Shown here piece by piece: positions 1 to 64,000 of a stretch of DNA of 64,000 bases (the stretch's first letter is position 1; each line of letters begins with the position of its first letter). The translations under genes were made by a program, and so were the position numbers. The notes below the pieces were generated by a model, which saw nothing but the letters and a program-made list of their open reading frames with translations, had not been told where the DNA came from and made no database searches. Source of the stretch: Heteronotia binoei (taxonomy: Eukaryota); assembly GCF_032191835.1 (NCBI RefSeq), contig NC_083236.1:45570001-45634000 (forward strand). Reading direction: 5' to 3'.

Positions 1-2450
1 ATACTTTAATCATATGCAGCATTTTCAAGATTTTGCTTTAATGTAAATAACGGTGGTAACAATTAATATACTATAATGTGTTTAATGATAATTCATTATT
101 AAACAGTTGTGTTTTCAATGTTTAAAAGTTTGGCTTAATATCCAAATATGCTGGCAGCACTACTATTGCAAATTTATGAAAAGGTTTATTCCAAATAATA
201 CATTTTCTTTTGTTTGCTACAATTTGTTTTCTGTGTTCAACTTATTATTTTTCCTACTTCTCAGATGGCAAAAATTAAATACACATGTGCTATGATATAA
301 TAGGGTACAACAGTCTTCAACAACTTTTAATAAATTGGGTATATATGAGTTCTTATAGAAATTGAAGATATTTATACTTTTAATTTCTCTGTGTATGCCA
401 AATAGCACAATTTTATATGCTAAGTTGTACATGATGCTTTTCAATGTTATCACTAAAATAAGTTAATCTTTGACAGCAAAGTAGGTAATGCATCTATTTC
501 AGTTTTTCCCCACATTTACCTTTTTTTCTGCTGGGGAAAAGGTTTTTTCAGTGGCTTAAAATTTTCCACTAATTTTACATTTCTGCTACAGGAACCTCCA
601 GTTGATGGTGATTTCCAAACCAGAAAACATTTCACCCAACTTTTATCCTGTCAGTTATTCTTACTGCTGACCTAGCCAGGCAGGTCATCTGCGGTTGGAA
701 AAAGGAGCAACCAGTCCTCTAGCAGATCCAGACAGCTCCATGGACAACAGTAGCAAAAGGATGGGGAAAGAAATCTATATGCCACCATGGAGACCAATGG
801 GGCCCCATAAAATAGTCACCACAGTAGCTAGAGGTGACAAGCATACTCCACCTCAAGTTTTTTCAAGAAGCCACTGACAACACAGAAAAACTGCACCACT
901 GTTGAAGTAGAGCCTGGCTAACATCCTGTATCAAGAGGCTGCATCAGTGTCATGGGTTGGAGGGAACCGTTATAAAGAAGCTATTCCTCTTAGCTTGGCA
1001 GTAGAAACAAAACAGACACACCTGCCTCCACAGATCAGGAAATAAGAAAGCCAAGCCTCCATAGCTAACACAAGGCAACAGTTGACTACCAAACATCATC
1101 AAAATTTGTGGGCCTCTGGAAAATGATGCAGTCTAGCTGCAACTAAGGCAGAAAACTAGCTTTTAAGTGGAACAGAAAGTTACATTTGGGGAAAACACCC
1201 AAAGCAAATAAATGCTGCTTCTGTACAGACTTGTGGACAACAACATGAGAGTTGGAGTAGCAATCAGCTGGAGTAGCAATCAGAATGTTGGACAAGAATC
1301 CTGGAGACCAAGTTCAAATATCCACTCTGGCAATGGAAGCTTGCTGGATGACCTTTCGTCAATCCCAAACTCTCAGCCTATCCTACCTCACAGAGTTATT
1401 GCAAGGATAAAATGAAAGAGAGGAGAATAATATAATCCACTTTGGGTTACCACTGGGGGGAAAACACAGGGCATAAATTAAATGATTAAATAAATAAGCA
1501 AGCATAAAGTACAATTTTAGGTCTGCTTAGTCCTCCTTCTGGCCTTACAATTAACATAAAAAAATGGAGAATGGTAACTGGATTTGACACAAGGATGACT
1601 ACAGAAGAAAAACAAAGAGAAAATGCATCAAGGAAGGGCTAAAACACAGGGTCACCCAGCAGTGCTAGAAAGCCATGCTGAATCTCAGGCTCAGTGCCAG
1701 CTTCGTTAGCCAGACACCGCCTAGAGCAGCTTGTCCTACAAAAAGCTCTTAGCTTGCTAATGTCGCCAGACACCCGGCACCACTGTCAGCTTCACAGTAC
1801 TTAATTACTGCAGAAACACTGCTTGACAACATTTTGGCCACTGTGTGACTGAGTGTTGGATTGGATGAGCCATTGGCCTGATCCAATATGGCTTCTCATG
1901 TTCTTATGAAGGGGGGGGGGGGCGAGTTGAGAAGATATAGATGCTCCAATAGTACCGGAGAACAAGGCAGTCATGTAAAAGGGTAAAAAAGGGGAGAAGT
2001 GGAGTGTGTGCAACATTCACACACTTTTTATTCTAACAGGCTTTTTTGTTTGGCTAAAATTCACAGCTGGGTCTTATCAGCTTTCTTTTGCAACAGGGGT
2101 TCAAAGCAGCTTATGCTGTTCTCCCTTCCTCACAGCAACAAGCCCCTGAGCTAGTTCTGGTTGCGAGTGTCATATAGAGAGCTTCCACAGCAGGGCAGAG
2201 ATTTCAGCTCCAGTCTGAGGTCCCAAGCAGCCCAATGCTCTACCTACACCCCGAGCTGACTTAATTTAACCCCAAATCAGCATGCAACAGACCACACCAG
2301 TCCTATGCAGCAAAACGCTCTCCTCAGAAATAAGCCCTGCTGTGTACAAGCGGCAGGAGGCTCCCTCCCAAGAAACAAGTTGCAGCCGAACAATCAAAAC
2401 CTCTGGCAGGTTTATTCCCACTGCAACGGGAGCGGGGGCTCGCTCCAGAG

Positions 2451-2790
2451 CAGGGGTGGCCAAAATTGCTTAAAGTAAGAGCCACATAGAATAATCATCA
2501 GCTGTTTGAAAGCTGTAAGATATGAACGTCAGATGTTTGAGAGCCACAAGAAGGGAAGGGGAGAGAGAAAGGGAGGGAGGCAAATAGATGGAGGGGGGAG
2601 AGGTGGAAAGAAAGGAACTTTAACTTTAAATGCATTCTCCAAGTCGTCTGCTGGCTTAGCTCGAAGAAGTGATTTAAAGAGACAAATGCCTTCTCCAAGC
2701 CAGCCAATGGGGTGGTGGGGACTTCGAGAGCCACACTATGTATGTGAAAGCGCCACATGTGGCTCTTGAGCTACAGTTTGGCCACCCCTG
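2451..2790. mobile_element. hAT MITE family A (TIR CAGGGGTGGCCAAAC); other copies 5831-6137, 12123-12377, 38464-38743, 53344-53650, 59189-59540
   Basis: 8-bp TSDs: ctccagag/ctccagag, cctgagac/cttgagac, gcatagaa/gcatagag, ctatagtg/ctagagtg, aactatgc/aactatac. Confidence 0.9.
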
Positions 2791-2799
2791 CTCCAGAGT

Positions 2800-3300
2800 A
2801 AGCAGGACTGCAATTCGAGCAACAGCAGCAGCCCGCGGAGTTGCCCTGACTGCCGACGACACCCCGCACGCAGCCTGCCCTCACGGGGCGTGCCGGGAGC
2901 AAAGCAGGGCGCCTCGGTTGAGGAGGCCCCCTCCCCGGTCCCCGTTCAGGAGGCCGGAGGCGAGCCGGATTCCTGAGCTCCCCGCAGCAGGGTCCCAGCC
3001 CACCCGCCTGCCTCTCACCGCCCGGCCGGTCCAGCTTGAGGATGTCTCGCAGGTGCTGAGTCGCGTCCTCGATGTCGATACTCGCGGAGGCCATTGGAGC
3101 GCCGCCTAGGACGCCTCCGTCTCCACCAGCCCAGCCGCCGCCCGGACAGGCCAAGCCCCAACCAGCCGCCACTACTTCCGTTTCCGGTCCGTGTCCCACC
3201 GTCCTCCTCAGCGGAAACCGCTGCTGCGCCGCTCCCGTTCCGCTTTCATCCCAAGGGAAATAGAAGAGGCACGGAGGATAGGAGGGAAGAAAGAAGCGTA
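2800..3300 (-). promoter_or_regulatory. CpG island / EDC4 promoter
   Basis: GC- and CpG-rich stretch around exon 1; ETS-like ACTTCCG and TTCCGG at about 3175-3187. Confidence 0.8.
3019..3094 (-). CDS. EDC4: EDC4 coding exon 1 (enhancer of mRNA decapping 4); rest of the gene lies left of the window
   Basis: Translates MASASIDIEDATQHLRDILKLDRPG plus 1 nt, matching the known EDC4 N-terminus. Ends at a GTGAG donor (3018-3014) and lies in a CpG island. Confidence 0.95.
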
Positions 3301-6300
3301 AGAGCTTCGTCTTTTAAAGCGGCTGCTGTTCTTTGGGACCGAACAATTGGGCTAGGAAAGCATGGGAGGTAGGCTGTTTAAAAAAAAAAGTGTCTGCCCA
3401 GCTGCGAGTTTCTGTCAAGAACTGATCCTTGTTGTAGCTAGATCCAGGTGGGCAGCCGTGTTGGTCCGAAGCAATAAGAACAAAGTTGGAGTCCACTAGC
3501 ACTAGCAGTTTTATTCAGCATGTAAGCTTTCTTGTGTACTAAAAGCACACTTCATCAGACTATGAAATGGGGTACAGTTAGCAGTGCTACAGATAGCTTG
3601 TTGTGGCTTTTGTTTTGAAGCCAACAAAACATAAAGGTCTGTGAAGAGGATGGATTGAACGCGGCTGCTGTGCTCCAAAAAAAACGAACCAACTTGGCAC
3701 GCGGGGTACCCACTGAATACAAAAAATGGAAGTTCATTTACTTAAGTTCAGTCAGCATATGCCATGACAGGCACTGTGTTCGAAAATGAGGGATGCCAGA
3801 CTCCAGGTGGGACCTGGGGATCCCCTGGAATTACTTATTTCCGGACTAGAGATCAGTTATCCTGGAAGAACATGAATGCTTTGAAGGGGGGATTCTATGG
3901 CATTTTACCCAACTGAAGTCCTTGCCTCCCCCCCAGGTTCCATCTCTAAATCCCCAGGAAATTCCCAACACGAATCTGCTACTTCTATCCTTCCAACTGC
4001 TGCTGGTGGCCAGGAGGGTCCTGTCAACCCTAGTTCCATAGTTTTTATAGAAAGGATTTAGACAGGTTCATAAAGGAGAGGCCCATCAGTTACTACTAGC
4101 AAAGACAAAAACGAATCTCTAATTAGAGAGCCAGTTTGGTGTAGTGGTTAAGTGTGTGGACTCTTATCTGGGAGAACTGGGTTTGATTCCCCACTCCTCC
4201 ACTTGCACCTGCTGGAATGGCCTTGGGTCAGCCATAGCTTTTGTAGTTGTCAAAACGGCAGCTGCTGTAAGACCTCTCTTAGCCCCCCCCCACCTACCTC
4301 ACAGGGTGTCTGTTGTGGGGGGAGGAAGGTAAAGGAGATTGTGACCACTCTGAGACTCAGAGTGTAGGGCAGGATATAAATCCAATATCATCAAATACCA
4401 GTGATGGGAAACAACATAAAGCCCTTAGCCTCTGTTCCATTTGCTGGCCCTCCTGGGCATCTCATTTACCATGGTGTGAAACAGGATGATAGTTGGACCA
4501 CCAATCTGATCCAGCAGGGTACCTCTGACATTCCCCCCATCAGTGTTTCTCTGTGGCAAGATTTTGACCCATCAAGAGCCTTTGAAGCAAGGAGCTCTTT
4601 AGCTATTTCACACACCACCAGCAGAACCACAGACCCCTATAGTCCACCCCCCCTTTTTTGGAAGATGTGTTTAGTGCATGAGTCTAGAGAGTATGGGAAC
4701 CACAAGTCCTGCCATGTTTCACACACACTGCATGCCTAAGTACACATTCTAAAGTCCTCACATTTGTGTAGGGATCCACTCCAAGAACTTTCAATCATAC
4801 GCGAGTTCTCCTCCTGGAAGCTCAGGTCTCAGGAGTGCATGGGTCTAATTCAGACCAGGAACTTGATATATGGGGGCAGGCAGCTTATAGCAAGGAGCCA
4901 GTTTGGTGTAATGGTTAAATGTGTGGAGAACAAGGTTTGATTCCCCACTCCTTCACATGCACCTGCTGAGTGACCTTGAATCAGTCACAAGTTCTAGCAG
5001 AGCTGTTCCTCTCAAGAGCAGCTCTAGGAGAGGTCTCTCCACTCCGCCTATCTCACAGGGTGTCTGTTGTGGGGAGGGGAAGGGAAAGGAGATTGTAAGC
5101 CACTCTGAGACTGGTTCAAGTAGTGAAAGGCAGGTATAAATCCAATCTTTTTTTCATCTTTTTCCTATGTGAAACACACTATGGGGGGTGATATTTGCCC
5201 CATTAGGGAAGCATGGATATAATTCATAAGTACACACAGAGGATAAGCAGCATAACCCAGACAATTTTAGTTCAAAAAAACTCGGGGTAAGGCCTAACCC
5301 TCCATTCTGTCTACCAATTACCACACTCCCAATCTGAATTAGGCCTTCTCATGGCTGGAAATGCAGTTCTAGCAGGGATTTTGCATTTTATTGAGAGTCC
5401 TCGCAGCAGAGCTAGAGATGGCCTGAAGACTCTGCAATGTTGCTCAGCCGTGAGAAGAGCAGCAGGACAAGGCAAGGAGAGGATTCTCCATGGCCCTAAT
5501 ACCTGGCATGTTCCTTGTTATGGTGCTGTGTTTCCTATCCTGTCCTGCTACCCATAACATAATCCTAACTTGGCCACTGGCAAGATCATACTTCTCAGTT
5601 CTGACTCATTTTGTTACATGATTTCCCAACCAAGTACCTGCACCTCAGTGGACTAGATGCTGCTGCCAGTGTATGTGACAGGGGGATTAGGTCTCGGAAG
5701 GTACAAAGTAGTGTGAGGGAGGGAGCAGTGAACATTTATGAAGTCCTCTACCAACTCAGACCATCTACTTTCTGTTTGGCAGCAGCTCTCAAAGGTTGAG
5801 CACAACAAAGATGTTTCTCAAACCTGAGACCAGGGGTGGCTGAACTTGCTTAATGTAAGAGCCACATAAAATAAGCATCAGATGTTTGAGAGCTGCAAGA
5901 CATGAGCATCAGATGTTTCAGAGCAAGCAGGCAGGCAAATAGATGGGGTGGGGGGAGAGGTGGAAAGAAAACGACCTTAAGTTAAATGCATTATCCAAGC
6001 TGCTGTCTTGGAGAAGTGATTTAAAGAGAGAAATGCCTTCTCGAAGCTGGCCAATGGGGGAGGGGGGACTTCAAGAGCCACACAATATGTGTGAAAGAGC
6101 CACATGTGGCTACCGAGCCACAGTTTGGCCACCCCTGCTTGAGACCCTTCAGCATATAAAGTATGCATTATGCTGTTGTTCCACAGTGGCAGCCACAAGA
6201 CCTGCCAGAAAACATGGATATTCTTTCTCCAACAGAGTTTATTTCAACAATTAGGGTAGGCTATAAGGTTTTTGTCTGTTTGCTATCCTAGCCAATACCA

Positions 6301-9300
6301 GACTTTATTCTTCAGGACAGTAATGAACACAAGCAAAATCTATGTATACAATTTCTTCATTTACTTAACATTTTGTATTGACTGTCCTTGCGAGGGCTGG
6401 TAATTGTCACAAGAGTTCAATGCCATGCTAATGCACGAGGAAGTAAAACACAGAGAATATGCTTTGCACGCACCCATAGCTCAATTTATGACATCTCCAG
6501 TTACAGTGATCTCAGGTAGCAAACCTTGGAAAGACCTCTGCCTGAGACCTCAAAGAAACTGCTGCCTTTCCAAGTTAACTACAGGGTTGAAAGGAGCTTT
6601 ATATCCACATAGCAAATTCAAGGTCTCTGCTGCACCTAGAAGAAAAGGAAAGCAAAGACCCAATAATTTGTCCTCCTGATACTGTACTACAGGGACTCCT
6701 AAGGCGAATCGCTTTGCTGCATTTATGCAAGCTCAGAAATTGACTGGAATGATTACTTTTCAAACACAAAAAGCATCTCTTGACCTCAGAGTGTTCTTCT
6801 TTGCTTAAATCCACTTACTGCAGCCGTGTGCCAGACTTGAAGTCCCTGCACATTGTTGCAACCTCAGGTTCACACGTGTTTACACAATCACACACTATTA
6901 ATTATCCAGGTATGACATTTTGCAACAGATGTGAGCCTAAACAATTAAAGGTGGGGCAGTGAGTTGAAATAGGCAAGGTTAAGACCTAGAAAATGGCAGC
7001 TTCCTCTGTCTCATAGCAGGATACATACATCAATTACCAGACAGCACACTTTCCTTCAGTAGGTATGTGATACCATATTATGAAGGAACACACTATGTAT
7101 CGTGGGGATGACTGGGTAAAGTTTCACTATTTTACCAGAGCAGACTCTTTCCAGGAGGCATAAAGCTGCAATCAAGGGGGGGGGGGGAAATCACAGCAGT
7201 AGTGTTAGTTACATACAGTACTACTCAAACCCCTTTTGTCAAAGGAAATGGCATGAAGCACCAGTGGCTACCAGTACTCAACAGATAATTCAGAGATGAA
7301 AATAAGTCTATTTTCTCATCTGCTGCTTACCTAAAACTCATCAACACCCACCATTTCCTCTTCATTTGTTCTATTAAAGTTTCTAGACTTGGCTTTAAAG
7401 CAACCATACAAAGCTGTCTTATAATGACAGTTTGGTCCATCGTTATTAGCACTGTCTGCTCAGACCAACATCAGTTCTCCATGGTCTCAGGCAGAGGTCT
7501 TTCACATCTCTTACTACCTGATCCTTTTAACAGGAGATACCAAGGACTGGATCTGGGGCTTTCTGCATGTCAAGCAGGTGCTCTGCCACTGAGTCACATC
7601 CCCCTCTGATAATATGGTTGACAATCTTTATTTATACATTTACCAGGTACAATCTTAAAGAGGTCAAGATTATGCAGTAAATACCGAACAGGTAGGCTTT
7701 CTGTTCCATGTAACTTCAGCATTTTGGCAAAACTGGTGCTGTTCTGCAACTCGAGTGCTAAAACATTACACAGAAACATTTGCTTCACTTCCCAACTACA
7801 GTTATATGCCATAAAGTATTACATAGATCTCTCGTAATTATCTGAATACAGCAGAAAGGCTGTGCAGTGATAAGCCAAGTTTCATAGTAGATAAAGTTAT
7901 CTATGCATTTATTTTATAACCAGCAAGGGAAAAGATCCTAAACCCCACTGCCGGACTATGTACCATGATACCCTACTAACCCCCAACACTTGGAGCTCAA
8001 TAAACATTCCAGATTTGCTTCTTGTCTAGGATTACAAGAATAGGAAGTTCTGTAAACACCAGGAAAGCTTTAAAGCAAAGCTGATGGGTTGCGTTGGGTG
8101 AGACCCGAGGCCTGCACATTTGCTTTAAAGATTCCTTTAAGCTTGGTTACATTTAGTCTTCCTATGTCAATTTGCACCATTTTATTTAACAAGCCATTTA
8201 ACAGCCTTAGTTTATATGAGCACACCTTCAAACAATCCCAGATCAGACATCCTCTCACCATGCAGTAGCCTCTAATGCTTCAAGGGACTCTGTTTATCCT
8301 TAAATACAATTAGTAGGAAAAAAGAATTTTATCCATTAGAGGCTGCAATTCTCTTAACTGCCCACTTGGGCTGTTCAAGTGTCTCAGCTTGGCTACATGA
8401 ACTTCTTCCATCTCCAGTCTTATTACTGAGGGGGTGGGGGAGTGGAATTAAAAAACCTTAATATCAGCAGAGTTAGCTCTGGGAAGCACATGTTGATGTG
8501 CAATTCAATTTATAGTGGAAAGTGTTACTTCTCTCTTACAGACAGAGAAACAAAAGCAGTTGTATGCGGCTTAGCCAGCAACTATGTTCCCTGTCAAGGA
8601 TTTTATTTTTTTAAGTAAGGCATTTTGTTTTCTTATGGCTATTGACACTGTTTTAGAGTGGTGCAGTGGTTAAGAGTACGGATTCTAATCTGGAGAATTG
8701 GGTTTGATTCCCACTCCTCCACATGGGTCAGTCCCAGTGACTTTGGGTCAGTCCCAGTTCTCTCAGAGCTCTTTCAGTTCCACCTATCTCACAGGGTATC
8801 TATTGTGGGGACAGGAAGGGAAAGCAATTGTAAGCTGCTCTGAGACTCCTTTGGGTAGTTTAAAGAAGGGGAATCAAACCAGCTCTTCTTCTTCTTCCCA
8901 CTAAGGCCAATGCAACATCCAACTCAAAACTTGGTAGGATGAGAGGACTCAAATACACACCCTTTCTTCGGTCGTGCTGGATGAGAGATGATAATCTGCG
9001 ATGCATCGAGTGCATGAAAAACTTTCCCCATTGACTTGGGAAGGGGAAAGGTCTCTTTCCACATCACCCTGTTTCCCAGGTAGCAATCCAAAGCAAACTC
9101 GGGATGTTCTATTGAGATTGCTGGGATTTCCCAAAGTAAAGCTATACAGATGCATCAAGATATGGATGCTCACCTAAGTTCCATGGCCAGGCGAATTTAC
9201 ATAAACAGCTATCATTAAAGCGCCTGCCATGAAGCAGCAACACCAATGGACACACAGGTCTATTTTTCAAAAGTCTGAAAACCACCAGCTTTCCAAAACA

Positions 9301-10524
9301 GTGGTAATCCTCTGGACTTCTTACAGGTGGAAACACAGGACCCATGTAAAGAATCCTCCAGGCATGAAGACTTTAAGGTGAAGCTGGAAGGAAGAAAGCA
9401 GATGGCAGTTTCAGGGGCGTTAGAAACAAATGTTTGGATCCAAGCTCTTTGGGTTGTTTCTTTGCTTACAGACGCAGACCTGGTATGGACTGCTGTCACC
9501 TTTGGGCAGTAGGCAGAGCTGATTTGATTAGGAAGCCCAGCCTTCTGAATGCCCTTTTATTGTTAAAAACTGCTCACCTATTTCTTGCTGCTGCTCGGAG
9601 GCACTTGGAACTAAACACAGAGCATCCGCTCAAGCGCCCAACACAGCCTGAAAACAGCTCCATTTCAGTTTAGAATCTGCACTCCAGCCACCATGAAGCT
9701 GCGGAGACAGCTCAGCTCACATTAAGCGCTGCCAGTTTAAAAAACCTGCTTCTTCACTGTCACCCACCCACCGCCGCCTGTGTTGCTCCTAGAGAATCAG
9801 CCCTGTGAGGGAAAGTGCACTCATCCAAAACAGCTTTCTAAACCGTTTTGTTGTAAGTATGGCACTATTTATCCTACTGGAGTGCATCTATCAGTGGCCT
9901 GTGGATGCTGCAGCACAAATACCAAGCAGATGCTACTTAGACCAAGCCACAGGAAAGCACACAGTGATGTAGCCACCACTGTCCCAGACTTGTTAGAGCT
10001 TATTTTCAAACAAAAGCCCTGGACGGGCAAAACTCTGTAAACAATTCAAGATGCCAAGTTTTATACAGACCCCACTCTTGAACACCAGGGTGAAATAAAT
10101 GGGCATGAATGCACCACACCTAAAGAGCTTAGTGCTGAGAAACAGTTCTGTAAAGTAGCACATGCTCTCAGCTCTGTCATTTTTCTGCACCATCTTTCAC
10201 CTAAGTCTGAAGAATATGCTTTGCAGTTCAGTGTCACTGTCTAATTTGCGCAAAACATGCATATTTTGGTTACGACAGTTTCAAAGGGAGAAACGATGCC
10301 CCCCCTCCCAATATATGCAGCAAATTCTTCCAACAATTAACACAGTTTTAAAGCCTTTAAACAATGGCAAAAAAGTAGCACCACACACCTGTGGAGGCTT
10401 TACGAGCGGCGAAAGGTTTGTCCAGCCACATGTGTTCCCAAGCCAGGTATTCAGACAGAGTAGGAAACTCTCTAATTAGAGACTGAACATCCAACAATTT
10501 AAACTGTTAGGAAAATGTCATGGT

Positions 10525-10530
10525 TTTATT
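10525..10530 (-). terminator. NUTF2 polyadenylation signal AATAAA
   Basis: AATAAA about 430 nt after the canonical stop, within sequence resembling the human NUTF2 3'UTR as I recall it. Confidence 0.75.
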
Positions 10531-10960
10531 GTATAATGTAGCACTGAAACATCTGAACAAAAAAAAACCACCCCAATATCTGAGCTGCATTCAGGCTGCT
10601 GTTCTTTTCTCTCCTTTTTTTTTGTTTCTTTGGGTTATTTAGAGAAACTTGTCAGTACAGAAACAAAACCTTTTTTTTTTTTTTTTGCATTATAGATGCT
10701 TCCCGAGGCATGCTGGTAAGACACACATTTCCCTTGCCAAATGCAGCTAAGTCTAAACTTCCAAACATCATGCACAAGAAACTCTTCTAGTGACACAACA
10801 GAAAACTCTCCAGGAGGGCACGTTGGTGGAGATCTCGCTCGCTAGTCCGCTCGCTGTGGTGTTGCGGGTTTGTGTATGATATTTGGAATGTTCCATAAGT
10901 GTGATTAATATCTGTAAGGAGGAGAAAAAGAAAAATGACAGGTGCCTCGGGGATGCCGTC

Positions 10961-11074
10961 TCAACCAAAGTTGTGCAGCGCTAGCCTGAACATGTCATTG
11001 GTGCAAACCCAAGCATCATTGAAGTTCTTTAATAGAAATATCTGGTGGAATCCCATAATAGGATCTTCATCGGC
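10961..11074 (-). CDS. NUTF2: NUTF2 canonical last coding exon (residues 91-127)
   Basis: [37 protein letters not shown]; pyrimidine tract and CAG acceptor at 11077-11075; phase 0. Confidence 0.97.
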
Positions 11075-14030
11075 CTGTGAAGAGAAAGAAAGACGTTTTA
11101 GAACCTCTCTGCCCCAGAAGATAAATCCTAGGAAGGAAATGCCTGCCAACGCTGTCATGCATTCTTCACCCTTCAGCAATAACAGCTGTGGTTCTGGCAC
11201 GCCTTTTACAATCCTGATGCAAAACTACAGGAAAGACTTGATAGCACTAGGATGGTGTTACACTCAGTGGCTCAGAAGGCATGTATAGCTCTGGGGCTTG
11301 TTTTGTGGCAGGAACTCCTTTGTATATTAGGCCACACACCCCAGATGTAGCCAATCTTCCCGGTGCTTACAGTAGGCCCTAATATGCAAATGAGTTCCTG
11401 CTACAAAAAAAGCCCTGTATAGCTCTATTCCACATGGCACTTGCCCCATGTTCCAGGAGAGCAGGCGATTTCTTTACAAACTGAAACATGATACAGCTGT
11501 CTTATTTTTAAAACACAACTTGTCCGTGATGATTACTATCAAGATTGTGCAGGTGTAGGGGTTTTGTGTCTGAGGCTAGGATGGGGCACACCAGTGTTGA
11601 ATGCTAGCCAATTAAAAAACACTCCCAGTAGTGGGGGAAGATACCTGCAGATGCTCAGAGGTAATCCAGTAATGAAAAAGCTGACATTATGCATTACTGT
11701 TCCCACACATTTGGGGTGGGATACCCAGGGCATACACAGTTGCACAGCTCTTTCTGTTGATGGAAATGGGAAATGTGGCTTTCCATGATCCACAGAGTGA
11801 ATACCATGGCACTACGGATTAGGTGGCGATCCATGATCACTATCAATTTTCACTGCATTCACAACACTGACTATCTCTGTTTATGGAAGGCTACAAATTA
11901 CAATGTCTGGAGATCCAGGGCAGCATTTTAAGAGCCACCGGAGGAGGCAGTATTGGGTTTGGCCAAGAGGAGTTAGTGCCAAACAGAATTAAGTTTAGCT
12001 GAAACATGCGGCTTCTTCCAACACTGATGAATTAAATGATGAGAATCATCTGTTTCCACAAGCCACATTTGTGGCCTTGCTGAAACGAACCTGCTCACAC
12101 ACTAGGAGCACAAGGCATAGAACAGGGGTGGCCAAACTTGCTTAATGTAAGAGCCACATAGAATAAATGTCAGATGTCTGAAAGCTGCAAGACATGAACG
12201 TCAGGTGTTTGAGAGCCGGGAAGGAAGACAGATGGGGGGAGGGAGATGTGGAAAGAAAACAACTTTATCTTTAAATGTGTTCTCCAGGCTGGCCAATGAG
12301 GCAGTGGGGGCTTTGAGAGCCACACAATGTGTGAAAGAGCCACATGTGGTTCTCGAGCCACAGTTTGGCCACCCCTGGCATAGAGCATAAAAAAGTTAAG
12401 GCTATAAAAGGCATGGAGAGTTGCTGAATATCCAAGTATTTGAAGGGGGGGGTGGTGTATCTTTACTAGAACTGCCAACATCTTTCTCTGGGATAAGGCA
12501 GGCTACCAAGAACAGGCCCAACATCTTTCCCAACTAGATCACAACAAAATTTGCTGCAGCAAGACTGGAAGATAGCACTTTTCATTTAAGACCCACTGAG
12601 GCAAAAACCATGACTTCTAAGCTGCCTCTGAATTACCACCATCTTCATTTCAGAGGAGGCGGAAATGCATGTAGCGCCCTACAGTTCAATTTCCATATTT
12701 TTTTCCTCATGCAAACACAAAGCCTAGTTGGCAAATGAATGCGGCAAGCCTGGTGTTCAGACACAAGCAAGCTGCAATCAGATCTTCAGAAGGCTTCTGT
12801 TCACAGTCAAATATGATTGTATCCTGAACCGGACAGAGTCTCTGCACTGGTTCTAAGAAACCTGCATCAATCAAGGCAAAAATAAAACTAAAATACAAAC
12901 CTGTCGCATGCCTTTCCATGCTCCATACATACATTTATTTACATCATTTATATCCCACCTTTTCCCCCCAATGGGGACCCAAAGTGGCTTACGCTGATCG
13001 CCTCTCCTCCACTGAATCCTTAACAACAATCCTGTGAGGTAGACGATGCAGAGAGCATGTGACTAGCCCAAGGTCACCCAAACAGCTTCCATGGCAGAGT
13101 GTGGAGTCAAACCTGGGGACCCCAGACCATAGTCAGAGACTCTAAGCGCTACACCAAGCTGGCACATAAATGCACAGATATTGTACGGAAGCCCTCTCTG
13201 TTCAGAGGATGAAGCAAGTCAGAATGCTGCAAGAAGCATTGACCTGCGGAGGAAGTAATACAAAAGTGGTTCCTAAAAAGCAGAGCCCTTACACACAAAC
13301 AAGGATTTCATATAACCGCACAGCTTCAGTTCCTCTCCCAGATTATTAGCAGCCACAACAAGGTGCAGGTAGCCACTGCTTCATGCTGCATATTCCAAGG
13401 GAACTTTTTAATGCAAACTCATCGACTTAACAGCCACCTGACACCAAGCCCAGGTTGGTGCAAATACATTTGCCTACATTCACACCTTGTTTGCCTGGCA
13501 TGTCCTTCTGTTGCTTCCTTGGCACTACCGAAATTCATGTAAAGGTAAGCCTCTTGGAGGTGTCTTTCCACTTGAGCTCCTCTGTACAACACCATGCACA
13601 CATGCAGCCCATGGTTTGTTTCTAACCTGCCCCTGGCTCAGGTACGTCTCCTTGAACTAACAGAACAATTGCAGACATGCCCAAGGAAAACAGGCTTAAG
13701 ATCAGACAGTTTCAAATGCAAAAGATACGAACGCTCACTGTGCACAGAACTTCTCAGATCTCGAAGCAACTCTGAGCAGGTAAGTTAAGCAAGCAACTGA
13801 ATGGGGCAGCATGAAACAGATAGGCAGCTCTGCTGAATTAATTCCAGGGCCACCACTTCCAGGAAGAAGATGGCATCTGCTCGTTTCAGAAGCCGCAACC
13901 CTGCTTCGGTAACACACAAGCCACGGCCATGCTGTTCAGACCGAAGGACCAATCACGGCAAACAGCACCAAGCAAAGAGCTTCTTACTCATTGAGGACGG
14001 CAAAGGTCAGAGGTAGGAGGAGGCCGGAAG

Positions 14031-14141
14031 CTAAACATTGTGGAGTGCTAGCCTGAAGACTTCATTGGTGCACACCCAGGCACATTGCAAGTTTTTCAAC
14101 AAAAAGGTCTGGTGGAAGCCTAAAATTTGGTCATCATCTGC
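14031..14141 (-). CDS. NUTF2: NUTF2 duplicated alternative last coding exon (paralogous C-terminus)
   Basis: [36 protein letters not shown]; 26/36 residues identical to the canonical exon. Acceptor tttctctcctgttctgctcag, phase 0 like the exon-4 donor, no frameshift or internal stop. Confidence 0.85.
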
Positions 14142-15733
14142 CTGAGCAGAACAGGAGAGAAACCATTACCAGACAGATACGATCTGAAGTTGCAGAACGC
14201 CACTGCCCTTACTGGACTCTGTTATGAGAAGGGGCCACTGTGTGCATGAAAAGCCCGGATGCTCCTGCACGCGTCCCTGGCAATGTGCACAGACACCTCT
14301 CAGGAGCCTAATCTTAGAGGAGAAGCACTAAAAAGGTAAAGGTAATCCCCTGTGCAAGCAGCAGTCATTTCCAACTTTGGGGTGACGTTGCTTTCACGTT
14401 TTTATGAAAGATTTTTTACAGGGTGGTTTGCCATTGCCTTCCCCAGTCTGTATCAAATTTAAGAGGTCCTGCAGTCACCTCCTAAATCTGAGATAGCTAA
14501 TTTTTCTTTTTTTGTATTTAGAGGCCCCTCTTAGTCTATAGAAGCCCCATGGTGCTTCTATAGTGGTAAGTTGCAGTACCGCCGTCCAAGCTCTACTCAC
14601 AACCAGTGTTCCCTCTAAGCTGAGTGTGAGCTAGCTCACAGCTTTTTAGCTTCCAGTTCACACATTTTTGTCTTCGCTCAGGAAAAATGGCCCCAAAGCA
14701 AACTAATTTATGCATTCACTCACAACTTTTAATGCCAGTAGCTCATGAAGCAGAATTTTTGCCCACAAGACTCCACAGCTTGGAGGGACTATTGCTCATG
14801 ACCTGAGTTCGATCCTGGCGGAAGTTAGGTTCAGGTAGCCAGAACAAGGCTGACTCAGCCCTCCATCCTTCAGAGGTCAGTAAAATGAGTACCCATCTTG
14901 CTGGGGGCAAAGTGTAGATGACTGGGGAAGGCAGTGGCAAACCACCTCGTAAAAGTCTGCCAAGAAAAGGTCGTGATGTGACATCACCCCATGGGTCACA
15001 ATGACTCGGTGCTTGAACAAGGGATTACCTTTACCTTACATAGTCTGAGGTGCTAAACAACTATCACTTACTCAGCTTGCATGTAAATCTGTCTCTGTCT
15101 CCATGAATCTGAATCATGCTCCCTAACACTAGCTTATATAGTTTTGTTTCACCTTGCTAAGTAAAGCTGTTTTTGGAAGACACTATGTGTTGAAAAGTGG
15201 TACATAAAGAACATGACAAATAAGCAAATGCTACTTGTGCTGAGATGGTTATCCTTCCAGTTGCTTCTTTCTCTTCTTTCAACAAAGAGAAAAGTGAGGC
15301 ATTTGGAATGAACGTTTTACTTACTGGGCATTTAAAATGAGCAGTGTAAAAAATTTTTTAAAAAGGCTCTTCCAAAGCCTTCCATGTTCTATCATGGCAG
15401 CTACAAAAGACCACAATTATATACTGAAGCCTAAATGACTTCCTTGTTTCACCCCTGTGAGGCATGAGGATCTTTCCATTCATTCTCATAAGACGTACTA
15501 TAACCTTCAAATAATCCTTCCAAATGCCTCTTTGTCAAAAACATCTGCTTGCAAAAGCCAACTGGGGCAAGAACTCGTCTGAGCAGGAAAAGCGAATCTT
15601 CCTCTCAACCAGGAATTGGCTCTTCCATCACCCATCAGATGTCACTTGCACTGCCAAAACAATGTGCCCTCAACATACAAGTGGTCCTCCAAACAGCGAC
15701 GCACAGGGTTCAGTGGTTTGAGGAAACATTTAC

Positions 15734-15832
15734 CTTAAGCTGTCCAACTACCATACTGAGTATACAGCTGTCGGGTGTGGGCTGATGGTCTTGTGCAGTG
15801 ATGCTGTGCTGTATTTTCTGAAAAGGGAGGCT
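15734..15832 (-). CDS. NUTF2: NUTF2 coding exon (residues 58-90)
   Basis: [33 protein letters not shown]; cag acceptor, gtaaat donor; 99 nt. Confidence 0.97.
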
Positions 15833-16129
15833 CTGTAATGGAGGAAGAGGGGAGAGATAGACTGAGGAATTGGGAAGCATAATTTCTCAGCATTTATTTA
15901 CAGTAAAGAAGTTAGTGGTAAAGTGTAACACACACACACGTAAACATCCCTTTGGAAAAACTCCAAGTCTACTTTTTCTATCTTGGTCTGGTTATTGCTG
16001 GGGAGGGGTTTTCCACTTTTTAAAAACAACAAAATGTTTAGGTGCTCTAGGCAAGAAGTAATGGTATTCAACTACAGGAATGTAAATGCAGGTTAAACAC
16101 TGGGGTGTACTACGCTAACAAACCAGTCG

Positions 16130-17172
16130 TCCACACCATGAATCACTATGGTGCAGACAAGACATTAAGGCTGGAAAACAGGGGGTTTAAAAAGTGAATT
16201 TTAACAGGGATAAATGTAATATCTGCATTTAAGTAGGAAAAATCAAATGCATAATTATAGGATAAGGAAGCTTGTCTTGGCAGTAGTACGTGCAAAAAGG
16301 TTCTAGGGGGTCTTAGTGGACCATAAACTGAACATGAGCAGCAGTGTGATGTGGTAGCTAAAAAAGTAAATTTGGGCTGTATCAACAGAAGTATAGTGTC
16401 TAGATCACACCAAGTGATGGTATCACTGTACTCTGATCTGGTTAGATCTCACCTAGAGTACTGTGTTTAGTTTTGGACACTACAATTAAAGAAGGATATA
16501 GACAAGCTGGAATGTTTCCAGAGGAGGGCAACGAAGATGGTGAGACCAAGTCCTATGAGGAAAGGTTGAAGGAACTGAGTATGTTTAACCTGGAGAGGAG
16601 ATGACTTGAGAGGTGATACGATCACCATCTTCAAGTACTTGAAGCACTGTCATATACAGGATGGTGCAGAATTGTTTTCTGTTGCCCCAGAAGGTAGGAA
16701 CAGAACCAACAGATTGAAATCAAATCAAAAGAGTTTCCAGCTAAACATTAGGAAGAACTTCCTGACAGAGGGGTCCCTCAGTGGAACAGGCTTCCTTGGG
16801 AGTTGGTGGACTCTCCTTTGGAGGTTTTTGAAAAAAAGAGGCTAGATGGCCATCTGACAGCAATGCTGATTCTGTGAATAGACAGATCATGAGAAGGAGG
16901 GAAGGAAGGGTTGCATCAGTGCTTAGTTCTCATGGCCCTTTCTTATCTGCTCAGGGAAATACTGATTGTCACTTTGAGGACAGGAAGCAATTTTTCTCCA
17001 GGCCAGTTAGCCCAAGGTTCCTGGAGATTTTTTGCCATTTTCTGGGCATGGAATAGGGGTCACTGAGTGTGTGTGTGTGGCGGGGGGGGGAAGGTACTTG
17101 TGAATTTCCTGCATTGTGCAGGGGGTTGAACTAGATGACCCTAGTGATCCCTTCCAACTCTATGATTCTCTG
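16130..17172 (+). mobile_element. CR1 3' fragment; other CR1 3' fragments about 18750-19210(-), 34235-34830, 36930-37270, 46960-47330(-)
   Basis: Degenerate RT C-terminus (LEYCV.FW, RGDTITIFKYLK) and TTCCAACTCTATGATTCT 3' end. Confidence 0.8.
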
Positions 17173-17414
17173 ATTCCATGTGACCAAGTGTTTCTACAGC
17201 AAATGTTTTGCTGATGAACTGTGTGCTGGGTTTCACCATGTACCACTCTTAGAGCCACTGGAATCAAATGCCCTTAAGAGCTTTAACACCGCTTGGTTGT
17301 GGCTTAAATATTTAGCTATCAAACAGTCATGCCTGTGTCTCAGAGACAGCAGCAGTAGGCTTTGGAAAGCATGTTGTGATGAACCCTGGAAATTTAAATC
17401 CTTACAAATCCTCC

Positions 17415-17640
17415 TGCCCTGACCTGGATTGAGCAAGGTAGTCCAACCTTGTCAGATCCTGGAAGCTCAGCAGGGTCAGCCCTGGTTAGTACTTGGATGG
17501 GAGACCATCAAGGAAGTCCAGGGCTGCTATACACAAGTCAGGCAGTGGCCAACCATCTCTGTTTGTCTCTTGCCTTGAAAACCCCATGGGATCACCATAA
17601 GCCAGCTGCAACTAGACCACACTTTCCACCACCACCACCC
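17415..17640 (+). mobile_element. 5S rRNA-derived SINE; also about 40068-40262, 53890-54110
   Basis: Degenerate 5S core GGAAGCTNAGCAGGGTC...CTGGTTAGTACTTGGATGGGAGACC followed by a non-5S tail. Confidence 0.75.
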
Positions 17641-18156
17641 AAAACATCTATCCACTCGGCTGCTTTAAACCAGCATGTGCAAAGCATTCTGACAGTGATT
17701 CATTGTTCCCTCCCAAACTGAAATCAGCATTGCAAGATACTGTGCTGGTACACTGCCCTTCTCAGCCACAATATGGATGTAAACAGGGTGCAAGTCCCAT
17801 TAATTTAAATAGGACTTTCCTCTTAGTAAATATGCTTACCAGGGCTTTATCTGAGCAGGAACGCAGTTCCAGCTGGCTTGCCGTCGGGGGTGTGGCCTAA
17901 TATGCAAATAAGTTCCCGATGGGCTTTTTCAACAAAAAAGGTCCTGATGCTTAAGATCACTGGACATTGTTTCAGCCATTAGATTTCAGCCATTGTTTCA
18001 GATCAGACGCATAACCAACACAGCATACCTTGTAATGGATTTGCTCCGATTACCTCCCCAGAAATACCAAAATTAAAACCAAAAAACTGTTTTGCATAGA
18101 GTCGCAAGTCATTTCAGGGGGTAGTGCGTGAAGCTATTAATATGGGAGACACTCAC

Positions 18157-18228
18157 GGAGAGTTTTTCAACAATAGCTGCTTTGCCCTGAAATTGTTGTC
18201 CTTCCCACGTAAGGCATGAGGCGTCTAT
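18157..18228 (-). CDS. NUTF2: NUTF2 coding exon (residues 34-57)
   Basis: [24 protein letters not shown]; cag acceptor, gtgagt donor; 72 nt. Confidence 0.97.
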
Positions 18229-20461
18229 CTGTAATAATGAAAGAGACATGTGGTCATAAGTCTGCTTGGGAAAGGGAGAGGTCCTTTACACAAAATGACA
18301 ATTATCAGACTACAGTTCTTCACACGCTGGCAAATTGACTGAGAAGCAAGACCGAACCACGTTGGGAGGGCATAGGAAAGCATCAAATGGCTTGAGGGAT
18401 GGAATTCCTCCTACCCAAGACAACTACCCAGTTGTAGTCCTGCAAGTGTCATACTTTTCTCTTCTTTCATTTCAGGCTGGCTGTCTCACACCCTTGCTTG
18501 GGTCAAAGTAATACAATTGTGTCACTGAATATTTCCTCCCTGTTTTTTTTCTCAGATCTGAGCACTTATGCACCGACTAGCAGCTTTTGGGCCAAATCTA
18601 GCTCTCTTAAGGGTGCTGCTCCCCCTACCCCCATGCCATTTATCAAACAAGTGGCAAAAACAATGGAGAAAACAGTATCTGTGAAAACAGATATGGCTGG
18701 CTGCCTTGAAAAACATGGTATTATAAACCTTGCCAATATTAAAGCCATAAGAACATAAGAGAAGCCATGTTGGATCAGGCCAATGGCCCATCCAGTCCAA
18801 CACTCTGTCACACAATGACCAACAAAACCCAGGTGCCATCAGGAGGTCCACTAGTGAGGCCAGGACACTAAAAGCCCTCTCACTGTTGCCCCCTCCAAGC
18901 ACCAAGAATACAGGGCATCACTTGCCTCAGACAGAGAGTTCCATCTGTACCTTGTGGCTAATAGCCACTGATGGACCCCTGTTCCATATGTTTAGCCAAT
19001 CCCCTCTTGAAGCTGGCAATACTTGTAGCTGCCACCACCTCCTGTGGCAGTGAATTCCATGTATTAATCACCCTTTGGGTGAAGAAGTACTTCCTTTTAT
19101 CCATTCTAACCTGACCAGCAATTTCATAGAGTGCCCATGAGTTCTTATATTGTGAGAAAGGGAGAAGAGTACTTTTTTCTCTACCTTCTCTATCCTATGC
19201 ATAGTCTTGTAAAAGACAAGCTACTTAAATTTATACCACAAATTACAGTATTAAATGAAACATACTGGGGACGAAGATACCAAAACAATGAACTAAGAAG
19301 GGCCCCGAAGTCTGTAACATAACCGATTCACCAAATGATCAGTCAACCACCAACCTGATTACACCCATTCCGCTGGCTTCCCTAGTAAAGCATTCACCAT
19401 AAGAGCTCCCCTCCCCCTTTTAAAGGCAGCTGCTGAGATCCTTCTTTCCCACAAATTTTTTACAACGCAGATGCCAATTGTCATTCATCACCAACAGAAA
19501 AAGCACACCAATTGTTCTAAGCAGCTGCGATTCACCTCTTAGCCTTGCTTTTCCAGATTTTTAAAATTTTATTTACAATCTCCACACCAGCTGGTACTTA
19601 AAAGTATTCACTGACGAAGCGTCAGATGCTCTGCTGTGAGTGGAATGTTGCAAGTAGTATCAGGAAGTCTTCTATCTTCAGGCGCGCAGCCTGATGAGCT
19701 TAGCAATCTCCCACACATTTCGAGAACCATCAAAAAAATTTTGAGAACAGGGTGCCTTTTTAAAATCCTCTCCAGGAAACTGCTGTCAAGTTAAGTCAGA
19801 CTCTCCTATCCTGCTCCCTAGCTCTCTGCACTCTGGGCTGCTCAAAGCTCTGCGAAGACACCTCCCTTTATTCAACACACAGCTTTATGGCTCAGTTGGC
19901 AGCACCTCCCAGGAGCAAAACATAAATGCTTTAAGCCATCAGTTCTAAACTTCTTGAAGTGGGACTCGCAAAATTTATTCCACCTTTTCAGGACCTACTT
20001 GGATCTCAGCTAAGACAGCCACCGGTCCCCAAAGCAACAGGTACAAATTATGCCAGTCGCTTCCCATGCCAGTGGCAGCCGGGAGGGAGCAGGCTGAACT
20101 CCTGCAGACTGGCAGTGCCACAAGCAAGGGGCTTGACTTAGACTGACGCGTGGCAGTGTGAGTCAGGAGATGACTGCAGGTTATGCCTCCTGCACCGCAA
20201 ATGGTGCCATCTGATCCCTTGGGAAATGAGTGGTATCCACAGGGGAAAGAAGAGCAGAAGACAACAATGGGGGCACCTCTGCCCCCTCTTCTTCTTCCAC
20301 CCCAGCAAGCTTGCAAAAAAAAAAAAACTCTTGCAAGATGTTGAGCCTCATGGTGCAGTTCTGAGCTACAATCACAGGTGCAGAACCACGGCTTAAGACC
20401 AAACAGCTAAAACTCTTCTTTGTGGAATTGCTTAGGATCTTTGGAGTTGAATCCAAAGGTA

Positions 20462-21154
20462 CCGTATTTTTCGGACCATAAGACGCACTCCCCCCCCCCA
20501 AAAAAAGTGTGTGTGGGGGGGAAGTGTGTGCGTCTTATGGAGCGAAGGTACGTATCTTCTGGGGGGGGCAATCCGCTGCCTCTGCCTCCGATCCAGCGCT
20601 TCCCCCGCACCTCCCTGCCTGGCTCCATCCTCTTCCAGCAAGCGCTGGGATCGCTCCACATGGCCCCACCGCAAACCCAGCACTTCGCGAGCGCCGGCTG
20701 TGGAGATGGCAGCGTGCTTCCTCCTTGTCTGTCTGCCTGGCTCCACCTCTGATGCTTAAAGCAAGCGCTGGGATCGCTCCCTCCGCCCCCCAATCCCAGC
20801 GCTTGCTTTAAGCATCACAGCTGAAGCCAGGCACACAGGCAAGGAGGAAGCACCCGCCCCCTCCGCAAACCCAGTGCTTCGTAAGCATCAGAGGTGGAGC
20901 CAGGCAGACAGACAAGGAGGAAGCACGCTGCCCTCTCCACAGCCAGCGCTCGCGAAGCGCTGGGTTTGCGGTGGGGCCCCGCTTGCTGGAAGAAGATGGA
21001 GCCAGGCAGGGAGGCGCGGTGGAAGCGCCGGATCGAAGGCAGAGGCAGCGGATCCCCCCCCAGAAGGTACGTACCTTCGCTCCATAAGACGCACACACTT
21101 TCCCCCCCACTTTTTTTTGGGGGGGGAGTGCATCTTATGGTCCGAAAAATACGG
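20462..21154. mobile_element. Foldback Tc2/pogo-type MITE
   Basis: TIR CCGTATTTTTCGGACCATAAGA at both ends with TA flanks; arms of about 290 bp; inner perfect 25-bp hairpin at 20750-20817. Confidence 0.85.
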
Positions 21155-21493
21155 TACCTTTGGATTCAACTCCAAAGATCCTAAGCAATTCCACAAAGAC
21201 TTGCACAGAAAACAGCCGATTCTGTGTCTGAACAAGAAAAGTTTATGTATAAGTGCTGCAGATATTAGGGGGGGACACATTCAGTCTTGCTTGTACTTCC
21301 ACTGTTGCAGGTAACAGGTTGATCTTTCTGGCCTCCTTCCAAAATAAAGCATTGTTGGGGGGGCTTACTGACCTGTCTACTTTCATTCTTTCCCAAGGAA
21401 ACAGAGAAGTGCTGATGCATTTGTGGAAAAAAGAAGAACCAGTGAGCAATCGTTCGAAAGAGCCAAAGAAATCTCATCCCAGAAACTACTTAC

Positions 21494-21592
21494 ATATATT
21501 GCTCCTAATTGAGTCCTGTCTGTATCAAATAACTGGTAGTAATGCTGTACAAAGCTAGAACCAATCTGCTCCCAAATGGGCTTGTCTCCCAT
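21494..21592 (-). CDS. NUTF2: NUTF2 first coding exon (residues 1-33); exon starts at about 21618 with 5'UTR
   Basis: [33 protein letters not shown] then gtaag donor; upstream acceptor cttttcctttatttcag. Confidence 0.97.
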
Positions 21593-22776
21593 TCTGAATC
21601 CTCAGCTGGAGCCAGCAACTGAAATAAAGGAAAAGAGCAGTGAGAATGGACAGATGAGACAATGGGGTCCCATGACAACACAATGGAGCTGTCCAGGTTT
21701 TCAGTTCGCTATAACCCTTTCCCCCTGCAGGAGATTTGAGCATCAGGAGCGGCAGAGAACTTTCTCCAGCTCGCATTGCTGCACTGAAGCCACTCGACTG
21801 CAGCTTGTTTAAAGACACTGGTATTTAGGTACTCTTGATGCCGTGGCACTGATGAGCGTAATATCCAATAGCACTAAGATGATGACTCTTTTGCTCCATG
21901 TCAGGTCTCCTTATGAGCATTTTAAGCCAAATTCTGCTTTCTAGAAGTCAAACTCAGAATCTAGGGCTGAATCACTCTGGATGCAATGCAGATATCCCTC
22001 CCGCTCAATATTGTGGGTGAGTGTAAGCTGGTGTTTTCTGTCTCTCTCTTTGAGAAAAGGCTAACTGGTTTGTATAGTGAGTTATTGGCTAGTCTTGTAT
22101 TGCAATAGGAGAAGCCACGACGCAGTGAATTGCAGAGAAAGAGCCTTTGGCTGAGGAAGGTTTTGTGACACCAAAACTGGACCCTTTGGACTTTTGGCTT
22201 ATCATCTTTTGGCTTCTTGCTAATTGAAGATACCAGCTGAGGACTACACCTTGGGTTTAAGTCTACAAATACCCACACTGGACATATAGACGTTCCAGCA
22301 TTAAAACTTTTTTGAGAGACTTCTGAAACGTATTGAATGGATTTGGGCATTTATGCCTTTATTATATTTTGTTAATAGAGATTTTGTACAGTGCCACACA
22401 GTCTGCTTTATTCTTTGCCATCTCATTAACCGTGTTTCTTCCTGGTTTAGCTCTGAAGCTGGGACAGACTGCCAACACTGGCCCATGTCATGAAGATACC
22501 ACACAATGCTCGCAGCTTTTTATCTTTTGCCTGGAAAGGCTCATAGCTTTTAGGGCCAAGGAAGATAAGAAAGCAAGAACACACAAGCAACTGCCATAAT
22601 GATGTCCTGGTTTCCATTTTTTACTGTCACCCTATATGCACAAGAGCAGCTGTGCTGAGCAAAGCAGTGTACTGCCCTAGAAACAGTAAAGTGGGGGGAG
22701 ATAAAGGGGAGCAGGAGGTAAGTACCAAGGTTGGTCTTTGGTGTACAAACAGGTAAGATGGGACATGACTTCACAC

Positions 22777-22971
22777 CAGTGTTCCCTTTAAGCTGAGTTA
22801 GTGTGAGCTACCTCACTGGTTTTTTAGCCTCTGGCTCACACATTTTTGTCTTAGCTCAGGAAAAATGGCCCCAGAGCAAACTAATTTATGCAGCAGCTCA
22901 TAGTTTTAAGGCCAGTAGCTCTTGAAGTAGAATTTTTGCTCACAAGACTCCACAGCTTAGAGGGAGAATTG
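22777..22971. mobile_element. hAT MITE family B (about 190 bp, TIR CAGTGTTCCCTCTAAGCTG); other copies 14604-14794, 34365-34558, 49245-49437, 54199-54394
   Basis: Perfect 8-bp TSDs: cttcacac here, gttgcatc at 34365, ctggagag at 54199. Confidence 0.9.
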
Positions 22972-23089
22972 CTTCACACTGGCAGAAGCAGCATTGGCAG
23001 CTCCTGCGGCTTTGCACAACAGCATATATCTAAATGTACAAGACATGGGAAATCCCAGTGACCTCAGAGGTAGCTGTGACTCAGCAAGG

Positions 23090-23290
23090 AGGGGCTGTGG
23101 CTCAGTGGAAGAGCCTCTGCTTTGCGTGCAGAAGGTCCCAGATTCAACATTCAGCATCTCCAGTTGAAACAACCAGGCTATAGGTGATATAAAAGACCTT
23201 TGCCGGAGACCTTGAAGAGCCAGTGACAGTCTGAGTAGACAGCACTGACTGTGATAGACTGATGGTCGGATTCAGCATAAGGCGGTTTCA
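23090..23290 (+). mobile_element. Second tRNA-derived SINE family; also about 7400-7600(-), 48050-48260(-)
   Basis: GGGGCTGTGGCTCAGTGG...AGGTCCCAGATTCAA head, shared body GTGAAAGACCT. Confidence 0.7.
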
Positions 23291-25406
23291 TGTGTGTAGT
23301 TATTACCTCAGTTGTAAGAGATGAAAACTGATACGGATACATAACTTGGCATGAACAGACTGGGAGCAGCAATGTCCCTACAAGGAAGCTTCCAGACAAA
23401 ACTGTTGCAAAGAGTGAGGATGAACCAAGTGTTCTTGTTGAGGACCCAGAAAACAGAAATCCATATTAAAGTGTAAGTGGAGCATTAAAGCTGTTAAATT
23501 GCCCTATCTGAAGATCAAAACAGAAGACTATCTGCTCCCTCAAGAAACTAGTACCACCTGCCAGCAACAATATACTCCCTCTCTTCCTTCAAATATCTCT
23601 CCAAAGCCCAATTCTATGAAGCATTTGGAATACTTTTAGTTCTCCTCTAAAGGCATAGAAGATCTAAACATGCACACATCCCCCCCTCAGTGAAGAACCT
23701 TTTTCTTAAAGGAAAACTTTTAGATTTTGGGGAGTCCTGAATAAGAATTTTTGGGGACTGAACAAAATGCTATTTTAAAACAAGATATTACCTCAGATGT
23801 AAAGTATGGTCATTCTGATGTAGGACAATCTATAGCAGGATAATTCCTATGTGCACTGTAGACAGATACCACTTATTTTCAAAGATATGTTTCAGGGATT
23901 GGGAATGAAGTCCCCCACCCATTACTTTAAAATTTCCAGATAGGTCACATCTCTGTCCTTGTCTCCTACTGAAACGAGGCCCAAATAAATGCTGCTTAAC
24001 TGAATGCACAGTTTTCCTCTTTACTGTTCTCTTCAACTTCCCCAGTCTTTCTGTTGCCTCCCTTTATTTTTGCATTGTAAGGTTCCAGTAGCAGGGACCC
24101 TGTTAGCACAGTTGACATTTTGCAAGCAGTGTGCACACTGACAGAACTATATAAATACATGAAATTAAAACTAAAATTAAATCCGCCTCCCCAAAGAGCA
24201 TTGTAGAAAGGCATGCCTAACTAGCACTGATGGATACTATCAAGCATGCCCTATAAAAGCATCACAGAGCCATCTATGGAACAAGCAGCAAAAGAAAAGT
24301 GTGTGTGTGTGTGTTGGGAGGCCAAACATCTCAGAAGCGCATGCAGAAAGCATCAAGTTAGTTCTAGTGACAATAAACATTTCTCAACAATAGCAGGAAC
24401 AATTCAGAGAACTAAATGCTGAAAGAGAACTCTGGGCAAACAGCTAATCTGCCACAATGTTTTTTTTTTCCTGAGAGTGAATATACACAGCTTGACTCAC
24501 ATGGTCATTTTAATCTGGGATTAATGCGACCATGGAAACATAGTCCGTTCAGAAGGCTGAAAGGGTCTATGAGTTTTGAACGGATGCCTATTCTTTCCTG
24601 TGTCGCACAGAACGCTGTTAGTAAACTATTTGAAATTTCATCCCGGGGGAGCATCCAGTTTCCAGAAACATAGGCAATCAACTACCTCAGCTTTTTCCAG
24701 CCCTGTCACGGATTTCCTTACACTTTCAGTTAAAGTTTGAGACATTAAAAGAACCTGGGACACATCAATCACAATTAGTCTGCAGAGACAATCTTCGGAG
24801 AAGTGTCAGGGAAGATTCTGAACAGACTAAAAACAGGATTCTGGATTAGTAACCAAAGAACAAAAAAGCAGCTGCCCTAAATGAAGCTTTGGCAGCCTGC
24901 AGCTTGAAAGAAAAACACCTCACTGGTCTCTTAACACGCAGTTTGCGGATTTAAATCACTTCTTAAATCAAGGAGGTCCTACTTCATCTTGCTTAATCTA
25001 GGTGCCCAATTATGGCAAAACAGGTGCACGTCCAAGTATTCTCCAATGCTCCACATCTGTTGAACTCTTTCCCTGACAAATTATTTGAAAAGCTCATATT
25101 CCATAACATGTTACAGGAATGGCGAGTTTATCTTTTTTTATTCCAGGTATTTTATCACTAACCTAATGCTACTTGTCCAAAGGTTTCTAGAGAGAAATGA
25201 AAGTTCTAAATAAATTAAAACTTCATAGTAAAAGAAAAAAGAAAAACACCTCAAACACTATTGTTGCTTCTTTGTTACTTGGAAGCAGAAATTTGATTAG
25301 TTTGCAGATTAAGAAAACACCTCCTTTGCTTCAGTTTTCTTTCCCAGAATATGGCTGCCCAAATCTGATGTCTTTGGCAGCACAATCCTAAAAACACTTT
25401 TTTAAA

Positions 25407-25703
25407 AAAGGTAAAGGTAGTCCTCTGTGCAAGCACCAGTCATTTCAAACTCTGGGGTGACGTCGCATCATGACATTTTCATGGCAGACTTTTTTACAGG
25501 GTAGTTTGCCATTGCCTTCCCCAGTCATCTATACTTTCCCCCCAGCAAGCTGGGTACTCATTTTACTGACTTTGGAAGGATGGAAGGCTGAGTCAACCTT
25601 GAGCCAGCTACCTGAACCCAGCTTCTGCCGGGATCAAACTCAGGTCGTGAGCAGAAAGCTCGGACTGCAGTACTGCAGCTTACCACTCTACACCACGGGG
25701 CTC
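25407..25703 (-). mobile_element. Sauria SINE; plus-strand copy 14540-15037 (interrupted by hAT MITE B) and fragment 14330-14450
   Basis: 5' AGGAGCCCCGTGGTG...GTAAGCTGCAGTAC; 3' (ACCTTT)n tail. Confidence 0.85.
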
Positions 25704-26571
25704 CTTCAAAAAAACACTTCCCTGGGAATAAACTCCACTGAACAAGAGACCTTAGCCAATCTGTTTCAGAATCTTCTAATTCTTACCAAAAGGCAGCACT
25801 AGTGCACTAGGTTCCATAAAAAGTGAATTCCAATGCACAAATCTCAAACACAGCAGCATTTCTATATTATTCGGAAAATCAAACAGAGCATTCACAGTTT
25901 CACTGGCACACAAAGCTACATAGTTTCCACAATGATAATTTTCGTTTCAATTATCTATGCCTTTTTGTTCTACTCCCTTTAGGACAGCACTTATCTTCAT
26001 ATTTCATGCCCCTGTGGAGCAGGTAAGCGGCTCTCTCTTTTCAGCATTCCGTTCATCCTCTTCCTCGTGCACTCCTTTTAACGTAAACAGCATAGGCAGC
26101 CATGTTCAGTGCCACATGGGCATTAGGCGGCACTCAAGCTTAATGCTGCCTTGAACCAGCTGTGAAAGTATACAATGGAAGCCACTGTTCAGGGAACCCT
26201 TGAGACCTAAATGAAGAAGGCTTGGAAGAATGCAGCCTTTCCTTAATGCAAAGCTATTTCAGTTAAGATCATCTTGGCTGTTCCCAGTGCAAAGGCTGGG
26301 TTGAAATACATCTGCGAGGTCTGTACAGCTTCAATATGTCACAACAAAGCATGACACTTTGGAATTTCACCAGCATCTTGCAAATAATCCTCACAGAACA
26401 GTACTAGTTGTAGCACTTTATTAGCACGGCTGCCCTCACATGCCTATGTTTTTATGTATTGATTTTAGATATTCAGATCCCGCTTTTCCCCCCCAATGGG
26501 GACCCAAAGCAGCTTACGATATAATTCTCTCCTTCTCCACTTTATCTTATGCACAACTCTGTGAGGTAGAT

Positions 26572-26820
26572 GGATCCAGGTGGGCAACCAGGTTGGTCTG
26601 AAGCAACAGAACAAAGTAGGAGTCCACCTTTAAGACCGACAAAGTTTTATTCAGAATGTAAGCTTTCGTATGCAGGAATACTTCTTCAGACAGTGGAATG
26701 AGCTCTACTCACTGTAACTCATTCCTTGTCTGAAGAAGTATGCATGTATACGAAAGCTTACATTCTGAATAAAGCTTTGTTGGTCTTAAAGGAGCTACTG
26801 GACTCCTGCTTTGTTCTGTG
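26572..26820. mobile_element. Penelope-derived inverted repeat (hairpin); related pieces 3439-3565, 40597-40770, 45955-46120, 46360-46460, 50624-50700
   Basis: Arms GAACAAAGTAGGAGTCC...CTTTAAGACC...AAAGTTTTATTCAGAATGTAAGCTTTCGTA...CTTCTTCAGAC in inverted orientation, inserted in a SINE. Confidence 0.75.
26727..26762 (+). ncRNA. Minimal hammerhead ribozyme motif (PLE type); second copy on minus strand 26657-26692
   Basis: TGT-CTGAAGA-A-stem II-GAAAGCTT-ACA: conserved CUGANGA and GAAA cores, palindromic AGCT stem III. Confidence 0.55.
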
Positions 26821-27610
26821 AGCAGGTTCAACTGAGATAGAGCGACCGGCCCAAGGTCACCCAGCGAGCTTCCATGGCAAAGTGGGGATCCACACTTGGG
26901 TCTGCCAGATGCTAACCTGACACTCAGCCACTATGCTACACAGTACATCTGTAATCCATCCCCCCCCCCAGGATCTGTAACCCAGATTTTCTCTACCCCA
27001 AGGAATTTCAAAGCAGTTTACAATCTCACCTTCCCTTGCTCTCCTCAAAACAAGCACCTTGTGAGGTAGGTAGGGATGAGAGAGTTCTGAGAGAACTGTG
27101 ACTGGCTCAGTGTCACCCAGCAGGCTCACTGTTGAGAAGTGGGGGATCCAACTTGGTTCTCCAGATCAGCGTCTGCTGCTCTTAACCATTACACTAGTAA
27201 ATTTTCCTAAAGTTTCCATGCCTGATCATCTAGAGGACATTTTTACTTGCCATGGAGGAGTGGCTGTTTACAAACCATCTTTCAAGAAAAGCAATAGTTT
27301 GCTCTGGCAGAAACTCTTGTCTCCTCTCACACTATTTCTAATGGTAGGCAAACTGGTATTAACACCAATATTGAACCATTAAGTTGCTATGGTACTACAG
27401 CGCAAAATGTTAATTTCAAGGGGGGAACCCAGTTTTCCAGATATGTTAAAAGTCACAAAGAAGACTCTGTGCCACTAAAGGCAAATACCGGCAATGAGAA
27501 TTCAAGTTTCAGTATTATAAGAAATGCCACTGGCATACTACACTGAATCTTGGATCCTTGATGACACTGCCTGGAGAGTGGCATAGGGAACAATCATCAT
27601 CACATACATG

Positions 27611-30600
27611 CGTAAGAACATAAGAGAATGTTGGATCAGGCCAATGGCCCATTCAGTCCAACACTCTGTGTCACACAGTGGCCAACAAAAAAACCCAACA
27701 CAAACACAAACAAACAAAAAAACCAAGTGCCATCAGGAGGTTCACAAGTGGGTCTAGAAGCCCTTCCACTTTGCCCCCCCACCACCAAGCACCAAGAATA
27801 CAGAGCATCGCTTCCCCAGACAGTTCCAATAATATACTGTGGCTAACAGCCACTGATGGACCTCTGCTCCATATTTTTATCCAATCCCCTCTTGAAGCTG
27901 ACTATGCTTGTAGCTGCCGCCACCTCCTGTGGCAGTGAATTCCACATGTTAATCAGCCTTTGGGTGAAGAAGTACTTCCTTTTATCCGTTTTAACCTGAC
28001 TGCTCAGCAATTTCATTGAATGCCCACGAGTTCTTGTATTGTGAGAAAGAGAGAAAAGTACTTCTCTCTCTACTTTCTCCATTCCATGCATAATCTTGTA
28101 AACCTCTATCATGTCACCCCACAGTCGACGTTTCTCCAAGCTAAAGAGCCCCAAGCGTTTTAACCTTTTTTCATAGGGAAAGTGTTCTAAACCTTCAATC
28201 ATTCTAGTTGCCCTTTTTTGGACTTTTTCCAATGCTATATCCTTTTTGCTGTGCGGTGACCAGAATTGTACACAGTATTCCAAATGAGATCGTACCTTCG
28301 ATTTATACGGGGGCATTATGATACTGGCTGATTTGTTTTCAATTCCCTTCCTAATAATTCCCACCAAGGCGTTGGCCTTTTTTATTGCAATCACACACTG
28401 TCTTGACATTTTTAGTGAGTTATCTACCATGATCCCAAGATCTCTCTCTTGGTCAGTCTCTGCCAGTTCACATCCCATCAACTTGTATTTGTAGCTGGGA
28501 TTCTTGGCCCCAATGTGCATTACTTTGCACTTGGCCACATTGAACCTCATCTGCCATGTTGACGCCCACTCACTCAGCCTCAACAGATCCCTTTGGAGTG
28601 CCTCACAATCCTCTCTGGTCCTCACTACCCTGAACAATTTAGTGTCATCTGCAAACTTGGCCACTTCACTGCTTACTCCCAACTCCAAATCATTAATGAA
28701 CAACGACCAAATCCAGGATCGCCCTACCCCTGGTAAATTCTGTGACCATCTGCTCCATAGCAGTCATTGAGAGTGTCTAGAAACGCAATCTCTTTCTCTC
28801 GACCTGAACACATATTGACCCAATCAATCTGCGGGTAGTTGAAATCACCTATTACGACACAGTTTTTATGTTTAGCCGCTATCTTAAATCCTTCCATCAT
28901 ATTATAATCGTCCTCTGTCTTTTGATTTGGTGGGCGATAACAAACTCCCATAGTTAAATTTCCTTTTGGGCCCTCTATTTCGACCCAAAGCATTTTTAGA
29001 AGGAAAACTAATTCTGACCTCAGTCTTGCTGGCTTTTTGTCTGGCCCAATGCGTCCTTAACCACGAGGTGGAGAAGGTGGGCCACGCAAGGAAGGCATTT
29101 CAGGCCCTGATGCTGGACATCCGCCTTGATATTGGAGCCAACGTCAGTCACCACGAAGCCCATGGAGATGTCCCCACTGCCTACCCAGCCCTCTAACTGC
29201 AGTGAGAGGATGGCTCTGAGAGTGTCCGCTGTGTGCGGCGCATCAACTGCTTCAGCGTGCAGCAAGGCCCAGCGATAGCCAGCCTGGTGGCTCTGACTCT
29301 GCCTGCCGCTACTGCCACCCCCACCCTGCAGCTCACTGGGTTGCTACCAATGCACAGTCAGGGAGAGATACCCCTCAAACGCATGTTGGGAGCTCCAGAT
29401 ATCCGAGGTGAAATGAACAGTCCCCCCGGCAGCACGGGACAAATGCTCCTTCACCACAGATCTGGTCACCCTGAAAGCAGATGGCACAATGGTCCTGCTA
29501 ATGGTGGTTCTAGCAGGAACTTTGTACCAGGGCGCCAGGTACTCAAGCAACTCTAGCACCCCAGGATTCTCGACCACTGAAAATGGAAGCCCATGGGCAA
29601 CCGACCAGGCAAGGTTCCAGATGATCACCCTCCTGTCATACCTGATTTCCCCTCTTGGCACACAGGTGCCACCCCCACCAAACATCTCAGGCAGAGATGG
29701 CTGGCGTTCCTGCCTTGTCATGGAACTCTCCTGGAGAGCTCTGGAGGTAGTCGCAATGGGACGGACCTCCCGGCTGGGTGGTATTGGCTGCTTGGGCACC
29801 CCAGCACCAGCCTGCTTCTTCCCCTTAAGAAGCACCGCCTGGTGGTGCTTCCGCAGGTGGTTCTGTATCCCCCCCAGAGTCAGGTGGGCAGGGTTCCGCC
29901 CACAACTGATCCGGGCCCTGCACAGCTGGCACTGCACATAGTATGGATCCTCCATAAGCCGGAAATGCTTCCAGACTTTGGAGGTGTACGGATGCCCAAG
30001 ATGACCGGCAGCTTGGGTGTCCAGAGCCACCTCCTGTGAGGTGCTCGGGGCAGACACATCGTGTCTCGGGGTGGCAGGAGGGGCTGGCTGCTGGGGGGAA
30101 GTGGGCAGAGATGGAGGCACCTCGTGTGTTTCCATTTCTTCCCCTTCCACCCCATGTGGCCTCCCCTCCTGGCCATCCCCTGAAGGACTGCTGGTGCCTA
30201 AAGAAACCGAAGAAGGGGGTTGGTCCTCCTCAACCAGCTTCTCCTGCAGCTCCTGCATGACACTCTGCACCCTCCTTGGGGTGATCGTTTTGGGCAGAAA
30301 ACTGTCCCCAAAACTCATCTCCAAGGAGACTGCTCTTGCTACCCCTCCTCCGGCTGAGGCCGAGCGACATCAGTTGGAGGAGAGACTGCCCGAGCAGCAG
30401 ACCCCTGCTCAGTGCCAGCACCTAATGGCACCTCTGCTGAGGGCGCCCCAGCAACAGCCTCGATAAAAGGCCCAAGGCAGGACTTCTTCATCACACTCTG
30501 CCAAAGGTCGGAGTGCTGGAAGGCGGCTGTGGAGTGGCCCTATGCACAGGTATACCCTCTCTGACATACTGTATACCCTCTCTGACATACAGAGCCACCC

Positions 30601-32400
30601 CACCTCCAACCCTTCCCTCCCTATCCGATATAATTTATATCCAGGAATCACCGTGTCCCACTGATTCTCCTCATTCCACCAAGTTTCTGAAATTCACACA
30701 ATGTCTATGTTTCTCCCAACACTAAACATTCCAACTCACAAATTTTACTTCGAATACTTCTAGCATTTGTATACAAACATCTATAATTTCCCAGGCAAGC
30801 TAGGCCCGCAACCTTCCTCCTGCTGCCTCAAGACTTTGGCAGACAGTCCATACTGTTTGTCACCATTTCAGTGGACAACTCTGATCCATTACCCGGTAGA
30901 AAAGTAACAGCTAACCCTTCATCTCTTTGAGATGAGTCCTCCCGAACCAGAGACATTTAATCTCCTGTCAGCTTCCCCCCAAGATTTAGTTTAAAAACTG
31001 CTCTGCCACCTTTTTGATTTTAAGCGCCAGCAGCCTGGTTCCATCTGGGGACAAGTGGAGACAGTCTCTTTTGTACAGCTCCCGCTTGTTCCAGAAAGCA
31101 TCCCAGTACCTAACAAACTTAAACCCTTCTTCCCTACACCATCGTCTCATCCACACATCGAGACTTCTGATTTGTACCTTTCTCTCTAGCTATGCACGTG
31201 GAACAGGTAGCATTTCTGAGAAGACTACCTTGGAGGTCCTGACCTTAAGTCTCCTGCCTAGCAGCCTAAATTTTTCCTCCAGGACCTCACAACTGCATTT
31301 TCCTACACTGTTGGTGCCAACAACCATGGCCACTGGCTACTCCCCAGCACTGTCTATCAACCTATCTACAACACGTGTAATGTCCACTACCTTCGCACCA
31401 GGCAGGCAAGTCACCATACGGTCAGTATGCGGTTTTGCCACCCAGCTGTCTACTTGCCTAAGGATCAAATCACCAACTACTAAAACCCGCCCCCCTCCCT
31501 GCCCAGGGATGGTTCCTTGGCGTGAAAGGATACCTGCTCACCAACTGAAGAAGAGGTCCCTTCTGAGGGCGCAGTCCCCTTATCCTCAGCCCGGTGCCCG
31601 GTGCCCTGTTCCCTCTCAACCCTCATGCTCCCTGGCAGCAACGGGGCTGCCACGTTCAGAGTGGGGCTCATCTAACACATCCCCAAGAGTCTTCTCCAAG
31701 TGCCTAACTGTCTCTGCTTCTCCAGGTCCGCCACCTCGTCCTCAAGGGTACGAACTCATTCCCTGAGGACCAGGAGCTCCTTGCATCGAGCACACACCCA
31801 AGACTTCTGCCCTGTGGGCAGATAGTCATACATGTGACACTCAGTGCAAAACAATGAAAAACCCCCACCCCCCTGCTGGCATTCTACCTTCATGATAGCT
31901 TTTTAAAAATATACAGTCCCTTTTTAAATCCTGTTTATGTGGCTCTCCTTCTGGAGAGTCTACTTACCTTATTGAGAACACAAGGAAAATAGGGATCTGG
32001 GTTCCTGGTCCTTACACAGCCCCCATGCTAAGAGCCACAGGCCAAGAGCCCTTTAGCTCTCACCCTTCGGCTCGCGCCTCTGGCAAGGCACAGCTTAATA
32101 ATGCAAAGAGGGTGGGGCCTCAGTCTGCCCCAAGAACACAACCACTCCTAATCAATCAGCAACAATCACCTTCAGCCCACTCAAACCAAACAGCAGTTTC
32201 CCAGCAACCACAAACTCAGAATTTTCAGCTATCACACAGTCACATAGAAATTCTCAGCAACTTCCCCAGCTGTTTAGAAAGCCAAACCTCACCCTTATAG
32301 CACTTCTTATCCACTCTTTCTCAGAGCTCTCTGAAATGTGCTCAGCCTCTAGCAAGGCGCAGCTTATCGTTGCCTCTGGCAAGGCACAGATTATCGTTCT
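27611..32400 (-). mobile_element. Full-length-type CR1 LINE, inactivated, with internal ORF2 deletion and captured hAT fragment
   Basis: ORF1 30986-31882 (CxxC finger FCTECHMY...CARC; SGNH esterase VLVVGD...VVGTN; contains stops). ORF2 endonuclease (YTNARS, ISETWW, VCYRPP, GDFNYP) and RT C-terminus (FADDTKL, 27843-28703). TTCTTATG-type 3' tail. Confidence 0.92.
29033..30549 (-). pseudogene. hAT (Ac/ZBED-like) transposase fragment, about 490 codons
   Basis: BED finger SKVWKHF...CQLC...NHLRKHH; LPFSVVENPG; catalytic FTSDIWSS and VTDVGSN; CVAHLLHLVVKDAL. One frameshift near 30340 and one TAG at 29344; no TIRs seen. Confidence 0.9.
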
Positions 32401-32991
32401 ATCCATAATGCTCTTGCTTCAATGACTGTTCAAAATGAGTCAAGGAGATGACATTTTCACAGCCTCCCCTTGTCCATTGAATAAAGCCACAAACATTTTA
32501 AGCCCATTCTTTGCTACTATATGGAGTCTGCCATGACTTCCTTTTCCCGCTGCGTTTTCTGCTAGCAGTTTCACATAGAGCTGTACCTATACTGAACATA
32601 AAAATATTCATAGGGGAGAGTGGAATGCCTCTCTGGGTCAATTTCACTTACAAAAGCAATAAAATAAGAATGCATTAAGCTTACGATTCACCAGGGTCTC
32701 ATACCTCCCAAAATACTAATTTTTAAAAAAATCACAAAGGTTTTTTTGAAATAGCAGAGACAACAGTATGAGTAAAGGGAACAGCTTTGTCAGTATTCAC
32801 CTCTGGTGGGGCTTTGTTTTTGATTAAGGGTGTACACAACTGTGGCCAACAGTGGTACATCTATGGAAATTAACATTATACCACTAATGCAAAGCAGCCA
32901 GAACTGAGGATAGTCAACTGTATTCCAATCTGGGGAGAAAAACCTAGTTCTGAGTTTGTTGTTGTTGCTGTTTGTGACAAGGTCAGTCTTA

Positions 32992-33390
32992 GGGTGGGAT
33001 CACACTGGGAATTTGGTGCTGCAATATCCTGGCTTTGAAAAAGCTGGTGCTCTACGATGCATGCTGCAGCAATCACACAGCCCCTGCCCTGCTACTGGAA
33101 GAGGCACGAATTGCACATGCACAAGACGAGCATTCAGACTGCTCCTATATGTGCGAGACACCTGCATTGCACACCCCAGTCATTCAGACAGCCAGGAAAT
33201 GCACCCTGCATAACTATTAGAGATCTGCTACTGGGAAGTTCCTGGTAGCTATTTAATCTGGTCCCAGCCCATGCTAAGACAAGGTAAGTACAGGCGCGAC
33301 TCAGGGAGCAGATGTGTGTGTGATCGTGCACATTAAATCTAGATGGGAGGTGTGGCTAGGTCGAGCCAAATCTCTTGTGTGATCTCACCC
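32992..33390. mobile_element. PIF/Harbinger-type MITE
   Basis: TIR GGGTGGGATCACAC / GTGTGATCTCACCC with 3-bp TTA TSD. Confidence 0.75.
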
Positions 33391-35479
33391 TTAGTAAAAT
33401 CCCAGTTTGGAAAAGGTCTCCACCCACCTAGCAAAAGAGACAAACTAATGCTAAGAGACTTCCCTCATTGCCAACAAGGGAATTTCTGATTCCAGAATAT
33501 GAGAATGAAAACTGAAAAGGTTAACCTCCTGAAAAGGTTAGCTTTCCTTCTCTTACCTAGATGGACTACAGGCACACAACAGATTAAATAAGCAAGGAGG
33601 TTTGTCAAGGAGCTGACATTTATTTCTAGGCTGCAACTTTTGGATGTACGCCAATTATAAACCACTCTTCTAATGTAAACACCCAAAGGTGTCCTCTTAT
33701 AGAGCACTCACTCCCTTCTAGTCTGACTTGTACTTCCTTTTGAGATGCCTTGTTTTAGTTCTTCTGGTTACTTCCCTGAAAGAGATGGCATGCACGAGGG
33801 GAGCATTTGGTGAGTCTGCATGAATACAGCTGGTTTACTATTTGTTACCCCAGAAAATAACTTTTATTAACTTATAAGTGCCTCAATACCCTAAGAGAAC
33901 GCCAACATCTTCTGTGCTTTAAATCATCATCAATGCCCAGGGAGCAAAGACTAGAAATCTCAAAAAACACCTGGAGATACTGAGCACATGATGCCAGCTC
34001 AGCTCCAAATTCTAGACCTGAAGACTTTCTCACAGATTTCAGAACAGTTCATTAAACAACAGTCTATTGTTTACCATGACTCCAGGTTAAAGAGGTCCCT
34101 TATCAGCAATGAAGGATTTTGTCAAGGCTTTCTAATGAATTGCTCATCCTTGATAGTATGATTGACAATCATACCTGAAGTAGTAGAATTTTTTTTTTTT
34201 AAACTGCAAGTCTTCAACAGCTTGCTATTTCCTACCCTACAAGGCTGAGTGGTGGGCTCTCCTTCCTTAGAGGTTTTGAAACAGAGGCTAGATAGCCATC
34301 TGACAGCAATGCTGATTCAGTGAATTAGGCAGATCATGAGAAGGAGGGTCAGAAGGGTTGCATCCAAAGTTCCTTCTAAGCTGTAGAGTCTGGTGAGCAA
34401 AAATTCTACTTTGTGAGCTCCTGGCATTAAAGCTGTGACCTACTGAATAAGTTAATATGCTCTGGATACATTTTTCCTGAGCTAAGACAAAAATGTGTGA
34501 GCTGGAGACTAAAAATCTGTGAGCTAGCTCACACTAACTCAGCTTAGAGGGAACACTGGTTGCATCAGTACTTAGTTCTTGTGGCCCCTTCTCACACACA
34601 CCAGGGAAATGCTGATTGATACTCTGGGGTCAGTCAGAATTTTTTCTCCAGGCCAGTTTGGCAAGGAATCCTGGATATTTTTGCAATATTCCAGGCATTA
34701 AGCAGGGGTCACTGGGGACATATGTGTGTGTGGGGGGGGGGGGGAGGTATATTTGTGAATGTCCAACATTTTGCAGGGAGTTAGACTAGATGACCCTGGA
34801 GGTCCCTTCCAACTCTGTGAGTCTGTATGACTGGTCTAAGGTCACCCAGGAAGCCTCTATGGCAGAGAGGGAATTCAAAGGTACATGCCCCAAATCCTAG
34901 TCCAACGCTGCCATTTAGGAGTCGAAGGCCTTGAGTTCTTCGATTTGAGCTGAAGCCATAGCCTTTCTTTTTTTTTTTTAAATGCTTCTTGTACTTTCAG
35001 AACCCCACATGAATGGCGCATAATTTACAGAAACATAGAAGTAAGGCCTGTCAAACTCATCAAGACACAAACAGAAGGTGGCTCCCAACAGAAGTACTGA
35101 ACGTGAGGCAGTGTGTAAGGTATTCGGAAGGGAGGGTTAACAAATTTGGGGGGGGGGGGGGGGCGGGAAGCAAGCGTCCCTCATCCCGGCCAAAACAAAA
35201 AGGGAACCCAGAGGCACCCTCAATGTAAGTCTGATGAAGTAAACTCTGGTTGTGATCACACACACACTAAATGATGCACTTTAAATGCACTTTCCAACTG
35301 GATTTTACTGTGTGAACAGGCAAAATCCAGTTGGAAAGTGCATTGAAAGTGCATTACTTAGTGTGTGTGACCACGGCCTAAGATGCAGAAAAGGTTGGAC
35401 TGAAACAAAAGTGCATTTATCTTTAGGGACCCAAAAAACTCCGGTTTAATCTGGTTTCCAGCAGATTTCACCCTTGCGA

Positions 35480-36200
35480 AATTATTATTTTAAAAACACC
35501 TATGAACTTCAGACACCGGTTTGCGTGGGGAAGGGCGCTTCCGCTACAAGCCGCGCACGTGGTGGGGCCCGCTGCTCGAATGCACGCGGGAAAACCAAGG
35601 GGCGTAACCCGTTCAGACGTGAGCACAAAAAAGCGACAGAGAGGCTTGCACCGACATAGGAGCAAGAGGGAAAACTGTCTGCACTGTTCGACCATGAAAA
35701 GCCAGGAGTAAAAGCAACCCCCTGGCCCGCTGCCAGCTCGCCGACACACCCACTGCCTCGCCCTTCCCCGCTCTCCGAGAGGCCTTGCGGGGGAAGGGGG
35801 ACAGAGCCCAGGCGCGCCCTCGCTGGCCGGCCCGAGCCCTCCAAGGAGCCCGGAGACCCGCCCTGCTACTTCCGCCCGTCCCGCGCCTGTTGGAAGCGCG
35901 CCGCGGAGGCACTCACCTCACAGCACCCCACTAGGCTAATGGCGGCGGCAGCGGCGGCACCGAGCGCGGCCCGAACCCACTGAGCCCCTCTCTCTCCCTC
36001 ACTCTCTGGCGCCCGCCTCTTCCGGGCCACGCCCCGGCCGCCGCGCGGCATGCTGGGAGATAGAGTTCCGCCCGCGGAATGCCGGAGCCCCTGCTTGACG
36101 GAGGGTGGACTACAGATCCCGTCACGCATCGCGATGAAAGGCTTCTGGACCTGACTAACCACAAAGCATTGTGGGGAAGCAGAGGGGGGCTTTTTCATTT
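35480..36200 (-). promoter_or_regulatory. NUTF2: CpG island, NUTF2 promoter and non-coding exon 1 (donor GTGAGT at 35916-35911)
   Basis: CpG-rich; strong minus-strand donor; SBS-like GACTACAGATCCC at 36108 and TTCCCCACAATGC on the minus strand at 36166-36178. The TSS position is inferred. Confidence 0.75.
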
Positions 36201-36272
36201 TTTTTTTTAAAGCCGGCGGTGCCTCAGGGAGGGGGGAGGGAGTAAATCCGTTCCAAGGAGTTTCACTCTTTG

Positions 36273-36406
36273 GCTGCGATCACATGCATTGAATAATGCA
36301 CTTTCAATGCGCTTTACAGCTGGAGTTTACTGTGTGAACTGGCAAATCCAGTTGGAAAGTGCACTGGAAGTGGATTGAAAGTGCATTATTGTGTGTGATC
36401 ACAGCC
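36273..36406. mobile_element. Palindromic Harbinger-like MITE (GGCTGTGATCACAC...); copies 35247-35377, 47930-48040; another hairpin MITE at 36470-36610
   Basis: Near-perfect hairpins with the TGCACTTTCAATGCACTTT / AAAGTGCATTGAAAGTGCA core. Confidence 0.7.
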
Positions 36407-37360
36407 TTTCACATGCATTGAAGAACGCACTTTCAATCCGCTTTGACAATTAATGGCCAATTCCGCACTAAAACCTTTAATCCTGGTTCAGCCCTGTCCC
36501 CAGACTGACATTCTACACTTGAATCATAGAAACCAAATCTATGAGTTTATGATTCCAGTGTAGAAAATCAGTTTGGGGACAGAGCTGAATCAAAGATCTA
36601 GTGCAGAATTTTTGCAAGTGGATTTTGCCGTTTCACAGGTGCAACATGTGTGGAAAGTGCATTAGTTAGTACGTACAACACTATCTCAGGAATAATTGAT
36701 TCCCATTATTTATGGGAAAAGCCTCTTTGAGACTGGTGGAGTCTGGAAGTCTTGGAAATTTATTCAATTCAACTCAGTGGTTCTACCAGGGTTTGAAATA
36801 CACACCTATTCAAAACCTCACTGAAATGAAGCGGCTTAGAGTGGAGTAATTGCACAGGATTGCACTGTTTGAGGGAGAGCTATTCTAATTGAGAAGTGAT
36901 TTAATAATTTTTAGGATTTTTTTAAATTTAGAGGACTCCATAATCTCTGGCTGAATAAAAGGGTATACACAGGGTGTGATTAAAATGTGGAATTTGCTGC
37001 CAGAGGATGTAGTAATGGCCACAGTGACAGACAGCTTTAAAAGAGAATTCATGGAGGATAGACCTATCAGTGGCTAGTAGCCATGGTGACTGAGGGGAAC
37101 CTCCACTTTCAGAAGCAGTCATCCTCTGAATCCCAGTGCCAGGAGGCAACATGTGGGAAAGTCTTGGCCTTTATACCCTGTTGTTGGCCCTCCAGAAAAC
37201 TGTGGGAAACAGGCTGCTGGACTAAATGGAGCAGTCATCTGATACAGCAGGGCTCTTCTTAGGAGTACAAAAACTTTAGTTTACTTTATCTGTGTACTAC
37301 AAATCCAGCTCTGATTATTACTCTTTGATACACCCAGATGCCGCTGCTTGGGGAATTCTA

Positions 37361-37582
37361 ATAGGGTTGCCAGGTCTGGGTTGGAAAATACCTGGAAACT
37401 TTGGGGGTGGATCTGGGAGAGGGCAGGGTTTGGGGAGGGAAGGGGCCTCGGCATTGTACAATGTCATAGAGTCCACCCTTCAAAGCAGCCATTTTTTTTC
37501 TTCAGGCAGCTGATCTCTGTCAGCTGGAGATCAATTGTAAAAGCCAGAGATCTCCATGCCCCACCTGGAGGCTGGCAATTCT
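37361..37582. mobile_element. DNA-transposon MITE family TAGGGTTGCCAG; also about 3788-3990, 48750-48960, 49535-49735
   Basis: Shared internal sequence (caccacctggaggctggcaa) and TIR-like ends; hAT assignment is tentative. Confidence 0.6.
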
Positions 37583-39291
37583 ACTCACATAGGTACATAG
37601 TGTAATGGTTATTAGAGCGGCAGACTAGGATCTGGGAGAGACCCATGTTTGAATCCCCTGATCTGCCATGAAATCTGAAGCTAGAGCATCTGTGACAGAT
37701 GGCTGTCCAGCCTCTGCTAGAAAACTGCTAGTTAGGGAGAGCTCACTCAACCTCATCAAAGTAATTGGCTCCATTGTCAAACTGCTGTCACCATTAGGTA
37801 GTTTCTCCAGCTGTGATATCAGTCCTAGCTCTAGCCTTGCCCTCTGGACCAGCAGATAAGAAATCTTTGCCCTTTTCTATACAAAAGATCATTCAAGAAT
37901 CTGCACAGTGTAATCATATCCCCCTCTCTCAACAGCCTTCTCCAGACGAAACATACCCAGTTTCTGAAGAATGGAATGGTACTATTATTTCTCATGGAGC
38001 GTGGAATTAACTCTAAGTTCAGCTGTACAGATACCTATGATTAAATTTTTACAGGTCTGACAAAAAATATTCTGATCTGGTAACTTAAACACATTAAACC
38101 CAGCGGGGCAGAGATTGTTTTTCATATTGGTCATTCTGTGATCACATTGGTACAGGTCTCTAAAATAAAAAAGAAAACCAAGAAATATCATACCTTTAAT
38201 AGGTTGGATCCAACCACTTTTCCCAGTGGTGAACAAGGAAGAAGTCCCCTCTGACCACACAAAAACGGTCATGTTGGGCATCACAAGATTCTTATGGACA
38301 AAAGCCATGTGAGAGGATGTGATGTTAGCCTGGGCCATCCAGGTCAGAACAAGTAATCCTAGTACATTGCCATTTTCCTCCTTTAGTATGTGTGGCACTT
38401 GCCATTTAACTTATGCTTTTAACTAGTGACTTGAATATTTATATTCTCACTTTTCCTATAGTGCAGAGGGGGCCAAACTTGCTTAACATAAGAGTCATAT
38501 AGAACAAACATCAAGATGTTTGGAGCCACAAGACACAAATGTCAGATGAAGGAGGGAGGGTGGGAAGAATGGAGGAAGGAAAATAGATGGGGGAGAGGGA
38601 GGGAGGAGGGTGAGGTGGAAAGAAATCAACTTTAACTTTAAATACATTCTCCAAGCCGAAATGCCTTCTCCAATCTAGCCAATGGAACAGTGGGCGCTTC
38701 AAGAGCCACATGTGGCTCTCAAACCACAATTTGGCCACCCCTGCTAGAGTGCATGATATCAGAGAAGGAATGGGGCTGGCACAATATTTTTCTTCAAGGC
38801 TTTAATGCACTGTTCACAATGACCTCTCTCTTTTGCTAAAAGCGGTTGTTAAAAAAAAGCTTGTTCTGAAACACTTCCTCAAGGTAGAGAGCCCTGTATG
38901 TCCATAAAGAAGTTAGTTTGGTGGCTAAACAGTAATAATTAGTACCTTGATTCTATGCACATTGTATTTAATGAATCCAACTCAACATATTAAATAGAGT
39001 GCTGCTGAAATACGTATGTCCAATAAATACCATAAATGCTTTGATTCTAGAAAACCATACACGGGATTTTTGCCTTCAGATTAGGAATGCCAAAATGCAA
39101 GCAATATAGATCTTTTGAATTCTAGATCTTCATTTGACAAAATTACAGGAGTTGATACCTGATAGACATATAAGTGCAAACAGATATTATCTTTCCAGGT
39201 CAAGTTGATCTAGGAAATAAATCTCTGGATGTAGTTAAGAAATTTGCAATCCTAAAATGTACAGCTCAATGCTATGCATTTTTACTTATTT

Positions 39292-39481
39292 AGGGCTTTT
39301 TTTGAGCAGAAACGCAGTTCTGCCTGGCTTGGCATCAGGGGGTGTGGCCTAATACGCAAATGAGTCCCCGCTGAGCTTTTTCTACAAAAAAGCCCTGTGT
39401 GAAACAACAGTGACATCAGGGTATGTGGCCTAATATGCAAGTCAGTTCCTGCTGGGCTTTTTCTTACAAAAAAAAGCCTTG
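39292..39481. mobile_element. Small MITE family (AGGGCTTTTTTTG...AAAAAAGCCCT, TATGCAAATGAG core); also 11290-11417, 17839-17945, 58110-58300
   Basis: Four recognisably similar copies with terminal inverted repeats. Confidence 0.65.
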
Positions 39482-40826
39482 ACACAAGTCCTATTAAAGT
39501 TTAGTGGGAGTTACAGAACCAGTGTGGTGCAGTGGTTAGCATTTGACTGGGATCTGTGAGACCTGTGTTCAAATCCCCACTTTACCAAGGAATATCGTTG
39601 GGTGACCCAAGACCTGTCACATCTTCTCAGCCTAACCTACCTCACAGGATAAAATGCAGCAGACATTAATGATGAGTGCTTTGAGTCTACATTGAGAAGA
39701 AAGGTGTAGAGGGGGGCGGGAAATAAACAATCTTAAATAAATAAAATGTCCCTTTGAAGAACAGATGCCTAGAACGATGTTCTTAGTTGCAATTATAGAA
39801 GGTTCTTTGCATTTTGTCAGTATCTAATTGCTGAGAATGTTGAACAGGCATACATTGTTTTTAGGCTGTTTATATTGTTTTATTATATGAATCTGATTTT
39901 AACTTTGTACTGATTGATTGTTGTTACCTGTTCAGAGCCCATTTGAGGAAGGGCAAGCTATAAATTGAAAATAATAAATATATAAATTGTGAATTATGGT
40001 GAAACTCCCTTATTGTGACAAAGATCTGGTTAAAAATATTGAGGTAACATATTAATACCATTAGGTAACCCCTGACCTAAATAACCCAGGCAAGCCTGAT
40101 CTCTTGGAAGATAAGCAGGGTCAACTCTGGTGAGTACTTGGATGGGAGACCTCCTTGAAATACCAAGTCAGGAGGACCAGGGGCAGGCTTTACTCAGCCA
40201 CCTGAATAACCTCCAGGCCCCCAGTAGGGATCAGTTACCAGAGGTTACCATGACTTCCACGTGTACCCACACACACACATAAAAATACACCCCACCCCCA
40301 GAAAAACAGTTAGGTAACAGTTACGATCCCTTAATAAAGTAATGGGCACGCCTGCATAATCTACACTTTTTATTGGACTATGAGAAACTGCAAATTAATT
40401 AGGTTATCCAAATGAAGCATACATGTGTACTTACTTTGCATACCTTATTTGCTCCACAGGCTGAAGAGGAAGGAACTATGAAGATAATTTCCTCAATCTC
40501 CCCAAGATTTCAGCAAGCCTTTCAAAGACTGTCTTTGTATCCATGTGTTTAAAAACCTGTCTCTCAGGCTGTCAATACTGACTTAACTATACACAGGAAC
40601 AAAGTAGGAGTCAAGTGGCACCTTTAAGTCCAACAAAGTTTTATTCAGAATGTAAGCTTTCGTATGTATATGAAAGCTTACATTCTGAATAAAATGTTGT
40701 TGGTCTTAAAGGTGCCAGACTCCTACTTTGTTCTACTGCTTCAGACCAACACGGCTGCCCACTTGGATCTATATACACAGGAAGATATATATGTATGTGA
40801 ATGTTAAGTGCCATCAAGTCACTTCC

Positions 40827-41113
40827 AGAGCCAGTTTGGTGTAGCGGTTAAGTGCATGGACTCTTATCTGGGAGAACCGGGTTTAATTCCCCACTCCAAC
40901 ACTTGCACCTGCTGGAATGGCCTTGGGTCAGCCATAGCTCTGGCAGAGGTTGTCCTTGAAAGGCCTGCTGCTGTGAGAGCCCTCTCAACCTCACCCACCT
41001 CACAGGGTGTCTGTTGTGGGGGGAGAAGATATAAGAGATTGTAAGCCGCTCTGAGTCTCTGATTCAGAGAGAAGGGTGGGGTATAAATCTGCAATTCTTC
41101 TTCTTCTTCTTCT
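40827..41113 (+). mobile_element. Squam3-like tRNA-derived SINE; copies about 1210-1490, 4128-4390, 4893-5160, 8655-8900, 12930-13165(-), 26450-26940(-), 26975-27195(-), 39518-39745, 50510-50965(-)
   Basis: Head AGAGCCAGTTTGGTGTAGYGGTTAAG with A/B boxes; L2-like tail TTGTAAGCCGCTCTGAG; simple-repeat end. Confidence 0.85.
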
Positions 41114-41830
41114 TATGGCAACCCTACTTTCCACTAATTAAAGTAAAAAAAATCAAACATACACAATATAGAGTTTGGCTACTAGCTGTAATTCATGCCA
41201 CCAAGAATGCATGGCTGCTGCCCATTCTGACTGTCTGAGCTCACCTCTTTGCACTGCATGGGAGGGTGGAGACCCTTGATCGCTCTGTTATCAGAATGTG
41301 TGCAGGGAGGTCACTTTTCACCAATACTGCAGTCTGAATTTCCAGTATCAATAAGGGGGGAGGGTTGAACCAATCTGCCAATTCAGTAGGGGAGCAAGCA
41401 GGGTAAGAAAATCAATTTTTATTTCACAGGCAAAACTGATCCCCCTGTGACTGCAGATCATAGCAATTTCCACCGATTGACATTTGGTGGTGGTGGAAGG
41501 GGAATATTCAAGTGATTCTGGGATGTCTGTGCGACCTGGACCGACAGGTACCCATATGTCAACCTGCACAGCTCGTCAAAAAGGTTACAATATCAACTGG
41601 CTTGTAATCATCATACCTCAACTTGAGAAAAGTGTGTTGCATGGAAAAGCCTTTTAACTCTGACAGTCAGCAAATTCCCTACCACTACCAACAGCAAAAG
41701 CAGTGAAATGTATGTTATTGATGTGGTGACAAGCAATAGGGGTTTCCCCTCCATGACCATGTAAAAAGACCTTCTGTGCAACACAGACAAATTCTGCAGC
41801 CCAAGATAAACATAACAAAACAAAATAGAC

Positions 41831-41836
41831 TTTATT
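41831..41836 (-). terminator. Candidate THAP11 polyadenylation signal
   Basis: AATAAA followed by a U/GU-rich tract (tctattttgttttgttatgttt), ending a repeat-free 2.6 kb downstream of the stop. Confidence 0.5.
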
Positions 41837-42830
41837 CAAATGAAGCATGTTTGTTAGCACCTCAGGATAACCATGAAAATAGAACAGTCCAACAGATAAA
41901 CCAGTCCAGCCATCTAATCAACTGAACGTGTTATTTAGTGCAGAATGGCAGAAAAGTACCACGACCGTCACGACACACACTTTCGGAACACTCTCAGCCA
42001 GCTACAAGACGCAGTCTTATTTACAAAGAGAGGAAAGCAGTGTGCTGCCCAGTACCTCCATGAGCAAAAGGAGAGCCATGTGATGTGACCAAAACATAAC
42101 CTGTATCTCAAATGCTCTGGAGCAAATCTGTCTGTAACTGCCTTCCCCAGCTGCTACGTTTGGACAAAAGTTAGCTAGGAAATCCAAAACTTATGATTAA
42201 AATAACGATTGGCATTCTAGCAACTTAACATGTGGACACGGTTCACGATGCTTTTCAAAGAACAGACCAGTTCTTCAGCAGTTGGTTACAGCAGAGGATC
42301 CATGAAGTCCAATGTAAGATTAAGGTTTATGTTCCATTACCACATCCCCCTGATAAAGCGCAGAGTCAATTAACACAAGCCTCAGGGAGGGAAAGGATTA
42401 GGTCTTATGATCTATGTGTAACAAAAAGGGACAAAGGGAGGCATAAGATGTATAAGGAAATATATATTTGAATTTATGAATTGGTGGTGTGTGTGTGTGA
42501 AATAAACTCACCCAGGCCATCGGGATGGAAGAATCTTTTGTTCTTTGCTGTCATGGAGAATGCTGAACAAATTTAAGCTCTGTATGCTTGCAATTGTTAA
42601 TTTTTGGTATCTCAACAAAAACCAAAAATAGAATAACCGGGCAGGTGGCTATCTTGACACTAACCAATCGCAGCAAATCTCAGCTCCCACTAGGAACGTC
42701 TTTTTTAATGTTCAAAACGCATAACATCCAAACCATGTTATCTAATTCCCTCTTATGGAAGTGTGCATTTTAGTTTAAAAGCCGAAAGGCAAATCAAGAC
42801 TCTAGTCAATCATTTTCATAGTTCTTCACT

Positions 42831-42899
42831 ATCTCAGCGAAAATTTAAAATTTGGGCAACCTCTGCATCTCAGTGAAAATTTAAAATTTGGGCAACCTT
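42831..42899. repeat. 36-bp tandem duplication
   Basis: atctcagYgaaaatttaaaatttgggcaacct occurs at 42831 and 42867. Confidence 0.9.
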
Positions 42900-44450
42900 G
42901 GCAGACAGCTTGTATCAATCACTGCACTGAACACATTAAACAGAAGCTTCTATTTGATACTATGCAACTGAACAGCCAGAGAAGGGTCATTGCAATTTTC
43001 TACAATGCCACGCCAGACTGTAAAACCATCCCTTTTTTAATTCTGTCCCATCTTTAACAGGGAAAATGTCCACGGAAATTCAATGAGTATTACCAATTCA
43101 GATGAGAAGAGTGCAGACTCTATCTTGCAAACTAATTCATGCTTATAGCATTTTTTTAAAGTTTTCTATGTAACATACAGAGTCGCTACTAAACTTTCTT
43201 GGAATTAGGGAGGATCTGCAACCACCACTGGAAATTAACTCCATTCCTCTTCTGTTGTAAACCAGATTACACAAGATCACTCTAAGTGAAAATTAAATAT
43301 ACTATTCGGCACTGGTTACATCAGAGTAGACTTAAGAATTTGCAGCAGTGAAATAAGAAGCAATTGTTGAATGCTAGGCAAGGGCATGGAACTATTCAAC
43401 TATGGCACAGCCACAATAATGCCTACAAGCTGGGAAAAAGAAAAGAGAGGAAGAAAAACCACAACTACAATCCAAGGATACCAACTACATATTCCAATTG
43501 CCCTCCTTAATTGCAAGAATGAAATTTGACACTAGAAATGTTATACTCCACACAAGCTTGTTGCTGGGGGGCGGGGGGGACCAATCATCCACAATTTTCT
43601 AAATTTTCGTCTATCGTGAAGAGGGGCAAACAGAATGTACGAATGACCATGGTTTCTAAGGCATCAGTCCGTAAGATGTTGACTGTGGATTAATCCTGGC
43701 ATAAATGCCATAAATACCATTACAACTTCTGTTAAGCATACTCCAGCCCCAGGTGTAGTTTACAGCTCAGGTGTGCTTCTCTAGGCAATCACTCTCTCTG
43801 TTTCCCTAAAAGCAATTTGACAGCTGGTGGCATGATGGCATAATGCTACGTCCACTCAGCTTTACAGGATGCCTCATTTTCCCAGGATAGCTCGAAAGGG
43901 ATCAGTTTCATCAGCATCACTGAGAGTACCAGGCCAGCTGCTTGTCTGACACCAGTGCTCTGAACAGTTTAAGTGATGCAAAGACTACAGCGTCAGTGTG
44001 GAACCAACAACCCAGATAGGACCCAGCTTAGTTCAAAAGAGCTGTGATTGTAGCTAAGTCTGGTTGGGTCGCTCTCATGGGGGGGGGGGGGGCAAAGGAG
44101 AATGTGTAAGTCCAGTTCAGTGTGGGCCTGTTCCTACACCAGCCTGGGCTTCCTTACAGAAGATGAAAGGTTGCCAGAGCATCATCTAGAACTGGCATGG
44201 TGCCTGCCAGGCGCCGGAGTTGTAACTTAAGGAGCAATGCCACACTGTGGCAGCCCAAGTTGTCCTCACAATGGCCACAGAGGTTTCTTCGGCCTGCCCT
44301 TGTCGTTGAAACCAATCCCAGATGGGTCTGTACATGCCCTGTCCTGCAGAGATGAGCAACGTTTTGAAGACCAAGAACCCGATCATGTGGCAAGTGTGCA
44401 TATGTGGGGTGAGCATGTGTCGGATGGCGAAGGAAGTGTCAGGCGCCCCC

Positions 44451-45212
44451 TCAGAGGCCGTGGCGCTTGCGGGCTCCCCCCACGGCACTGGCAGCGTGCA
44501 GCAGGCGGTCCTTCTCGCGGATTTCCTCACGGAGCTGGGCCTCAGCCAGACGCAGGCGCCGGATGCTGCCCTTCATCTCCTTCATCTTCACCTCCAGCAG
44601 GGCGATGATGTCCCGCTGCTCGTTCAGCTTGCGCAGCAGCTCCTCCGACGTGGTGCCCGAAGACAGGGAGTACGAGTGGTCGGGCGGGCCGTCCCCCAGG
44701 GGCCCATTCCCAGCCAGCAAGGCCAACTGGATGGGGGTGGCGACGGCTGCGGCAGCATCAGGACCCCCCAGCTCCACCTGCACGGTGAGGTCGATGGGCT
44801 TGACGTCCTCGGGTCCTCCTCCGGCTCGCGGTGCTTGCGCGCCCTGCTCGAGGGCTCCCTCTTGCTGCAGGGTGAGCAGCACAGCAGGCTGCTGGGCGGC
44901 TGCAGGTGGCTGGGCGTGGCGGGCGCGGCGAGCCCCGCGGGCGCCTTTGCGCTCGTTGACGCCCCGCAGGGGGAAGATAGTGGGCACGCGCACCAAGTAG
45001 GACTTGCGCCCGCCGGGGAAGTGCTCGGAGCAGACGCGGTGGCCGGTGGTGGGCTGGAAAGTGCTGAAGCAGCCGCTCACGCCCGCTCGCGACACGTTCT
45101 TCAGCCACAGGCGCCGCAGCTCCGCGTCCTTGGGGAAAGTGTAGAAGTGGAGCGCCTTGTCCCGGTGCGAGTTGCTGTAGCAGCCCGGCACGCAGCACGT
45201 GAACCCGGGCAT
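44451..45212 (-). CDS. THAP11: THAP domain-containing protein 11 (Ronin), single exon, 253 aa
   Basis: N-terminal C2CH THAP finger ([11 protein letters not shown]...CSEHF...PTIFP), HCF-1-binding motif DHSY, C-terminal coiled coil. Confidence 0.98.
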
Positions 45213-45800
45213 GGTGGGTGGTGTGGGAGGCTTCCTCCCCCTCCACCACCCCGCCCGCTGCTCCTCCTCCTCCCGAGGCAGCCGGGACTACAGCTCCCAC
45301 AAGGCCTCCCGAGGCTGAACGCGACAAGAGGGCAGCTCCGCAATCGCCGCTGCCGCCGCTACGGCCGCCGCCGCTGCACCCCACAGGAAGCGGAACTACC
45401 CGCCCCACAAAGCACCGCGGCGCCGCGCACCGGAACTACGTTTCCCACAAGAGCTAGCGCGGCCCCGCTTTCTCCGCTAAGTTTAGGGAAGGGAGGAGGG
45501 CAACATGCTAAGGCTGTTTTTTTTATCCCCAGCGCCTACAAACGATGCTCCCGGTGTTTACGGTTTCCCGCCATCGGCCTCTTTGTAGGCCTTCATTTCG
45601 CTTCTCTCCAAACGCTTAGACTACTCGTACCATGATGCAACGGGAAGGACGGAACTACGCTTCCCACAATGCAGTTTGCTTGTTGGTAGTTTGCCGCCTC
45701 CTGGACGTTTCACCAGAACTGAAGTGGGGGGTGGGGGGGAGATTTGAGGTCTGCCGTTGCTGTGGCAACCCAACTTTAGTGGCGTCCTCCCCACGCTCGC
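45213..45800 (-). promoter_or_regulatory. THAP11 CpG-island promoter with five ZNF143/THAP11 (SBS) motifs
   Basis: ACTAC-nnn-TCCCA-like motifs at 45286, 45393, 45433, 45619 and 45652. Confidence 0.8.
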
Positions 45801-48800
45801 AGAGTTTAAAATTGATAGCAATTTTTTTGCATTTTGTTGCTATCCGTCCTAAGTCCTGATTTGTCAGGACAAAGGCGGGTTTAACAGTATTTTAATTCAA
45901 CAAACGTGAATCCACTTGTTCCCCTCCCGAGCGTGGCTTAGGGATTGGAGCTGAATAAAACACAGGAGTGTCCACTCGTACCTGAAAGACTAACAAATTT
46001 GTTCCAGTATCACCTTTTCTGAGTCAGGCGCATAAAGTCAGATGAAATGAGCTCTGACTCACGAAAGCTGATGTTGGAATAAATGCTATTATTCCTTTAG
46101 GTGCCGTCGGGCTCGTGTTGTTTTGTTGTTAAAGACTAAGGGAGCTGTCCAAAGTAGGCGTTCTCAGAAGTAAGCCCCATTTTATTGAATAGGTCTTACT
46201 CCCAGGGAAGTGTTCTGAGAATTGCAGCCTCACATGACTATCCTTTTGGCAATCATTGAGAATCTCTTCCTGCTGCATTTTTTGGCTGCTGGCTTGAAGT
46301 TGCCAAAACAAAGCCTGCTGGAGCTCAAAACATTTGACCCATAGGATGCCTTAATGGTTGGGAAAAACAAAGTTTGACTCCAGCGGCACCGTTAAGACCA
46401 ACACAGTTTTATTTGGGGTATAAGCTTTCCTGTGCATGCACTCTTCTTTAGATACATAAGTGGCTGGAAATAAAAGATACAACAACCGTGAGCTTTTAAG
46501 GAACTGTGATGCCCCTGACATTAAAATGAAAGATGGATAGCTGTCTTTCTCCCCTCACCTGCAGTTTATGAAGCCATCACAGCATTAAAAGATGGCCATA
46601 ATCATCAAGCATCCTATTATTATTAAAAAGTGAACTGGAGCCCTGTATCACAATTTGTAGCACAAGCTTTCAAGGAGGACAGCAATATTAAACACACCAC
46701 AGGGAAGCCCCATTGAACTGCTTTTGGAGACTGGACTGTAAGATATTTGCATACTAAATTTCATTTTATTGTGCTCCCTGAGGTAAATATGTATACTATG
46801 CATAGAACTGCAGCCTGAAACCCAATAGGAGGTTGATTGTAGCCTAATGAATGTGACTCTAGTCATGTATAATTTAATAAATTTTTAACCTTTTGACTGT
46901 AATTACCCCAATAGTACATGGAGCTTTTCTTTAAGTATGAGGGCAGGATTTCCCCAATGGATGTTTTCTACCTCAACAAATGGTCCCAGCCGTTTTCAGT
47001 ATGCTTGGTAAACAGAATTTCTGTTTACATCCCAGACTTCTGAACATAAAAATAACCCTGCTGGATTAGGCCAATGATCCATCTAGTCCAGGGTCCTACT
47101 TCCCAGAAGCAGATGCCATGAAAAGCCTTCAGTCAGGAGGACAAATCCTTCCCTGTTGCTGCTGCCAAACAACTGGTGTTCAAAGCTGTACTGCCTCTGA
47201 ATATGGAGGTCCCATTTACCTATCATGGTGGACTTCTCCATACATTTGTCAAATCTTCTTTTAAAGACGCTTAAATGGATGGCCATCAATTTATCCTGAG
47301 ATGATGTGTTCCACAGACTAATGATAGGCTATACAAATCAATGGCCCATGAACTTCACAAGGGCCCCCAAAGTTATAGCATTCTAGATGTGGAAGAAAAA
47401 TATCTTTCTCCACACCACTAATATTTTGATAAACCTGATAGAACATAATGCATGCCACAGACAATGGTATTACTTGAAAATTCACTTATATTAAACAAAA
47501 ACTTACACGTCCTTCTCCCCATGTTTTTATACTCTTCATGATGTTGCTGGTTTTGATCCAGTCATTACTTGTGTTATTTCTGTTTCATAAGATCCATCGT
47601 GGTCTCTCTTCTTTTCTTTTATCTATAGACTCCAGTTGGTTTTACAGTTTCCATATACTGGACACCAAAGATTCTTTTGATGTCTCTTGAGTCACTTAAT
47701 CACTCCTCCACTATCAACAACTGTCATGGAATCTTTTAGATTCACCATAATTCTGACTCCTGATTCTGGAGCTACTGGCTTTTATAATTCCATGGTCATA
47801 GCTCCTCAAAGTTCTGAAATGAAGCCATATTGTCTTTGGCTGGGCTTGAGCTGGGATTGGGTTCCAGGGATCAAACCCTCAATAAATTATGCATGGGAAT
47901 TTTGAATGGGCCTCTGTGATCCACTGTCAGAGGGTGCATTCACACTACACTAAATGTGTTTTGCAACTGGAATTTTGCTATCCTTACACAGTACAAATCC
48001 AGTTGTTAAAACATTATTTAGTGTAGTGTGAATGCATCCTAGTTTAGCTTGAACACATGAAGTGGTCTTCTGCTGAATCAGACCATTGGCCTATCAAAGT
48101 AAATGTGTCCTACTCTGACTGGCAGCAGTTCTCCAGGGTCTTTGGGTGGAGGTCTTTCATATCACTGGCATTTACACTTAACTAGAAATGCTGGGGACTG
48201 AACCTGGGACCTTCTCCGTGCAAACCAGATGCCCTACCACAGAGCCATACCTCCTCAGAGCTCCTCTATACTTCCTCAGAAGTAAGGTCCCATGAGTTAA
48301 ATGAGATTTATTCTCTGATGGTACATGTAGTTAAGGGTGCAGCTTTAATCGACAAAACTACAGGACAGCAGCTGCTTGCAAGTAATATCCCAGCCCCCAT
48401 TACTGGGCACCAGCACACCACAGAAGGGAAAGATGGTAGAAATGTGTGTAGGGAGACAGCAAAAGCTGCTAGGGCCACAGATGCACAGATGCTGAGTGGG
48501 TAGTAGAACCAGGCACAAGCTTGGCATGAAGACATCACTTTCTGCTGCTGGGTTCCCCAAACTTTTTTGACCTTGTAGGCACCTTTGGAATTCTGACACA
48601 GGGTGGTAGGCACAACCACAAAATACCTGCCCAAGGAGACAGAGCCAGCCACAAAACTCAGACTCAGCTCTTTCAAAATAATAAAATTTAGTTTGGCTTT
48701 TGGAAGTTCTTGCTGTGAGGCCAACAGTTACATTTATTGCCACTCCTGAATAGGGTTGTCAGGTCTAGGTTGGAAAATACCTGGAGGCTTTGGGGGTGGA

Positions 48801-49886
48801 GCTGGGAGAGGGGGGGTTGGGGAGGGGCCTCAGCATGGTAAAATGTGATAGAGTCCACCCTTCAAAGCAGCCATTTTCTCAAGGGAAACTGATTTCTGTA
48901 GTCTGGAGATCAGTTGTAAAAGCAGGAGATCTCCAGGCCCCACCTGGAGACTGGCAAGCCCACGCCTGAAAATTATTTTGGTGAAATACATGTTCATAAA
49001 TGATCCAAAACTCACAGCCAGGGATGGCCCTGCCACTAGGCAAACTAGGCAATTGCCTTAGGCACTGGCCTTCTGGGGATCCCAAATTGGGTGCCCATAC
49101 ATGACTTTGTGACATTATCAGTACAGGAGTGGGGTGGCCAGAAGTTAGTGTGGCCTAGGGTGCCAGACAGTCTAAGGCCAGCCCTGCTCACAGCCAAGTC
49201 TACAGCTGAACTGCAGCTATCTGCCTAATCCACACGGACACACACAATGTTCCCTCTAAACTGCAGAGTCTTGTGAGCAAAAATTCTACTTTGTGAGCTA
49301 CTGGCATGAAAGTTATGAGCTGCTGCATAAATTAGTGTGCTCTAGGGTCATCCTTTCAGAGCTTAGACAAAAATGTGTGAGCTGGAGGCTAAAAATCTGT
49401 GAGCTAGCTCACACTAACTCAGCTTAGAGGGAACACGACACACACATCAAAGGCACAAAACCTCACCCAACATTCTTGGTGTGACCGATTGGCTCATCTG
49501 GTAAAATTGGAGGTTGCCAGTACCTGAGTGATAATTAGGGATGCCAGCCTCCAGATGGGACATGCGTATCCTCTGGAATTACAGTTCATCTCCAGAGCAT
49601 AGAGATGATTTCCCTTGGAGAAAATGAATGCTTTAGAGGGCAGACTCTAAGGCACTGTACCCCACTGAGATCTTGACCTCCCCAGGTTCCATTCCCAAAT
49701 CTCCAGGAGTTTCTCTGCCTGAATCTGGCAATCCTCCTCCCATTCTCCACCTTTAATTTTTGTAATCTGCCTTCAGTTTTCAGGAGAAAGACGGACTACA
49801 AATGAAATAAATACGTCTTTTTTTAATGTTCACCTTTTAAAACACCCGTTAGACTAGCGTGGAGAACATTTATGACGTACTGACAC

Positions 49887-50011
49887 TCAAAGGGAGGGAA
49901 TTATCTATGTTTTCCTAAATTTGCGGTAAGTGTTCTAATTCTAGTCAATACCGTATTGAAAAGAACAGTCACCGCAAATTTAAGAAAACATAGATAACTC
50001 CCTGCCTTTGA
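49887..50011. repeat. Inverted repeat with about 50-bp arms upstream of the CENPT promoter
   Basis: tcaaagggagggaattatctatgttttcctaaatttgcggt mirrored by accgcaaatttaagaaaacatagataactccctgcctttga. Confidence 0.85.
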
Positions 50012-50099
50012 ATGCTTCCGAAAAACAGGCCTTTGAATTATTATCAGCAATAGCGTTCATCCTGTATCAGTTTCCCCCTTTAACGCCGTGGGCTCAGAA

Positions 50100-50500
50100 T
50101 AACGTCGTCTAAAGTCTTTCGAATAGCTCACATTCCAGGCACTATCCCGTAGCAGAAACACGTCTCCCACGGAGAAGACAAATGAAACTACCTTTCCCAG
50201 CGACCAGCGCGAGAGCGCTCGAGCCTGAAGCTTCGACGAGAGAATTATCGCGAGACTCGGTCTTATCGCGAGACTCGGTCCGCCTCCGCTTGAATCTCTG
50301 AGCGGGAGCGAGAAAAAGAATAACCGTTCGGCTTCCGAGCCGCCTCGTTTCCGTTAGGGCCCTGCTTCGAGCCGGGACGCAGAAGAGCCATGGCCACTCG
50401 CAGGAGGTCGGGCAGGCTCCTGGTGCAGCCAAAGAGGCGTTCCCAGCGCCTAGGGAAGGTAGGAGCTGGATCAGAATCGGAACAATGCCGGGCAATGAAG
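50100..50500 (+). promoter_or_regulatory. CENPT CpG-island promoter
   Basis: CpG-rich; SBS motif AACTACCTTTCCCAG at 50186-50200; two tandem TATCGCGAGA elements at 50245-50280. Confidence 0.7.
50390..50458 (+). CDS. CENPT: CENPT candidate first coding exon
   Basis: GCCATGG Kozak context; MATRRRSGRLLVQPKRRSQRLGK then gtagga donor; phase 0 fits the next exon. Confidence 0.65.
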
Positions 50501-52448
50501 CAACCGCTCGTTTTATTTATTTAATTCATTTATAACTCGCCTTTCCTCCCAAAGGGGGCGCAAAATGGCTCTCATCAGTCTCTTCCCCCCCCAGTTTATC
50601 CTCACAACAACCCTGAGAGGTAGATTCAGGTGGGCAGCCATGTTGGTCTGAAGTAGCAAGGCAAAGTTTATCCCAGGAGCACCTTGACAACCAACAAAGA
50701 AAATGAAGAAGATATTGGATTTATACCCCCCCTTCCTTCTGCATCTCAGAGCGGCCTACAATCTCCTTTATCTTCCTCCCCCACAACAGACGCCATGTGA
50801 GGTGTGTGGGGCTGAGAGAGCTCTCCCCAGAAGCTGCCCCTTCAAGGACAACTATGCGAGAGCTGTGGCTGACCCAAGGCCACTCCAGCAGCTACAACTG
50901 GAGGAATTGGGATTCAAACCTGGTTCTTCCAGATAACGAGTCCACACACTTAACCACTACACCAAACAGAATCACAAAAGTGTGATTCAAGGTGTGAACA
51001 TTCATGTGTATGCACACTGTGAGGTAGGTTAGGCTGAGAGAGCATGACTGGCCCAAGGTTACCCAGCATGGGTGGGGATTTGTTTGCTACACTTTTATGC
51101 CGCTTTTCTTCCTAGCAGTTTAGGGCAGTTCCATTAGCATCCTCCTCTTCATTTAACCCTTACAACAACCCTGTGGTGTAGATTCCGTTGTTTGTTTACC
51201 CAGGAGTCTTTCTTATCGAGGTGTAGGGCTATGAAGGCCTGAGTTCAAATCCTCTTTGCATGACTGCTGAAGCATGTTGCTGCTTGGTGTCACCTTGTAC
51301 AGTAATTTAGCAGGACCTTCCAAACCAGGGATGCAAAATATTAAATTAATGTAAGGTCTTCCATATTGTTTATGTATTGGTGGAATTCCCCCCCCCCCCC
51401 CCAGGTTTGGGGAGACTAGCGAAGAGTTACCCTGTGCATTCCAGGATTCTCTGTACCTGTGGAATGTGCCATAGTTACTATTAATCATGACACCAAAGTG
51501 CATTAATTTTCAAAGAGCTGATAATAAGGAAAAACACCTATGCAGACTATGTATTTGTAAGATGATGTCCTTTTATGGTATAGTTATTTTAAAGAACACA
51601 CAATCTTGCATTGTTGTGAGCTTTCAAATATTTATCTATACATTTTTATAGTCTAAATGGTTGCTTTCTTAAACAAAATTCACACACTCCTATTCAGATA
51701 TGTCACAGGAAGTACTTTACATGATATGCAATCTTGGGGAAAATAGGAATGCGTGACTCACAACCCCACCTGTCTTGATAAGGAAGGGGAATGAAACTGT
51801 CAGGGACCCTGTAGTTTCAGAGACAGAGAACTGTTCCAAAGTAACTCTTATTTATTGAAATACAAAACCATAAAGCGAAAATATTCAAGCAAATAACAAA
51901 TTCAGTTTAATGTATTAGAAGACATAAAAAGACAATATTTGTCAATAAAGAGTATACTTGTTTCTATTTAGGAACACTGTGTTCCTAGCAGGGGTAATTT
52001 GGAAACGAGTTCCAAACAATGGCAGAACTCTCATTATATAGAAGAAAAATCCAGAGTAGCTGTCAGTTAAGAAATGGGATGGGCAGATCCCTCCCCTTGC
52101 GGACCTGATGAATTCTGCTCAGGTTCAGAGCATGATCTATTGAGTTAGAAACACCTGACACTTTCCCCATGTCAAGGCAGAATTCTGGAGTCACATATCC
52201 TGATATCTAGATGCTTAGGCTTCAAGGCTGAAACTCAGAAATGTAAACAGTTCTTTTAGAACAGAGTACATGGTCAGCTTGAGAGAGGCATATGACAATA
52301 GGTAAACATGCAAAACCTTATGGGAGAGAGGACCAAACAGAAAGGCACAAGCTAATTCAGGCTGCTATACAGAAAAGCCAAGTCCTGCTTGTAATTCTGC
52401 TGCATGTAATTTCTCTTATGGAAGCTTCCATCACAAGAGGGCAGCCAG

Positions 52449-52905
52449 CAGGCCCGTAGCTGGGGGGGGGGGGGCGGCCCCTCCACCCAACCCCCCCCTT
52501 CCACCTGTATGGCCCCTTCCTTTCCCCACCACTCTCGCCACTGCTGCTCTCCCCAACCCTTTTTTGCGGCTGCTGCTCTCCTTGTGGCCTCGTGGCCGCT
52601 GCCACTCTCCTGCTGCTCTCTGCACCCCTTTCTTGCAGCCCCCACTCTCCCTGTGGCTCCATTCTGGCTGCCACCACTCTCCCACTGCTCGCTGAACCCC
52701 TTTCTTGTGGTCCCCACTCTCCCTGCGGCTCCGTTCTGGCAGCCGCTGCTCTCCTGCTGCTCTCTGCACCCCTTTCTTGCAACTCTGACTCTCCTGCAGC
52801 CCCATTCTGGCCACCACTGCTCTTCTTGAGCTCTCCCCACCCAATTCTTGTAAAAAATTTTATGCCCTGGGCCCTCCCACCCCAAAATTTCTGGCTATGG
52901 GGCTG
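52449..52905. mobile_element. hAT-like MITE with internal 72-bp minisatellite (about 4 units)
   Basis: TIR CAGGCCCGTAGC / GCTATGGGGCTG; TSD gcagccag/gcagccac; CCCCTTTCTTG recurs at 52625, 52697, 52769. Confidence 0.7.
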
Positions 52906-54453
52906 GCAGCCACTGTTCTTGTTTTATGGTCTTCTGCCTAGTAGCTGGGTCATGAGTCACTATAAAGCTACCTTTTTAATGCTACTTTAATGCCTTTTAA
53001 TGGCGACTTTTTGGAACGACCAAGTGCTAGGCTTCTTGTTTCTCTTTACACACATACTGAGAAAAGCAACAAGATAAGGTCACTCAGCACACAGTGGAGA
53101 GTTTTCCTGTGTGCTTATGATTCTTGTCCTGTTCTTTACCACTGTGTGCTTCCTAGTATCTGTAGGGTTCCCCCCCCCTTTATTCCTGTCTCTTATGGTG
53201 GCCTTGACAGGTCTCTGGTTTCCTACCATGTGACTTCATGATATGTGCTTGCAGTTCATTGGCTCCTATGCTTCCACTTAGGGGCTGTAGTTGGGTCCTA
53301 GCTCTAAAGGTTGGAGGTTAGATAGCCTGGAAAAGAACTATGCCAAGGGTGGCCAAACTTGCTAAATGTAAGAGCCACATAGAATAAATGTCAGATGTTT
53401 GAGAGCCATAAGACATGAATGTCAGATGTTTGAGAGCCGGGAGGAAGGAAAATAGAGGGGGAGGAGAAAGAAAGCAACTTCAACTATAAATGCATTCTCC
53501 AAGCTGCTGACTGGCTCGGCTTGGAGAAGTGATTTAAAGAGAGAAATGCCTTCTCCAACCTGCCCAACAGGGTGGCGGAGGCTTCAAGAACCACACAATA
53601 TGTGTGAAAGAGCCACAAGTGGCTCCCGAGCCACAGTTTGGCCACACATGAACTATACCAATTTGTGGAGGTCTGATTCTTGTCCAGCCCATATAACCAG
53701 CTTTTATCAATGACAGTTAGCCATGATCACTGTATGGCGCCTCCAGTTTCACATGCCTTATACCTCTGAATATGAGCCCCTATGGACAGAAGAGGGCCAC
53801 TATCTTAATAAACTTTTATAATGGCAGAAAGTATGCCAGTAAAGTTTTGTTATAGTATCCAGTGAGTGTTTTTATGACACTAGCAGGCTGCTGCCCTGAT
53901 TTGGATGGTCCAGGCTAGCCCAGTCTTGTCAGATCTCAGAAGCTAAACAGGGTTAGCTCTGGTTAGTATTTGGAGGGGAGACCGCCAAGAAAGTCCAGAG
54001 CTGTTATGCAGAGGCAGGCAAGGGCAGACTCCCTCTGTTTGTCTCTTGCCTTGAAAACCCCATGGGGTTGTTATGAATCAGCTGTGACTTGACAACACTT
54101 TCCTTCACTACCACTAGCAGCTTGTTGGCTTCTTTTTATACTTCTGTTGTTATGCTTCTTTCTGGTTTGTGTGCTCCTTCAAACAGGTTACTGGAGAGCA
54201 ATTGTTCCCTCTAAGCTGCAGAGCCTTGTGAGGAAAAAATTCTACTTTTTGAGCTACTGGCATTAAAGTTGTGAGCTACTGCATAAATTAGTGTGCTCTG
54301 GGGCCATCCTTCCTGAGCCAAGACAAAAATGTGTGAGCTGGAGGCTAAAAATCTGTGAGCTAGCTCATGCTAACTCAGCTTAGAGGGAACACTGCTGGAG
54401 AGGTGGCATATACATTGTCTAATAGTTTCTCGAATGGTTTGTCTTTTCTATAG

Positions 54454-54535
54454 GGTAATTTCCTTGAATGTAAAAACTCCCCTGCTCTGGATGTGGCAAC
54501 ACCTCGAACTGTGTTCCGGAAAGTCTTGCAGACCC
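54454..54535 (+). CDS. CENPT: CENPT exon with the TPR CDK / Ndc80-recruitment motif
   Basis: GNFLECKNSPALDVATPRTVFRKVLQT plus 1 nt; ttttctatag acceptor, gtgagt donor; resembles the CENP-T TPRxLLKxIL helix. Confidence 0.85.
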
Positions 54536-55962
54536 GTGAGTAGAGAACAGGGCAGAGAAATATGTCATCACTGGGAGCAGAGGGAAGGGGTGGCATTTTA
54601 GACAAAATAGAGGATGGTTTCTGTTTGTATCACATGCACAAGAACACAACTTGGTATCTAAAGAGAATTGCTTACAGTAGGTTTGACATAACAGAAAACT
54701 GACAGATCTAATTTGCTTTCACATAATTATTTGAAATATGAAGTAGTCAGCATAATAAAAAAGCATAGCCAGCATGATGTAAGCCTGGACTCATATTCTA
54801 GCCATACAAGACTGTTTTTCCTTCTCCTGCTTACAGTCCCCTGCCTATGCTGGTAGGTGAAGTTAGAGGAGGGAGGAGAACTCGGAAGAAGTGGAATAGG
54901 GAGCCTTGATCAACATTGTGAATAAATATTTATATCAAATGTGTAAAACTTAAAGCATCAATGTCATTACCCTCTTGTACACTTCCTTAATTAAGCAGTA
55001 AAGAAAAATTGTCCTCCTGTCTTATTTTCACGATCATTAATATGTTCTAGACACTTCATCCCATCTCCAAGAGTGCTTTGAAAGAGTCCCAAAATCTGTC
55101 TGTTACTGTTTCATTAGCGTTTTAATTAGCACGGTGGGGTAACTGATCAATTAAACATCTTGTTCATCTGTAGTTTGGAGAAACTTTAGTCCACAGTTTT
55201 CATTGTTCCATCCCTGCTAATTTTTGACTCAATAGGCTTGTGGATTGGAGCCCTTGGGCTCTAAACTCAAAAACGGGGGTTAGCGGTCCCGGTGTTCTCA
55301 TCTGTGGAGTTGCAGTCATCTTGCACAGCCAGTGACTGTATAGTCTTTGCCGACATTGCCTCATATATGGGCATCTATTCCATTAGTTTAACATCACTCT
55401 CTGCTTCTAGGACTGGAGATTAAGTCCAGAAGCTCCAGAGCCAATGAGAGGACTCCTCTTTCCCTCTGTGGGGCAAGGTTTCCCATGTGTTGAATAGGGT
55501 GCCTTTGCAGCTTGTCAGTGGCACTTGTGCCTGACAAGCTGGTAAGATCTGTAAAATGAAAGGATGTATATTTTGTCCTTGAACTCCAAACCTTGGAGCT
55601 TTCTTTTAGATCTCCAGCAAATGTTTCTGAAGGCACCACCATATTTTCTAGTAACAATATGTTTCTTTAAAATCGTTGAGACAATGTTTGTCTCTGTATT
55701 TAGAACAACAGTGCTACAGACTCTCTTATTGAAACAACCTTAAATTTGTGCATTTGAATTCTTAAAAAAGAGAATTTTGGAGCAAACCCATTGGTGTGGA
55801 GGACAGGATTTCTGTTTCATGTGCACTGTCCGATGCAGTCCTTTCTAGAGTAGAAATAGTCACAACTGCAGAAAGGTATATTATCTCTGTGCAAGCAGTT
55901 GCTGGCATTTTAACTTGCTTGATGAGATTTGTACAACTATGAGCTGCTATATGTCTTAACAG

Positions 55963-56056
55963 AGCCAATAGTTTCCCCTGTGGTTCCTGAGAAGGCTGAT
56001 ACCCCCAAACCAGCAGAGACGGTGTTCAAGTTTCCTTCAAGGAATGCTACTGACAG
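55963..56056 (+). CDS. CENPT: CENPT exon
   Basis: (Q)PIVSPVVPEKADTPKPAETVFKFPSRNATD(S); phase 1 in and phase 2 out, compatible with both neighbours. Confidence 0.8.
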
Positions 56057-56448
56057 GTAGGTGGTTTGTGAGGCTGATATCCAAAGCATTTTCACTTGAA
56101 ATAATTCATTTTGCAATCAGTATTGCTTTCTTGTGCATCGACACACTGAGAATTGTACTGTAAAACTGTTTTCTTGCAGTCTGAGTAGTCCTGTATTCTC
56201 ACACTCATAAGTATGCTATTTCCCATTAGGAGGCCTTCCTCCAGCTCAAGGGACCCCACCATCTCCATAGCAGGGCTGCTTCTTCCCATACCACCCTTCT
56301 CTTTCTCCATTTCCATGTATCTGGAGTTTTGGCCATCTAGCCTTCTGCAGATAAATATGTCCTTCAGTAGCGTTAGAATAATTCAGGCACATTTCTTGTA
56401 ATATCGTATTTTATTTCCCGCACTAAAGGTCCATCTTATTGCTTTTAG

Positions 56449-56585
56449 CAACATAGAGATAAGTTTGACTGGCCCTGTTCCTGAAGAGACGCTTTATCCT
56501 GTACTCCCCAAACGTGGGAAGAAAAAGAAGGTCAGGCTGTCTGAGTTTGAAAGAGCTGTGGACAAGCAACTTCCATCTACCACAC
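56449..56585 (+). CDS. CENPT: CENPT exon (alternative donor at 56590 possible); later exons not found in window
   Basis: NIEISLTGPVPEETLYPVLPKRGKKKKVRLSEFERAVDKQLPSTT resembles the CENP-T RRKQRLRLSVFQQGVD segment; tttag acceptor. Confidence 0.85.
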
Positions 56586-56812
56586 GTGCGTAAGACTTTT
56601 TATGTTTCCACCATTTGGGGTAGCTCCAAGAGGGATTTCTTCAGCTGTACAATGACTAAGAAAAAACTGGCATCCTGAAGGTGCACTAAGATTATCGTGA
56701 AGGAAACTGTTGAATTGTAAGCTCTCAGGACAGGTAAGTGGGAGAATACAACATGTTGCAACTAATGAAGCAAACGTTGCCACTCGTGGACCCCAGCTCA
56801 CTTTCAGAACTA

Positions 56813-56914
56813 CCGTATTTGCTGGCGTATAAGGCGACTTTTTTGGCCTGAAAAACATGCCTCTAAGTGGGGGGGTCGTCTTATACGCCCAGTCGTTTTA
56901 TACGCCGGCAAATA
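56813..56914. mobile_element. Short Tc2-type MITE, right end truncated
   Basis: TA|CCGTATTTGCTGGCGTATAAG...TATACGCCGGCAAATA, lacking the terminal CGG. Confidence 0.8.
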
Positions 56915-57099
56915 TCTGCCCAAGTGTGCTTGCGCATGAAAACTTGGGTGCAGAATCAAACTTCCTTGGTCTTAAAGGTGCCACCAGCCTCGCCTGCTGC
57001 TCTTGAGCCAGTCTGTGCTGAATCTCCTCCAGGAACACTGACTTTTGAGCAAGCATGCTCACCACCGGCCTCTTTTAACCCCGCACTTCACCATTTAGT

Positions 57100-57650
57100 T
57101 TATTGGAGGTGAGGATAAGGAAGAGAGAAAACTCCACGGTGGGTGGGAGGCGAGCGAGGGGAGTGGCGGCCGTTGCCCTCTCCAGGCGTTCCTCGCGGGG
57201 CGGCGGCCCCTTTAAGAGCCGGGCTGGGCTCTCCTGGAGTGGCCGCGAGGAAACCAACCCCGCCCTGTTTGGCCCTTCTCAGCACCTCCCTCCGTTCCTC
57301 TTCCCCACCGCCCCCTCCGCCGATTTCCCACAGCGCGGCAGCGGCAGCGCGTTCGCAAGGGCTGAGGAGAAGGCAAAGGAGCAGCAGAGGGGGCGCGGGG
57401 AACGAGGCGAAGCCGTCGCCTCGGGGGCGCGCATTGAGCGGCGGGGTTCTTCTCCCCTCCCCGGAGAGGCGCGAGGGCACCAACTGCCGCTCTCGCGCCC
57501 CCTCAGCGCGGCCTGTGTGGCTTTTTTCTCCTCCCCCCCCCTGCCTTTTCTTTCCACCCTTCCTGCTTTTGCCGCCGCCTGAGGGGAAGCACCTGAGGAG
57601 AAGGAGGGTCGATGAGATGAAAGTGAGTGTGTTTTGGCAAGACGGGGATA
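57100..57650 (+). promoter_or_regulatory. Orphan CpG island with candidate first exon ending at a GTGAGT donor (57623)
   Basis: Dense CpG, TATA-like CTTTAAGAG at about 57210, GTGAGT donor; no gene recognised. Confidence 0.55.
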
Positions 57651-57719
57651 GTGGTTCCCTGTAAGGATGGATAGATCCGGGTCAGAGAGTTAACCCAGCA
57701 GGCTCTGCAGAGATACTTA

Positions 57720-57823
57720 CCGTATTTGCCAGCTGTAAGATGACTTTTTTGCCCTGAAAAACATGCTACCAAGTGGGGGGGTCGTCTTATACGCCCAGTC
57801 GTCTTGTACGCCGGCAAATACGG
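57720..57823. mobile_element. Short Tc2-type MITE, complete
   Basis: TA|CCGTATTTGCC...GGCAAATACGG|TA; same family as 56813. Confidence 0.85.
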
Positions 57824-58490
57824 TACTTGTTTAAGCCACTGTAAGTAAGTAAGTAAATAAATAAATAAATGAATGTAAGACCAGGGGTGTCAAACATGTG
57901 GCCCGGGGGCCAAATCAGGCCCCCGAGCAACTGGCTGTCATTGCTTCCTTCTTCCTCTCTCTTACTTCCTTCTGCGTAACAGCTTGCTTTTGCAAGGCTT
58001 GCTCAATCACAAGAGAGCTACAGAGCAAAACCTCTATTTTTTCCATTGGCTGAGGCTCCTCTATTTATGTCCTTTATAAAGTTTGTATCTCTGCTACCTA
58101 ATCTTAAACAGGGCAATTTTTGAGCAGGAATGCAATTCCAGCTGGCTTGGTGCAATGGTTTGTGGCCTAATATGCAAATGAATTCCTGCTGGGCTTTTCC
58201 TGCAAAAAAAAATCCCATGTGAAACAATGGTGACATCAGGGGTGTGCGGCCTAATATGCAAATGAGTTCCTGTCGGACTTTTTCTACCAAAAAAAGCACT
58301 GGGTGCATACATGGCCTGGCCCAACATAGCCCAGCCTGGCAAGGTCTCATTTATGTCAGATTCGGCTCTCATAACAAATTAATTTGACACCCTTAGCTTA
58401 GACCAAGGTGAATAACTTTAATCTGAGGGAAATGAGATTCCTAGAACTTTCTAATATATATACCTGAAAATTACTTAGCAATGAATAGAA

Positions 58491-59062
58491 CTGGGGTGTC
58501 AAACATGCAGTATGGGGGCCACAGTTGACAGTTGCTGTCATCTGCTTCCTTCTTCCTATATTTTGCTGCCTTCTGCATAACAGTTTGCTTTGCTAGGTTT
58601 GCTCAATTGCACAGGAGCTACAGAGCAAAGCCTCTAATTTTCTCCATTGGCTGTGGTTCCTCCCTTAGGGAGGAAGGTGGGGAGGCAGATCTTGTTTTTC
58701 TAGGTTCTCTCAATTGCACAGCAAAGCTATTGAGCCAAGCCTTTCTTCCTTCTATTGGCTGAGGCTCCCCCCCAGTCCCTTGGAGAAGGAAAGTCACAGC
58801 TTCCTTTGCCCAGTTCTCTGGACCCCATGGGAGAAATACAAAGAAAGCATCTTTAAGTTCAACAAGTGCTAACGTTTTAAGTATGTTTTAAGTTATTTTA
58901 AAAATATAATTAATTGTGTTTGTCTTTGTCCTTTATAAAGCTTATATCTCTGCTACCTAATCTTAAAAAAACGCCCTGGCCCAACCCAACATGGTCTGGC
59001 CCAAGAACGTCTCATTTATGTCAGATCCGGCCAGGATCGAACAAATGAGTTCGACGCCCCTG
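58491..59062. mobile_element. hAT/Charlie-like non-autonomous element (TIR CAGGGGTGTCAAAC); related copy 57882-58393
   Basis: Perfect TSD gaatagaa; shared internal sequence between the two neighbouring copies. Confidence 0.8.
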
Positions 59063-60664
59063 GAATAGAAGATTCAAAAGCTCTATGTGATGGGATAATC
59101 TTGGTATAATCTTTGCTTTGCTAAATCATTTCATCAGTCATCATGCACAATGGAGGGTCAGTGAGTATAGTAGCAAAGAGGATGAAGACAGAGGTGGCCA
59201 AACTTGCTTAAAGAGCCGCACAGACTAAACATCAAATTTTGAGAGCCACAAGAGATGAACATCAGATGTTTGAGATCTACAAGACATGATAATCAGATGT
59301 TCAAGCGCTGGGAGGGAGGGCGTGAAGGCAGGCAGGCAGGCAAATAGATGGGAGGAGGAGAAGTGAAAAGAAAGCAATTTTAAATGCATTCTCCGAGCTG
59401 TCAGTTGGCTTGGAGGAGTGATTTAAAGAGACAAATGCCTTTTCCAAGGCAGCTGATGGGGTGGGGTGGGGCTTCAAGAGCCACACAATATGTGTGAAAG
59501 AGCCACATGTGGCTCCTGAGCCACAGTTTGGCCACCCCTGGGATGAAGACCTGGTCTTATTTTTCTTATGGACCACTGGGAGGCAGGATTTTCTTCATTC
59601 CAGAAAAAGGAAGATCAACCTAGCCTCTAATGGATGTGAACGCATCACCACTTTGAAACCACAGAATGGATCTCCCTTTTCTAGCTTCCCTCTGTCTTTC
59701 CCTGCCTTTGCATGCCTTGCCTACTGGTTTCTATGCCTGGGAACAGGAATGATGGCTTATTTTGATGTTGTGTACAGCTACCAGGATTGTCCCTTGAATT
59801 TTAATTTGTGTGAGGTGCTTTAGAAGGCAGATTGATCTAATAAAAGTATAAAATGGGTACAGCCTTTTTGAGCCTGCAGGCACCTTTGGAATTCTGACAT
59901 AGGACAGTGGACATAATAGCAAACCGACTACCATGGGAGGTGGAGCCAGTTATAAAATAGCTGCTGCAGGAGGTGGAGGCAACCATAAAATGTCAGGGAG
60001 TGAGGCTGTATATAACTCTTCAGCATTTCAGGCAGGAGCTCTAACAGGATGATTTTTAATCTGTACAGCCAATCAGCTAAAATATCATTTTCCTCCATTC
60101 ACTTAGGGAATGGAGCCAAGTGCTCCTCTGAAGAAATGTTGGGAGCAATAAGAGTGATGCTAAAGAGTCACTTACGCCTTTGTCTGGTGCTGTACACAAA
60201 GAAATGGGCTATACATGGCCACTGAAACATCTTGCTTTGTTCTCCTGAGACGATTCATGCATACCTACTGGAGGTCAAAGTGATAAATATTTCCCAGAAT
60301 TAATACATGTGTAGTGCCCAGATAATGATCAGAAGACCACTTCTGCTGCTGAAACTTAGAAGGTTTTGCCCCATATTTAAACTAAAGAAATGTGGGAAAA
60401 TAAGTGAACAGGCTTGGTGATAAACAGACTAGATTAGGGCTCTTCTTCCTTCACCCCCATAGTGCATTTATGTATTCTTGCAAGTAATGCTTATGTACAG
60501 TGTTGGTGTGGCCAACTAACATGGGCTTTGTCTGTTTTTTTTTTAAAGCTAAGTCATTCTCAGACCAGACATCTCTGACTAGGTGAGTTATGGCCAAGAA
60601 ATCACGTTGCTTCCTTTTCATGGTAAACTACTGGTTCTTCCTCTGTTGAGTGATATTAATCAGT

Positions 60665-63517
60665 GTCCATGATTGGTCTTTCACCAATCACGGACAAACG
60701 GGCGGGGGGGAGGGGTGGCGCTACTCATACGGGACGATTACTCCTTTAGGGCTTTCCCGGCCCCAACGATCGATGGCTTGGAATGTGCCGGTTTGGTGTG
60801 GGAAGTGGGGGAGGGGTTGGCGGTCTGGCTGGTCTACCGTCCGCCTAACGCACCGGCCAGCACCTTACCATCCCTAATGGAGGCCGTGGCGGGCTGGGCG
60901 TTGGAGTTCCCAAGGCTTATAGTCTTGGGTGATTTCAACGTCCATGTGGACGACGCGGCCTCCAATCGGGCGATGGACCTAGTGTCTTCCATGGCGACAC
61001 TGGGACTCTCCCAATTTGTCACCACCCCCACACATCAAGCCGGGCACATGTTAGACTTGATCTTTGCGTCCGGGATTTTGGTGGACGATATCACTGTAGA
61101 AGCGGTGCCATGGTCAGATCACCCAGCCCTTAAGGCTCGTGTGGGTGCGACGCCCCAACCCTCTATGGGCGGCGAGCCTATTTTGGCTCGCCCGCAGAGT
61201 CTGATAGACCCGGATCGGTTCCAAATGGCTCTGCGGGATCCCTGGCCCTCTAACGATTTTCTTGATGACCTGGTAGAGGCTTGGCACAACAGGCTATCCA
61301 GGGCCATCAATGAGATCGCTCCCTGGCGTCCTCTGCGCCCCCGTAGCAGGCTGGCTCCATGGTATACCTTGGAGCTACGGCAGCTGAAACAGGGACTCAG
61401 ACGACTAGAGAGGCGGTGGCGGCATACTCATGACGAAGCAACGAGAACATCTTATAGAACATTTATGAAGTCTTATGAGATGGCAGTCAAGACTGCAAAG
61501 AAGGAATACTTTGCGGCCAGGATTGCATCTGCAAATTCGCGCCCGGCACAATTATTTAAGATAGTTGAGAATTTGACCACTCTGCCTCAGGGCAGACCAA
61601 ATGCAAGAGAATTGGAAATAGGCTGTGAGGCTTTTGCAAAATTTTTTGCAGACAAAATCTCGTCGCTCCGCCAAGACCTTCCCGCCGCGTTGGATACAGT
61701 ATTAGAACCCAAGGCTCCGTGCCTGTCTTCTGATGCTAGATTGGATCACTTCGACGCACTTAGCTTAGGGGAAGTCGATGGGATTCTCTCTACTGTGCGC
61801 CATACTACTTGTGATCTTGACCCATGCCCCTCCTGGCTAATTAAATCTTGTCAGAGGGAGCTAAGATATCCTGTATGGGATATCATAAATAGATCCCTCT
61901 TGGAAGGGCAATTTCCAACATCTTTGAAAGAGGCCATGGTCCGCCCTCTCTTGAAAAAAAGTACAGCAGACCTGGCCGAATTGGCAAATTATCGACCGGT
62001 CTCGAACTTACCATTTTTAGGTAAAGTTATTGAGAGGGCAGTGGCAGCACAGTTACAGAGATTTCTGGATGAAACTTCCGCCTTAGACTCCCACCAGTCC
62101 GGCTTTCGTCCGGGTCACAGGACGGAGACAGTGCTGGTCGCCTTGGTAGATGACCTCCAACGGCATCTGGATCGAGGCGGCGTGGCGGTGCTGATGTTGT
62201 TAGATCTGTCAGCCGCGTTCGACACGGTCGACCATCGGCTACTGGCCCGCCGGCTTGCCGACACAGGGATTAGGGGGTCGGCCTTACAGTGGCTTTCCTC
62301 CTTCCTTGATGGGCGGGGACAAAGGGTGGCAATTGAGGGTGCAGGGTGCAGTTCTCTCCCCGATGTTATTTAACATCTACATGCGCCCCCTTGCCCAGAT
62401 TGCCCGGAGGTTTGGGCTTGGGTGTCACCAATATGCAGACGACACCCAGCTCTATCTGCTAATGGACGGCCGGCCTGGCTGCATCCCGGAGAACCTGGAC
62501 TTAGCATTACAGGCCGTGGCAGGTTGGCTCAGGCTGAGTGGGTTGAAGTTGAATCCAATGAAGACAGAGGTCCTTTGCTTGGGCCGTGGTGCCCTGGGGG
62601 TGCGGAAATCCCCCTTCCGGCTTTTGATGGTGTACCGCTGAAAGCAGCCCATAGAGTCAGGAGTTTGGGGGTTCTTCTGGAGCCTTCATTGTCAACGGAG
62701 GCACAGATAGCAGCCACTGCCAAGTCCGCGTTTTTTCATCTTCGACGGGCGAAGCAGTTGGCCCCCTTCCTTTGGCGCCAGGACCTAGCAACGGTGATCC
62801 ATGCTACGGTCACCTCGAGACTGGATTACTGTAACGCCCTCTACATGGGGCTGCCCCTGTGCCGAACTCGGCAGCTGCAGCTGGTGCAGAACGCAGCGAC
62901 TAGGCTGTTGCTGGGGCTCCCAAGATGGGAGCACATACAGCCGGGGCTGCGCGGACTGCACTGGCTGCCGGTGGTGTACCGAGTTCGTTACAAGTTGCTG
63001 GTTATTACCTTTAAAGCCCTATATGGCCCTGTCTACTTGAGGGACCGTCTCTCCCCGCATGAACCCCAGAGAGCGCTGAGGTCAGCTGGAAAGAACCAGC
63101 TGAATATCCCTGGGCCAAGGGAGGCCAGATTGAAGTCCACCCGGGATCAGGCCTTCTCTGTAGCGGCCCCCCTACTGTGGAACCAACTCCCGGAGGAGAT
63201 ACGGGCCCTGCGATGCTTAGATCAATTCCGCAGGGCCTGTAAGACCCACCTCTTTAAAACAGCCTTCACATAAAACCGAGCCAAGAAAGTCTTGTTGGAT
63301 ATGTTCTATGTTTTATGTTTTAATCACTGGATTTTATGAAAGATCTTGATTATAGCACCATAATCTTAAGTCTAATGTAATTTTAAAAATTTTAAGGATG
63401 ATTTTATAACTGAAATGTATATGAATTTATAATTGATTGCACATGGTTTTATTGTATACTGTATGTACATGTTGTGAGCCGCCCTGAGCCTGCTTGCGGG
63501 GAGGGCGGGATACAAAT

Positions 63518-63548
<31 letters not shown>

Positions 63549-63549
63549 T
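60665..63549 (+). mobile_element. L2-clade LINE, 5' truncated, recent but frameshifted
   Basis: Endonuclease (VYRPP, LGDFNVH, HMLDLIF) and RT (LDLSAAFDTVDH, YADDTQLY). Short deletion removing GVPQ at about 62340 and a second frameshift near 62600. CpG-rich; (TTA)n tail. Confidence 0.93.
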
Positions 63550-64000
63550 ACTGCCTGGGCCATTCTTATTTTGTTTGTCATCTGTGTGTTGTGAGCAGGT
63601 ATGTGAGAGTAGTTGATTAATATAAACCTTGGAAGTATTGGGTGCAGTAGATTCATAATATACGAACACCCAGGCTTTTGAAATTTCCTTCTGTTGATTC
63701 TATAGTGTTGTGTCATCTCATACTGAGCCTGTCAGGAAAAAAGCCCTATTCTGCTTCCTTTCTCATTTTCTTCCTCCCCTCTCCGCTTTTCAGCATTGCC
63801 TGTGAACTAGCTAGAGCAAGGGAAATCCTCCTGCTTCCACAACATTTAACGTGTTTTCATGTGTTTAAGCAAGTTTTGCTCTTACACTGGGGTTTTGTAA
63901 CAATTTTATTTATTTGTTTGTTTGACTTATATCCCACCCTCAGGCTCAGGGCAGCTCACATTGAAGGTCATAAAAAGCAATATTCATAAGCCGTACATGA

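Follow-up and report, generated by a model that had tools for sequence, protein, structure and literature searches.

NUTF2, the gene encoding NTF2, lies on the reverse strand of the window, a stretch of 64,000 nucleotides from Heteronotia binoei (RefSeq assembly GCF_032191835.1, contig NC_083236.1, positions 45,570,001 to 45,634,000 of the forward strand). In addition to its constitutive coding exons, the gene contains a further exon, which follows the third coding exon and precedes the normal last exon, shares their strand and has a phase-0 acceptor (Table 1). Directly 5' of this exon a pyrimidine tract runs into the sequence ...ctgctcAG. An earlier note, made from the sequence alone, had described an intact exon of 36 codons with an acceptor in the right phase, and translation of 14141..14031 on the reverse strand returned exactly that peptide and its stop codon. 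The exon is called the cassette below, and the protein ending in its 36 residues the alternative isoform.

Table 1. NUTF2 exons, splice sites and a conserved intronic block in the window (position 1 is the first letter of the window).
Feature	Position	Strand	Remarks
NUTF2 coding exon 1	21494..21592	-	start ATG at 21592
NUTF2 coding exon 2	18157..18228	-	
Upstream constitutive coding exon (third), SLPFQ...GQLK	15734..15832	-	ends GQLK|gtaaat, phase 0; donor 15733 would join 14141
Cassette 3' splice site	14142..14165	-	pyrimidine tract tttctctcctgttctgctc and AG (14143-14142), phase 0
Cassette exon, whole, 154 nt	13988..14141	-	36 codons, stop and tail; end set by the conserved donor, matching the cDNA layout
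Cassette coding part, 36 codons	14141-14034	-	sequence and frame read directly
Cassette stop TAG	14033-14031	-	
Cassette non-coding tail, 43 nt	14030-13988	-	cDNA contigs L001 and L003 have a like layout, with tails of 42 and 51 nt
Cassette 5' splice site GTAAGA	13982..13987	-	exon side ...ATGA|; donor GT = 13987-13986; invariant GA|GTAAG
Conserved intronic block with GCATG (13932-13928, intron +56)	13911..13940	-	candidate splicing enhancer of the RBFOX type; a GU-rich run comes next
Normal last coding exon, ADEDPIMGF...HNFG and stop	10961..11074	-	acceptor cag|GCC, phase 0; would be 3' UTR when the cassette is included

The cassette and the normal last exon are homologous copies. The counts given earlier were reproduced: 26 of 36 residues are identical, and 11 of these are encoded by different codons. 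At the nucleotide level 80 of the 108 bases agree. The 100 nt flanking each copy are not alignable, with ungapped identities of 31% and 22%, which is the level of chance. Taken together, these values indicate that the duplication is old and that the coding part alone was kept. The differences P95Q, M97L, I102T, D117E, M118V and F126V and the absence of G127 had all been listed correctly, but E93D, F108L, N109Q and D110C had been omitted. The possibility that the exon is a fragment of a retrocopy was ruled out: an intronic acceptor of its own precedes it, and it is not fused to sequence from any upstream exon.

Intron 1 of NUTF2 contains a large, nearly perfect palindrome (window 20417-21199). 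Its arms of 89, 54, 82 and 97 nt are 91-97% complementary and nested around a centre at ~20780-20880, and they give rise to long spurious open reading frames on both strands. The palindrome is probably an inverted pair of a repeat element.

Distribution, selection and age

The protein collection was searched with the spliced product as the query, and residues 84-126 alone were scored. The alternative C-terminus was found annotated in birds, a lacertid lizard, frogs, axolotl, a caecilian, bichir, cyprinids, sharks, a skate and a chimaera. More than 100 birds carry it; the entries comprise one 79-member cluster, UniProt A0A803VFC1 (74 passerines), A0A663EH55 (37 birds) and isoform X2 of Hirundo rustica. 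The lacertid entries (P0057) are RefSeq XP_033014822.1, isoform X2 of Lacerta agilis, and A0A670IK40 of Podarcis muralis, an Ensembl/UniProt entry. In frogs, sharks, a skate and carp the isoform is represented by X2 or X3 gene models. The exon had been presented as hidden, and these Lacerta, Podarcis and bird entries speak against that. The caveat attached to the same claim, that the exon might appear as a predicted isoform in sauropsid annotations, was well placed. As a sequence feature, the alternative C-terminus is already known at the annotation level, where it was predicted by pipelines. The isoform X2 entries are computational models without a described function, and a literature search found no paper describing this isoform.

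The predicted isoform X2 (126 aa) agrees with the window in gene, exon position and type of 36-residue C-terminus, including the diagnostic residues Q95, L97, E117 and V118 and the ending HN[VLI]. In the window the exon has 36 intact codons and a stop, Q95, L97, E117, a residue of the V/I type at 118, an aliphatic residue at 126 and no G127; among the columns used to recognise orthologues, E117 and 126 also served for sorting, and the independent ones are 95, 97, 110 and 118. The lacertid alternative exon (P0057) is identical to that of the window at 34 of 36 residues, and the other exons are identical. The two differences are N107 for S and C110 for G. Codon 110 (14082-14084) reads TGT (Cys) in the window and GGT (Gly) in the lacertid, the turtle and the examined birds. 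Both changes lie on the variable 107-110 loop and are lineage-specific.

The exon is also present where it was not annotated. A tblastn search with the cassette peptide detected an orthologous turtle exon (E=5e-20). At this snapping-turtle locus the exon is intact and unannotated, and the turtle gene model uses the normal exon. In the snapping turtle and at 16 bird genomic loci the intact exon has the same two neighbouring exons, and it precedes the normal exon by 3.9-4.3 kb.

In the NUTF2 locus of the leopard cat no remnant of the exon was detectable in the 1.8-kb last intron, and the protein search returned no mammalian protein with an alternative-type tail. An earlier remark that no such exon is known in mammalian NUTF2 agrees with the leopard-cat locus. 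EDC4 is found 2.3 kb downstream of NUTF2 in this species. Among ray-finned fishes, the alternative-type tails of gar (Lepisosteus oculatus, P0114) and of salmonids (Oncorhynchus mykiss, P0097 and P0150) have diverged strongly or are degenerate. In part of this group constraint may thus have been relaxed or the exon lost, and the degenerate look of these exons implies that the exon can be lost.

Two other kinds of sequence were encountered during these searches. Mammalian models labelled isoform X1 (P0102-P0105; 150-155 aa) have an insertion before the SLPFQ exon (...LFLLQ|SLPFQ), unrelated to the alternative tail. A separate 'NTF2-like' paralogue, whose tail ends in ...NDIFRLALYNFA, is found in geckos, lacertids, snakes, turtles and a marsupial (P0142, P0158, P0160, P0169, P0173), and this tail is distinct from the alternative NUTF2 exon.

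Nei-Gojobori estimates of dN/dS for the cassette were 0.10-0.14 when the window was compared with birds, 0.13 for bird groups compared with each other and 0.13-0.25 for tetrapods compared with fishes. In the same comparisons the normal exon gave 0.02-0.05. The differences between the window and bird cassettes fall mostly at codon position 3 (6 of 9 and 8 of 12). Within a species, dS between the cassette and the normal exon is saturated. The cassette dN/dS of 0.10-0.25 indicates that selection acts on the protein: the peptide is under purifying selection, somewhat weaker than that on the constitutive exon. These values, together with the presence of the exon from sharks to birds, bear out the earlier view of an old duplicate kept by purifying selection. 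A decaying pseudo-exon is ruled out by the dN/dS values and the intact splice sites.

In a tree of the 36-37-residue segments, every alternative exon, whatever the taxon, fell on the same side of a branch with a support of 87/76. The same split was recovered in 84% of bootstrap trees, from an alignment with few columns. The lamprey and hagfish exons were placed near the split between alternative and normal exons. The exon has been kept under selection since before the split of sharks and bony vertebrates.

Splicing of the cassette and predicted fate of its mRNA

Direct evidence of splicing comes from three short intronless Logan contigs that were found by exact-protein look-up: L001 and L002 match the skate isoform P0078 and L003 the cyprinid isoform P0061. 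These contain, in order, coding exons 1-3, the cassette with its stop, a tail whose length is 42 nt in the skate and 51 nt in the cyprinid, and the normal last exon. The spliced mRNA of the skate and the cyprinid thus includes the exon at an internal position, and the normal last exon serves as 3' UTR. The earlier proposal that splicing chooses between two C-termini of NTF2 is upheld by this cDNA from two fishes and by gene models in a lizard and in birds.

Genomic donor and GCATG positions were compared at 18 sauropsid loci (the window, the turtle and 16 birds). The donor GA|GTAAGA is located 43 nt past the cassette stop in the window. The motif GA|GTAAG does not vary among the window, the turtle (L021) and the 16 bird loci, and lies 42-47 nt after the stop in the turtle and the birds. 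The acceptor TGCTCAG|GCAGA is kept in the window, the turtle and 14 of the 16 birds; the other two birds have TGCTTAG, and AG is found in all. The internal position of the exon in the window is inferred from the conserved donor.

The earlier note had treated the cassette as an alternative last exon. Such an exon, mutually exclusive with the normal one and supplied with its own 3' UTR and poly(A) site, would account for the terminal stop codon and for the many annotation models that end the coding sequence there and are silent on what follows. However, all three cDNA contigs run from the cassette into the normal last exon, the donor past the stop is invariant at all 18 loci, and in the window the first AATAAA or ATTAAA past the cassette stop is 618 nt away. 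A terminal exon is therefore an improbable explanation, and an internal cassette is preferred.

Several annotated proteins combine parts of both exons. In Antrostomus (P0001) and in isoform X2 of Bombina bombina (P0002) the gene models join the cassette and the normal exon in frame. In Bombina bombina X3 (P0020) the normal exon is read out of frame after the cassette. Isoform X8 of Scyliorhinus torazame (P0082) is a model of the same odd kind, with an in-frame join or an out-of-frame normal exon. The cassette layout explains the odd models P0001, P0002 and P0020. All four models hint at extra donors inside or just before the cassette stop, or else at annotation artefacts.

Among Logan contigs, cDNA containing the full alternative isoform was recovered from neither birds nor reptiles. 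A search with the upstream exon plus the cassette for partial reptile or bird cDNA-derived proteins returned genomic read-through ORFs (P0045, P0215, P0216, P0218) and gene models only. The exact 126-residue product of the window and the X2 proteins of a lizard (P0057), a toad (P0064), a frog (P0062) and a shark (P0081) had no match in the assembly index, because the index covers the longest product per gene. Since no bird or reptile contig was found, support in sauropsids comes from gene models and sequence conservation, and inclusion of the cassette there may be low or restricted, for example by tissue.

Sequencing runs were also compared with the window by shared words. Twenty small runs from eight organisms each contain 9-25% of the sampled 31-mers of window 13900-14300, and none contains the intron; the shared words are probably the conserved exon. 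In small, probably RNA runs of two related organisms the share is 16-19% of the sampled words (unaligned), about that expected if exon-sized pieces alone are present, which is a weak hint of transcription. The runs of one further organism contain 72% of the words of the normal exon and UTR (unaligned, and likewise a weak hint).

It could be argued that in Heteronotia binoei the exon is a relic, still intact and no longer spliced in, and G110C is indeed unique to the window. Nevertheless, the open reading frame is intact, as are both splice sites and the GCATG block, an isoform X2 is modelled in the closest annotated relative, and the 16-19% of words in the probable RNA runs (unaligned) is roughly an exon-sized share. 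A relic is very unlikely. An exon still in use as a cassette is the reading followed below.

A stop normally does not trigger nonsense-mediated decay (NMD) when the last exon junction follows within about 50-55 nt. The cassette stop precedes the last junction by 43 nt in the window; the turtle and birds have 42-47 nt, the skate 42 nt and carp 51 nt. A stop at most 51 nt from the last junction predicts that the cassette-containing mRNA escapes NMD and is stable and translated. The sequence of the non-coding tail is poorly conserved. Conservation of its length and not of its sequence would fit selection for a translatable mRNA.

The opposite outcome was also considered, in which inclusion would expose the mRNA to NMD and tune the level of NTF2, the peptide being irrelevant. 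A stop-containing cassette upstream of the last junction with a conserved flanking intron is what regulated unproductive splicing uses, and the failure to find full-length alternative cDNA in birds and reptiles points the same way. Against such a poison exon speak the conservation at the protein level (dN/dS 0.10-0.25, changes at third positions, a poorly conserved tail), the distance of 42-51 nt between stop and junction, which stays below the usual NMD threshold in every lineage seen, and the recovery of the alternative form as an assembled full-length contig in two fish samples. We regard a poison exon as unlikely, and return to a cassette that encodes a protein.

Regulation of inclusion is suggested by the downstream intron. 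Within an otherwise barely alignable intron, the block 13940-13911 is conserved between lizard, turtle and birds and contains the invariant AGCATGGC. Inside this motif all 18 sauropsid loci have GCATG, at intron positions +47 to +58, preceded by A and not by U; RBFOX sites are looked for within ~300 nt downstream of an exon. In the window, GCATG occurs four times in the first 400 nt of the downstream intron versus once in the 1592-nt upstream intron. An RBFOX enhancer classically consists of GCAUG located downstream of a cassette exon. The conserved position of GCATG thus predicts tissue-specific inclusion of an RBFOX type, which would be highest in brain, heart and skeletal muscle.

Ran pocket and dimer interface

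Canonical NTF2 structures from rat and human are represented by PDB 1OUN, 1GY6 and 5BXQ, and the complex with RanGDP by 1A2K. For the alternative protein, 28 distinct non-degenerate alternative tails were compared with 41 distinct canonical tails. Residue 95 is mostly Q in the alternative tails and mostly P in the canonical ones. Residue 97 is L or I versus M or I, and residue 118 is V or I versus M (V in 6 of the 41 canonical tails). The acidic side chain of residue 110 is lost in the alternative tails. D117E and a single aliphatic residue replacing the terminal FG were also seen; both columns had been used for sorting and are not independent.

The pocket that receives Phe72 of Ran consists of W41, L59, F61, I64, L89, A91, M97, F119 and L121 and is ringed by E42, D92 and D94, as seen in structure 1A2K (PMC3549806). 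The C-terminal hydrophobic peptide of NTF2 also touches Ran (PMC3549806). Judged against this list, the alternative isoform keeps all pocket and acidic residues save for M97L. From the alternative exon itself come A91, D92, D94, F119 and L121, which are kept, and the altered M97 and C-terminal peptide. Translation confirmed the earlier observation that D92 and D94 are retained.

Pairing of the two forms was modelled with canonical bird NTF2 (P0085) and the lizard alternative isoform (P0057). The heterodimer scored 0.86 and the best control 0.00, a pass that may only reflect likeness to known structures, or memory of them, because NTF2 dimers have been solved. Among solved complexes, 51 of 78 reached the mark used, and among mismatched pairs 2 of 108. 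The heterodimer runs agree in at least 88% of contacts, with a partner pLDDT of 90. The modelled interface includes residues 98, 100, 102, 104, 106, 115, 116, 118, 120 and 122, in line with the earlier assignment of positions 102 and 118 to the dimer interface. The model says nothing on affinity. A different change at one of these positions, M118E, reportedly breaks the NTF2 dimer, a result attributed to Chaillan-Huntington et al. in 2001 and to PDB entries 1JB2, 1JB4 and 1JB5.

A probable ancient C-terminal switch and its known counterparts

The reading that best accounts for these results is that window 14141-13988 on the reverse strand is the orthologue of an ancient NUTF2 cassette exon, which bears a stop, is alternatively included and yields a 126-residue isoform. 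We put the probability of this at roughly 0.8. The cassette would have arisen by tandem duplication of the last NUTF2 coding exon before the divergence of jawed vertebrates. With the cassette spliced in after the third coding exon and ahead of the normal last exon, its 36 codons would replace NTF2 residues 91-127; translation would end at the cassette stop and the normal last exon would become 3' UTR. The predicted product is a 126-residue NTF2 that keeps the Ran-contacting A91, D92, D94, F119 and L121. It would always have M97L and D117E, changes at interface positions 102 and 118, and one residue (V, L or I) instead of the terminal FG. With the stop held 42-51 nt upstream of the final junction, inside the NMD-safe zone of ~50-55 nt, a stable translated mRNA would result. 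The weak exonic side of the donor and the conserved GCAUG block downstream probably serve to regulate inclusion, which would then follow an RBFOX-type tissue pattern.

The integrity and conservation of the exon, purifying selection on it, its splice sites and its use as a cassette in the cDNA of two distant fishes are directly supported. We infer its use in Heteronotia binoei, and likewise, from distances and motifs, its escape from NMD and its control by RBFOX. A changed Ran binding or dimer strength of the alternative isoform, and a tuning of import by tissue, are conjecture.

A wider reading is tentative, and we hold it at slightly less than even odds. Non-mammalian jawed vertebrates would possess a second, functionally distinct NTF2, with its C-terminal third exchanged through the cassette. 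Inclusion of the cassette would be driven by a conserved intronic element of the RBFOX type, its stop would have stayed in the NMD-safe zone for more than 400 million years, and it would have been lost in at least placental mammals. A change in dimer stability, in the pocket for Ran switch II or in the C-terminal contact would tune RanGDP import by tissue.

To our knowledge, NTF2 is the only dedicated RanGDP importer and has been regarded as having a single isoform, since functional and structural work was all done on the mammalian or yeast protein. Conserved between sharks and birds and absent from a mammal, the alternative C-terminus touches both the dimer interface and the Ran pocket. The isoform is very old and appears unstudied. 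If true, its loss in placental mammals would explain why it went unstudied. As a natural variant, it could be used to ask how dimer stability and Ran affinity set the rates of nuclear import. The cassette would also be a clean example of a stop-containing exon kept within an NMD-safe distance.

Compared with canonical NTF2, residues 1-90 of the alternative isoform are the same apart from three conservative changes. The alternative tail, like the canonical one, keeps A91, D92, D94, G98-Q101, W112-N116 and F119-N125. The Pfam NTF2 domain was scored on the alternative proteins as it is for canonical NTF2, and the model predicts that the isoform pairs with canonical NTF2 through the usual beta-sheet interface. 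Unlike canonical NTF2, the isoform has M97L in the Ran Phe72 pocket, D117E, and T102 and V118 at the interface. In addition, the charge of D110 is lost and the C-terminal FG is replaced by one aliphatic residue.

Among known types of regulated exons, NMD-coupled poison exons are also internal, contain an in-frame stop and are flanked by a conserved intron. The cassette differs from these in that its stop is at most 51 nt from the last junction and its codons are under purifying selection, and on both grounds it behaves like a protein-coding C-terminal switch. Mutually exclusive tandem exons share with the cassette an origin by tandem duplication, great age and the rule that the two homologous segments are never both present in the protein. 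In the cassette, by contrast, exclusivity at the protein level comes from the stop codon and not from mutually exclusive splicing, because the cDNA contigs contain both exons in one mRNA.
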